DNA of 63,844 bases, the filler included, from Choristocarpus tenellus KU-1152 (lineage: Eukaryota; Protista; Phaeophyceae): assembly GCA_964200185.2 (NCBI GenBank). It is 10 parts of 10 records of this genome, joined end to end, with 100 filler letters (N's around TTAATTAATTAA, not from the genome) between each part and the next. Parts side by side here need not be neighbours in the genome. Positions count along the whole stretch, not along the records: positions 11,356 to 27,689 come from CAXNAD020000840.1; 9 more parts are not named here. One strand, written 5' to 3'. Both the position numbers and the translations under genes were made by a program. Positions 1 to 63,844 of the stretch are shown piece after piece. Every line of letters starts with the position of its first letter. The first letter of the stretch is position 1. Below the pieces are notes generated by a model. The model was not told the DNA's origin, searched no databases, and saw only the letters and a list, made by a program, of their open reading frames with translations.

Positions 1-40
1 CCAAATGGACGCGGCGCTACCCTTTAAGATACTTTGGATC
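1..40 (-). mobile_element. MITE family A, left terminus only (cut by window start)
   Basis: Reverse complement GATCCAAAGTATCTTAAAGGGTAGCGCCGCGTCCATTTGG matches the left end of the copy at 6619 (CAAAGTATCTTAAAGGGTGGAGCCACGTCCATTTGG). Confidence 0.75.
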
Positions 41-792
41 TCCTCAGAGAATAGCATGTGACAAAGATGCTGCTTCCTTCCCCGACAGTGCCATCATATA
101 CAATAGGATAACACTGAAGAGTTGATATACAACACACTTGCATCTTTGGACTGTTGTGGAAACAGGGACTCCTATTAGCTCTCCCTGAAATTTCACAAGT
201 GGGACTGTAAATATAGATACGTATACTTCAATGGCAATCCACAATTAAATCAAATAATGTTCAGACCAAATATGAAAATATACGATACAATCAGAACCAG
301 ATGAGGTTACAAATTCATTAAAGTATTCCTGTGCCCAAATCAACTGAGAAGAGCCAGGATAACGTTTTCAGGGACACAAGCAGACTTCAATCCTTAAAAC
401 AATTAAAGGAGCACATTTGGCAGTACGTACGGCACCATTTCACTACCCTGACTTTGACCATTTTCTACTCCTCATGAGCATGGGTCATTGCTACAATTGA
501 AAAGGCGACCGGTTAGACATTCCACCTAAATCAATAAGGCGACTAGCCATAGCTCTTGAAATTAAGTCCATCATCGCTACTCTTAGTGAGAACATTGTCT
601 AGAGCTCTATGTACCGCCCTCATTTCCTCCTGGCGACTATGTTCCGAACCAACTACAGTTGCATAAATAAGGTCATCTGTGCAAAAAATCTCAAATAGGG
701 CAACATTTCATGTCATCCTCGGGAAAAAAAGGCAAAAATAAATGCCACTCGGAACAGTGGTAAAAGGGTTAACAGGAAGCAATTCGAATCTC

Positions 793-2507
793 TTACCTAT
801 TGAAGTTATATACTGAGTGCATGGTAGATTCCATCTTAGCTGCGATCAAGGGGTTGGGAGACAAAAATGCAGCAATCCTTGCCATCTGCCCAGGATCGTC
901 TTGCACCTGGTAACGGAAGCAATCCACAAAGTTGGAATCCATCCGCAAGAACATCCACCACATGGCATTAGCATTCAAAGTGAGGATGCGTGACTCGGCC
1001 ATGTAGGTCCCAAATGGCCTGTTAACATTCACAGACCTACGCAGAAATGAGGATGGCGGGAGAAGGGGTGCAAGGGTGATGGAATGCAGTAGGTTGCTTC
1101 TTGGTCGAGAACGAAACAGGAAATCCCTTGGGGAAGGATGTCGAGGGAGTTTCTGACAGATATGTTCAGCAAGGCCCTACGAAGTTGTTTCCAGCAGAGG
1201 TACTGCTTGTGCCCCAAGATCAATGACCACGGCCATCATATTCCATTAGCATCAGGACACATAATTTGTTGTCGTGATTGAGCGGGAAAAGCTGACAAAG
1301 CGAGGACAGCGTGATTCAGAAAAAAAAGCAAGACATCTGGGGTATAAACAATCTTTCGCCTAGATCCACTCTGCATATGGTATCGTTCAGAGCGAGATAA
1401 TAAGTTATCCAAGATTTTTTTTCTTCCTGGCTATGAATATGTCCATAGCATCTACATTATGGACGAGCCAGGTTGCAGTGTTGATTGCCGCCACCACTTC
1501 AAAATACAGCTACAGCCACAGAATAATCTAGATCTTCAATTCCTCATTACTTGACCTTCCCTACAATATCAATGAACTAGGAGTGATTGGGGCGTTGCAC
1601 CTCTATCTGCCAACCTTAAATTAGGGTCAACAGGATCCTGACTCGTGTAGTCAAGATCCACGAAGAAACGAAATGTACCTCCTACCGAGCCACACATTCA
1701 CCACCATAATCATGCGAAGTACACCTCTAGTCGACCAAATATATTAATACATACAACCTCCCACCTGAGAATATCTTGGGGATCTCGCTGGAGATATACA
1801 ATACGCAGGTCAAGACCCTTGTCCTCAGCCATCTCTGCTAACAATCGCATGTTAACGTACTGCGTGGCCTTCTTTGGCCCCCAAAAGTTCGGGAACGACA
1901 TCATACCCGGGCTCCCCTTTCCTGTTCCCAGGCCTGTGCGTAACCCCCTGCAATTCACCAACCCATTGACTGGAATAACGAGCCCCCCAGGACCCTCCAA
2001 CTCGTTTCCTTGTTCCTCCAGCTCCCTTTCAAGTTCCTGCAACTGGTCCAAGGCTGCCTCGATCTTCCTGATCTCACCCTCGTACTCGTCCAAAGTCCTG
2101 GAAGTGGCCAGACCGGGATAAAACCCTGTCGTCAAATCACAGTGAGACCTACACCATCCATTCCCCTCGCAGTTCAGGGCTACATTGTGGAAAAAGTGGT
2201 GTCCTGTCCCCTCCAGTCCGGCAAAGAACACGAGTCGTAGTGTACTGCTGAATGCTGTCTTTTGGAGCACCGAAATGGCAGGATCATCATTTCTACTCAG
2301 TATGAAACCTCTCTCTCCAAAAACGGATTGTGCTGAGAGATTCAAGTACGCCACTCCCCCCCAACAAACTAATGAAAATCCCAAGATTATGACGAGAAAG
2401 GCCAGTCGTGTAGGCCCCTTTAGCTTCCTTCTACCCGTGCTGTAGGAGTGAGTCGAAGAAGGGGAAAGACCAAGTTTCTCATCTACCAGTTCCCACCCAC
2501 TCTGCAT
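793..2507 (-). CDS. Sulfotransferase-like (P-loop) type II membrane protein; exons 2507-1765 and 1036-793 (~328 aa, possibly one more 3' exon)
   Basis: N-terminal TM helix (LAFLVIILGFSLVCWGGVAYL), PAPS-loop-like FFAGLEGTGHH, and LRIVYLQRDP. GT donor at 1764 and AG acceptor at 1037 join in frame (DILR|SVNVNRPF); 987 nt total. A strong donor AG|GTAAGA at 797/796 overlaps the stop, so the gene may continue. Confidence 0.7.
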
Positions 2508-3344
2508 ATCATATCAGGAGGATGGAGGTTGTTGAGGAACACACACAAATAATGTTGTGGTGTGAGGTACTAACAGTGTTTCAAACTTGATGGAACTATT
2601 GTTGATCGTCTTCTTACTCAAAACATAACTATTGATCATTCGATCGATAAATTTGATGTCTTTCGAACATTGTATAGTAACAGTTCCACTATCTATATAC
2701 ATGAACTGGGGAAATGATAGCAATAAAATAATAATTACCGACTTCCTCTTTGATTGATTGACAAACTATATATTTTTTTTGAGTGGACGATTGTTCTGTT
2801 CTATTTATAATCTCGTTCTATTCCTCCTACTTGGATGAGCCGTTTGTCTCCACCATTAACTATTCTCTCACCTTTCTTACTTGATCATTATTACCACGAT
2901 CAATGGAATGTGAATAATACCTATGCATATATAATCTCAGTAAATATATACTCTTCACCAAGCTTTTATATTGGGTGGGGTAGTTACCATGTTCACTATG
3001 TGTTGACCATATGACTCTGGACTGCTCCATCGCGTAGTCATGTTGAAACGGTCAATGTCAATCCACTTGTGTGCGAACTTGGTAATAGACGGAGTAGAGG
3101 TCAATTGAGTAGCGACAACGATGGAATCTGTTACGTAGAATATATTATCTATGGTCCGCGAGGTTATTTTTTTGCAGTGAGTGGTGGTGGTGGGAAAGTT
3201 TATGTTGTAAGCACCTCTCCCTATTTATCATCCACTATAGTTATGATTTGTGTGATTTCTGTGGCGGCGTGGTTCCCTCAGGTAAGGGTGGCGAAGAGAA
3301 TCACCAGGCGAGACGGTCAGTCGGCAATAACGGTGTAACAACAA

Positions 3345-3900
3345 ACAAACATGCTTTCGACATAGTTCTGTTTTGATTTGGTCACGAATCTGGATTTATT
3401 ATTATTCTTTGTTTGCATTTCACCTTTTCTACCCCCCCATTGTGACCAACCAGTGGGTTTCCTCTGTCACTGACTTCCAGCCACCAGCCTAACTCCTGAC
3501 CAACCCGCACGAAACCCCCTTCGCCACTTATTTCCAGTCACCAACCACATTCAATGACCAACCAGTGCAAACCCCCTTCGCCACGGATTTCCAGTGACAA
3601 CCTACATTCAATGACCACCAGTGAGACCCCTTCACCACTGATTTCCAGTCACGAACCACATTCAATGACCAACCAGTGCGAACCCCCTTCGCCACGGATT
3701 TCCAGTCACGAACCACATTCAATGACCAACCAGTGCAACCCCGTCGCCGCTAATTTCCAGTTACCACCGCTTTCCACTCCACCCCACCATTCAACCCCAC
3801 TCAACCCCACACCATTTCAACACTACTCGACACCACTCCACAATAATCCACAAGAACACCCCTTCATCATCCAGTCCACTTCAATACCGTGCCTTTGAAC
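3345..3900 (+). repeat. Dispersed repeat family E containing a ~57-bp tandem array (6 units, ~3443-3770)
   Basis: Unit TGACCAACCAGTGCGAACCCCCTTCGCCACGGATTTCCAGTCACGAACCACATTCAA. The array and both flanks align to the reverse complement of 56296-56745. Confidence 0.85.
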
Positions 3901-4254
3901 TAGAAGGTATCTACCCCACCTGAACTTGACCTCCCCCTTCCCTGTTCCCCAGCATCCCAGTCAGTCATGAGCAATCGAAAGGGTGAGTGGGTGGGAAAGA
4001 TTGCTCGGAGACCTTGTTCTATGCTTGCTTATCCTGTCCCACCAAACTCAAGTTTTCCTTATGTTATCATCCATCCCTTCGTACTTCATGCTTCCACCTA
4101 CCACCCATTTATTTTAACCTCTCCTTCCTCTTCTACCTCCTAGCCACCTAGTACTTACCTCTTCGTCCACCTTCTCATTATTTTATTTTTGCGCTAATCA
4201 GCACTCAATTTCTCCTGGCTGGAAAACTTAGATTACTTCATAAACTTCCCCAAT

Positions 4255-4400
4255 ATATATTATTCCCTCTGACATTTTGCAAATAGATGTGGGGCAGGGA
4301 AAGAACCAAACTAATATCAGTCACAACGGTCCCCCTAAAAGTAACTGTTATCGGAAAATGTGAAAGATATCCTGTTGTAACTGTTACTGCAACAAATAAA
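4255..4400 (-). mobile_element. 5'-truncated 3' tail of CRE-like non-LTR retrotransposon
   Basis: TATTATTCCCTCTGACATTTTGC...AAATGTGAAAGA matches the reverse complement of the 3' UTR at 24150-24290. Confidence 0.65.
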
Positions 4401-5399
4401 TGCAATGTATATATATTCATATTTCTATGTTCTTTCTACTTTATTCATTTAGGGAGTGAAAAATTCAAAATTGAATATGAAAATACACGGTTGTGTGTTG
4501 TGTGTTGTATGTTGTGTGTTTGGGTGGTTGAGGTGGTTCGTGACTTTCAAGACGTATTTTGACATTTTACATTATATTTGAAGGTCGTAGGCAGAGTCAA
4601 ATGTTTTAAAAGGGAATATTAAACAAATCACACATATATCCCTCCTAACATTCTCGCTTCATGTACGGTGTGTACTTCATGATTTCGAACAAAGCAAGCC
4701 CAGAGAAAAATTGAAGGAGTGCTACATGTACATAATGGAGTATTGCTTAGCCTTTACTATACATATTTTTTTCAGCGTTAACTAGTACAACATATTAAAC
4801 ATGGTCTGGATCTGCCAGATAAAAGACAGATCGATATATAATCGAGCACGGACCAGTACAATTTCCCGGTTGACATGGTCCTGATATGCTAAAGAATTCT
4901 AAACCTATTCCTGCTGGCAGAAGACGTGGATGACCGCAATACGGAATGGACATGGTCCAGACATGATAGAGAATATTTGACCCAATGTGACCTACACAAA
5001 TGGGCTGGTTGAACACCTAGTGGACATGGACTGGGTTGTGTCAAATACTCGTGGGACAGGTCTGGACGGTGGATGGGACCATATAATAATTTTGTGGACA
5101 GGTGAAAAGTCCTGATAGGATGGAGCGATGGGTTGAAAGTCAGCGAACGTACAGTCCCGAAAGGATGACCAAAAGTTTTTTTCCAAAACGACCTCACGCA
5201 AATATCCCCTGGATTTGAATGAAGATTTACCAAGGACCAGTTGTCACTCTACGATCATGTCAGTTAAACAAACATACAAACTGTAATGGTGCATGTCAAA
5301 CTGTTGATACAGTGTTGTACATAGTACAACTACCTCCTCCGTAGACACAGAGGTTTACTATTGTTCTAACACTACCATGGCAACCTCTGAGCAATCTTT

Positions 5400-6580
5400 C
5401 CAAGAGTATGACAGAACAAAGGAGTAAGGAAGTATTGAACCACCCATCGATGTTGGAGGGCCATGTAGGAAGAACAAATAAAAAAGAGAAGAGGGGAAAG
5501 AAAAGAGAGTCGAGGGAGTTGAAGAAGTAAAGGGATCTATGGAAGAGAGCAATCAATGGATAGATATGGTGACTAACAGGGTACAGGAGGATACCAAGAG
5601 CGAGCTGGTCAGAAGAGACAACCAAAACCGATGAGGGTGAGGGAAAGGAAACGGGGATGGGGAAGCAGATCAAAGAAAGGGTGGGGTCGATATCAGCGGC
5701 ACAAGAAATGACCAGCGAAACCTCTTTAAGAATGTAGCTGATCTATTGAAAGGACTGAACCAAACTATGACGATGTTTGGAGACAAAAATAGGAACCGCC
5801 CCCTTTTCTAATATGACATGAGCACACTGAACAAGTGGGGAGAAGGATTTCCAAGGGGATAGGAGAATTCTCATCCCTTGCGGAAAGGATGAAGGAGAAA
5901 ACAACGACTCAAGTTTGGAGAAGAACCAATGCTAGGAGATACTACATACTGGTGGGGTATGCCCCTCTCTTTCTCCACAGAGGGAGGGTGTCCTCAATAC
6001 AGGAAGATTTACAGCACATTCTTGACAAGACAGCCGACATCACAGAGGAGATCGGGGACAATTGAGCCAACTGACGGCATTCGGCATCAAAGAGTTTATC
6101 CCTAATGGAGAAATGTTAAGGTCCACTAGCAAGGCGGACTATGTCATGCCGGACAACCTTGATTGTTTTATGGCGACAATGGTTAATATATGTGGCTCTT
6201 GGGAGGCATGGAAGACGGGACATAGTAGGACAACTGAGGTCATAGAAGAACTGGAGGGGGTGAGAACGAAGGTGCGAACACCTTATGGCTAGAGTCTAAT
6301 GAACCAGTATTGATTGATTGATCATCCGAGACTCGTAGACCTGGTATATCAAGCAGTGGGGGAAGACCTAGACGCATGGACCAAAGAACTATCACGGGCA
6401 GCACATATATGAGGCCACAAATATGTTGCACCTCCGGACCTGGACATGTGACTCCCCTCCTCTTGTTGCCACATTTTACAGTCCTGGACTCCACCTTGGT
6501 CCAGGCTAGGAGCATGCTGGCATCTTTGCACGGCATGGAATCTAGATCAAGGTCAAAAAAGAGGGTAGGCACTGTTGAAT
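5400..6580 (+). pseudogene. Decayed ORF remnant, probably mobile-element derived; product unknown
   Basis: Purine-rich, protein-like stretches broken by stops and frameshifts (e.g. LIDHPRLVDLVYQAVGEDLDAWTKELSRAAHI*). No motif recognised. Confidence 0.3.
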
Positions 6581-6618
6581 AACCTGGTACTATCCTTACG
6601 TTTTATGTGCTGATCAGC

Positions 6619-6878
6619 CAAACAAAGTATCTTAAAGGGTGGAGCCACGTCCATTTGGGGTCCAAAATCCCATGTTACGATTTTGATGTAATTTTGGTCA
6701 TCGTGTTCGTTAGGAAGTTGTCAATATCCATGTCCTGGAAACATCTTTTCATTACGTATATATATTACCTACTCCGAAACATTTTGGAGCAGGAAAATGC
6801 CACAAAAAAAAACATGGGAAGGCAAGCCCCAAATGGACAAACAGGGCAAAACTCGTACCCTCTAAGGTACTTTCACTC
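6619..6878 (+). mobile_element. MITE family A (~260 bp)
   Basis: Inverted termini AAAGTATCTTAAAGGGT / ACCCTCTAAGGTACTTT with subterminal GTCCATTTGG / CCAAATGGAC. Collinear with 30266-30526 and 31592-31848. Confidence 0.85.
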
Positions 6879-7009
6879 TCATACAAGTATATAACAACGT
6901 AGATTTAATTTACGTTTATTTTTGGCTTGACACAATGCAAAGCTGTAACTTGCAAAACGGTATAATGAGTAGCGGTATGATGAGTCAGTGTTTTTTTCAT
7001 ACGTCAGTT

Positions 7010-7079
7010 ATATTTTATTATTATGCCCTCTGACATTTTGCAGATGTGTCAGGGGAAAACCAATGAAAACTATATACAT
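7010..7079 (-). mobile_element. CRE-like non-LTR 3' tail (contig breaks inside it)
   Basis: TTATTATGCCCTCTGACATTTTGCAGATGTGTCAGGGGAAAA, the reverse complement of the hairpin at 24245-24285. Confidence 0.75.
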
Positions 7080-7179
7080 NNNNNNNNNNNNNNNNNNNNN
7101 NNNNNNNNNNNNNNNNNNNNNNNTTAATTAATTAANNNNNNNNNNNNNNNNNNNNNNNNNNNNNNNNNNNNNNNNNNNN
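7080..7179. other. Artificial contig spacer N44-TTAATTAATTAA-N44 (also 11256-11355, 27690-27789, 30820-30919, 34954-35053, 38664-38763, 48107-48206, 56196-56295, 60428-60527)
   Basis: Identical 100-nt construct nine times, with stop codons in all six frames. Confidence 0.98.
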
Positions 7180-7562
7180 CCCATAGGGAGTCAGTCTTAG
7201 GGGTGGTGACATGGGGGAAAAGTAGTGGAGCTTGAAGGCGGGCAGCTAATGAAGCTTCATCAATAATACCCAAAAATATGTATTAATATGTGGAGTTTGG
7301 AGATGAGATTTCATTCTAAGAAGTTTTAATGTGGTTTCGAATTCGGGAAATCCAATAATATACTGAGTATTAATAGATCTGTTGTGCTCATATGATATTC
7401 CAATACTTCACAAAATTCGATATTTCTGTGTTCCAGTGTGATATGTAGTGCGAAAATAGTTCCTTCCCCAATATTTATATTATTTAAATATTGTAGTATA
7501 ATCATAAACTTGCATCTTTATGTAATGAGAGTCAACGTCCAATCCTGTCATATATATATTTT

Positions 7563-7700
7563 ACTATTATGCCCTCTGACATTTTGGAGATGTGTTCTGG
7601 GAAAAACCATTCAGGTGTCAGAAAAATCCCTAAACAGTTCCCGTAAATGTGAAAGACAAATCAATTTACTATTTTACTACAAGGTATGCTGCACCTATAT
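7563..7700 (-). mobile_element. CRE-like non-LTR 3' tail, 5'-truncated
   Basis: TATTATGCCCTCTGACATTTTGG...AAATGTGAAAGACAAATCAATTTACTATTTTACTAC aligns with the reverse complement of 24130-24285. Confidence 0.75.
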
Positions 7701-8501
7701 TGTTTGATATGTCGGGGATTCCACCCATCTCTGTTCTGAGGTGTTACACACTGAACTATGTTAATAGTATGATACTCCTCATCATGCTAACTACACACTG
7801 ATGTTATCTGTTACACTACGACTAATTACACTCCTTGCGTTCTTGCCTTTGCTTCTCACACGTTGGGTTCAGCACTCTCACTACTCGTCGTTCAATCTCC
7901 TACCTCGAATCTTCTGTTAGACCTGCCCTGAAGTTTCCATCTTGATGGTTAGGGTGCTGCGTTTTTGTAGTATACGAATAGAGAGAATACACAGGACGGG
8001 TGTAGTTCTATGAACAATCCGTTCACACATGAAAAAGTATAATTGTAACCAGACTTCTGTGAAAAGATGTGTGGCGTCGAAGGGGTTCGAACCTTCGAAG
8101 TTAATTTGGGTAGCCCGTACTATGTTGTACCTTCACTTGGATCTATTGCGAAGTATCAATTTCTATTCTATTGCCATATATTTTATTTTGAGAAACATGT
8201 ACGTTGCAAGTTTCGGTACTATTTTTCAGACGTCGAGAGATGATTTCCGAGTTTCAAATGGACCTCTATAGAGCACTTTAGTACATTGTACCTGGTTTGT
8301 GGCTGCCACCATTGAAGAGCAACACCCCACAGCTGGTACTACCATCACAGTACCTCAATCATCTCACTGGTTGACTCGTGGGTAGTTCCAGAGATATAGT
8401 GCACCAGTTCTGTCGTTGTGTCCACTTCTACATTACTATACTTTTGTTGACATTGCACTAGTTCCCGATTAGAGCTTACTCCACTCTCCCCTCAAGAAGC
8501 T

Positions 8502-11255
8502 ATGGCTGAGATCACTGTTAACGTTAGGTGTTCAAATGGCGAGAAGTTTTCCACGCAGGTGAGAATCGAGTTGCTTGATATTCGGGGTCACTGAGTGAGG
8601 TTGAGATGCTTGCTATCTCTACCACTCGACGAAGTCAACCCCAGTAATGGTCGTTATCCCACAACGCTGTCTACCGGTACTTTAGAACTTTGTATCTTAT
8701 ATGCCATGGCTGTGATTCTCTAGTGTTCCCATCTGTGTGCTGTACATGTCGGCAAGTATTGATCGAAACGATGCGAAGCGGTCGTATGTCGGTACCTCAA
8801 GAGCACTTCTCGGACACTATGTTTTGCAGGTGGATCCAGCGATTACCATACTGGCCTTCAAAGAAAAGATCGCAGACCAAGCAGCCGTATCACCGGACCT
8901 GCAGCGCCTCATTTTCAAAGGGCGTGTGATGAAGGATGAGGAATCATTGGCGAGCTACAGTAAGTTTGCTTTGGCGGTGCTTTTGGACATGAATCTCCTC
9001 TTGACACTTTGAAGTGATTTGGTGTTAATTTCCGTGATTTTCGGTGGGACTTCCTGTATCGATTAATCGATGTATTGTACGGCCCCCGTATAGGCGTGTT
9101 CAAAGAAACCTCTTTGTGTTCTGGATTGCCTTATTTCAACCCGATCATACTCTGTTCCCCGCTGGCGTCGTCCGTCGTTGTCCTGAACTTACACAAGCTG
9201 TGGAGGCGGATAGCACTGTCCATCTTGTCCGCTCCCGTACTGCGGCGGCACCCCCCCCCCCTGCAGCAGCGGCCGCAACAACTTCAGGTTCAACCCCCTC
9301 CACTCCGTTTGGAACATTCCCTGGGTTCGGTGGAGTAGGTGGTGGGTCAGGGGCACCAACAGGGGCACCTGGAGCTGCGCCACCAAATCCTTTTGCCGCG
9401 ATGATGGGTGGAGCTGGGGCAGGGGGAATACCTGATGTTACTCGAATGCAGCAGCAGCTCATGTCCAACCCTGATATGATGGCAAACATCATGAACTCAC
9501 CAATGATGGAGGTTTGTATGACCGTAATTCTGTAATGTGGGTGTAGTGATCAGGTACTGAGTCTCAGAGGAAGTGTTTCGATGTGTAATGCCAGTTTAGA
9601 TGCCTCATTATCCTGGTCATTTTTCTGGATTTGCAAGCTTTAGTGAGCCCCCATTAATGTTTATTCTTGTCACTGACTTGCATAATGGCATACTTATCTA
9701 CTCTCCTCCGCTCTCTTTTGCTGCTGCAGTCTATGCTCAATAATCCGGAGATGCTGCGCAACCTTATGTTCAGTAACCCACAGATGCGCCAGGTCAGTGA
9801 ACATACCATCAATGCATAGTATTGGACCTCTTTGACAAAATATGCCATTCATCAATCTGCAAAGGTTCAAACTTTCCGCACAATTGATTTTCTTTCATGC
9901 ACTGGCTGTACTGCAGGTGATGCAGAATAACCCCCAGCTGGCACACGTTCTCAATGACCCAAATGTCATGCGCCAGACTCTCGATATGATGCGCAATCCA
10001 GAGGTGGGCAACCCCCCTATAAGTTGATGGGGACAGAAGGGGGTGGGAGGGGATAAGGTGGGGATATGAGCAAGGTCATGCCATGTTAGAGGAATGAATT
10101 ATGTTTATTTGAGGATTAAGCTGATGGCTGCTTGGGATGATCAAAGAAATGGTAGGATTTTGTAGTACTGAACTTCAATTCAAACTTGATGTACTTGACA
10201 CTCCGACATGATACATTGATGTTATATGCTGCTTGGCGACAACACCTTGGAATCACCTTTGAAGCTTGTAATCACCTAATGAGTAGATTCCTCATGCTGA
10301 TTGACTTTTCCCTTTTAGAGCAGAGTTGGTGGACCTCCATGGATTTTTCTGTTCAGCCTTACCCACTACATTCATTTGCATTATTCCCTTCTCTCCAGGC
10401 TATGCGTCAAGCCATGCGAAGCCAAGACTTGGCCATGAGTCACATTGAAAACCATCCAGAGGGATTCAATGCTCTTCGAAGAATGTATCAGGTGGTTATT
10501 TTACTGTTAAATGTTAAAGAAACCTTTGCTCATACCTATCGATTATGTTATCAGCATTCTATCACTTCTTACGTTTCTGATGTAGGACTGAATAGATACA
10601 TGGTAATTACAAGAGAATAGGTGAGACTTTTTTGGGTCATTGGAGCTGAGGTAGAGGTGAGGTAGTTCCCAATAGGCTAGGAATTTCCCAGAGAGCCACA
10701 GTGTCTGGCAGGAGGTGCCAATCATCCTTTTTGGGGGGCTCAGATCGTTGACATTGTCATTTTTTGCTGTCCTTGAACAGGATGTACAAGAGCCTATGAT
10801 GCAGGCTATGAGTAACCCTGGTGTGAGTGAGGATACCCCAAATTCTACTGGAACATCTCAGTCAACAACACCCTCGGCAGGTCCCAATACATCTGCCCTC
10901 CCAAACCCATGGGCTGCTCCAGGAGCCTCAGGGTGAGAGATTTGCTCATTGCAAAACATGTTCTCACTGATTTTCTCCAGTGCATATTGTTAGTGTTTTA
11001 ACTACTAGGAGCAGGTAGCAAAGTGTCTTAGAGTTCTGTTACCCCATTCTGCCTATCTTATCTTACACAACTCTGAGTACCCTTTCAAATGAACTGCCCT
11101 GACTTCTTGAAAATTTAATTTGATGATACCCATCTAAAACTATTGTAATGCCTGAATCCAGTTCATCTGCAGAGACCGGAGGCACCACTCCAGGAGTAGG
11201 TACATCTAACCCTTGGGCATCTCTTGGGGGGGGTGGGGGAATGCCGGGTATGGGA
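8502..11255 (+). CDS. UBQLN: Ubiquilin / DSK2 (UBL + STI1 repeats; C-terminal UBA missing at contig end). Exons 8502-8558, 8830-8959, 9198-9511, 9730-9792, 9917-10003, 10399-10491, 10781-10932, 11162-11255+
   Basis: Spliced UBL: MAEITVNVRCSNGEKF...QRLIFKGRVMKDEESLASY...TVHLVR. STI1 motifs NPDMMANIMNSP, NPEMLRNLMFSNPQMRQ, DLAMSHIENHPEGFNALRRMY and LPNPW. All introns GT-AG with consistent phase. Confidence 0.93.
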
Positions 11256-11799
11256 NNNNNNNNNNNNNNNNNNNNNNNNNNNNNNNNNNNNNNNNNNNNT
11301 TAATTAATTAANNNNNNNNNNNNNNNNNNNNNNNNNNNNNNNNNNNNNNNNNNNNTTTTTTTTTTTTTGTTTTTGGGGGGGGGGGGGGGGGGGGGGGGGG
11401 AGGGGTGCGGGCATCCCTTCCTCTCACCCCTTACGACCCACGAGTTTGTTTCCTCATAGCACACACCTCTTACAGAAAGGTATGATACTTCAGAAGGTAG
11501 GATACTGACCCTGACCCTGACCCTAACACTAACACTAACACTAAAATCAAATTATTGTCATACACCAGTAGTAGCACCAAAATTTCTAAACACACCTAAG
11601 AACAAAAAATGAGCTAAAACATGAGGGTGATTTCTGCGAAAGGCAGTATGACTGTGCTCATCACGTTCAGGAACCATCTGTTTGAAATCGCACAAATTTA
11701 AAAAGTTAACTAAAATAGGGTTAACTACAGGCAGAAGTGGAAAAAAATATATGGTAACTTTTAACTATTTCTGGCGGAGAAACTGTTCACTCAACTCAC

Positions 11800-14700
11800 C
11801 CATCTGTAAAGCTCACGAACCCATAGCCCTTGGATTTCTTGTTCCATTTTTCCCTGATGATCTTGGCCTTTGCAAAGGAACCATACTTTCGGAACATCTG
11901 TGCTAAGTGCTCATCCCCCACCTCATTGCCAAGGTCTCCCACAAACAGGCGATAGTCGTCTAACAGGACATACCCCCCCACACATACGTACACATGTACA
12001 TACACATACACACATACATACATATATACATACATACATATATACATACATACAAATAAAGACCGAATTAGGCACTTTGACAGTCAAGAGTCCACGTCAA
12101 GGTTGATTGGTCGGAGGGATGTGGTATGTATGATATGATTGGGAAGAAACAAATCCAATAATTACGCAGCTTGTAAGATGTAGTAGTAACAATAAAAGGT
12201 GTATCATACGGAGTCAACAAGGTACATGGTATGCTAGCTCCATGTATTAATGCAGTCAACAATCATTTCCAATTCTCTCCCTAACCTTACTCCTAACCCT
12301 AACTTCCAATTCTCTCCCCTTGCCACTAGAATCTCTTGGAGAGTATCTAAACATTTGAAGGTAGTGTATCACCTCAGGTAGGGCAAAGGAACTGTACTCA
12401 CCAATATCCCTAACTCATCCATGGATGACAATTGTGCATTGAGATATAGCTTGCATTTGTCTACAAGTAATCCTCAGCACACATGTTGAAAAAAAACACC
12501 CCTCCGCTTCAACCAGCACGCCTCCTTCCACTACAAACAGTACAGCAACACTACCCTCTACAAAACACACCACCCTATTTCTCAGCAGGCTACCAACTGC
12601 CTTGTTTTTTTTTAAAGTAGAAATTCATGATTTCCCAACTAAAAAATCAAATGTCGGAACAGCATGGCACTGTAACACTGCAATGCCAGTAAGATAGTGT
12701 AACTGTTAAAAAAAACATAAAAGGTTTATTGCTTGGTGTCATCACGTACTGTGGATTGTACAGTAACCCTACTCTATTCCATGGTACAATAGACAGAAAC
12801 ACACAGTACAATAAAGCAAAACCATAAAAATATTCCTCTTCAATATTTTTTTCACTCTTTTTTCTTTTTCATGATTCCAAACTTCCAAGTCACGTACAAA
12901 TTAAAAAACACTTACTCTACCCCTTCCGCCCCCCCCCCCCCCCCCCCATCACCCCCGGAGTGTAAGTAATACTCCTGATTTTCATATCACAGGAATCAAT
13001 TTTTTCTGAAGTTGGATTTTTTTTTGTGAAGAACATAAACAATTTACCCTAAAAATGAATGGACCAACAGCAGAAAAATAAGTACACACACAATAACACA
13101 CTTGGTATGACACTCACTTTCCGGCCAATCAGCCAACGATTCATCCACCCAGCTCTTCCCCCCTCCAACACGCTTAAACTTAGACTTATCCTTTGAGTTT
13201 TCTCCCTCCCCTCCTTCCCCTGAAGCTGCTGCCCCCGCCCCTGCCCCAGCACCTGACTGATCCATTCCCACAACACCAGCACCAACACCATAGCCTGCTC
13301 CTGCTCCGTAGCCATAGCCAGGCATATTTTGGTATTGCCCTGCTTGCAACCAGGCATGAGGGCAGTTGTCAACATTTAGACTGATGAACAAACAAGGTAT
13401 GACAATAAGATATCACAAGGAATAACAAAAAGTGTGATATCATAAGTATCACCAAAAATCGGGGATGTAACCGTAGTCTGAAATTGCAAAGGTCTGTCAC
13501 TTCATCAAAGAATTCGGGACAGCTGCCGACTAGATATTGGGAGGCGGACAGGTTGATATGTGGGAAATAATGACGACGGCGTAAGGTACATACTGAATTC
13601 AACATACTATCATTTGTTTCTTTCACACTAGATGGTCATTGTGCGCAGTTGACTAAACTGCAACCCTATTTATGTCCCAAAGAATACATCCTCTGTTCAG
13701 CATCAGCCCGACAGTTCATGGGGTAGAAAAAATATCGAATCAAGAAGGTGCTTCTTGTTACTTTGCAGCAGGCGGTGTATAAAAGGCGGACCAAGTCAGA
13801 TTTCACTGAGACTTTAGGGCATACCTCATTATGGGATGTTGCATGGCCACCAGAAGAAATAATAAAAATCAGATAGAACGCATTGTGCATATATAGCCTG
13901 CCCCACGAATTGTACAAAACGGATGCTTAACAGAGTAACTATTAATACGTAAGATTGATAAAGTGAGACAATACAAACCTCTTCCATCACCATAGCACCT
14001 AGACGCTTTGATTTTAGTTCTTCTACAAGCATTAAGCTACTTGACAGAGCTTTAGATTTAAATTTTATATTTTACCGAGATATCATGTGCTATTAAAGTT
14101 GAAATTGTTCCTAATCGAGTACCTACCGCCATACCTTTTAACATACCTTTTAACATACCTTTTACATCTTCAGAGGTTTCAAGAGCATCATTTTCTCTAT
14201 AAAGGAGAGCAATTTTCGAATCAGTAGACGGTTTAGAAAAAATTATTTTTGCTAAATGCTCAAGAGTAATACACTGCACGCGAGGTCCACCACACAGGAG
14301 ATGCTCAGTAACACAAGGAAGTTGTTTCTGATAATCTACTGATATATTTTTTCTTAACTTCTTTTGTATAAAATTGCATCCAAACTATACCAAAGCTTTT
14401 TTTTATCACAGTTAATAAGACAAACCAAGACATTAAAGATTTCATCACCAAGGCCTCTGACACTTTCACTAATAGATTGAGTAAGAAAAGCAAATGCGGC
14501 AGCAGCAACTATACCCAACATTAATCCTAAAATGAAATAATTCTTTATGGGTTTTGTTACTGCTAAGATAACACCAAGTAAAAAAAAAATTCAAGGCATT
14601 GATGGAACACTACAACTACTATATTAAACATTTTTTGTTTTTCTTTTACTGTAATCTTGCCCCGCTCGCGATATTTTCATGATGTGCAACTGCTGCTGTT

Positions 14701-17700
14701 CGTAAAAAAAAATGTATTTGTTGGGAAAAATATATATATATCTAGAAATGGTTTAAAACAGTAGAGGGCCCCCCGCACAGAAATCGTGTTCTTCATCTCT
14801 CGAGGCGTTTCGGAAAATCAGATACCAACACAAAGCAGGTTATTAAATAATGGTTGAAGGGGGTGAAGAATGAAGTTTTAAGGAAGGTAATGTGATCGGG
14901 TGAACACATCACATTGTCAAGTTTGCAAATTTGGTCATTAGTATCGTTGCTGTATCAAAGCACATCTCCATCACCACACCTCAACATAACAAGGGGAAAA
15001 ACCACTTCCCTATTATAGGTGACAATTGGGGCGCTGAAACATTGCAAACTTCATTTATTATAGGTGGATTGATCAAGGAATCAATCCAGAGAGTGAGTAT
15101 AATAAACATGACATTTGCCACCAACGATGTAACAAATTTGACAATACACTGTCAACAGCTTTCTGCAATATCCTACCCTACAGTCAACTCAACTGGAATG
15201 ATAAAAATCCACTGCAACACACATATATATACATATGTACACATACGTACACAAAAGGTCCCATACAATGATAAACAATGCCACAGAGTCTGACAGGAGA
15301 TAATTCCCATGGTGTTGGAAAACCCTTGCTTTACTCATGTTGAAACATTGCACACGACCCATTAGCTATCACATGCACACACCTACTACATGCAAAACAA
15401 ACCTTGTAAACTACACACATGATGGCATGTATTGTGCACACATTTGGACACACCCACACCTCTTTTTCCTACAAATGCAGTATCTGAGGCAATAGATGCC
15501 AATAGTCACACAACAAATGCAAACAAAAAAAATTGATAACAAAAAAATATATATACATACATTAAAAAAAATTATTCTATTGGAACAATCACCACCTACT
15601 CACCTTGTTGTGCCATCCCATACCCTGGCGGGTACCCTCCTCCCATACCACTGCCCATGCCCATACCATTCGCCATCATCCCATTTGGCAGTAACATCGC
15701 CCCCATCCCCATCCCATTGGTCATCCCCATGCCATTATGCATCCCCATGCCATTCACCATCCCCATTCCACCACCCATTCTCATACCGTTCCCCATCCCC
15801 ATTCCATTCCCCATTCCTATTGACATTTGCGGTCCACTGCCACCCCTTCCCCCTCCGTGGTACATTCCTCCCCTACCCCTACCTCCTCCCCCCATCATAC
15901 GGCCCTGTTGTTGATGATGCTGGTGAGAATGTTTCCCTTCAAGAACTGGCTGATTTACAGCCGGTGGCGCCTTGTTGTCCTTCCCCTGCCCCTTCCCTTC
16001 CCCTAGCACCTTTTCCCCTCCCCCCTCAGTTGCTCTTGCCTCTGTGTGAGGAATGTCACTACTGTCCTGTCCTTTTGAGGCAGGGGAGGACCCTTCAGCA
16101 CCCTTCTCCACCTAACAAATATTTAACAAACGGTTTTTCACGAATTTCGTGGTTGTTCCAGTCAACTATTATATGTAGCAGGTACAGATAATGGGTTGTT
16201 TCAGTTGATTGGCGGCTACAACTCCATAGTTACTACAATAGCCTATAGATTGTTACAGATAATTCATTGCCACAGACATTGCTCATTACATTCATTCAAT
16301 TTGATATACACACAGAGTTGATAGATCTAGTCATTCATTCTATCTACTAACAAATCTTGGCTGTTACAGATACGGCTCAATGCTAGTAGAAAGAAACAAA
16401 AACACGCCCTTTCAAGCATGCTTTCAACTACACTACACACAAGACAACGAACCACAAAACAAGCACCATAGTCCCATACATATTCACACCCTGTACACTC
16501 TTCACTACATTGAGGAGGCCTTCCCCCTTCCCTTGCGCAATCCAATCTTCATCCAACAACAGCCCAAAGCAAGCAAACCAGATCACTTTTTATTGATGCA
16601 GATGTGCCACCTGCTACTACTGTACATCCCCTCCTACCCCCCCACACACACAATCACCAAATAAAAGCAGTTATGCATTCAGCATCATAGAGTGGCGTCA
16701 AATAAATCCTCAAACTATCTAAACTAGGAGGGAGACCCTAACCCTAACCCTAATGAAAGACGATAGAGGTAGAAAAAAACCCTCATGTTTAAACTGTACA
16801 GTGAATTCAACGACTCCTACTCTCCGTTGGGAAACAGGGGGGGGCACATGTGATCACATGTGGGATTTCAGAGTTTACCAGAGCAACCAGGCGTCTAGCA
16901 ATGAGACACTGCTGAAAAAAGTAGCTAACCAGCATGAACGATAAAAGTGATACTTAATCCTTTATTTTACAACCCCATCACCCATCATTCAGTAGTGCAC
17001 CTACTTCCCCTGTCCAACATCTAGTTTATTAATCTTTCTCATATGCACAAGCTGTTTGAACCATTGCTGAACATAGGATGTGTATCACACAGCATGCTTC
17101 CAACTACTGCGAAAAGGATCCAACTACCACTTAGGCTCATTGCCCTACCAGCAACAAAATATCATCACACCTGTACCACACTCCCCCCACAGTTCACAGT
17201 CCAAAACACCCATACACAGACACCCAAATTGCCTACAAATAAAATCACCAAACTCCTCTCAAAACAGTCCGGAACCTTCACCTGACTGTCCTCTCCCCCA
17301 GCTGCGACATCACTCTTAGGGCTCTCTTGGGCACTACCTCCGGTGATGTCCACTCCACCAACACCTACCCCATTTGTGGCACCAGTACCAGGGGTAGATG
17401 TGCTGTTTGGAGCTCTTGTCACAGCAGAAGACCCGTTTACCGTAGCACTAGTTGCAGATGCTTTTACAGGGCGCGCTGCTGCCACAAGCTTTCCCGCTAT
17501 TCGCATTTTCTTGGCAGCAGGAGCTGGGTTCGAAGCAGTGGATGTGTCCTGACAGAAACGGACCCCGTTCAGATATAAGAAGTATTATCATATTGTTCTA
17601 CACGTGTGCTTTGTGTCACAGTGGGAGTAATAGGAGTGTCCTATGGGATAGGACGGCATTATATTCATTTCTTTTACACGTGTCTGGTACAACACAGTAT

Positions 17701-19925
17701 ATGGCATCACACACTCACATCATACTGTGCTTGCATTGATGTAGCAGGTGATACACCCACACATGAGACATAAAAAGGTTGGATGCAGTATATGAAAATT
17801 CCACCATAACTCACGCAATGTACGCACTACGCGGCTGACAAGACATGATCTCCCATCGTAGGTATGACACAAGTGCACAGTTCCTTTCTGAGTTAGGGGA
17901 TATCTAGGAAAAACATACGAGCCACTTCACCTTAAACTATTTTAATAGGTAGCTTTCATTGGAGGTAGGCAAAACTAGGAGTAAACTGAAGTAAAACAGT
18001 TTAGTGTACTACAAGGTAATGCTACTACCACTAATGATAATAATTATTATTATTGTTACTGTTATTACCATTATCATGGGAAGAGGGACCTATACCCACA
18101 ATAGGGTAACATGATCAGTGATCAATAATTATTTGAACGCGCCTCATTTGATAAGTTGTTGACAGCAGTGCCAATTTTTAGGTCAGTGATGGGGGGGGAG
18201 GGGGGAATAGAGGAAAAACGGTGTGGGATGAAAAAATCCCTTCAATTTGATGACAATAAAAAAATCATCTAACTGAAACATACAAAAAACATGATAAAAT
18301 GGGTTAGGGACAAGACTAAAATAACTGAAGGTGAACTATGGTTGGCAGGACAAGAGTACAATATGACATAGTTTAAGTAAGAAATAGTAATTGGTGGTAT
18401 TCTGAGTATACCTTGAAAATTTTCAGTGATAGTAACCTTTGTGCCCTCAAAACAATCTGCAGATGACCAAATTTTTCGACCAAGGAGATGAGGATTTCCT
18501 GGATATATTCAGTCACTGGCCTTACCCCAAAGAGCAACTGTGTAACAGTACATTTCACTGGTTAGGGATATGGTGCCACAAAAGGACACTTGCAGTGACA
18601 CAAGGGGGGGCAATGATACACATACACTATTACCATTACAAATACTAGCTCTAACATGTTTTGTATAGCCATAAAAGAAGGCATTTATCTTGATCAGGAA
18701 AGACAAAGGTGAGCCTTTCCTATTTAATGAATGCATATCAAACACTACTTGTTCAATCACATTTTCTAATCTAGGAGAGAGCCTCAAAGCGCATTGACTC
18801 CAGAAGGGCCTTATTTCTTTGTTGCCACATATTAGATTGGGAGGGGGGTGAAAGTCAACAGCCAAAGTGAGAGATGAATAGTCCAGGCACTAAATTAAAG
18901 ACCAATCCAGTGCAGCAAATTCAATAGATGACCTGGTATGGGCTCACGATCAGGCAATCATGATTTTTGGATACATGTAGAAGCATGTCCTATCTACTAC
19001 AAACTTGTAGAGCACACAAGTTGCCAATGCGACTTGGGAAAAAGGCGCGAAGGACAGCAATGTCACTTCAATTTGAAACCGTACATTACGCACACACAAA
19101 AATACCCCCACATTGCCGGACAAATACGTAGCAACTACCAGCAGGTAAGCAGCAAGAGTTGATCGACTAAAGAGAAATTTTCGAAAATTTCTATTGGTTC
19201 TCAGGTCAATCTCTAACTACAACCCCGACCCCGACCTCAGAACGGGAGTGCTCCGTTGGCCAGCTTTCACTGGCAAGTACTTAACCCGAAAAGTTGAATG
19301 TGTGGTAGTAGTAACAGATAGTACGGAAAAAGAAAATTAGATGTGGACAACCAGGAGAAGCTAGGAAAAAGCTGTTTGCGTCACTATTATTGCTTCACGC
19401 AAGTACCAGATATTATTGATAATGGATCAGTCCCTGGCAAGGGGGTTGATTGCCTTGGCCATCAAGTATGCGAACGGGCCAACAGAAGCTCGTTAGTCGA
19501 TAAGAAAAACTAATATGCAAAACAGAGAAAAATGAAGTCGGAAAATATCACTACAGGCAGAAACAACAACGAAAGCAAGACTAGAGATGTGGACCCTGAC
19601 AAGACGTCTGATGTTTCACCTACTTGGCATTCCACCAAGTTAAGAGTCAGGGACATCACACGTGAACAGCGTGATGAAAAGGGGAAAGAAACTACCAGTT
19701 GTAACACAGGGAGAGAAAATTGAAACAAAGACGTCACAACATCGACAAGGAGGTTGTTTGCCCTCAATCAATCACCTCCGCTTCCCCGTTCCGTTTCCCC
19801 CCTCCAAATGATTCGTTGACTTCATTTTCTCCTTTCTCTGTATCATCCTTCTGGGTTGCTTTGATCTTGACCTCCTTTTCTGTAGCTTTGATCTCGCCAA
19901 GGAACTCAGCGAATAGGTCATCCAT
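11800..19925 (-). CDS. RBM42: RBM42-like RRM protein, 3'-partial. Exons 19925-19776, 17548-17282, 16111-15604, 13339-13118, 11959-11800
   Basis: Spliced junction gives KRVGGGKSWVDESLADWPENDYRLFVGDLGNEV...KSKGYGFVSF, the RBM42 signature. Splice phases are consistent (0,0,1,1). The N-terminal exons are low complexity and less certain. Confidence 0.88.
12000..12055. repeat. (TACA/CA)n microsatellite; similar tracts at 58905-58935, 45239-45262, 47975-47996 and (ATCAGA)n at 53972-53998
   Basis: Directly visible simple repeats. Confidence 0.9.
14005..14265 (-). pseudogene. Bacterial-like fragment resembling the C-terminal tail of Rpn / PD-(D/E)XK family proteins
   Basis: AT-rich. KGMLKGMLKGMAVG (12-bp repeat) is followed by ISTLIAHDISV/SKALSSSLMLVEELKS, resembling the GxxKGxxKG + short helical tail of Rpn proteins. 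Disrupted by stops and a frameshift. Confidence 0.4.
14320..14631 (-). pseudogene. FTR1/EfeU iron permease N-terminal fragment, Rickettsiales-like, frameshifted
   Basis: Conceptual translation MFNIVVVVFHQCLEFFF/LLGVILAVTKPIKNYFILGLMLGIVAAAAFAFLTQSISESVRGLGDEIFN/..VLLTVIKKSFGIVWMQFY. It carries a degenerate RExLE motif (FHQCLE), GxGDEIFN and IVWMQ. Frameshifts at the T10 run (14580-14589) and near 14425. Confidence 0.75.
14632..14681 (-). pseudogene. Possible C-terminus of a cupredoxin-domain (EfeO-type) gene upstream of the FTR1 fragment
   Basis: HENIA/RGKITVKEK immediately before the FTR1 ATG resembles the cupredoxin ending HxxxAxGxIxV. Very short. Confidence 0.3.
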
Positions 19926-20554
19926 ATTTTTGACACAGCCCACCCAAAACAGCAGCAATCTCCTAATCGTTCCGCCGCCAAATCTCTAGAAGATCCGCTC
20001 CAATCTAAGCAACGCGTCCTTCAGTAAGGCATGTACTCTTGATGATCTTGTTCCTCGTCAAATAATTGTATAATCTTGGACACAACCTGCGTCGTTGAAC
20101 TGATTGAACAGTGGGGTTTCTTCCTCGCTTGTGTGAAGGGTGAGTTGGATGGATGGATGGTTCAACCCATTCTTACACTCCAAGAACTACAGTATATACA
20201 CAAACCTTGGGGGAAGTTATGTAATCCTCACACCTACATAAATAATAAAATAGATAAAATCGAAAACGATCAGACCCCAACTGAAAATATACCTAGAGCT
20301 TAAGGAAGAAATGTGACAAACTTGTGTCTGGAGAGGAAGGGCAACAACAGACAGGCACAGTGTAGGGAGGAACCAAGGTCACCCCGCGTTGACCTAAAGG
20401 AAACGTAGTTGGCCGACTGAGAGGACGACTAGGACCAATTCCTGAACTGTAGGCTTAGTTAAGAAGCATCGGTTCCTCGAGAGGCTCGAGAGGCTGAAGT
20501 GTAGCCTGCGCTGACGCCCAAGAGTGGGGACGAAGTTGTGAAACGGACGAGACC
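19926..20554. promoter_or_regulatory. Putative bidirectional promoter between RBM42 (-) and RWP-RK (+)
   Basis: Divergent start codons ~630 bp apart on one contig; CpG-rich flanks. Confidence 0.55.
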
Positions 20555-21649
20555 ATGTCGATCTCGTCGCCCTCCCTCCCTGGGTTGACGGCGGTGTCGA
20601 GTGATCAGTCTATAACAGCCGCTTCGATGGCTGCTGCGGCTGCTGCATCGGCCGCAGGCTTCCAAGGGATGCCTGCCCCCGAAGACAAAAGGACCAAACG
20701 GGGCTTCAGTAAACGTGTCACACTTCGTGACTTGGAGCGATACTTTGAGTATCCAATAGAGGAGGTTTCCCGAATGATGGGTGTCTCCACCACCATCATC
20801 AAGCGCCTCTGCCGAAAATACGGAATAAAGAGGTGGCCCTATCGTCAGGTATGTTATTCTAGGTACACACTTTTTGGTGATATAATTGTGACCTGGAAGA
20901 AATCATTCCTCTCATCTCAAAGTTGTTGTTTGCCTCTGGGCTGTGCATTGTTCTTGAAGGCAGCGTCGGCAAAAGCTGTGACCAGCTCGAAAAGCTCTAC
21001 GTTCCACAACGTGCTCAAAACAGATTTTTTTTCGGGGCCAAAACAGGTTATTGCACTTTTTCGCCCCCAGTTATTGACCACATTGCCTCACTGCGTATTC
21101 CACCCCAGAACCTATAATCTTGCAACTTGAATCAACTCGAGCTCTGCGAATTCAGTTCCATGTTCTTCACACTCAGCGCTTCCTTGCTCACCAGTCGCTG
21201 TTAAGTTAAAGTTTCATCTCCCCAGTTTTTCTCATAGCTCTCGACATAGGTGCAGCGGGACAACCATAACGACGCCCCTCTCACCGCGATCACCACAACT
21301 TACCCTCTTGGCAACTGTTTACCTTTATCGTCGTTCTCACGTACCAGATACGGAGTGTAAACAAATCCATCAAGTACGTAGAGCTCCTAGCCCGTACAGC
21401 ACAGAGTCCTGACCGCCAGCGCCTGCAGGAGCAACTTGTCTCGTTGCACTACAAAAAGCAACTCATTTGCCAGGCCGCTACGTCAGGCGCATCCGCCAAG
21501 GTTCGTAAGTCTATCCTACAGATGCGACCAGAGGAGCTTGATGCTGACACCCTCGCGCGTACTGGCATGGCGGCTGGGGCGGGNNNNNNNNNNGGAGGGC
21601 TCGCGAGGGGAGGGGCGCAGGGGGGGTGGGGGCGGCCCGCCGGGGGGGG

Positions 21650-21690
<41 letters not shown>

Positions 21691-22630
21691 GGATAACGAG
21701 GGAGAAGAAGGCAGTACAAGTTCATCGCCGGCAAATGGAACACCATCAGAAGGTGAGACGTTGGCGGCAGCTGCAGCTGCGGCCATGGCTGCTTCAATGA
21801 ACCCCTATGGTATCCCACACCTCTCCATGGCAGGAATGGCCATGGGATACAGCCCATATGCACACATGGCAGCTGCTCAGCATGCAGCTATGGCAGCAGC
21901 AGCTGTGACAGCGTCAACGGCTGGTGGGGGGGGAGGAAAGGATGGGGGTGTAGACAGTAGAACTGAGGCGGTGGCACCACCTGCACCAGCTCAAGGCAGT
22001 TCCCTACCTCAGATGCCCCAACCATATCCACACCTTGGGGTGTATGGGGGCTATCCTGGAATGATGGGCATGCCTTTTCCTTTCCAGGGGCAAGCATACC
22101 CCGGAATGCCAGGGTATGGCATGGTGGGAATGGGGGGGTATCCCAGTCTAGCGTGTGGAGGTGGTGGGAGTATGGGAGAACCAATGTCGATGATGGGTGG
22201 GATGAATGGGATGGCTGCAATGCAATGGGCTGCCCATGCCATGCAGTATCAGCAACAGCTGCAGCAGCAGCAGCAGCTCCACCAGCAGCAGATGGAACAA
22301 TCTCATGGATGCGGTGCTGGCAGCTCTGACAGTGAAGAGGGTGAGGACGATTTGGATGGCGAGGCAGGTCATGGGGGTAACAATGGTGCTGGAGACAGGG
22401 GGGACCAAAGAAGTGGGGGAAGGAAGGTGGGTAGTGATGGACATGGGAAAGCAGGGGTGGGTGGGATGCCAGAGGATGGGGAGGAGACGCAATCTGATGG
22501 TGATGCGGAGGAAGAGCCAAGGTGGGAACCCCCAGCTATTGTAGGTAGAGTTAACACAGCACAGTTGACTAGAGGTGAAGGTGGTTCAGCAGGTAGCAGT
22601 CATGTTTTGAGGGGTGAGCATGTTCCATAA
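20555..22630 (+). CDS. RWP-RK domain transcription factor; exons 20555-20848 and 21348-22630 (10-N gap and unreliable poly-G at 21584-21690)
   Basis: VTLRDLERYFEYPIEEVSRMMGVSTTIIKRLCRKYGIKRWPYRQ|IRSVNKSI. GT-AG intron 20849-21347 in phase 0. Ala/Gly/Met/Gln-rich C-terminal region. Confidence 0.9.
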
Positions 22631-23749
22631 GATTACAGTGGTGGTACACCTGCGTGTCCTTGATGTTGTGGTTGCTGTCTATTATGTTTTGACAATTGTC
22701 TCAAGTGGATGATGATCAGGAGTATATGTTTTACAGGATTTAGTTCGGCACCACAGAGGTTACCATTGCCGGATGCTTCAATGTGGATGAACTCATACAT
22801 GTTTTGTGGTTGAATTTTTGTCATCCGTCATGCTACAGTAAGGATTTTATTGATGTGTCTATATATGGTGGGCTTCTTGCCCTGTTGGTATTCTTTTCTA
22901 AATAGATATGCTGTGTTGGCAGTGTCTAGAGAACACCGAGAGCACTAGCTGCCTGGTCTGTGGGTCCGCTGCCCCTCTGTCTAGTCAGTCACTTGCCAAA
23001 GACAGGACTTGGTTTTGCAAGAGAGCATCAATGTTTTGGCTCTTCTTCTTTGCATGCATGGGAATCCTTTAAAATCATACTTCAACTTTTCTGTATTTTG
23101 TGTCTTGAGTCACTGCATCATCGTGTCAGCACATTTGACTTGTCCCAGCTGGGTGATATACATTGCACTAGAGTTGAGTACAGCTACCAGCAGAGCATGG
23201 GATATCAGCCTACAATGAACATTGTCAACCTTCTTGTTTGGATAATAATCCATGTGCTATTTTAACCCAAGTATGTCACGGAGCTTTACCTAGGCAGGTA
23301 CAGGGAGAGATGGGCATAACGTTTATCTCAACGATTTAATTTATTCGAAATTCAATATGGACACCATGTCATGCAAATCAGTCGTCAAACATGAAACTTG
23401 GCATCTTGAGACATCACCAACTGCGTATTGTACTGCTCTATCTCCAACTCTCTGCTGAGTTAGGAGGTTGCCAGTGCAGAGTAAGGGAAGAGGTGTACAT
23501 TAATTGCAGATAAACCATATCAATACTGTGTGAGTTGTAGGTTCGCATATTCTGATAGTGGAAAGTACTTTGCCCTGCACTGAGGCTAGGTCTTTTTTTT
23601 CACTTTTTGAAGACCAACTTTTGTTTCTTGGCAGTGGAAATAGAAAGAAGACAGAGAAATGATTTTTTTTTTTAACTGCTGGGTCTGAAATTGGGAAGGC
23701 GAACTTGAATTTTGCGTTCTAATTCAAATCAGAATAGATCGATGTGATT

Positions 23750-24295
23750 GCTCGCCAAGAAAACTTTAGACACCCACTACGAGGGCTCTCTTGACCCTCA
23801 TAGGCATAACCTCAACAACTTTGCAGTGGAAAGTTTTGGGCACCTCAGAAAGCAAGTGGATAGCTTTCTAGATGAAATAGCTATGCACGCAGTAGGGGGG
23901 AGGGGGATAGGAGGTTCTAGCAGGAAGGGGGCTGTCAAATCCTGTCTATGACAGATAGTTTCTGTCACAATACAGGTGGCCCTATCCAGACGGGTCTTGC
24001 GCTTTAAGCTGGAGACACCAGGGAGATGGGCAAGGAAGGGCTTGTTAGATTTGTGGGATGCCTCCCTAGCCCCTCACCCTGGTGTACAGGACTGAGCTAG
24101 GTTAGAGGCACGGGGAGGGAATGGTGTAGCATAGCTGGTAGTAAAATAGTGAGTAGATTAATGTTTTTCACATTTATGACTACTGTTACTTCTTTAGGGT
24201 TAGGGTTGTTCTAATGTGTGAATAGTTTTTGTTTTTGTTGATTTTTCCCCTGACACATATGCAAAATGTCAAGAGGGCATAATAATATATATATA
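23750..24295 (+). mobile_element. 3' end of CRE-like non-LTR retrotransposon: restriction-like endonuclease C-terminus, 3' UTR hairpin and TA-rich tail
   Basis: HYEGSLDPHRHNLNNFAVESFGHLRKQVDSFLDEIAMHAVGGRG...RKGAVKSCL*QIVSVTIQVALSRRVLRFKL (FAVESFG motif). It ends CCCCTGACACATATGCAAAATGTCAAGAGGGCATAATAATATATAT. Confidence 0.8.
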
Positions 24296-25037
24296 TCCTT
24301 TTCTTTCTGATTTTTTTAATTGCACCTACCTTTTTGGGGGGATATTAATAAATGATACCTTGAAGTAATACAGACTCTTGTTCCTCTGCTTTGTCAAATG
24401 TTCTCCTTTTGAAGTGATTCTTACCCATAATAGATAATTATTCATAATGTCAGTGGGCACAAAAAAGATGTACAGGTGCAGTAGATACCTATAAAATCAA
24501 TTTTTATTTTAGTACATAAAACACATAATATTCAGTTCTATGATAATAATTGGAAAATGTATTGTGAATGCTATTAAGTATGTTACATCATCACGCTAAA
24601 TAATATATTACATATATATTTCAAGTCCTACTGCAGTGACATTTGTCAAAAATGTGCAATTCCCATGCTCTCTCCTCCTTTTCTCAGCAAGGTCCACCCG
24701 ATGTAAGACCTGATCTCACCCCAGAACACACACCCTACAAGTATTTCTAGTATGAGACCACCTCTATGTTACGATAAAGTGGTAGATACTACTCCATAGA
24801 ACTCCAGAGAGTTTTTTTTTTAATAATTATCCACATTAGTCTCTGTCAAAGCGTTGTCAGAGGGTAGTTATGAGAACCGTAGTTATGAGAACCATTTCTC
24901 AAAAATAAAAGAACTTCCAAGAACAACATACGAACATTTAAAGCTTGAAGAAGGGAGAAAAAAAAAAGGGTTCCATATTATGCATCTCTAAAAAATGGAG
25001 GGGGAACCCAACAAAAAAAAATCAGGCACGAACTCAC

Positions 25038-26160
25038 CATCACCATCCAGTAGCGGGATGAACCACTTCATCAACACACAGGTATTGAACCACTATCAAA
25101 ACCTACTTGTTATTTTCACCACTGTGATCGAAACTTCAGTCTGGGACTAGGGTTCCATCTCCACCCCTGGTCAGAGACACAAACTTAGGCGCTACACCAC
25201 CTCTCATTTAAAAAAAAAAACTTCAACTGTTGCGCTAATATCACAACTAACAGCACTGCCCCCCATTCACCCCTTAGAATTTTTTATTTCATCTTGTGTG
25301 CGTTGGGTTCAGCCATCCCACACCACTCACCGCATTTGCGGCTTCCTCTCTCCTCAGCAAATACTCCGTGGTGATGAACTCTTTCCACACCATTTGGATG
25401 TTTTCACATGCCTTGTGCCTATAATTCATAGTAGTGAGAGGCAGGACAGTCCAGGTGTACAGTCTGTAGTCCTTGCCAAATGGTCCATCAAAACCTCATT
25501 TCCCGAAAAACAAAGTCTGCCAAGAACCAGGTTTGAACCGGCTCAAAAGTTCGCAGGAGTGCTGGTACTCAAACCATTGTTAAAGCAGTTCGAAGTTATC
25601 CAGGTAACTCAGAAGGTGCCTGTTCTGGGAGGTCAAGATTCACAGGGGATGCATTTCTCGGAATGGAGTCAGTGCCTGTGTGAACTGGAGACACAAAAAC
25701 AAGGTATACCTCTGACCTGCTCTGTGTGGACTCACACCAACGTTGGTGTTCTTTGAGACCAAGTTACTAGGGTATATTAACTTTTAGCTTCATCAGTTAA
25801 CTATTAGTTGCCCCAGTTGCTAAATTGAGCATTAACTGTTAATGACTCCTATGGGGATGCTTGTATGTGGGACCACGTGTGCAATGAAGACCAGGTTTGT
25901 ATCATTACTGCAAAATCTGAACTTTTTTTAAAAAATTATTAACGGACCTTATCAAAGTGCTTCCGAAACTGATGACACAAATTTTCAAAAAGGTTTGTAT
26001 TAACAACACATAACGAGGGTATAATCTCCACTCTTCATACTGACCTGCACTACTGACCAGCAACCCCAAGACATCAAGTACCGGAAAAGGCTTCGGGTTT
26101 CTCCACACTTTCCGAAATTGTAATAATATTCTTCAGGGTGTAGGTCGAAGTCGCCAGTTT
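25038..26160 (-). pseudogene. Intron-containing pseudogene of unknown product; exons ~26160-26045, 25675-25331, 25102-25038
   Basis: Canonical GT-AG boundaries in matching phase 0. Protein-like translation with four in-frame stops and no frameshift. Confidence 0.55.
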
Positions 26161-26565
26161 ATAATATTTCATAAATGAGAAATTTAAAAATCAGAGGTTG
26201 GGATACTTCATAAAAATCGTATTTTTAAAGGCAGCACAATTTTTTTTTGTTATCACAATATTGGTGTATACAGTGTGTGCCATTTTCAAAAATAATATCT
26301 ATTCTCAGACTTGCGGTTCTGTATTCATGGCAAAGAAAATGATACCATACCCCCAAAATGCTGATATGTATTCTGTTCACTGTTACAGCATACACATACA
26401 CACACAATTATATTCTCACTAAAACTATAAAAATGATGTTGTTTCTCAAGGATGTTCGAGAAACACATTTCTTTTTCATTTCTAACATCCATACATAAAG
26501 AAAGAGGGATAGAAAAAGAGAAAAAAGAAACAACACAATTCCACTGTTCTATTTCCTTACACATA

Positions 26566-26680
26566 CTCCCTCTGTCCCGTAAGTCTGTTCCTTTATACAT
26601 GTACCTCTTCACGATGACCTCCGATTTCAACACGGATTTCTGCGTCGGATTCCTCAGAAATATTTACGGAAGATGAGTTA
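26566..26680. mobile_element. Degenerate Stowaway-like MITE
   Basis: TA|CTCCCTCTGTCCC is a canonical Stowaway/mariner terminus. The right end is an imperfect inverted copy (TTTACGGAAGATGAG-TTA). Confidence 0.4.
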
Positions 26681-27604
26681 TATTTGAAGAGTATAGGAAG
26701 GTCTGGACCGTGTTGAAACATAGGCTACTCATCTTTTGTGTTTTGGAATGTAATACTCTGGAGTATTTATATATACAGAGGGGGAGGACAGGGGAACGGT
26801 GCAGCTTGACCATTTGACACATTATACATATCGAAAATCTCCCTTTTATTCAATTAAAATGTTACAAAAAAAAGTTCAAACAGGGTCGAAGTAATTTCGA
26901 TCATACTTGAGGTATTCAGCACAAGAGAGGATAGGTTGCTGATTGATTCAAGGCACCTTCACTGAGGTAAGCTATTTTAACACAGCAATCAATGACCCAA
27001 GCATTGATATGTAGTACAACCTCTATCAAGGGCAACCGCTCCTAGCAAAGAGACACAAAAACTACAACAGTGGTAACACAATTGGTCTCACAGAGGCATG
27101 CCAGCAGGAAAAGTGTCCTTGATTCCCCCACAGAGGGCAAAAAGCAGGCATCACCTCAGATCATACCTTTGATTTGAAATCAGATTAAACTTGAAGTTTA
27201 GAACCAGATTATACCTTCAATTTAAAATAACTCATATAGGAATAAATCGATCGATTTGCAGTAAGACCTGCAGATATTGCACCTCCCTTGTTTATTGAAC
27301 AACACATTATTACCCCAGGCATACCCTGCATCAGGGCAATGATTCAAAGGCCAACAATCAACCAAAGTCCCTTAGGACTACTACCAAAAGAGCAGTTACG
27401 TGCATAAAGACATCCACTATAACACTCAAAGGTGCTAGCTCTTGCATCTCTTCAAAAGCTTACCACAGACATAACCACAACTCCATACTGCAACCAAAAG
27501 CTAACCACTCCGTTTCAAGCAACGCATCGCATCACAAAAAATTAACGCACGTGCCTGCACCGCCAACACGCACTCTCGAGCAGAAAAAATCCAAGATAAC
27601 GCCT

Positions 27605-27645
<41 letters not shown>

Positions 27646-27933
27646 ACCCACACCACCACACACCCCCCCACCCCCCCCACACACCCACANNNNNNNNNNN
27701 NNNNNNNNNNNNNNNNNNNNNNNNNNNNNNNNNTTAATTAATTAANNNNNNNNNNNNNNNNNNNNNNNNNNNNNNNNNNNNNNNNNNNNCAAAAAAAAGA
27801 GTTTTTTCCCCGAAACGAATGCCCCCTCACAAACCCCCCCCCCCCCCCCCCCCCCATATACTTTGACCCCTCAGTGAGGCAACTTGAGATCTAACTGCTA
27901 CTAAGCACAATAAAGTTAATTATGTGGACCCCC

Positions 27934-29107
27934 TTAAACGTCCTCAAGCAGTAACTCATGAGCGTTGTGTGCACGAAAGGTGATCCGACCACCCTCAGTG
28001 CTTGACTCCCCAAAGTCCAATTTGCTGCCTACATTCTCACTCCCCCTTTCACTACTCTCACTGCTACTTTTGCCCCACACCTCTCTTTCCCCTGTGGGCA
28101 AATCTGTTGTTGGTGCACGGGATGGCTCTTTCCGTAACTGGAGGAGCTCTGTGATGGACGGTGGTTCTGATTGTGCATTGCCCTTGCCAAGCAAGAATGC
28201 CGACATTATCTCCCCTCCTTTCTGACCTGTTGAGAATCTTGTTGGGGCAGCAATGTTGTCATGGTCAAAATTGTCCAACCCATTATAACCTCCTCTCCTC
28301 TGGTGCTTCTTGTCTTCTCCCTCCCCCCCCTCCCCTGCCACTCCCCCCTCCCCTCCACCGCTCCATTCTTCATCACTTGGAATGTTCACAACAGAGCGCT
28401 GCACCTCAGGTTTCTGCCCTGAACCCACCACAGACCCTTCTACCATTTCTTTCGATTTGTGCTCCACAACCCCTGTGTGGCTGATGATACTGCCATTGTG
28501 TCTGCAATCATCTACAACTCCAACATCTTTCTCCAATTGCAGAATCAGCGAAACAGGCTGCAAGTCCTTAGTCAACACTTCTCTATTTGATATATCCTTG
28601 GATTCTGCTGCCTTCACAATCCGTTCTCCTTCCCCAAGACTACATACAGCATCAATGGGCCCCACCCCAGCAGTGCATAGGTCCTCAACCCCGCCACCTG
28701 CATGAGGACTAGTGAACACTCCTTTAACTCTCTGCTGCTGGTGCTGGCCTTCTCCCTTCACCTGGACAGTGCTTTCCTGATCTCTGGCTTTGGTCCGGTC
28801 TGGAAATGCCCATGGACCCTTGTTGCTATGGTAACTGACTCCTCCATCCCCATTGACTGTCACAGTCTCCCTCCCTGCGGCCCCGTCAATATTGTTACAT
28901 AGGGCTTTGCCCATTCCTGCCATTGTCAGTTTCTCCTCCCTCTGTGCTAGTTCCAAGTCCCGCCGAAGCTGAGACATGGTTTGTTCATTTCGCTGGAACA
29001 ACTCTGCCAGCTCTTCATCGATACCTTCACAGTCTCCTAGAACCTCAGCCGCAGTCTGGGGGTGCTTGCTGATGCTACCGTTACAGCTGTAGCTCGAGGA
29101 TTGGTGT
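27934..29107 (-). CDS. Terminal exon (~390 aa) of an unknown, largely disordered protein
   Basis: Open frame from AG acceptor at 29108 to TAA at 27934. Short coiled-coil-like segment (IDEELAELFQRNEQTMSQLRRDLELAQREE), then G/E/S-rich sequence. Confidence 0.7.
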
Positions 29108-30265
29108 CTAGTCGTGGAGATTAAGGGTCCATAAAGTTGACAAAAATAGAGAAGACCCCAGGGCCCAAAATGATATTTTGGGATGAGGGGCGGGCTGGGG
29201 GGTTAATAGGGTAGGAAATGACAATGTTGATAGAAGGAAAATGGGGCAAAAGAGGGTGAAGGGAAGGCAAAGTTTTATTTGTAACCACAACCCTAATGCA
29301 GACAGAGTAACTTGTCCTTTCTAGGGTTGTGGACTACTTGTCCTGTAGTGTGACAATCTCTTTCCAGTTTGGCAAACTTTCTGAATGAGTGTCCACTGCT
29401 GAAAATTGAGATCTTATAGACTGCTTGATGATGCCAAATCTGTAGACAAAAGGTAGAGATAAGTGATGGTCTTCTCATGGTACCTCTTGTCATATCATTT
29501 GCAAGCATCGCAGATATTGATAGGGTATGTTGGGCGGCGCTTGGCAAAAATGAAACCTTAGTACCGTTTTTACAGTGTTTTGGAGTACACCCTTACTAAT
29601 TTGTGCTGTTTCCTTCCAAATCTCTACCAGGTCAGGCAGAGGATAGCCTCTGGCGAGTACTTCCTTGCACGGTGAGGTGCTGCAAAGTGGAAACTGGTCT
29701 TCAACAATCAGTGAATATTCACAATACCTAACAACAAACGAAACAGTGTTTCAGAAGAGTTCTGAAGCACCTGTTTGGTTGAGACATTATCCTAACACAG
29801 AGTTCATACACTCCATTTTTTTCAAAGATGGCTTCTTCAACAGTAGCATGACCTGAAAAACAACCTCTGCAGAGTTGTCAGCAGCACATGATGATGGTGG
29901 CAGGGCAGTCCACACTCTGGTTCTTGGTGTGAACATGTACCAAAGCTACCTAGAATGTGACTCCATGAGAAAATGAGTGCAAAATATGCAACATACAATC
30001 TACCGCATGGTTTTGGGAGGTAAGCTATAATTTTTCTTATTTTACAAATATCTATAAAGAAAAAAAATAGCTTTTATATAATGTAGTAGTCAGGGGTGGT
30101 TAATCTTTTCGCATTCAAGGAATCCTGTAGTTGTCACTACAGCGTAAGAACACACAGATAAGAGAGCTGGAGTATTGTTGGGGGGAGGGTAATGCTGCTT
30201 TTTTGATAATGTTACACAGTGATAACTCAGGCGTGGCAAGGGCTTGTTTGTTAGGAAAGTTTATT

Positions 30266-30526
30266 GAGTCAAAGTACCTTAGGGTTAGGGTAGAGCCACG
30301 TCTGTATGGCGGCCAAAATCTAATGTTGCGATTTCGATGAAATTTTGACTGTCGTGTTTGTTAGGAAGTGTCAATATCCTTGGTCCGGACACACCTTTTC
30401 ATAAAGTGTACATTTTCCTACTCCAAAATGTTTCAGAGTGGGAAATATTAATAAAAAACTCGTGGGAAGCCAAGTCCCAAATGGACAAACAGGGCAAAAC
30501 TCGTACCCTCTAAGGTGTTTTCACCC
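30266..30526 (+). mobile_element. MITE family A copy with (TTAGGG)2 inside the left TIR
   Basis: GAGTCAAAGTACCTTAGGGTTAGGGTAGAGCCACG...CAAATGGACAAACAGGGCAAAACTCGTACCCTCTAAGG. Confidence 0.85.
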
Positions 30527-30641
30527 ATTGGGAATATAAAATGAATACTCGGTAGTTGGCCGGGATTGCTAATCCTGCAAACTTTCCAGATCTGTTTTTG
30601 TCTAGCCACCTATTTAGGGTTAATTGAAATAATTAATGAAA

Positions 30642-30819
30642 GGTTCAAAGCATCTGGGGGTGGCGTGGCGGCTGTCCATTTGGGGCCCATTTTTCCCATG
30701 TTGCGATTTTTGAGTGATTTGGTTGCATGTGTCCGATGGATAATGGACGTACACTTTTCCTGGTCAGGGCCCAAATGGACACCCCGGTGTAGACCCCCCC
30801 CCCCCCCCCCCGCCTATAG
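30642..30819 (+). mobile_element. MITE family B (right end lost in poly-C at contig break)
   Basis: Collinear with 58361-58541; GTCCATTTGG...CCAAATGGACACC. Confidence 0.8.
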
Positions 30820-30919
30820 NNNNNNNNNNNNNNNNNNNNNNNNNNNNNNNNNNNNNNNNNNNNTTAATTAATTAANNNNNNNNNNNNNNNNNNNNNNNNN
30901 NNNNNNNNNNNNNNNNNNN

Positions 30920-31120
30920 CAATTTGGCGTAGCCTGGATTTAACTACTCCTTTCCGGCAGTATCCTCCCGCTCCTCTCCCCTCTACCATGTGAGTAGCCA
31001 GCTCACCCAGGAAGCATTCCGCTTACTTGACGAGGCACCCAAAACCTTCCACCGCAAAGGTGTTGAGGTTGTAACTACGAGGATCAAAGGAGCCCTCGAA
31101 GTTCGTATTCAATTTTTTTT
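30920..31120 (-). mobile_element. Second CRE-like endonuclease-domain fragment
   Basis: NFEGSFDPRSYNLNTFAVEGFGCLVK*AECFLGELATHMVEGRGAGGYCRKGVVKSRLRQI, homologous to 23770-23960. Confidence 0.8.
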
Positions 31121-31269
31121 GTTCATGATGTAAAAATAGAAGATAAATATAGAAAGATCAATGTATGTGTTTGTTGTAATAATAGTATGGGATACAACAT
31201 ATAAGTAGAGTGGTGAATGGGGTGACATGGCCATCGCGTGCCTCGCTGGAGTGTAAAAAAAATGCTACC

Positions 31270-31415
31270 TGGTTAGCCATAGATGAATGTCCCATCTTGA
31301 CCGAACCCACTTGTTGGCCATGTACAACCAAGTTCGGATATCACTTAGTCCATGACCATCACTACTCAAAATGACCAAGGCTGCCAGCTAAACATGTACA
31401 ACCAAGTTAGAACTT
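31270..31415 (+). repeat. Dispersed repeat family D (also 46050-46210 on -, 55297-55530 on +)
   Basis: Shared internally repeated motifs CCATGTACAACCAAGTTC and CCATGRCCAYCACTACTCAA(C)ATGAC. Confidence 0.6.
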
Positions 31416-31591
31416 CCTTCTCCCTTCTTTCACGCTAACCCCCTGTGAGCCAAGACTCGAGTACTACTATTAAACCACAAAAAAACGCGATCGGGTAGCA
31501 GTAAGCACTCACCGTGCAGAGACAACCATGCATTTTGTAGAGGGGAGCTGCTACTTTGGAAGCACAGATATGATGGTGAGCACTCGATACT

Positions 31592-31848
31592 GAGTCAACG
31601 TGTTTTTGAGGGAGAGTCGTGTCCATTTGGGGTCCGAAATCCAATGTTGCAATTTTGATGTAATTTTGGCTATCATGTTTGCTAGGAGATGTCAATATCC
31701 TTGTTCCCGACACAACTTTCACAACAGGCATATTTTACATACTCCGAAACATTTTGGAGTTTGTAAAATGCCATTTAAAACCCGTGGGAAGCTAAGCTCC
31801 AAATGGACAAACAGGGCAAAACTCGTACCCTCTAAGGTACTTTCACTC
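31592..31848 (+). mobile_element. MITE family A, 257 bp, flanked by 4-bp direct repeat TACT
   Basis: TACT|GAGTCAACG...GTACTTTCACTC|TACT. Confidence 0.85.
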
Positions 31849-33186
31849 TACTCCGTGAGCATATACATTAGCATGATTGTTGGTATGTAGTAGTCAGCAT
31901 AGTGTAATACTGAGTCAAAGTAAACGAGAGGTACCCAAGATTGTACTTAGGATGCTGAAAAAAATGTGTAAAATTCCTTTTTTTTCTAATGAGTACGGAG
32001 TATTTTCTGAATTCTTTTGAAAATCTTCAAAAATTAGACAGATCAACGTTATCAAGTCTAATTTAGCACTCCATCCAAGGAATCACGGTGAAACGCAAAA
32101 GATTGAAAAACTGGCTAAAAAAGAAAAACGGGCGGAACGTGAGTACCTCTGGTATACTTTGGCTCACTGCTTTGAAGTAACAGTCTTGCTAGGGTTACCA
32201 CTTCACATTGATGAAAACAGGGAACAAATGTGGTTAATAACATTAGCAACTACTTCTCTACGACTTAAAAAAGACTGGGAGGGAGTACAACAATATAATA
32301 TACAATCATAATCGGTATACAATAAAAATATACATTCGTAATCAGTATTTACGTCTTGGTCGATCACCTCCAGAAAACATGACATTCATCATCTTAAATG
32401 TTATCATTATCTTAAAACGTATTCGTTACTATTTTTGCTGCTATTCTTTTGAGGGAAACATGCATGTAAAATAAACAGCTTTAAGAAGGCACGCTTGATT
32501 GCTGGGATAAAACATGGCTGAGAGGGTTCATGCTTCGGAGGTACAACATCAACAATGATGTACTTCAAAAAAAAAACTGTCCCCTTCTTCTTCTAGTCGC
32601 CGTCTCCTCTGCAGTTCCTCAACCACTACCCACATCAGAGAGTTCGAAACATGCTTTACCTACGAGTATTTAACATTCAATCTAACTCTGTTTGAGGTAA
32701 GTGCAATTTAAGGAATATACATCATTTCTTCAACTACCTACCGTGGAATCTACTGGCAAATGAAACAATTTGGCAGTTCACCACTGCGCCAAATGTGAGC
32801 AGCACCTTTCCAAAAGATTATGTCCCCCCCTCCCCCCCCCCCCTAAAACGTACAAAATTCATTGCTCACACACCTTTCCTAAGGGTAGAAGTTCGCAACC
32901 TATGCATGGCATTTTACTCTTGGAAGATACTCTGGAGAAGAACCTTTAGGAAAAATGTAACTCCCCACCGGTCAACTGAGGGATGTGGACCTCCAAAGCA
33001 CACAACCCATGAAGTGTATCATATCCGGATCTTTCCAAAACCCAACACTATCAAGACAAAACACCTGTTCAGCTGATATCTAACCCATTGGCTTGCAGGC
33101 AAACACATGAACACATGAACATGCAAACACACAAGCACGTAGCTGTTTGATTGTTTCACAGACCAGAAGGTGAGTGCTGTAATCAA

Positions 33187-33250
33187 TCGGCATCGGAGAT
33201 CGACATCGGAGATTGACATCGGAGATTGACATCAGAAATTGACTTCGGAG
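33187..33250. repeat. 13-bp minisatellite (ATCGGAGATTGAC) ~4.5 units
   Basis: Directly visible tandem repeat. Confidence 0.85.
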
Positions 33251-33660
33251 TACACTAGGTCTGAAAACAAAAAAAAACAACTAAGAGAGTCAAAGTCGCT
33301 GCTAGAGCTTGTGATCATCCTCGCACAAGTCAAGTGCTTGTTCTTTTTCCAATCAGAAAATAAAATAAAAAGGGAAAAATCGTGCACACGTGCGTATGTT
33401 GCGTGCAACCCAGCCCACACACCCTTGCTGCTGCTCACACCCGCACCCATAGCCAACCCAAACTCAGTGCAAGCTCTTCCTACCAATATATATATATATG
33501 TGTGTGTGTATATATATACGATTTCATCTCCCCCCCCTTCCCCCCACCTAAACAATGCAGAATTTATTCAAGGTACAGTGAGAGCTAAAGCTGCCAGAAC
33601 CAATAACAACCACCCTGGATACTCCCTACTTCTCCACACACTGAACAATCTATCACCGAC

Positions 33661-34161
33661 CTAACTTCTTCCCGACAACTTCCCCTCAGCTGCAAGAGGT
33701 GGAGATGAGAACATCGTCAGAGGACGTCCTTCTGCCCCACTCCCACCTCCTGCCCCACCCCCGCCTCCTGCCCCCCTTGCTCCCAAAGTCTCTCCAGGCC
33801 CACCAACTCGCACCCTTCCACCAGCTTCCATAGGTAGCTGCCTGCTCCTCCCTCCATCATCCAGGACGGGCAGGGCCAATGCCCTGTTTCCCCGTCGCTC
33901 AGATGATGCCCAAGTTCCTCCAGGTATGCTTGAGCTGTTACCACCACTGTGACGACCTTTGCTCCAGCCCTTCCTATTCTCTCCCTTGCGTGAGCCAGAG
34001 CAAGTGTTTGCCCGGGGGGGTCCTGTGTGTTTGGTGGTGTGTGGAACAGATGCGGGCCTACCTTCCTCCCAGCCTGAGGATGACATGGATGACTGGGCGA
34101 GGCTTGTGACCTTGCGAAGAAAGTTTGGAGGTAGGCCTAGAGATGAACCACACATAGGTCT
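33661..34161 (-). CDS. Probable exon of an unknown G/S/R-rich low-complexity protein (possible upstream exons near 34413-34497 and 34858-34953)
   Basis: 166-codon open frame preceded by TTTCAG acceptor. No recognisable domain, and splice phases were not resolved. Confidence 0.4.
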   Translation of the reverse strand, partial: RPMCGSSLGLPPNFLRKVTSLAQSSMSSSGWEEGRPASVPHTTKHTGPPRANTCSGSRKGENRKGWSKGRHSGGNSSSIPGGTWASSERRGNRALALPVLDDGGRSRQLPMEAGGRVRVGGPGETLGARGAGGGGGAGGGSGAEGRPLTMFSSPPLAAEGKLSGRS

Positions 34162-35053
34162 CTGAAAGGAAATATCGGAAAGTGTGGCGAGAGGATGGAT
34201 GCATCATGGCTTGTGATTTGCACAGTGTCTTTGATTCATTGGGGGGGGGGGGGGGGAATTGGGTGGAAAAATTTCAGAAAAAAAAAAAGGAAAAAAGGGT
34301 GGGGGAGGGGGGGCATATGAGTGACAAAGTTCCTGAAAATGAAAAGGACATAATGGTCGGGATAGGAGGTATATCAGAAAGACGATCATGTACATGTTCT
34401 TCATCATTTCACCCTAAGCTAAGGTCTGAGGGGAATGTATGCATAGAGGGCAACTCAGGGTGTTCACGGCTGTACCTCCTCCTTTCCCTACCTTGACTTG
34501 TGGGTGCATGCCCACATACGCAAGTGTGCATGTATGCATGAGTGCACGTTGTGTGATCAATGATTCATAGAAAAATATGAAGAACAAGGAGCCAAGCAAG
34601 CACATCATCCTCATTTTCCTTCCTCCCCAATCCCCCATACCATCCAGTGGAGTGCACAAAATGATAGCGAAGGTGACGATTTCTAATTAGAGAGGCTAAT
34701 GAACAAAGTTGTCCCAAACTCCCCTAAGACCCTCTTCTCCATACACCTTCACTCGACTCTTTTCCCACTAAAGACTCCCCCAGTACCTGAATGCGTCATT
34801 CCCTATCTACAAAAGCGTTGCGTTCATCACAAGTAGACATGCCCATCCCTCCTCTCACCTCAACCGACTGAGTCCCTTCGCTGACCTGGCTAAGCCATCT
34901 CATGTTCCCTCCCCGCTTCAGCACGGCAGATCTTGCACCACTCCCCTGTGGGTNNNNNNNNNNNNNNNNNNNNNNNNNNNNNNNNNNNNNNNNNNNNTTA
35001 ATTAATTAANNNNNNNNNNNNNNNNNNNNNNNNNNNNNNNNNNNNNNNNNNNN

Positions 35054-38000
35054 CTGTTGGGAGGGAGAGAGGGAAGGATGTGGAGCGTGATGCAATTGGG
35101 GGGGGAGGGAAGGGGGGGGGAGGAGGAATCAACGACGTGGACATACCGGACGCTATTCCGTCAAAGCTTGAGTGGCATGTGAGTGGTGTATGTCATGCCT
35201 ATTTTTGTGGTACTATATGTTACTATATATATCTGTTGGAGAGTATCGGCAATGTCATTTGTGTGATAGGTGGCCTTATCTAAAGTGGTACTAATATCAT
35301 GTTAATATTTTCATTATTTTTTATATTGTCACTCTTTATGTTGTTAATTCTGTCATTATTACCACAGTATTCAGTCAACTTTTGAATTTTGTTTGTTATT
35401 TTTTATTAGGGTTATAGGGTTAATCCATGAATTTGGAGGGTGATGGTGGATCACGGAGATAGTTGCCCAACATGATGTCCTTTTCCTGGCATTGGAGCAA
35501 ATGCAACAGCAAAGTTATTTATGTGATACAATCACTATTTATATTTTTATTTAAGGATGTTCAAATGCTGTTCGTATCATTTATGATAACAGATGTATCA
35601 TTGTGCATGATGCTTGGTTCCTTTTATATAATTCATAATGTCGTTTTGAACATGTAATATAACTCAAGGCATGCTGTAACAACTAATATTATTATTAATA
35701 CAATAGTAATTTTAATATATTATAAAGTTGCAGTAATTTTTGTATTAATAGGTACACACCCTAACCCTAACCCTAGCTGCACTGATTGGGGGTGAAAGGA
35801 CTGGATGCTATAACTTTTTGTTTTTGTTCTTCTGGGATTGTTCATGTGTTCGATGCACTGATTACTGGCCCTCACGGATAAATGTAGTGATTTGAAGAAA
35901 ATAGACTTGACCTACCTGCTGTGTCTCGCTCGTGCAGGTTGTAGCATTATTTATTATTATTAGTGGACAGTATGGTTATGTTAGGGTTAGGGTTAGGGTT
36001 AGGGTTAGGGGTGAGTTAGTTGATCTACTGCCAAGGACTCAAATACCTCTGCCTAATAATAATTTTTTTGATTGGCGAAAGGTAAGGGTTTTTATGTTTT
36101 AGCAGGGATGTAGATTTGGCTACAGAATGCAATGTGCCTCTGATTTCCCTGGGAAATTTCAGATTGCTGTTACCAGAATACAGGGTTTATTACGATGATG
36201 TGATAGTAATAATAACAATAATAATAATAATAACAATATTATCTTTTGTTTTATATTCTTAGGCATCACCGACAGTATAAGGTTAAACGTAACAGTTGTA
36301 GATTTCTTTCAACGTAGTTACATTGTATGTGCTGTTGATGAAACCCTAACCCTCCCTACATCCTTGGTGTTGAAGTTAGAATACAGTGCTGTTATTGCTT
36401 CGACCAGGGGTTAGGGTTAGGGTTAGAGTTACGGTTGTGGACACTGTGATGATGAGTGATACACTCACTACTGTGATGGAGTAAAAATAGGTGTTCCGAC
36501 CTTCGGTCTATCCCTAACCCTAACCCTAACCCTGCATGTGGCTAAGAATAGTAGTAACGGTTATCTCTCTATATACATGTTTTTCTTCTGACCGTCGTGG
36601 AGTATGTAGCATGCCTTGGATCATTTTTTAGAGTATTACCTAAGTTAGATGTGCAGTGTAGCGATTTTTGTTCTGTGTTGTTGTGTGCTTTTTCCTGAGA
36701 GGTGCACACTGGGAAAATTAGAAGTGTACTGCAAGAGGATGGCCAGGGGTTGAGTTGGCACCATATACAACATAAACTCAGTGTCAGTGTGCTCTGCCAA
36801 GATTGGAGTAATAAGATGTATGTTTCTCAAGGTTGTAGCATTGCCTGAGCAACCTGCTACTCTAGTAAATCCTCCTGGAGGGTGCCAGCAAGCCTGTCAT
36901 GCAAACCATAGTGGCCGACTAGGTTCTCTGTCTGTGTGTCAGATAAGTTTTCTATGCTCAAGTGCTAAGGGGTCTGATTTCTTTGTAGTGGTTCATCCAT
37001 TCAGTGTATAACCAGTGTGTAAGCCTTGAGAGCTGAAGCATCAACAAGCTCTATGAGTGGGGGATGCATATTGAGGAAGTGGTGTCATTGATAACTGGGG
37101 CTCTTATACCGCCTTCCTTCTCTAGAGAAATAAGTTTTTTGTCACTATGATCTTCAAGTTTTCCTTCGTAGAGTGATCCTGCTCTACAAAAATGTAGCTT
37201 ATGGTTTGGTTTGGTGTATGGTACCTCTTCTTCACAAACCCTTGTCTTCAGCCTGTCCTGGGAAGCAGCCATTGTGTGCTAACCCTAACCCTAATTCGTA
37301 CATATTGAATTCCTTGCTTATTTACTCTGTGTTGATGTGGTACAATCATGGCCATGTGCTTGAACGTACTAGTGCTCAGAGTAAACCTGAGATTATCTAA
37401 ATCTTTGTTTTTTGTTGTAGGGAAGATGGAGGTTGTCTCCAGTAGAAAATCGTTTGAAGTTTTGGATTCTTTAGTAGAGCTACAGGGTAATTGGAGTTAG
37501 GGTTAGGGTATGCTTCTTATGACGTTTAAAGTTGTGTATCAACCCAATCATGTCATTGGGCTCTATATCTCTCTTTGCTAATAGTTAGTGTTGATTTGTT
37601 TCACTCCTTCATTGTTTTATCTCCTGGTGGATACTGATCTTTTGATGGATGTGAATATTGGAAATGCTGTGGATATCTTCTGGCGGAAATTGAATCGATC
37701 TGAACAATTTTTTGTCTCAGATTGAGTGGGAGGAGAGGGAACTGCGAAGAGATGGCACAGGACCGACAATCCAGCTAGACAAGTGTCAAGATTTGAGGGT
37801 GAGTTATGTTGGGGTTGGAGTTGAATTAAGATACCTAACCCTAACCCTAACCCTAACCCTAACCCTAACCCTAACTCAAGGTAGATGCTAATGTAGGCAG
37901 TGGTAGGAACAATTTTGTCAGCAGTTACACAGAGAGTGTGGTGTGATGCAAGTTGTATTGTACCAAGAAAAGGCAGTGGTATGTTTCTTAGAAATAGAGA

Positions 38001-38557
38001 CCTGTTTTTTTTTGTGAGTTTGCTTTATGCTATCTTGGTTCAGAGCTAGGGTTTGGGATTGATGATTGAAAGGCTATGCTGTCAGGATTTCATGAGCGTT
38101 ATATGCCTATTTTTTAGTATATTTTTCAGGGTTAGGACATAGACGCGACTCAAAGTACTACAGATACTTTTTTTTTTTGCACATTTGATCCAGCAGGAAA
38201 GAATACATATTTCTTGTTAATTACTTGTTAATTACAACTAATTCCTCAAGCTTGCAATGATGGGACAATGATATTTTGATATTATAGTTTGCTGATATTT
38301 CTTGTAGGCTTCTCTTACAAGTGCCCTTGATTGCCATTTCCTTTTTGTTGTGGGGTGTTACGGCCCTGTCTGGTGTTATGTTGTATGTTATGTTGTGTGT
38401 TATGTTGTGTGCTATGTTTTGTGACTACCATTGTGTATAGAGGGTTGTTTGCTGTGTCCGTTTCAGCGCTGACGGCACCAAGATTGCAGCTGGAAGTCAC
38501 TCATGCGTGAAGGTCTTTGATGTGCAGACATCCAAGCAACTCTACATGTGCCGAAAG
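35054..38557 (+). CDS. TUP1-like WD40 protein fragment; clear exon 38441-38557, probable exon 35054-35178, intermediate exons unresolved
   Basis: RVVCCVRFSADGTKIAAGSHSCVKVFDVQTSK matches the first WD repeat of Tup1-family corepressors (SVVCCVxFSxDG). AG/GT bounded, 117 nt. Confidence 0.65.
35759..37874. repeat. Cluster of short interstitial telomeric repeats in both orientations
   Basis: CCCTAA x3 at 35759 (third unit CCCTAG); (TTAGGG)5 at 35981-36010; TTAGGG x2 plus degenerate units at 36411; (CCCTAA)3 at 36512; x2 near 37282 and 37497; ~x7 at 37834-37874. Confidence 0.9.
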
Positions 38558-38763
38558 GTATACTTTAGACTGCTCTGCTTTTGGAGTGGGGGGGGGGGGG
38601 GGAAGAAGGGGGGGAGGGGGGGGGGGGGGGGCTATACGTATGGGGCTCTGCTATCCTGTCAAGNNNNNNNNNNNNNNNNNNNNNNNNNNNNNNNNNNNNN
38701 NNNNNNNTTAATTAATTAANNNNNNNNNNNNNNNNNNNNNNNNNNNNNNNNNNNNNNNNNNNN

Positions 38764-38802
38764 CAAATGGACAGCCGCCACCCCTCCCAGGTACTTTGAG
38801 CC
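38764..38802 (-). mobile_element. MITE family B left terminus at contig start
   Basis: Reverse complement GGCTCAAAGTACCTGGGAGGGGTGGCGGCTGTCCATTTG. Confidence 0.8.
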
Positions 38803-41545
38803 TGCAGCAATATGTTCTGTTGTGCAGGGTACCCAATGGTGTTTACAGATACTATTGCACGAGATATTTATTAGGTACTATTGTACAATATAGTTAACAC
38901 ATACTGTTACTGTTGGTGTAGACAGTTTTAATACGGAGGAGTACAGTACAACAGATTGTTCAAAAAAATAAATATTTGTAAATTTTAAGTCATACATACA
39001 ACAATGGAAAACTTTTATAATACTACTTGGAAAAACTTAACACACTTTGTAGTCTGGTCAACTGAAAAAAATCATGGGAAAAACGCTAGATTGGCTAGAA
39101 TTCTAACTCGATTAAATTGTCGGTGCAGAGCGCCAAGTGGGGCGTAGCTCTTTAAGGCAAATGGTGCTCTGGTCGTTGAGGGTCTTCACCTGAGGCACGA
39201 AATTCGAACTTCCACTGTTTTTTATCCTCTTCCTCTGTTGTAAGGGGTTGATCTTTCCTGTAATACCTGACATAGTCCATTGCTCGCCTTTAGTGGCACA
39301 AGATAAACAGTTTGCAAGGAGGTGACGATCGAATTTCCTTCCAGAAAAAAAAGAGAGTGGTCAGGATCCTTCTATAATGTCAAACTGCCAAACACTGGCT
39401 CGTTGTAACATAAAATAAAATATCATGATTGCTATGAACAAAATATAGAAGAGATAGAGTTGGGGGAAAGGGATGGCTGTGAAAGCAACCCATGTTCACG
39501 AGGGCATGAAGAAACGAATGTATACCGTCAGTAGTATATGTGTATGCTGACGGTATAACTAAAGACGTCATACGGATCCATGATCCTCCACTTTCGCGTT
39601 TACGGGAATCTCCGATTTCACCACAAAACCGGCACGGTCACCCATTTTTGGCTCTGTTTTCTTTTCTGGTGATTACACTGTCCGTTGTGTTCCTACTAAG
39701 TCCCTGGCCCATCAAAGGACTACCTCAAGTTTAAACTATCTAATATATACGTTCTACATATTGTGCATGTATAACTTGTGCTGGAATATTGAAATATTGA
39801 TCTACAATCTTAGACAGAAGCTGACGTTTATATGTTTCATACATGTAACACCTCACAAAACGCGATATCTGAAACAGTTACAAACCTAAATCTCACTAGG
39901 ACTTTGACTGCTTACACTGGGTATGGACGCAGACATACGTATGAGTCCTTGGAGACAAATCGTGTTCTGAGTGATCTTACAAATACTACATGAGTTCACA
40001 AGTGAATGTCTGTATTACACTATAATATATATAATTGGTTGTATCCTCTCCCCCCAAAAGCAAAAATATCTTCTTTAAAATGCTAACAGTTTAATATGAA
40101 GGAGGATTTGGAACAGTAACCAATGGGAGTGCAACTCACCACAGCCACCGCCTTCCTTGCCTACACATTTGATATTTTGTTCAAAAAAGAGGACAGACCA
40201 GCACAAAGTGGTGAGCAAATAACAAAATCCATCAACTTAATTTCATCCTCTCATTCCATACATATACTTCAATCTCTGGTTTTGTGTTCATTATGTAACA
40301 TTCCCAGTAACTATAAATAGTGTAGAAAAAGTGCTGCCAGTTTTCACTTGATTGAATCAATTCAGTCCCAGATAGTGCTGATCTCCATTGAACACAACAA
40401 CGTCCCACGATCAACAATGTGTATCATTTAAGGAGCCCTATCCGTTAAAAACAAGAACTGTTTTTCTTGTATCTATACTATGTACCAATTCTCTACAACA
40501 TAGCACAAGGGACATCAAAAACTTAGCTTTGTCAAGCATCTGAACGAGATTAATATCTACACTTAGAAAGAACTGAGGATGTTTGGTATTGGGCCAGTAA
40601 CACTCAGGCAGACCTGTCTACCATTCTACAAAACTCTCTACAGCAGTAGACATGGAACCAGTAAGCTCTTGATCGCTGGATATGGAACGAGAACGTGTGT
40701 ATGTGTGTGGAGTTTAGAATACATCGAGGATGAACTTAAGTTTGCCTCTATCGTCAGTGGGCACAGCATCTGCATAAGAAAAACCCTTGTGTCTCTTGAC
40801 TTGCAGCACATTCAATCTTTTACCCTTGCCAAATGGAAGACCTGGAAACACGACACCCCCATGAACCATCAGGACAAACAGGATAAGGCATAGGGAGTAC
40901 ACGAGATTCAAGTGTCTCTCCAGAGCTCAAAAGTGAGTTTTTTTTTTTGCATTGGCATCACTGCCCTCAAGTGTGTAGGCTTAATATTTTAAGAGAACTA
41001 TGTATATCCAACACCTTTGAAAGGTGGGTGAACTAGATTTTCAATCTGGGCGGGGGCCTAACAGTTCATCTTCAAATTTAGAGATCATACCTATCATCAG
41101 CCACTGCCATTCACTACAACATGTGGGTCAAGGGGAGGAACCTGGACAACCAGATCAAGAACACAAAAAGCGCTCCATAAGTGATGAATATTGTGATAAA
41201 ATAATTTATCACTTCTGCACAACACCCTCAACCAAACCAATCATCTGTATCTTCACCCAGCCACCACATTATTTACCCCCTCTGGTGTTGGATTGCAATA
41301 CACACAAGAGGAGCAAGTGTTACCAACCCAGCAGTAAGTTTTCGTTTCAATCAAACCTTGCTAACAATGTCTTCAGTTGCATTAAGTGAACAGACTCCGA
41401 AGTGCTTTTGATTTCAGGCAGGAAAACAGGTTGAGCAACACCCGATATGCTGAAAATGATCCCATAAAAGAACTGCATAATAGCATTCAAACTTGACAAC
41501 CTATTCCCCCTCCAACAAAAAAACATTGGGGGCTCCTTGGTAAAA

Positions 41546-42275
41546 TCACTCTTCCTCTTCCTCCTCTTCCTCGTCTGCTTCACTGGCAACTTCTCCCTTA
41601 TCAGGACTCCCTTCCCTGAAAAGAGTTCGAGGGTCGTAGGCTGTTACTGGCAGGGTCTCCTCTCGGCACACTGCGATCCTCTTGCTCTCTGGGTCACTCA
41701 ACGTCACCAGCCCGAAAATTGTAGCGAATAAACCGGCTCCCATCAACATGTGCCCAAGCGCCTCAGCTGTTGATACGTGCGGGGCATCAAAGTCGATGCA
41801 GGTCTCGGGGGCCACGCCATCATTCCAAACAAGCTCATGGTTCTCGTTTAGCTGCGGAGTAAGCGGTACTGGAGGTTACTGCGGTTACCTCAGAAAGTTC
41901 TCTATAGAGCACAAAAATGCGCAAAGCAGGTGCACAACGAAATAAATAAAACATGCATAAAAGGAATGTTGGAATGGTCGTTAATGCCTGCATCATCACG
42001 GCCATCACGTCGCTGTGCACCTTGGCCATGCCTCAATAGTGCACTCCCTTGTCGACTTTGCGCTTTCCACCCCCACAAACTCCAGAATATTGAGCATTCA
42101 TATCAGAAAAAGATAAACCATTTATCACAACATTTTTAGCACGTACCATGGAGGAAGGCGCCAAGTTGCGAGCAAAAGGGGGCATTGGGGGACCGTGATG
42201 TCCACCCCCACCCCTGACAACCTGTCTGGCAGACGACGCCACCACTCCCCTGCGTAGCACTTGTCTAAGGGCCAT
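41546..42275 (-). CDS. NDUFB8: NADH dehydrogenase (ubiquinone) 1 beta subcomplex subunit 8 (plant/stramenopile type), 144 aa; exons 42275-42147, 41851-41546
   Basis: Arg-rich mitochondrial presequence MALRQVLRRG; PPMPPFAR...|LNENHELVWNDGVAPETCIDFDAPHVSTAEAL followed by a single TM helix; phase-0 GT-AG intron. Confidence 0.8.
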
Positions 42276-42709
42276 TGTAGCGCCAAGGAACTGCACTATC
42301 TCTCTCTTTAGATTTTGCCTTACTCTCGTCGACGAAGACCCCGTAGACCCACGACGGGGTCGATTCCTGAATTGAGTTCTACAAGTACCGCGAAACTAAT
42401 ACAGAGTCCACAACAAAAAGGTTTGACGATTACATGCGCGCGCGGTCTCCCTCGTCACGCGAGGAGGTTGGGATGAAAAGTGAAAATGAGAAGGGTGTTA
42501 GGGTATATAATAGGAGAGAGACGTGGTGTGAGTTGGTAGCTTCAACATCTAAACCCCTTGCCATCCAAGCGAATCTCGGAGTCCACATCTTGTAGGTTGT
42601 CGTAGGAGTGTGCAATCGACGAGGAAGCGAGGGGAGAGGGGAGAGGGTGTTTTAGCCTAGAGCCTCTTGGAGGAAAAGGCGCAAGAAGGGCAAACAGAGA
42701 GCTGGAACT
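42276..42709. promoter_or_regulatory. Putative CpG-rich bidirectional promoter
   Basis: 434 bp between divergent ATGs; CGCGCGCG run; inverted repeat GACCCCGT-N9-ACGGGGTC near 42337-42361. Confidence 0.55.
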
Positions 42710-43251
42710 ATGGTTATTCAGGGGAAACACAAGCTCCTCATATTTTCTATGATCCTTCTGGGTTTCATTGCATTTGCTGCGTGGAACAGTGAGGATGGTG
42801 TGGACAACTGGTGGATAATGTGGACCATCCCCATCATCTTCCTTGGGGTCTGGTTGTTGTTCGATTGCATGTTTGTCGACGACAAGTCGTTCATCTTCGA
42901 CCATGACTACGAGGTAATGCCCGTACCATAACCCAAAACAGCTGCAAATTATGGTTGATCAAATGAACCAGTGTCACTCTTCTCTCTGAAGTCTTTGCCC
43001 GTGATTTGGGTGCACTTGGCCGGAAGGTCAGCAACCCATGGAAAAACACTCCAACTTTCCTCCTTTAACTAAATTGTTCAGGAGAAGAGCATATCGAATG
43101 AAGCTTTGAATAGCTGTACCGTGTAGAAATGCAGGATATATTGCCCAGTTAAAGACACCTTGCGTGGAAAAAGCTGACCACCTGCTCAATGTGTCCCCTG
43201 CCGTCCCATTCCCTCCAGAACTGGAAGAGGCGGATTGACCCCATGTACTAA
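42710..43251 (+). CDS. Small two-TM membrane protein, 78 aa; exons 42710-42913, 43219-43251
   Basis: Two hydrophobic helices; GAG|GTAATG donor and CCCTCCAG acceptor give ...FIFDHDYE|NWKRRIDPMY*. Confidence 0.75.
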
Positions 43252-46249
43252 CAATTAGTAGTCAAACGGAGTTCGCATGGAGTACATGGATATGTGGTGA
43301 ACCATGCACAATTTGTTGTGCCGGGAAGGTTGTGCACCTCTTGAATTTTGATTAGTCCTTCTGTTGCTCGATTGTGTTCAAGCACCTGTCGTCTCGAACT
43401 TCTTGGGTCTCTTGGGAGGACGTATCCATCGTATGAGATGAATTGTGGTTAAAACATGCAGTTGCCTTGTCATTTGGTTTGCATAGGGGTTTTGAATCCA
43501 AGTGTTCCTTCGATTTTCTTGGCGTATATAAGCATACCGTGTTTGTCGTACTACAGTATTAGAGACATGTGTGTGTGTGTGTTGCATTTTCCACTGTAGG
43601 AGGTTTTGTTGCTCAACGCAAACCACTTTTCTGGGCCTGAACAGGCGGAAGGTGTGGGAGGAGGGCGAATTTGCCTTGGCTGCCTGTCCTCCAAGACTAT
43701 TAAACCTTTTTATTATGCTCAATCGTTTTATTTGTATATTTTGGGGATGGCCCCTTCAAGGTCAGAGTCAAAGACATGCTGAACCATTATCGCAAAGAGT
43801 TGTTTGTGGTGAGCTTGAGGAGCAGGGCAATGTGAGTTGTGCCCTTGATTGTGGATGGGACAACAAGGATGCCAAGTACAACCTAGCTCATCTCCGTAAA
43901 AAGTGGTAACCCTCAAAGAGGGAGATGACCTTATGGTGTGGAAGGATTCGGAGGCTGCCAGGTGAGTATTATGGTACAATTTGTTGCATGTATGATTGCA
44001 TTATATTGCTTGAGTCGCCAGTGCGAGTTCAAGGTTGAGTTGCATGCCTGGCCACCCCTATTTTTGTTGGTGGGTACTTGTCCCTCATGTGAGGTGAAAT
44101 GCCACCTGGATCCATGTTGGAAAAAGCGATTTAGGTGTTTCATATGTTTGGTTCCACTGCGAGAGAGCTGAGACATTGCCATGACCCCCCCATATGAATT
44201 ATTTGGCGTATGTGACCAAGGAAGAGCATGTGTTGTGAAGGTTGCATTCATGCTGGAACATTCTTTCTCAGTTGTTGTACACCATGGGACTAGAAATGAA
44301 CACAACTCAAGAGCCTCAACTCTGAGGAAGGCGTATGTAAGAAAAGGTAACACCTGCGGACACTGTTGTGGTGACCTTGCTCATAGAGGGCGCATGATTG
44401 AAAATACTCTTTAGGGTGATCAGGAATGTTACAGAAAGCTTTATGTCTTCCCATGTCCCCAACCTGCTGATCATTTGGTGCCTGCCTGGGAATCTCTCAT
44501 ACACCCCATTATGTGGATGCATGGCTACGTTGGCGGTAGGGAGACTGAATAGCATAAATATTGCAACATATTGAGGAATACCCACACGTACATTGCAACC
44601 CAGTGTTCTGAAGTGTCCCTCTGAGAATGAAGAGTGGACCTCTGTCGAATTAGTATGTAAAGCCTCCCTTGCCTTTTGTTATTCTTGATTTTGGCTCAGA
44701 AAATATATGCGCACGCACACGCACACGCATCAAGCGAAGTGATCTAAATGCCAATTTCCACTTGAGTTTCATTTATCCTTGTCATGGGACAACATACTCC
44801 ACACTATACATGGGCTTGCCAGCATGCAAGCCTCCCCTGCTTCCTTCAAGAGAGGGATGCCTTGCAGTCGCTGGGGCCCCCATCACTGCCCTCTAGCACT
44901 CTGGTGATTTTGAGCTTTCACGCAAACTAGCACGCCCTTGTCTTCTCTTCTACAGCAACAACCTTTAAGGTGGATTGGATATGTTTCATAAGTGGGAACA
45001 GGGTGTCAGGCTTCTCATGTGTCGTGTTCCACTCTTCCATACTGCTGGCACACATCTGTCATCCAAAAGTTTTGTTACGGACCTTCAAAATGGTTCTGTT
45101 TCGAATCGGAAGTTTTTGGAGCTTGATGGATAGAACTTGAAGTCAGTTCAAATTTACCTGTGGACAGCGGCATTAGTCAACTATTATCAACTTGTACATG
45201 CCAATGAATTGAGTCGCTGGGCTCTATGAGCAGAGGATACACACACACACACACACACACACATGTGTGAGAAGAAAAAAAAAGCAATCGAAATTAATCC
45301 CTTGATTCACGAAATCGTAGTGATCCGCAACTCTACTAAATATGCTCGAAAGGGCCTAAATTGACCTCCATCAAAGACAGCACGAGTCTACAGTAGGGTT
45401 AGGGTTAGGGCTTTCATGATCTAGCACTGCCTGCCCTGAAGTTCCCCGCCCACTGACCAGGATAGCAGTGCCCAATCCGTGCAAGTACCCCTGAGGAAGT
45501 AACATATGCAAGATACGAGGAATGGGCAATGTGCAGAGCTGTGAGCCGGCGCAGATTATGTATTTGCCCCATCTGATCAGCTGGTGTTAGAGCTCGTGAC
45601 AGATTGTTTTAGGAAAACCACAGCTCGATCTCGATGAATACCTTTCTTTAATTATTGTTCTTTTTTTTCTGGTTATGTATGTGTCTTGTGTTTTTACCTG
45701 GACTTGTTCAGGTTGTGGCTCTCCCGGGAGGGCACTCCCCTTCCTTTGCTCAGGTGACACCAGCTTTGATGCCACTGCTGCTGCTGCTGCTGAACCTGAT
45801 GTCACTGGGATGTATTCCAGCAGAGCATGATGTGGCGGGGGTGGTGGGGATCCCTTCTTTTTTTTACTTGAGAAAAAATCTGCACGACATTTGCACACAA
45901 ACGCCTTTCAAAATTTTGTGTTTGTACCGCCTGCAATGTCGCAACTGTGTTAGGGTGTAGCATGTTTTTTGGGTGAGATTGCCTCTGAAACGTGTCCTGT
46001 TCATAGAGCTCAGGAAAAGAGCATGTCTACTGTTGGCCTTATGATCGCGGGCTGGTCCATGAATTGCCATGTTGGAACTTGGTTGTACATGGTCGGCCAC
46101 TGGCCCCATTCATGTTGAGTAAGTGGTGGCCATGGGCTTGGTCATGTTAGAATGTTTTATCTATGGCCGGTCAGGGTATATTTTTTATACTCAAGTCAAC
46201 CATGTCGTGGCCTTGCCTCCTATTTATATTTTTACCACTCTACTTGAAT

Positions 46250-46565
46250 TCTGTATCTTAAATTTCAAATATTTCGGTTTAGATATGATGATAACGTAAA
46301 TAATGATAGGTACGTATCATTTGACCCAGGTGAATATAGTGGATTTAGACATGGATATGCAACAACTGTATTTAAAGCACAAGGGGCAAGTATTGCAGAT
46401 GTTATGCAGATATTATGTATATCATGATGGATTCTCTACACTGAGAAACACTTACGTATCCTTATCCCGTCATGTAGAACAGCTCAGGCTTTATGTAAAC
46501 AAAAACTCTACAGGTGATATGTCGATATTAACTCGTCAGCTTGCAAATGACTTTGAAAATTACAA
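46250..46565 (+). pseudogene. traA: Conjugative relaxase/helicase TraA (SF1B) C-terminal helicase fragment, Rickettsiales-like
   Basis: NDRYVSFDPGEYSGFRHGYATTVFKAQGASIADV/YVYHDGFSTLRNTYVSLSRHVEQLRLYVNK contains helicase motifs V (HGYAxTxxKAQG) and VI (YVxLSRH). The frameshift coincides with an imperfect 11-nt duplication at 46394-46415. Confidence 0.85.
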
Positions 46566-48273
46566 CACTGTAGGTACTAAGTATATTAATTATAGTGTCA
46601 GGGACGGGTCACCTTTTTCGGGATCTCGGATATTGACGAGGATAATACATGCAGTCATATACATCAGCGTGCTTCACCTTTTGCAATTGAGGCCAGGTCG
46701 GGAGGTCAAGAGTGTCTCCTATTCCTTGTGACCCCCCAAGCTTTCTCCTATCCGATGTATGCCTTGAGTTTCACCAGTTCAAACCTCAGACGCAAAGACT
46801 GCTACTTGATTCTGTATTGTAAAAAAGCTCTGACACAACATCCAGCACTTGGAATGAGCTGAACCAGATCAACAACTATGTCATTCCTCCATCATTACAA
46901 TCAGTGAAACAAGTAGAAAATAAAAAAGTGCCTTGGAAAACTTGTGCACTTTTCTCATCGTCTATCGAACCACTCAGGACAGACGGGAGGAATCAGGTGC
47001 ACTTTCAGACCACAAAAGCACGCACCAGTCTTACTGAAATATTACCATTGACTCAATGATTGCCCTATTGGCCATAGCTTCTGCTCCTGTGAAGAGCATA
47101 CAACACCCTCCACACACGTTTCTAGCCATTCATACAGATATCTAATTAAAACCTGCTAGAACTTACCATCACATCCAAAACACCAGGATCTATCCAAGAA
47201 TTTTCTACACATAATTTTGAGTTGCACATTTCGAAACTTGCTCCACTGGTGGGCCCTTGGCAACTCCTTGACGAGATTAGACTTTAAAAAACAAAAAAAT
47301 TATGGGACAACAAGCAGGTTCAGAGGTTCGGGCAGATGGCGCATACAGAGGAAAGCTATGTAGTTCATCACAGCTAAGAATGAGCCTTGTCAGATGACTT
47401 GAAACAAACAAAACCTCCATGCATGTGATTTCTCCACATGAAAAATGTGGGTTGAACAACACACATACGGAGCCTTCGGTCCAGTATCAAATATTAACAT
47501 CGGTTTTACTATGGGATGTTAAAGAAGCTAAATTAGTTGTCAGATGTAATACTTGCACCCATACTACTACAGCGAGCGGTCCTATGGATAAGACTTGAGG
47601 TTAAAACAAACAAAAACTCCATGCACATACACATTTCTCCACAACAGTGCGGCGGATAATTCTTATGTCTCACGTGTAATAATGCCATCTATTTGCTCCT
47701 ACATGTCTGTGTGCTGAGTCTGCGAGTCGTGACGCACTAAACCAAACAAAAGAACAAACAAAAATCTTGATTTCAGCAAAAAAAAGGCCTCTGGCACACA
47801 CACGACTTCGCTGAACACTGCCAAGAAAGAGGAAAAAAATTCATCCGTGCTATGATATGACCCCCCAAACACCTTTCATACTCAAAATAAATATGCCTTG
47901 TCCACACTATAGAGTACTTCAATCCTTCTGGGGAATATATTTCTTGGCAGGGTAGGAGTAATCATCACTTCGGGCACACACACACACACACACACAAAAA
48001 GTGCTCTAGGGATTCGCGGGGGGGGGGGGGGGGGGGGGGGGGGAGGCCCCCCCCCCCTCAACGGTTCCCCGCGGGGCCACAGAGGTGGGTCCCCGCCCCC
48101 CCCCCCNNNNNNNNNNNNNNNNNNNNNNNNNNNNNNNNNNNNNNNNNNNNTTAATTAATTAANNNNNNNNNNNNNNNNNNNNNNNNNNNNNNNNNNNNNN
48201 NNNNNNTTTTGGTGCCATGCGTTTCTACCCCGGGCCGTCTTCTTCCCCCCCCCCCCCCCCTGCTGTTTCTCAG

Positions 48274-50912
48274 GGTGATGATCATTATTGGGTTTGAGGT
48301 GGATGTCTTAGATGCCACACCAGATGGCCTTGAGGGGCTGGTGCTTGGTATTTTGGCTGTCCTCATTGCAACCTTTTTTGGAACCCCTATGCATGTTCTC
48401 AGTGGGTACTTGATTGGACTGGAGATTACAAGACAAACACCTTTCTTCCAGGTAACAACTTCCCTGCACAATCACAGGCATGCCGATATGTGAACTGGAT
48501 CGATGTTTCTGTCAGCTGAAACAATGTGCATTTGTGCTTTTTGGAGGAGTTTCAGTAGGGGTGTTGTGTACAGCATGGTAAATGTGTCGAGAAGACTTGC
48601 CAGGAAGTCCGGTACTGGGTGTTGTAAGAGTGGAAGGCGCTTCCACTTGACATGCCTTACCAATGCAATGGCACAATATTCTACTATAATGTTCCTGTTG
48701 TTGGTCTCTCTTGAGTACTTTATTGAGGATGTTCTTTGTCACAAGCATTTTTACCTCCATTGAGACAAGATCCACTTCGTTTTTCTGGAATGATAAGGGA
48801 GTCATCAGTAAGAGAGTACACTTTGTCATTTAACTAGCACTCCTTGACTCCTTGTTTGCAGCCCCCACATGCAGTGCAATGCCCACCCTTGCCCTCCCCC
48901 CCTATTTTTTGTTTTTCAAAAGGTGGCCCTTGTGCCGTTTGTGTTGAGGTCACTCTCCATCATGCAGATCCTTCTGTGGTGTATTTCACTTCGTCAGCTG
49001 GTTCCAATTGTATTAGGTAAGAGCAAGTGCTACAGAAGTGGATTTGATATGATAGTGCAGGCAATGAAGAGTTAAACCATCTGGAGAGAGAGCGGGCGGG
49101 TTGGTTCTAGGAAAACTGTACCAAGTATGCCATACATGTACTGTGAAGGGGAGGGGAGGGGAGATACTTAAAGCTTAAGGTGCACGTTTAAAAGGGTAGG
49201 TCAGGACGGAGATGTTTACGTAGAGCTGATGTTCTTGCTCTATCCCTAAGCCCCAGTCAAAACGCCTCATGGAGGAGCTGCGCCAGCACCCTAACCCTCT
49301 TAGCAGATTGTGTAAATGTGTTGGGCGAGGAAGATCCGTTCCAATTGGTTTGTAGTTGGGTGCTGCAGATGTCTGTCTACAACTTGTAACAAGCAAAGTG
49401 GTTCATAGCTGTGTGATTTTTGGTTTATAGCTGTGTGACTTTTTGTTTAGCTCACAGTGCACCACGGCACTTTTGGTTTTGAGTCTGTGTTTGTTGGATT
49501 TCACACGGGGTGGAGATCATCATGTCCTGGATTGATGTACCTTGACAACATATGCCACCACTGGGGTACTCATGCCCTGAATATGTCAGCCGCAAGGTAG
49601 GAAACAAACTCGTACTAGTGATGTGTAATCGTTCATTCCTCAGTGGAGGTACTCGCTGCGGTGTTTGTTGTCCCCCGCCGCTTTTGAGGAGTAGGGAGTA
49701 GGATGAGATTGTTCGTCACTCTACTTTGAAGTATGTGGATACCTGCATAAGGAACCATGGAGCGAGCCCCTCTAGCAGTGATGTGGTTTTGGTGCTGTGT
49801 GATAGAGTTGTCTGGTACACAACTTAAGATTTTAGTTGGGTTTTTTAGTCACAAAAATGCACCATGCTAATCGTGCATCGCACTCACCATTGCATCACAA
49901 TAGCCGACACACCCATCCCTCCTTGTCTTTTGGGGGGTTGTCTCTCTGCTCACATGATTTCCTGGCTGGTTGACCCGGGTGGAACTCCTGGCGGTGGCGT
50001 GTTGTCCCTGATGACTACTGATTTGATGGTGTCGGCCTTTTGGTTGCTCGGTGCTAGGTGTGGTGGTTACAGATGTGTTGATATGCTACTTTATGGTGAA
50101 GCATATAAAGAGGGTGGAGTCCACTCTGCCTGTGGAATACCTCCAGCGCGTGGGATACCTGCAGGTGAAGAGAGGGGGGAAAAGGCTGTGGGACTCTGAA
50201 TCATTTTAGGGGATGGTTGGCTAGTGACTTGCTCAGTATTAGTACAAGAATTGACAAGAGTAAAAAGGATTCTTTTGTGTGTGTGTGTATGTGTGTGTTT
50301 ACTTTCCTCTTTTAGTTTTGATATTGCTTCCAAATCAAGTACTAACATTAATAGTTTACAGGGTTAGGGAGATGGTACTGAGAAGAAGAACAACCCCATT
50401 AGAATGTCTTCAAAGAGTTGACCCAGATTGCTGCAGTAGTGAGCAAACTTGTGGCCAAGAATGGTAGTTGCAAGGCCAAGCCCTGGTGAGCAACTGATTT
50501 GATTGTTGATTCCATGCTAGACTTGGTGGACAAGATTGAGTGACCCTGTCCACATCCATCATGCTTTCCTACGGAGAGGTTGTATTTTGAGCACAAGTGT
50601 TCTTGTTCCTTGTTCTAGGCTCTCCTCTGCAGCATGGTGACTCCTTAATCCCCCCCCCCACTACAGTATGTACCACATGTTGTGTTTATCCTGTATCCAT
50701 ATGAGATGATGAAAGGTGTTGATTCCTGTGGTAACAGTTGCCTTTTGTGACATTTGATGCAGGCACTGTACTGATCAGTTCCACTTGCATACTCTCTCAC
50801 ACTCGCGTTTGTACCGTTGTTCCCACAGGCTTTTGGTTATGGGGTGCTTCCAGGTGAAGAGGTGGATGAGGTGGAGATTCCTAATAATGTTGATGTGAAT
50901 CGGTTGGTATAG
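48274..50912 (+). CDS. 3' part of a multi-pass membrane protein, possibly PrsW-like; exons 48274-48451, 48923-49016, (missing exon), 50829-50912
   Basis: Hydrophobic exons with GT-AG ends; motif GTPMHVLSGYLIG resembles the PxH..G motif of PrsW-family proteins. The link to the last exon is not resolved. Confidence 0.55.
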
Positions 50913-53697
50913 ATGTTAGACGTGGTGGGTAATGTTGAGTGATCATGTTAATGGTGTGAGTGAGGAAAAGGTAAAGGAGGGGGGGAGGGGGATCTCATCT
51001 GGACTTTGAATCAAGAGCAAAGGATGCAATGTATATGCCTTTTTGACAGTCAGCCTGCAGCTCGGAGTGAGGGTGAACCTGTTTGTTGATCATTGGTTGT
51101 TAAGGATTTGTGTCAGTGAGTTGGCAGATCGACAATTCAAGGTACTATGTAGGAGTATCATATATGGCATACACAGTGTGATTGGCCAGCTCTCAATGTG
51201 TTTTGTCTGGAAAGAGATAGTCTCGGCTATGTTAAATCTCTTTGTCACTGAGCTCTATAATCAAGCAGGCGTGGCAAGTGCTACAGAGTTGTACTTACAA
51301 TAATGAGCAGGTTCCTCCTTGATTTATCAATTTACAAATATGTGTGATGGAGGTGACAGAGCTTGTATGTATCGGTTGTAATGTAATGGTCCTAAAGCCG
51401 GCTTGCACAAAAAGTAAAGTGTTTCCAGTGTAGCTAAACCAGACATAGGGTGCCTATATTTTCATCCCATAATGTTCAATGGTGTGGTGCACGATCCTGC
51501 TAATGTGGGCACTTCTTTTTGGTGTACTGAATCGTTGAATTTCATGTCCATTTGCTACGGAGCCTCTTACAATCCAACTCCTGAACAAGGAAAAGTGGAG
51601 GGAGGGGTTGAAAAAACGGAAAACACAATTGACAGTTACCACGAACATTCTTGAACAGGTGGCTGTTCGAGAATGCATTTACTCTGGTCAAGGCCAGCAG
51701 GTCGGTCAAACAAATTGTGATCAATGGTTACTGCTACGTGCATGCTGATATACTCTATGGGTGCCACAAGGGCGAAGGATGTTGATGAGTAATGAATACA
51801 GAACATCAGTTACAGCAAATGTCAAGGTGTTCTGTTGTCTGATTGGGGTGTTTGCGCAAATGTTTTGATTCACTTTTTGTTATGCGTTGAGAAATTGACA
51901 TGAAACAGATCACCTTGAGTGTCAGACATTCAAGTCTGGTACAGTACTTATATCTGACTTCCAATCCTAAAAGCACCTTTTGCTAAAAGTAGTTTGGGTC
52001 GTAGGAATTTGGAGTCAGTGGGGTTTCAAATATCAGAACAGTTGGAGTGATTGTCTGTTGTGACGTGGAGGGTGTGGGTGCTATTTTATCACCATTTGAC
52101 ATTTTTTTTCATAAAACTTAATAAATATGATATAGTGGAACCCTGTGCAAGGCCTTTTCAAATGCAATTATATTTTTCATGCCGATTTGTGGAAAGGCAA
52201 GGTTGATGAATGGCGAAGCTTGTTTATAGTGTGCAAACACCCAATACTACTGCCGTAGGATTTGTTAGGTTTTGTTAATATTGATTGAAGTACTGCAATT
52301 AATTGTGCTGTGAAAGTGTCGAAGATCGGAGGAAAAAATTGGAGGTAGAAGTAATGGAAGGGTTCTGACTGGCTCTATAATGCTGTGGTCTGTCGTGGTG
52401 GGGTGACAAATAACAACAGGGGCTTGACAAAGGGGCGTTACTCACGTGTTTAGAATATTGAGGTGCATTTTGCTGGTTCTCATTTATTTTCTGATCTGTT
52501 ACGTGTATGACTTGACATGGAGTAGTGCTGTGCATGTAATATTTGTGTATTGTTTTTTGACAATTTATTCTCAGGGGATGAAGTGCCGTCCACTTCCTGC
52601 TGCTCTCTTGCATCTCAGTCACTTCGTCCTGATTGTGCTTCATACAGCACTACTCCATACATACCTAGCAAAGAAGATAGCTGACACTATCACTTTCGCT
52701 TCTAGTTGTGGAGTAGCTACTGCTCTACACATACATCAGGATGTGTCTCCATCGTACATTAATGCATGCCTCGCAGTGCTCTCATGAAGATACTGCTTTT
52801 CATGGAGTCTGAGGATTTTCACTTGACCCAATACGGGGTGTGAAGCTATTGTAGTAAAAAATGTCAGATTATGCAGGTTTTAACTGAATGGAAAGATGCT
52901 GTTGGTCTCATTCTCGATGCTCACGATCAAAACCACTCGAAGGAGAAGCACTTACGATGGTCAGTGAACAGCATATTCTTGCATAGGTCTACCTTCTTTT
53001 GCTATTATTAGCCTCCCGAACGAGTATGAGAATGATAGGATACATAGGAAACAATAATGATCATCCTGGACGGAATGACCCATCACTCTGGAGATAAGTT
53101 GTCCATTGTTTTTTTGCGACACGCGCCTCTTGCCACAATTATTTACACCATTTAATTGGGCTTGTTTTCCTCTTTCATGTATGTATTCAGGTATGCATTC
53201 CAGAGGTGCTGCATGAGTACTCTCGTCTGGTATGTCACCATAGTCAGGAGAGTCATAAAAGCAACGAGTATCACGTTTTTTCCTCAATGAAAAGCTCCAT
53301 CCTCAATTTTTGAAATCGGCTGTTTTTGGAGGGATAATAGGGTCAGGATAATATATACCAATTTTCTACTGTAACACTCTTACTATTACTATAACCGTTA
53401 AGTCTGAGGCGTGTGGTCGAAAAAGGTAATGCAAAGAAGGTGATACACATTAAGAAATACAAGTATTGTAAAAAAGAGAACAGTAATGAATGGAAGAAAA
53501 AATAAAATAAAAAAATCCCTCCCCAGGTGAATGCACCACCACCCACATAACAAAAAAACTGGAGTCGTATCAGGTCTACCAAGGAAAAATATCACTCACA
53601 TCACAAGTCACACCACCGAAAGAAGAGAAGAAGAAGTATTCTAAGTTCTTGTAGAATATAGTTCAAATAAAGATCCCTCCATACAAGTGTACAACGT

Positions 53698-53770
53698 AGC
53701 GCCATGGTTTAGATTGTTAGAACATGGCATTGACATCAACAAGGTCCAGGCTTCGAGCCACGGTGACACC
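53698..53770 (+). other. Degenerate tRNA-like sequence (tRNA pseudogene or SINE head)
   Basis: D-arm-like TGGTTTAGATTGTTAGAAC, anticodon-loop-like TTGACAT and T-loop-like GGCTTCGAGCC in tRNA spacing, but the stems pair poorly. Confidence 0.35.
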
Positions 53771-56155
53771 TATCTCGTTTTTGTCTTTAGGTCATTTGTG
53801 AAAGTGGTAGTATAAACAAAATATCCCTCTCCCAGTCCCTTAGTCGTATACGAAGGGAATGTATACTGATAGGAGCAATTTTCAATGGTAAGTTTCACCG
53901 ACTTCAAGTATCGCCTAAAGGAGCTGAAGATATTGATCTCTAACTCTCAAAAATGTTAGGTAGACCATACCATCAGAATCAGAATCAGAATCAGAATCTT
54001 GATCCAGTACTACACAACCCAAAAGGTGTATTTTCACTTTTTTTCAGGTAGGTAGTGCATCTGTGATTTGCATATATGTATCGTCTTTCCACCGATTCTG
54101 GTTGGTTGTTCCACCAACTGTTTCACAGTATTGATATCTACACGCCATGTCCCAGGATGTCACCTCTTCGTTAGGTCCATTGTTGCAGATTCCACGAGCT
54201 TCACCACGGGGTGTTCTTGACCACAACAAGAAGAACATTTTTCCACTCACTGTACAATGCTCTCATTGATGATGTGGTTTTGTCTGTTTTTCCGGAGTAT
54301 GCCTTTCAGCTCCTTGCAATGATCTATTTCCCTTATCTCTTCTGCTGACCATGTTACAGCGTTCAGCTTGACCTTACCGGTCTGTGACCTCGGCGGGTCT
54401 CCTCTACCCCCCCACATTCATTATACGCAAGCCTGCCTTTGTCGTTTGGCAGCGATAAGTAGTCTTGAGTATTGAGGTTGTGAGAGACTCCTCTCGAAAG
54501 AAGTTCATCTAATTTTGACCAAATTTGCCATGGTCATATCAGACAAGAAAGTGCTTGAGCCCAAAGACTCGACGAATGACTACACTGGTCGTTCTGACTG
54601 GTCTGATAGTACAAACTCTGTGGGAAATACCTCAACTAAAATTTTCCCACCCTCTTCAGTGGTGCGTTGAAATAGTTAATTGAAGTATGGCTGCGTATGT
54701 TTTAGCTCTGGCACCCGGGATAACGCACCTTGGTGGCTTGATGTCATAGCTCAAAATCACAGGGTGATGGGTCAGATATATCAAGAAGTGTAGGTCTCAG
54801 TAAGTGCTCACACGCATGTTTTAGAGTTGTGGGAATGATGAGACAAGTATTTCGGTACACAGAAGGTGGGCTGATGGTCATCAACGTCTTTTTTAATATT
54901 TGAAAGTGCTCAGGTAGTCTTTTAACACCTGAAGACCCTTAGCCACGCAGTATCATCAATTACATTCGGATTGACAACACTAACCATGAATCGGCCCCAA
55001 TAACATGTGACAAGTCCATACACAGATTGGCATACTCTCCAAAAGAACAAAAAATGCGACAGTCAGCTTAGAATTTGCTACACATCATAACAACAGCACA
55101 ATTCAAATTATGCCTCGGTCATTTAATCCCTGGAAACAGAGAGGAAGTGGCTGCTTTCTGCTTTCATGTACCAATGTAGAAAAATGTAGAAACAAAATAT
55201 TTGTCGTATTCTTTATTTCTTTTAGCGACACGTAGTATACTCTTGTTTAATATTTAGTGTTTAGACCGACCGAATGTGTTTATGTGATGAGCTGCAACAT
55301 GGCCGGCCTGGCTAGGTGTCAATTGTATTTTATTGGGTCGACCATTAGTGAGATGTGCTAACATACCCGAGTCCTTCGCTGTCACTACTTAAACGTGACC
55401 AGGCTGCCTGTCAGCACAATACACGTCAGTTGAACATGACCGAGTCTATGGTCGTCACTACTTCAACATAATGGGACCGCTGGTTGGACTGTCCAACCAA
55501 GCTCGGATATGGCTGAGTCCGTGGCCATATATCGACCCAGTGAATGGGTCTGAAAAAAATATGTTCCTGAAAGGGAATGTTAGTTTACCCCAGATATGGG
55601 TACACAACATGCCTGATAACGCAGAAAATGAAAATCCCTTATGCTACGCAGGTAGGTGCGTCTATTATATATATAATAACGAGACAAATGTTGTTTGTAA
55701 GAAACAATGAAGCAAACCCTCAAAGTTAAAATAGAAAATGAAAGTGGTGCAGGTAGTGAGAAAAACGCATAATTAATTACTAAACCTCCACAAAAAAGAC
55801 AGCTCACTCAAAAGGACCCTTTGAGTCAGATGCTCTTCAGCAAAAGGAGTTTTACGAGACGCCTGGGCGATAAGACATGCTGCAGAGACAGACTCATTAT
55901 CTTCGAACTGGGTTGTTAATTGAAATCATGTTGCTGGTTCAAAATTGTCAAGCAAACCAGGAATATCAGGTGTGTCAAAACAATCCAACACCAGGATGTA
56001 GCTTTTGTAAAGATATCCTAGGCTGAGTATTGGAACTAATTTGTGCCTGCAACAGCATGTTAATGACAGTGTTTTGGGCAAAGATGTCAGTGACGGGTTG
56101 CGGTCAAGATTTCTCTACCCCTTTGTGGGCAGACAAGAAGAGTGTTTGATGGGAA

Positions 56156-56195
56156 GGCTCGAAGTATCTGGGAGGGGGTGGAGGCTGTCCATTTG
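56156..56195 (+). mobile_element. MITE family B left terminus at contig end
   Basis: GGCTCGAAGTATCTGGGAGGGGGTGGAGGCTGTCCATTTG. Confidence 0.8.
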
Positions 56196-56295
56196 NNNNN
56201 NNNNNNNNNNNNNNNNNNNNNNNNNNNNNNNNNNNNNNNTTAATTAATTAANNNNNNNNNNNNNNNNNNNNNNNNNNNNNNNNNNNNNNNNNNNN

Positions 56296-56745
56296 TGCTT
56301 GGATGATTGGGGGGTGGTGTTGAGTGGAGTGGGAACTGCTGGGGGGTTGAAAGGTGGGGGGGGTGACTGGAAATCAGTGACGAAAGGGGTTCGAACTGGT
56401 TGGTCATCAAATGTGAGGGATGGCTGGAAATTAGTGACGAAGGGGGGTTTGCATTAGTTGGTCATCAAATGTGAGGGATGGCTGGAAATTAGTGACGAAG
56501 GGGGGTTTGCACTGGTTGGTCATCAGAGGTGGGGGGAGACTGGAAATCAGGGGAGAATGGGTAGCACTGGTTGGTCATCTCATGGGGGGGTAAATAGGAA
56601 ACCAGCGGTAAAGGGGTCCCAAGAGGCTGGTCAGAAGAAGGAATACATGGGGAAGGAAAGGAATAGAGAATAGGGGAATGGCAAACAAAGAATAAATAAA
56701 ATTAATAATCCCGAATTCGTGAGCAAAACAAGACAGAATAAGCTT
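56296..56745 (-). repeat. Second copy of repeat family E with 57-58 bp tandem array (~4 units, ~56363-56580)
   Basis: Reverse-complement unit GATGACCAACCAGTGCAAACCCCCCTTCGTCACTAATTTCCAGCCATCCCTCACATTT; flanks homologous to 3345-3440 and 3780-3880. Confidence 0.85.
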
Positions 56746-58360
56746 TTCTCCCACTCCATTACATGACGGACAGGTAGTCACGCGCGATCTATCCTCCTTT
56801 ACACCGTCCTACCCACTGTTCAATGTTTTCTGACATTTCTCTTTGCTTGCACTCGATGCCACGCAAGAGGAAGACACGACTATTGTGCTGTGGATCTATT
56901 GATAATAATCATCCTCTCAGGTCTTCTTGTTTCTCACTTCCCAACCCTAATAACCAATGACCCTCTTCGGAACCTTGTACAATAATCACCATGCCCGTAC
57001 CCGAAATGCACATCACACCCCGTAGTATGGCGAGGCTGTACCTATAGAAAAAGATTGACTATGCTATGCACACATATCTACTTCAAAGCATTCTCCACAG
57101 TAGTAGGGCTCAATACACATACGAACAATCAAGGTGGATATATTGAAACCCCTTCATTCTCTACAGCACTGCCTTCCTAGATTACATCATCACTCTCTAC
57201 GAATTTCTTTCTCGACCTGAGAGTAGACACAAGTGCCCGCACACACTTTGCACAAAATCACAAACTCATTCTTCTTCAATGACACCCCAAGTACTGCATG
57301 GGCGACCAACCGCACTATTGTCATGTGGCATTTGCACTACTGAGAGCGAGTCGGCTGATGGAGGAAGGTATACCCTTCTGAAGGAACTCTTGACATCTAA
57401 AATGCATGCATTCTGCACGGTATGTTGACTGTGTCAGTTGGGTGAGCAGTTCTGTGCGTTTTTTGTCTTGTCTACAATTTGTACGTATGTACACGACTCC
57501 CATACACCTGTACACATCACTTGTATGGAAAATCCAGATACTGAATCAGAAATTTTGTATTGCATATCTCCACTTTACAACATACATACTTGGTACTACA
57601 GTATTTCATGCTGCTATAGACTACATTCGCACAGTCATTCAGAGAGGCCAGTAGATACGTCCTTCAAGCAGGATCTACGGTGATTGGTGCTCCACCTATT
57701 GTGACTAATGGTGGTTGAATGTGTGATAATTGAAACTACACGAACAATCCGTGAGTGTGCAAGTATATCAAAGTGTTCATCAACATTCATGACGACTACC
57801 AAAATTATTGGTGTGTGTGCATGAAAGTACAAAACTTGCTACAAATTCAATTTTGCCCCAGAATAGTTCTACCTATCATCCATTTTGCTATTGAATGGCC
57901 CCATTTTGAAGTGCTAGTGGAAAGTAGCTCAGAGCAGGTACAACCATTCTTGCATTCTACAACTGGAATCAAGAATCACTCTGCCCGTTCATGCACACAG
58001 ACACACAAACTACGGTACCTCATTCACCACCATGTTAGATCGTAGAACACAGATCGAACTAAAGGGAATTCGCCTACTCTATCCTCCACCTTGATTTCTT
58101 ATTATCATTTAACCCCACCAGGTTGCCCATAAGTACAACCTTTCACGAGGGATAGCCCACATATCTCTCTGACTTGCAGTGTTCTAGAGCAAGTCAATAT
58201 GCTAGTGTTACAAGGTTTACCATTGGCAGAGTAGATGCACAAAAATGCCACCATCAATACATCTGAGAGTCATAATATACGTATGGTAACAATGAGGGCT
58301 CTTTGTGCACAGGCCTTGGACAGGAATATTCAACAATTTTTGATCTGTACAGAAACAAAA

Positions 58361-58541
58361 GGCTTAAAGTATTTTTTTGGGGGGGTGGCGACTGTCCATT
58401 TGGGGTCAATTTTTTCATGACACGATTTTTTGTTGATTTTGTTGCATATGTCGGATGGATAATGTAAATGCACTTTTCCTGGTTTTGATCCAAATGGACA
58501 CCATGGTGTAGACCCTCCCCCCTCCCCTGATACTTTGGGTC
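58361..58541 (+). mobile_element. MITE family B, complete, 181 bp, flanked by AAAA
   Basis: AAAA|GGCTTAAAGTAT...GTCCATTTGG...CCAAATGGAC...ATACTTTGGGTC|AAAA. Confidence 0.85.
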
Positions 58542-60061
58542 AAAACGTAGATGCAAATGAGTGCCACACACAGAATAGTAGAATGCAGAGATTAAAACCT
58601 ACTACTATGAAACAAACACGACCGCTGCCGTCTCTTCTACTGGTAGTACAAGTACTGCATCTGGACCACAAATGCATGGACATCTTACAGTAATATCAAG
58701 TACGAGTCAATTATTTCAAATCCATCTCCTTCTGTCACAAAATAGAGTACTCAGGAGTACATGCCAGTTTCAATGTCAATATTTATCGAGTACATATCTT
58801 GCCATGCACCCCCTTCTGTTGCTCATCTCTCTCTCCATCTTCTTCTCCTCCCTCTCCTCTTTCACCTCATCCACATTCTCTCACCTACCCTGTACTTCGC
58901 CTTCATACATACACACACATACATACATACATACGTATCGGAGGACCAGGGATGGTATGCGATATATTCATAACCTGTCGTCACTGTACGTATTCCAACT
59001 TCCATTCCTAAATAAGCGTACCTCATTGCAGCCGACACTGTGACATTGATTGCACTCTCTCCCACCAACCACCCCGCTAATGAGATCATGACTTTCTCAC
59101 GCCACTGCTAGACCAGCAAGGAACTACCAATCTCCCGCTGAGCTCTTTGCCCCGTTTCCCATAATCAATTACAAGAATCCTATCCATTTAGACCAGGTGC
59201 ATAACATGGAAACATTGGATAGGGGTAGAGAGGTCTAGGAACAGGAATTATTTTTCGATTTCTATCTTGTTGAGGTATTAGATTACACTAAATGGTAAAA
59301 TGGTATCCTGAATTTCATCCATTTCGTGTTGATTTTAACATTCTATATTCTCCCTCAATGCTCTTCAATAAAAAAAAATCATGATGATTTACAGATATCC
59401 AATTTTTCAAATGACCATAGTTTATAAAAAAAGAGCAGTGATTCAGTTGGGTCCTACCGAGATGGGATGTGTGGTAAATGCTGTAGGTAGCATCCCCCGC
59501 TTTGTCAAATGCATCAATTGCAAGGTAATCCTTTGTTCTGTCCAAAGATGGCACCACTCTTCTTCACAGAGTACCACCACCTTCCATCAATATTGAGAAG
59601 CAAAGCACACAATTCAATATTCCCACATAGGATCGCTATTGTGGGAGCAGAGCATTGATTGATCATGTTTGAGAACTTTCTAAGCACACGACTTGAGTAT
59701 ACCCCCAAAACAATTGTTTTTTTCTGGCCAGGCGTCAGGTGGGTACTGATCCCTTCGTCATTCTACCACCTGTATGAGGTTTCACAAGCTTCACTCCAGG
59801 TTAAAATATCCTCAACTTTGCTTGGCAGGTTGTCATCTTCATCTAACCCATACCCATCATTGGATGATTTTAACCAGCACTTTGCCATGACAGAAACTAC
59901 ACCTATCAACACCTTTGCTTGAAGCCACACTTACACTTCTCTTCTAGTGCTGCTGTCAGCACCCCATCTATGTATCCCTCCTCTACTTAGATCAAGTCGT
60001 TTCGAGTTGGACCTACCCGGCCCTGACAGGTACGAAAAGGGTTGAAAGTCACACACCCAAC

Positions 60062-60135
60062 TGTCCCGGCGGTATAGTGGTATAATCACACCTTCACATC
60101 ATCAGAGATCCTGAGTTCAAATCCTGACTCAACTG
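60062..60135 (+). other. tRNA-derived Pol III promoter-like sequence (candidate SINE head)
   Basis: A-box-like GGTATAGTGG and B-box GAGTTCAAATCC at tRNA spacing; no intact cloverleaf. Confidence 0.45.
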
Positions 60136-60527
60136 CTTGCCCATCTCCCTAACGTTGGAGGGGGAAAGAGGATACTGAGAAGGGGGTGGGGGTCTACGAC
60201 AGTAAGCTCAATCAGAAGCACAAAGATTGAGATGACCTCTTACAGAGTTCTTGCGACTTATGGAGTAATGGCTTACAAACTAAGACAGGTGGTCTGTGGT
60301 CCCCCTGCCTCTGGTCTTGTCTTAGGCATCATAGTATGGGGAGATCACCCTATCACCAGGGCAGTCTGTGCAACTAACGGCCTGGCCATGAACCCCCAAG
60401 GAATATTGTTACAGGCGCCCCTCAATGNNNNNNNNNNNNNNNNNNNNNNNNNNNNNNNNNNNNNNNNNNNNTTAATTAATTAANNNNNNNNNNNNNNNNN
60501 NNNNNNNNNNNNNNNNNNNNNNNNNNN

Positions 60528-60585
60528 GCCAAGCCCCAAGTGGACAAACAGGGCAAAACTCGTACCCTCTAAGATACTTTCACTC
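60528..60585 (+). mobile_element. MITE family A right terminus at contig start
   Basis: GGACAAACAGGGCAAAACTCGTACCCTCTAAGATACTTTCACTC. Confidence 0.85.
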
Positions 60586-62439
60586 TCGAACATCACGATA
60601 TTCTAGGACTCCTATCCATCCCTCGTGAATCATTCTAGTCACACCATCTTGCTACACAGACATTTCTTACTTCGTGTATACTAATAGCATCATTGAGTGT
60701 CTGCACTACTACAACGCATGTCCCTATACAAATGAAATGTTGCTTACAAAAGCAACACAGTGTACATCAGAGGTTTGGTCCGTACCATATTTTTTGTGTT
60801 CAGGGAAGGTTATTTTAGGGGACAACCTCATCCACTTTACTGCACTAAATATTGCACAAGTGTGGCATTTGTGGGGGATGTTCGAATAGACTCCTCCAAC
60901 TGTATGAGAGATCACTAGTAGTATGTATTTTTGGAGTCAGAATACAAGAGTTATTTGATGATGGTAAACCCAGATTTGCTCTTGTATATATGAAGGAATT
61001 GATAGGAACTGACTCTATTAATCGTGGTGACTTGAAGCAGTGTGGTCACCCCTCTGGTCGGGATTAATCACTCTACAACATTTGGCAACATTCCTGTGTT
61101 TGTCTCTTCTACTCATACATGATTCGGGGGATACTTTAACACAGAGGGGGGTCAGGCAGGGGATACAGTGAAGCTAGCATGACAACATACCATTTATTGA
61201 TGACATGATATCAACTCTCTCTTCAATCTACCTGTGCACAGTGGTTAGTGAACCTGTGTTTCACTTCCTTCCAACTTGTACCAATGTGTGTACAACCCGC
61301 ACATACTTCCTCGTAGTGTCTGCTCCTATTTCATTTCACATCAAACACTTCTGATTGCCTCATCGACCCTACACACACTATCACCAATCGTGATGAATGC
61401 CGTTTTTTGTTGTCTTCTAAATATATGATGTATCTGCAGAGGCTTAGAATTTTTACCAGCGATATTGTTTAGTGTTGACCACGGATGTGGGGAAATCAGG
61501 GGGTAAAGTTTTCTGTTGGGGGAGGGGGGAATTGGGGGGATGGCGCGCTTCTGTGCAAATGACATATTTTCTGGAGTGTATCGCTTGTGGTTTCCGATCA
61601 CGGTTCCTGTTTGTTTTTTTCTAGATCTATGTGGAAGAGGAAGAGGAATGCAAGCGTCGGTCTTCTTATGCTCAGCGCTGTCTGCTAGTACTGTAATAAT
61701 AGTGGGTGAAAGAGAAACGAGTGAATGTGTTTTTTAGTATATTTGTGTTAAATATGACTACTTTTTTAATGCTTATTTTAATACTTTTTTTTGTTAAATC
61801 GAAGTCGGTGCGATGGAAGATACGTCCACCACTGTGGGTCGTGATGTACTGATTTTCACTCCTGGTTGTAATATTAGTCCGTACGCCGTAGCGTATATGT
61901 ACATATCCCGCTATTTGGGACACGCAAAGTACAATGTTCCTATATTTCAAGTCCACGAAAAAAGGGAGAATGCACACTGATTCAATTTGTCAGGCATGTT
62001 TACTTGCATACCTGTGGCAGTGGAGGTAATTTTAGCCTGGTGTTCAACCCTCACCACAAGACTATACTTGGCTCTCTAATGTTTGAAGGTCAACAGCCAG
62101 GGGCACAGATTTATTACTCACAAAGGTTGTACTACCTCTGTGCCATAAGTTTGTGCCACAAAACATCTGACTCGTCAAGCGAGAACAGCGCCAAATCGGA
62201 CGATAACCCCCAAAGAATGAAATTGGATTGACAATCTCAGCTTTCAGAAAAAGTGGGGGTCGAGGATCATCAGGTACTCGAGGTACTTCAAGCCGTCAAA
62301 GTAGGGGTCTTTGGGGGTGATTTTGAGGCCAGAATTGGGCACATCGAGGGTCAGAACGTTGGCATGGCAATCCCACCGTTGATCCCCCCCCCATAGGAAG
62401 TGTGCCCAAGTGTCCCTGAATACCAGGGTTGCGCTTGCA

Positions 62440-63696
62440 GTGTGGCACACCCTCGCGATGATCCCTGGTGAGCATAAACTTCCTTGACATGTTGGGCCGA
62501 CCCTCGCAGCGGAGTTTGGAGTGTCCGAGCATTGCATGCGAGGGCTCTGGGAAGATGTCGCCAATCAGCTCGCCCGTGGCTACACGCTTGACCTAGGGGT
62601 GGCGGTATGTAGTGGGCGGCCTTCAGAACTCACAACAACCAAGATGGTCGCAATACATAGTATCAACTCCGATAATCGGTCATGTCAGGTGACAATGAAG
62701 ATGGCCACCAAGGGGCTGAATTATAGCATGAGCACCATAAACAGGTGGTTGGATGATATGGGGGGCCATGCCGAATTGCCGCTGGATCAAACCCAAGCTG
62801 AAGTCGTGGCAAAAGGTATGGAGAATGGACTTTGTTTGCGATCAAGTGGACCGGAAACGTGGTGTGTACGCCTCCATTGTAAACACAATCCACATAGATG
62901 AAACCTGGTTTTACATGATAGCTGATGGGGAAAGGGTTGGGATATTCCCACATGAGGATGATAGTGACCTTCCAGGGTCCCCTACTGTGCATGTGCAGCA
63001 CAAGAGTCATATCCCCAAAACCATGATCATTGCAGCCAACACCCGCTCAGATTCGGCTCACAGCTTTGGTGGAAAGCTTGGTGTTTGGCGTGTGTGTGCA
63101 CCAAAAACGGCTGACAGGACAAGCAAGAACCATAAAAAGGGGAATGTATATGTGAACAGGACTGTACTTTAGACCATTTGTGGTACAGGAATTGGTACAC
63201 GGGGGAGTTACTACTTGTAGTCAAGACCAAGATGCCTTGGTTGCAGGCGAAGCACGTTGTCGTTCAGCAAGACGGTGCCACCTCCCACAAGGGCAAGGGA
63301 AGCTCAGAAGTCTTGTCAGGGGAAGGGAAGACTGAGGGGTGGTCGATTAGACTTGTGACGCAGTCATCTAGCTCCCCCAACCTCAATATGATGGACCTGT
63401 GCTTCTTCAGGTCTTTAAAATGCCGGGTGATGGGGGAGCGGTTTGGGTCCGTCGAGGAGATGGTGAAGGCCATTAAAAAACAGTATGAGGAGTAGGATGA
63501 AACCATACTTTAGAGGACTTGGCAGCTCTTTTTTGTGGTGTACAATCAAGTACTTAGATACAAAGGGGGGAATGACTTCAGTGTGGAGCACACTTGGGCA
63601 AGGAAGAGGCAGTTGTTAGGTGAGCTTGAAAACATGCTGAAGGTAGATAAGGAGGTTTTTTCTGTGGCTGATAAAATTGTGATGGATGGAGAGTAA
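62440..63696 (+). mobile_element. Tc1/mariner transposase pseudogene, plant/oomycete DD39D-type (here DD40D)
   Basis: IHIDETWFY...VQHKSHIPKTM...GKLGVW...RTSKNHKKG; VVVQQDGATSH...LVTQSSSSPNLNMMDLCFFRSLK; GGNDF. Several frameshifts and stops; 40 residues between the 2nd and 3rd Asp. The 5' boundary is approximate. Confidence 0.9.
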
Positions 63697-63766
63697 TAAT
63701 AAGAAAAAGAGCTGACCCTAACCACTAATTCGTCAAGGATTCCAAATCTTCTTTCAGAAATAAATT

Positions 63767-63844
63767 AACCCAAAGTATCTGGGGGGGGGGGGGGGGGGTA
63801 TCCCCTGGGGGTCCAATATGGGCAAAAAAGTGAAAAAATTTATT
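63767..63844 (-). mobile_element. MITE family B right terminus (reverse orientation; low-quality poly-G sequence)
   Basis: AACCCAAAGTATCTGGGG... resembles the reverse complement of the right end at 58541 (GACCCAAAGTATCAGGGG). Confidence 0.55.

Follow-up and report, generated by a model that had tools for sequence, protein, structure and literature searches.

Decayed Rickettsiaceae-like gene fragments in an RBM42 intron of the brown alga Choristocarpus tenellus

How did the remains of a bacterial iron permease come to lie inside an intron of a brown algal gene, and do they still do anything there? The window (the whole stretch of DNA that was analysed, 63,844 nucleotides with filler included) is from Choristocarpus tenellus. 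An earlier note on this DNA had placed a Rickettsiales-like FTR1 relic at 14320-14681, within an intron of the host RBM42 gene, and had proposed that it was transferred from an endosymbiont to the nucleus. The features of the locus are these:

15604-16111, minus strand: Gly/Met-rich exon of host RBM42, upstream of the intron, with an AG acceptor, an open frame, and a phase-1 GT donor at 15603
13340-15603, minus strand: host GT-AG intron that holds the bacterial mosaic, 2,264 bp, phase 1
14624-14681, minus strand: decayed 3' end of a Rickettsiaceae cupredoxin gene, 58 bp; its stop codon overlaps the ATG of FTR1 in the same 8-nt arrangement that the donor lineage has
14287-14631, minus strand: Rickettsiaceae FTR1/EfeU relic, clear for codons 1 to about 104 (to 14320) and probably extending, weakly, to about codon 118 (to 14287)
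13979-14292, minus strand: relic of the middle of a Rickettsiaceae gene for a polar amino-acid ABC substrate-binding protein (SBP, family SBP_bac_3), codons about 87-182, frameshifted
14130-14165, no strand assigned: three tandem copies of a 12-bp unit within the SBP relic, absent from the aligned bacterial genes
13678-13943, no strand assigned: old dispersed repeat of the host, just beyond the SBP relic, with matches of 69-76% identity on at least 15 other contigs
13118-13339, minus strand: host RBM42 exon 3' of the intron, which splices without a stop
11800-11959, minus strand: host RBM42 RRM exon, which splices without a stop from 13339-13118

The setting of the insert is as the earlier note described it. 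All three exons (16111-15604, 13339-13118, and 11959-11800) are bounded by canonical AG/GT sites, and their joined frame is free of stops, so the insert does lie between correctly phased host exons, in a GT..AG intron of phase 1. The relic is AT-rich, with a GC content of 0.32 versus 0.39 for the remainder of the intron. The RRM exon was the one exon searched against PDB; its top single-domain match was human RBM42 380-431 (E 2.6e-15). Judging from this similarity, the host gene is RBM42, as its single C-terminal RRM is most like that of RBM42. Its first exon appears to start near 19925. On plastid contig C1 of this assembly, rbcL and rbcS match the Choristocarpus tenellus genes with full identity. 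From the style of its genes and from its CpG level, which matches that of other host loci, we infer that this nuclear contig comes from the same alga.

The FTR1 piece is of Rickettsiaceae type. The peptides that had been quoted for it are encoded at 14631-14308 of the minus strand, in frames -3, -2, and -3. With the 78-codon stop-free stretch as query, a search of 1.84 billion proteins gave five matches, and four of these are Rickettsiales-type FTR1 proteins (one from a named Rickettsiaceae, two others in cupredoxin-FTR1-ispA clusters); the fifth is a spurious match to a repeat protein, which we rejected. The best of about 130 relatives, P0047, is 68% identical to the relic across residues 15-76, and the contig that encodes it (L025) is the closest bacterial locus: in blastn it aligned to 14329-14681, nearly the range first proposed, with 72.8% identity over 367 columns (E 4e-50). 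When the middle piece was compared to a profile of Rickettsiaceae FTR1 proteins, it was 71% identical (hhalign E 8e-22). The living relatives belong to PF03239 and match models of EfeU; the relic pieces themselves fell below detection, with no match in Pfam or NCBIfam. Likewise, a related-locus search with the FTR1 piece and a homologous-protein search with the SBP piece came back blank because these pieces are short and decayed.

The possible cupredoxin C-terminus next to the ATG also proved to be real: the final 52 nt or so ahead of the ATG align with the cupredoxin gene of L025, and the relic retains the 8-nt overlap between the cupredoxin stop and the FTR1 start, which means that the gene order of the donor is preserved. 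A search for more of the cupredoxin upstream of 14681 gave p=0.95. In its sequence, its gene order, and this overlap, the relic resembles the Rickettsiaceae cluster of cupredoxin, FTR1 (EfeU-like), and ispA. It differs from the cluster in that just 58 bp of the cupredoxin and about 40% of FTR1 are left, and broken (the C-terminal 60% of FTR1 is absent), and an SBP piece stands in place of ispA.

We also considered whether the FTR1 piece might derive from the host. We rejected this: in the wider tree described below it nests among Rickettsiaceae, and the host's own FTR1, an intron-containing gene on contig C12846, has no similarity to the relic. Eukaryotic or algal best matches, which would have argued against a bacterial source, did not occur.

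The insert does not end with FTR1. The earlier note was right about the FTR1 part, but the block continues to 13979 with a fragment of a second gene: the SBP relic at 14292-13979 matches Rickettsiaceae genomes (E 1e-13), with 75% DNA identity to its closest relative (L147). Altogether, the RBM42 intron holds about 700 bp of Rickettsiaceae DNA from three genes. This insert is a mosaic of two loci of the donor chromosome. Among close relatives, the FTR1 and SBP genes are about 1 Mb apart in the complete genome G001, and in L085 the SBP gene is not within 10 kb of FTR1; in a distant relative (L024), they are 1.3 kb apart on opposite strands. Where the FTR1 piece (at codon 118) meets the SBP piece, the bases TGGTGG can be read as part of both donor genes, which makes a join by microhomology possible. 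If these bases are left out, the extension of FTR1 to codon 118 has p=0.02, and the microhomology sits in decayed sequence. Elsewhere in the intron (13340-13975 and 14685-15200), a search for other bacterial DNA in 41 genomes gave only chance-level matches of 31-45 bp, and the host repeat at 13678-13943 was not found in the Rickettsiaceae genomes searched.

To see how far this DNA extends through the genome, we compared about 40 kb of donor-lineage DNA to the assembly (27,310 contigs, 164 Mb). Besides the two pieces in the window and one piece of 99% identity, there were about 15 further matches at E ≤1e-9, on other contigs. These are 87-430 bp long and mostly 70-85% identical (one is 90% identical), and part of them were read in context. 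The 24 kb of donor DNA that was chosen independently of the window gave six matches, or 0.25 per kb. For a donor genome of 1.2-1.5 Mb, this would correspond to roughly 300-550 fragments, probably a few hundred, as extrapolated from a limited sample by a search that misses some matches. As controls, 20 kb of AT-matched Rickettsia DNA gave one nuclear match, and 20 kb from a GC-rich alphaproteobacterium gave plastid matches only and none in the nucleus. The proposal of an endosymbiont-to-nucleus transfer in an algal host stands as to its Rickettsiaceae origin, but the scale is larger than the earlier note had allowed for: the window relic is one of many.

At the loci that can be read, bacterial pieces are set in host-like DNA. 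Contig C12068 (L009:764-1328) has pieces of bipA and of cupredoxin/FTR1, in the order of the donor, beside an apparent copia-like remnant; its cupredoxin/FTR1 start is a second copy that has decayed differently from the window's. Contig C5478 (L002:775-1251) has a second, longer SBP relic, which is split by a host repeat of about 75 bp that recurs in L002 and L138 and is absent from the bacterial loci. This SBP relic adjoins a reverse-transcriptase remnant. The FTR1 starts of C12068 and the window have R10H and a poly-T run in common, and both SBP copies lack the W after LGTI; this hints at shared decay of duplicate copies, although most of the shared differences resemble those of the donor lineage. 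Contig C4793 (L129:650-1750) contains a 1.1-kb AT-rich mosaic of four to five unlinked Rickettsiaceae pieces, including ispA and dapE. About 0.5 kb before it is an exon that we take to encode the host's UDP-glucuronate decarboxylase. A further mosaic on C20031 (L138) joins a piece that resembles the start of a UbiX-like gene, a piece of L044 type, and pieces of a sodium:solute symporter.

Two pieces are less diverged. A 166-bp piece (C233:9813-9978) is 90% identical to the stretch of donor contig L162 that adjoins an ankyrin gene and reverse transcriptase there, and is possibly of a younger layer. A 150-bp piece (C27122:413-562, L027) spans the end of FTR1 and the start of ispA and is 98.7% identical, without gaps, to the Rickettsiaceae MAG g1_MAG_00005. 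Other pieces at 75-84% identity also resemble this second lineage. The C27122 piece may be a recent insert from the second lineage, or it may be an assembly chimera, a sign that the culture contains a living symbiont.

The host captures cytoplasmic DNA in general, as NUMTs of a similar range of ages are present. Three 16S-like pieces in the nuclear DNA, which we considered as rickettsial candidates and rejected, match the assembly's own mitochondrial 16S gene best (97% identity for C13979 [L142], 69% for C3948 [L144], and 77% for C8857 [L146]).

How decayed is the relic? The earlier note had counted two frameshifts; the alignment has more than two indels. The frame of FTR1 is broken near codons 15 and 73, 9 nt are lost near codons 32-34, and there are additional indels near codons 95-99. 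Its homology to FTR1 proteins, which start with a RExLE motif, is clear, but the motif is not intact: RECLE has become HQCLE, while 138 of the 141 living homologues have R10 and E11. The second RExxE motif and the full-length frame (about 273 amino acids) are missing, as the relic, frameshifted, stops by codon 104-118.

Substitutions have fallen on all codon positions. Between the SBP relic and its closest relative, divergence at codon positions 1, 2, and 3 is 0.17, 0.18, and 0.21, as compared to 0.27/0.10/0.43 and 0.26/0.13/0.50 for pairs of living genes; for FTR1, the relic has 0.24/0.14/0.32 and living genes have about 0.2/0.08/0.55. Each of the two SBP copies, in the window and on C5478, has about 9-11% private changes, spread evenly over codon positions (10/9/6 in one and 10/9/12 in the other, at positions 1/2/3). 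Across ten relic pieces pooled, transitions were more frequent at CpG (27 of 74) than at other C or G (121 of 612, p=0.002), and a control with living pairs had no such excess (p=0.28). The host's own CpG observed/expected ratio is 0.45-0.48, with an excess of TpG/CpA, in the window piece and in other host loci (the locus of the host FTR1, L016, is higher, at 0.66). This depletion suggests CpG methylation in this alga, unlike in Ectocarpus, and the excess CpG decay of the relics would fit residence in such a CpG-depleted nucleus. The claim that the insert is decayed is well borne out by the frameshifts, the lost RExxE motif, the flat divergence of SBP, and the excess of CpG decay. The relic has decayed neutrally, with about 10% substitutions plus indels. 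With the mutation rates of Ectocarpus and Scytosiphon (PMC10254074), its age comes to 0.8-2.9e8 generations, which is a very rough estimate and assumes that a methylating host does not mutate faster, as it may; perhaps tens of millions of years have passed since the insertion.

This decay bears on whether the relic might have a function, as a domesticated FTR1 exon, a peptide, or a regulatory element. It is on the same strand as the host gene, and a stop-free stretch of 78 codons is left. However, it is frameshifted, it has lost the RExxE motif and the C-terminal half of the protein, the divergence of SBP is flat across codon positions, and the host has its own FTR1. We also looked within the bacterial block for a cryptic exon in phase and found none. 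A functional role is extremely unlikely, and from its sequence the relic almost certainly does nothing.

The decay also bears on whether the insert might be an artifact, with reads from a living or degenerate Rickettsiaceae contaminant stitched into the host intron. The assembly is fragmented (27,310 contigs), and the C27122 piece, which is about one read long and 99% identical to the MAG of a living bacterium, could be such an artifact. The window relic, in contrast, has decayed neutrally and bears a CpG signature, and it brings together two loci that are unlinked in the donor. Copies that decayed differently are found elsewhere, and a host repeat interrupts one of these. This pattern of decay, the mosaic structure, and the divergence of the second copies speak strongly against a chimera that involves a living bacterium. 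A full-length donor FTR1, BipA, or 16S gene was not found in the assembly, which also disfavors a contaminant; but the missing genome of a living donor is uninformative because the source project filtered out bacterial reads before its short-read assembly (Phaeoexplorer paper). Of the 31-mers sampled between 13100 and 15700, a range that covers the insert and an exon on each side, three sequencing runs from three samples of one study contain fractions of 1.00, 0.94, and 0.76; one of these runs is probably the source of the assembly. We consider a chimera very unlikely. The relic's contiguity with host sequence in the assembly supports integration into nuclear DNA.

Which bacterium was the donor? 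In a tree of 39 FTR1 proteins, with the breaks of the relic read as X, the relic forms a clade with P0047 and P0057, which are uncultured (support 99/99), and this clade sits inside an aquatic group that includes Ca. Megaera venefica. A wider tree that includes the host's FTR1 as well as archaeal and other bacterial proteins agrees (SH-aLRT 98). Groupings with Rickettsia plus Tisiphia (p-AU 0.024) or with the L044 clade (p-AU 0.002) were both rejected; those with M. polyxenophila (0.055) or M. venefica (0.099) were not. Both the FTR1 and the SBP relics have 73-75% DNA identity to one uncultured lineage. The resemblance to Rickettsiaceae and the suggestion of a Megaira-like source in the earlier note agree with both trees. 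These data support a donor from a Megaera-allied, aquatic lineage of Rickettsiaceae, which FTR1 does not place with a named species. Of five 16S-like pieces on nuclear contigs, three are the NUMTs described above and two are unassigned; we recognised no rickettsial 16S relic among them.

We also considered a real transfer from a donor that did not reside in the alga: Rickettsiaceae of epiphytic or grazing protists might have entered through wounds, or a virus or mobile element might have carried the DNA. The closest relatives of the relic are known from metagenomes, which would allow for this; a literature search for papers that name their samples found none. But the many fragments of housekeeping genes from across the donor chromosome, from two lineages, fit better with long intracellular contact, and the surroundings of the window relic contain no recognisable transposase or viral gene. 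Also, algae are known hosts of intracellular symbionts from the Rickettsiaceae (PMC4324946, PMC10132079). A non-resident donor is quite improbable; the donor seems instead to have lived inside the alga.

Overall, the relic is very probably a non-functional nuclear insertion from an aquatic, Megaera-allied Rickettsiaceae that was resident in an ancestor of this brown alga. Such an insertion would begin with bacterial DNA being freed and broken up in the host cell. Two fragments that are distant on the bacterial chromosome, and that are adjacent here, would have been joined, perhaps via 6-7 nt of microhomology, and captured in the RBM42 intron, where we find them, presumably during repair of a double-strand break, by analogy to NUMTs and NUPTs. 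The insert would have been harmless and would survive since splicing, whose phase is intact, removes the intron; afterwards it accumulated the neutral decay described above. The same process would account for the many other fragments, which derive from two or more donor lineages and, it appears, from different times.

The closest precedent is the rickettsial insert of Volvox carteri, a single mosaic locus of 9 kb, confirmed by PCR, in which 16S adjoins murB (PMC4324946, 2015). That locus is young: in Volvox strain EVE, murB and ddlB have no frameshift or premature stop (PMC4324946). In both cases the DNA is in an algal nucleus, the donor is from the Rickettsiaceae, genes are truncated, pieces that are unlinked in the donor are joined, and host repeats interrupt them. 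Both involve two different rickettsiae, and the Volvox case was read as endosymbiotic transfer. Volvox is a green alga with one young 9-kb locus, whereas this brown alga has many pieces of 70-430 bp, mostly 70-85% identical, across the genome. Also, our piece lies in an intron of a conserved gene and, unlike the PCR-confirmed Volvox locus, is known from sequence alone.

Nuclear Wolbachia transfers (nuwts) and NUMTs/NUPTs are non-functional DNA from cytoplasmic residents in the nucleus, often mosaics, and they decay neutrally. The relics described here are likewise dead, mosaic, and neutrally decaying nuclear fragments, but the donor is an aquatic Rickettsiaceae instead of an organelle or Wolbachia, and the host is a stramenopile. 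Finally, Davison et al. (2023, PMC10132079) binned a 'Ca. Megaira' genome from sequencing reads of another brown alga, Nemacystus decipiens; nuclear or horizontal transfer goes unmentioned in their paper. That genome also ties Megaira-type Rickettsiaceae to a brown alga; unlike the relic, it is the genome of a living bacterium.

More broadly, the fragments could be a layered record of infection by Rickettsiales, with mosaic fragments in the hundreds, derived from two or more lineages of Rickettsiaceae and ranging from about 10% decayed to 99% identical to a living genome; this reading could equally be right or wrong. If it is right, then Rickettsiaceae have lived inside brown algal cells repeatedly and over long periods, and possibly still do, and much of the gene content of an old symbiont could be read from host DNA. 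The prior tie between Rickettsiaceae and brown algae was one genome from mixed reads, and its source could have been an epibiont or a protist in the same culture. Compared to a binned genome, decayed copies that are passed on in the algal nucleus speak more strongly for intimate, germ-line contact. In the literature that we searched, we found no report that a brown alga has nuclear Rickettsiaceae inserts; Rickettsia, Megaira, and endosymbionts go unmentioned in the Phaeoexplorer paper, whose screen for transfers left out singletons. Other brown algal genomes could be screened in the same way to learn which lineages were infected, and when. The fragments would also document how mutation and CpG methylation act on neutral DNA in Discosporangiales, where the Phaeoexplorer paper found DNMT1. 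By itself, such a relic is ordinary junk; what deserves attention is the record across the genome, from two lineages, in a brown alga that diverged early.

We also noted other features of the window and the assembly. An RWP-RK transcription factor gene lies head to head with RBM42 (window 20555-22630 and on, plus strand, Pfam E 5e-19), and 25292-26132, on the minus strand, contains probable exons of a further host gene, with no match in Pfam. Elsewhere in the assembly, C26928:1388-1543 (L018) and C39:1899-2051 (L019) match the SBP_bac_3 family, with no DNA match to Rickettsiaceae loci, and probably encode receptor domains of the host. Short interstitial telomere-like runs (CCCTAA/TTAGGG) occur in non-coding DNA of the window at 11509-11544, 16736-16753, and 24194-24205.
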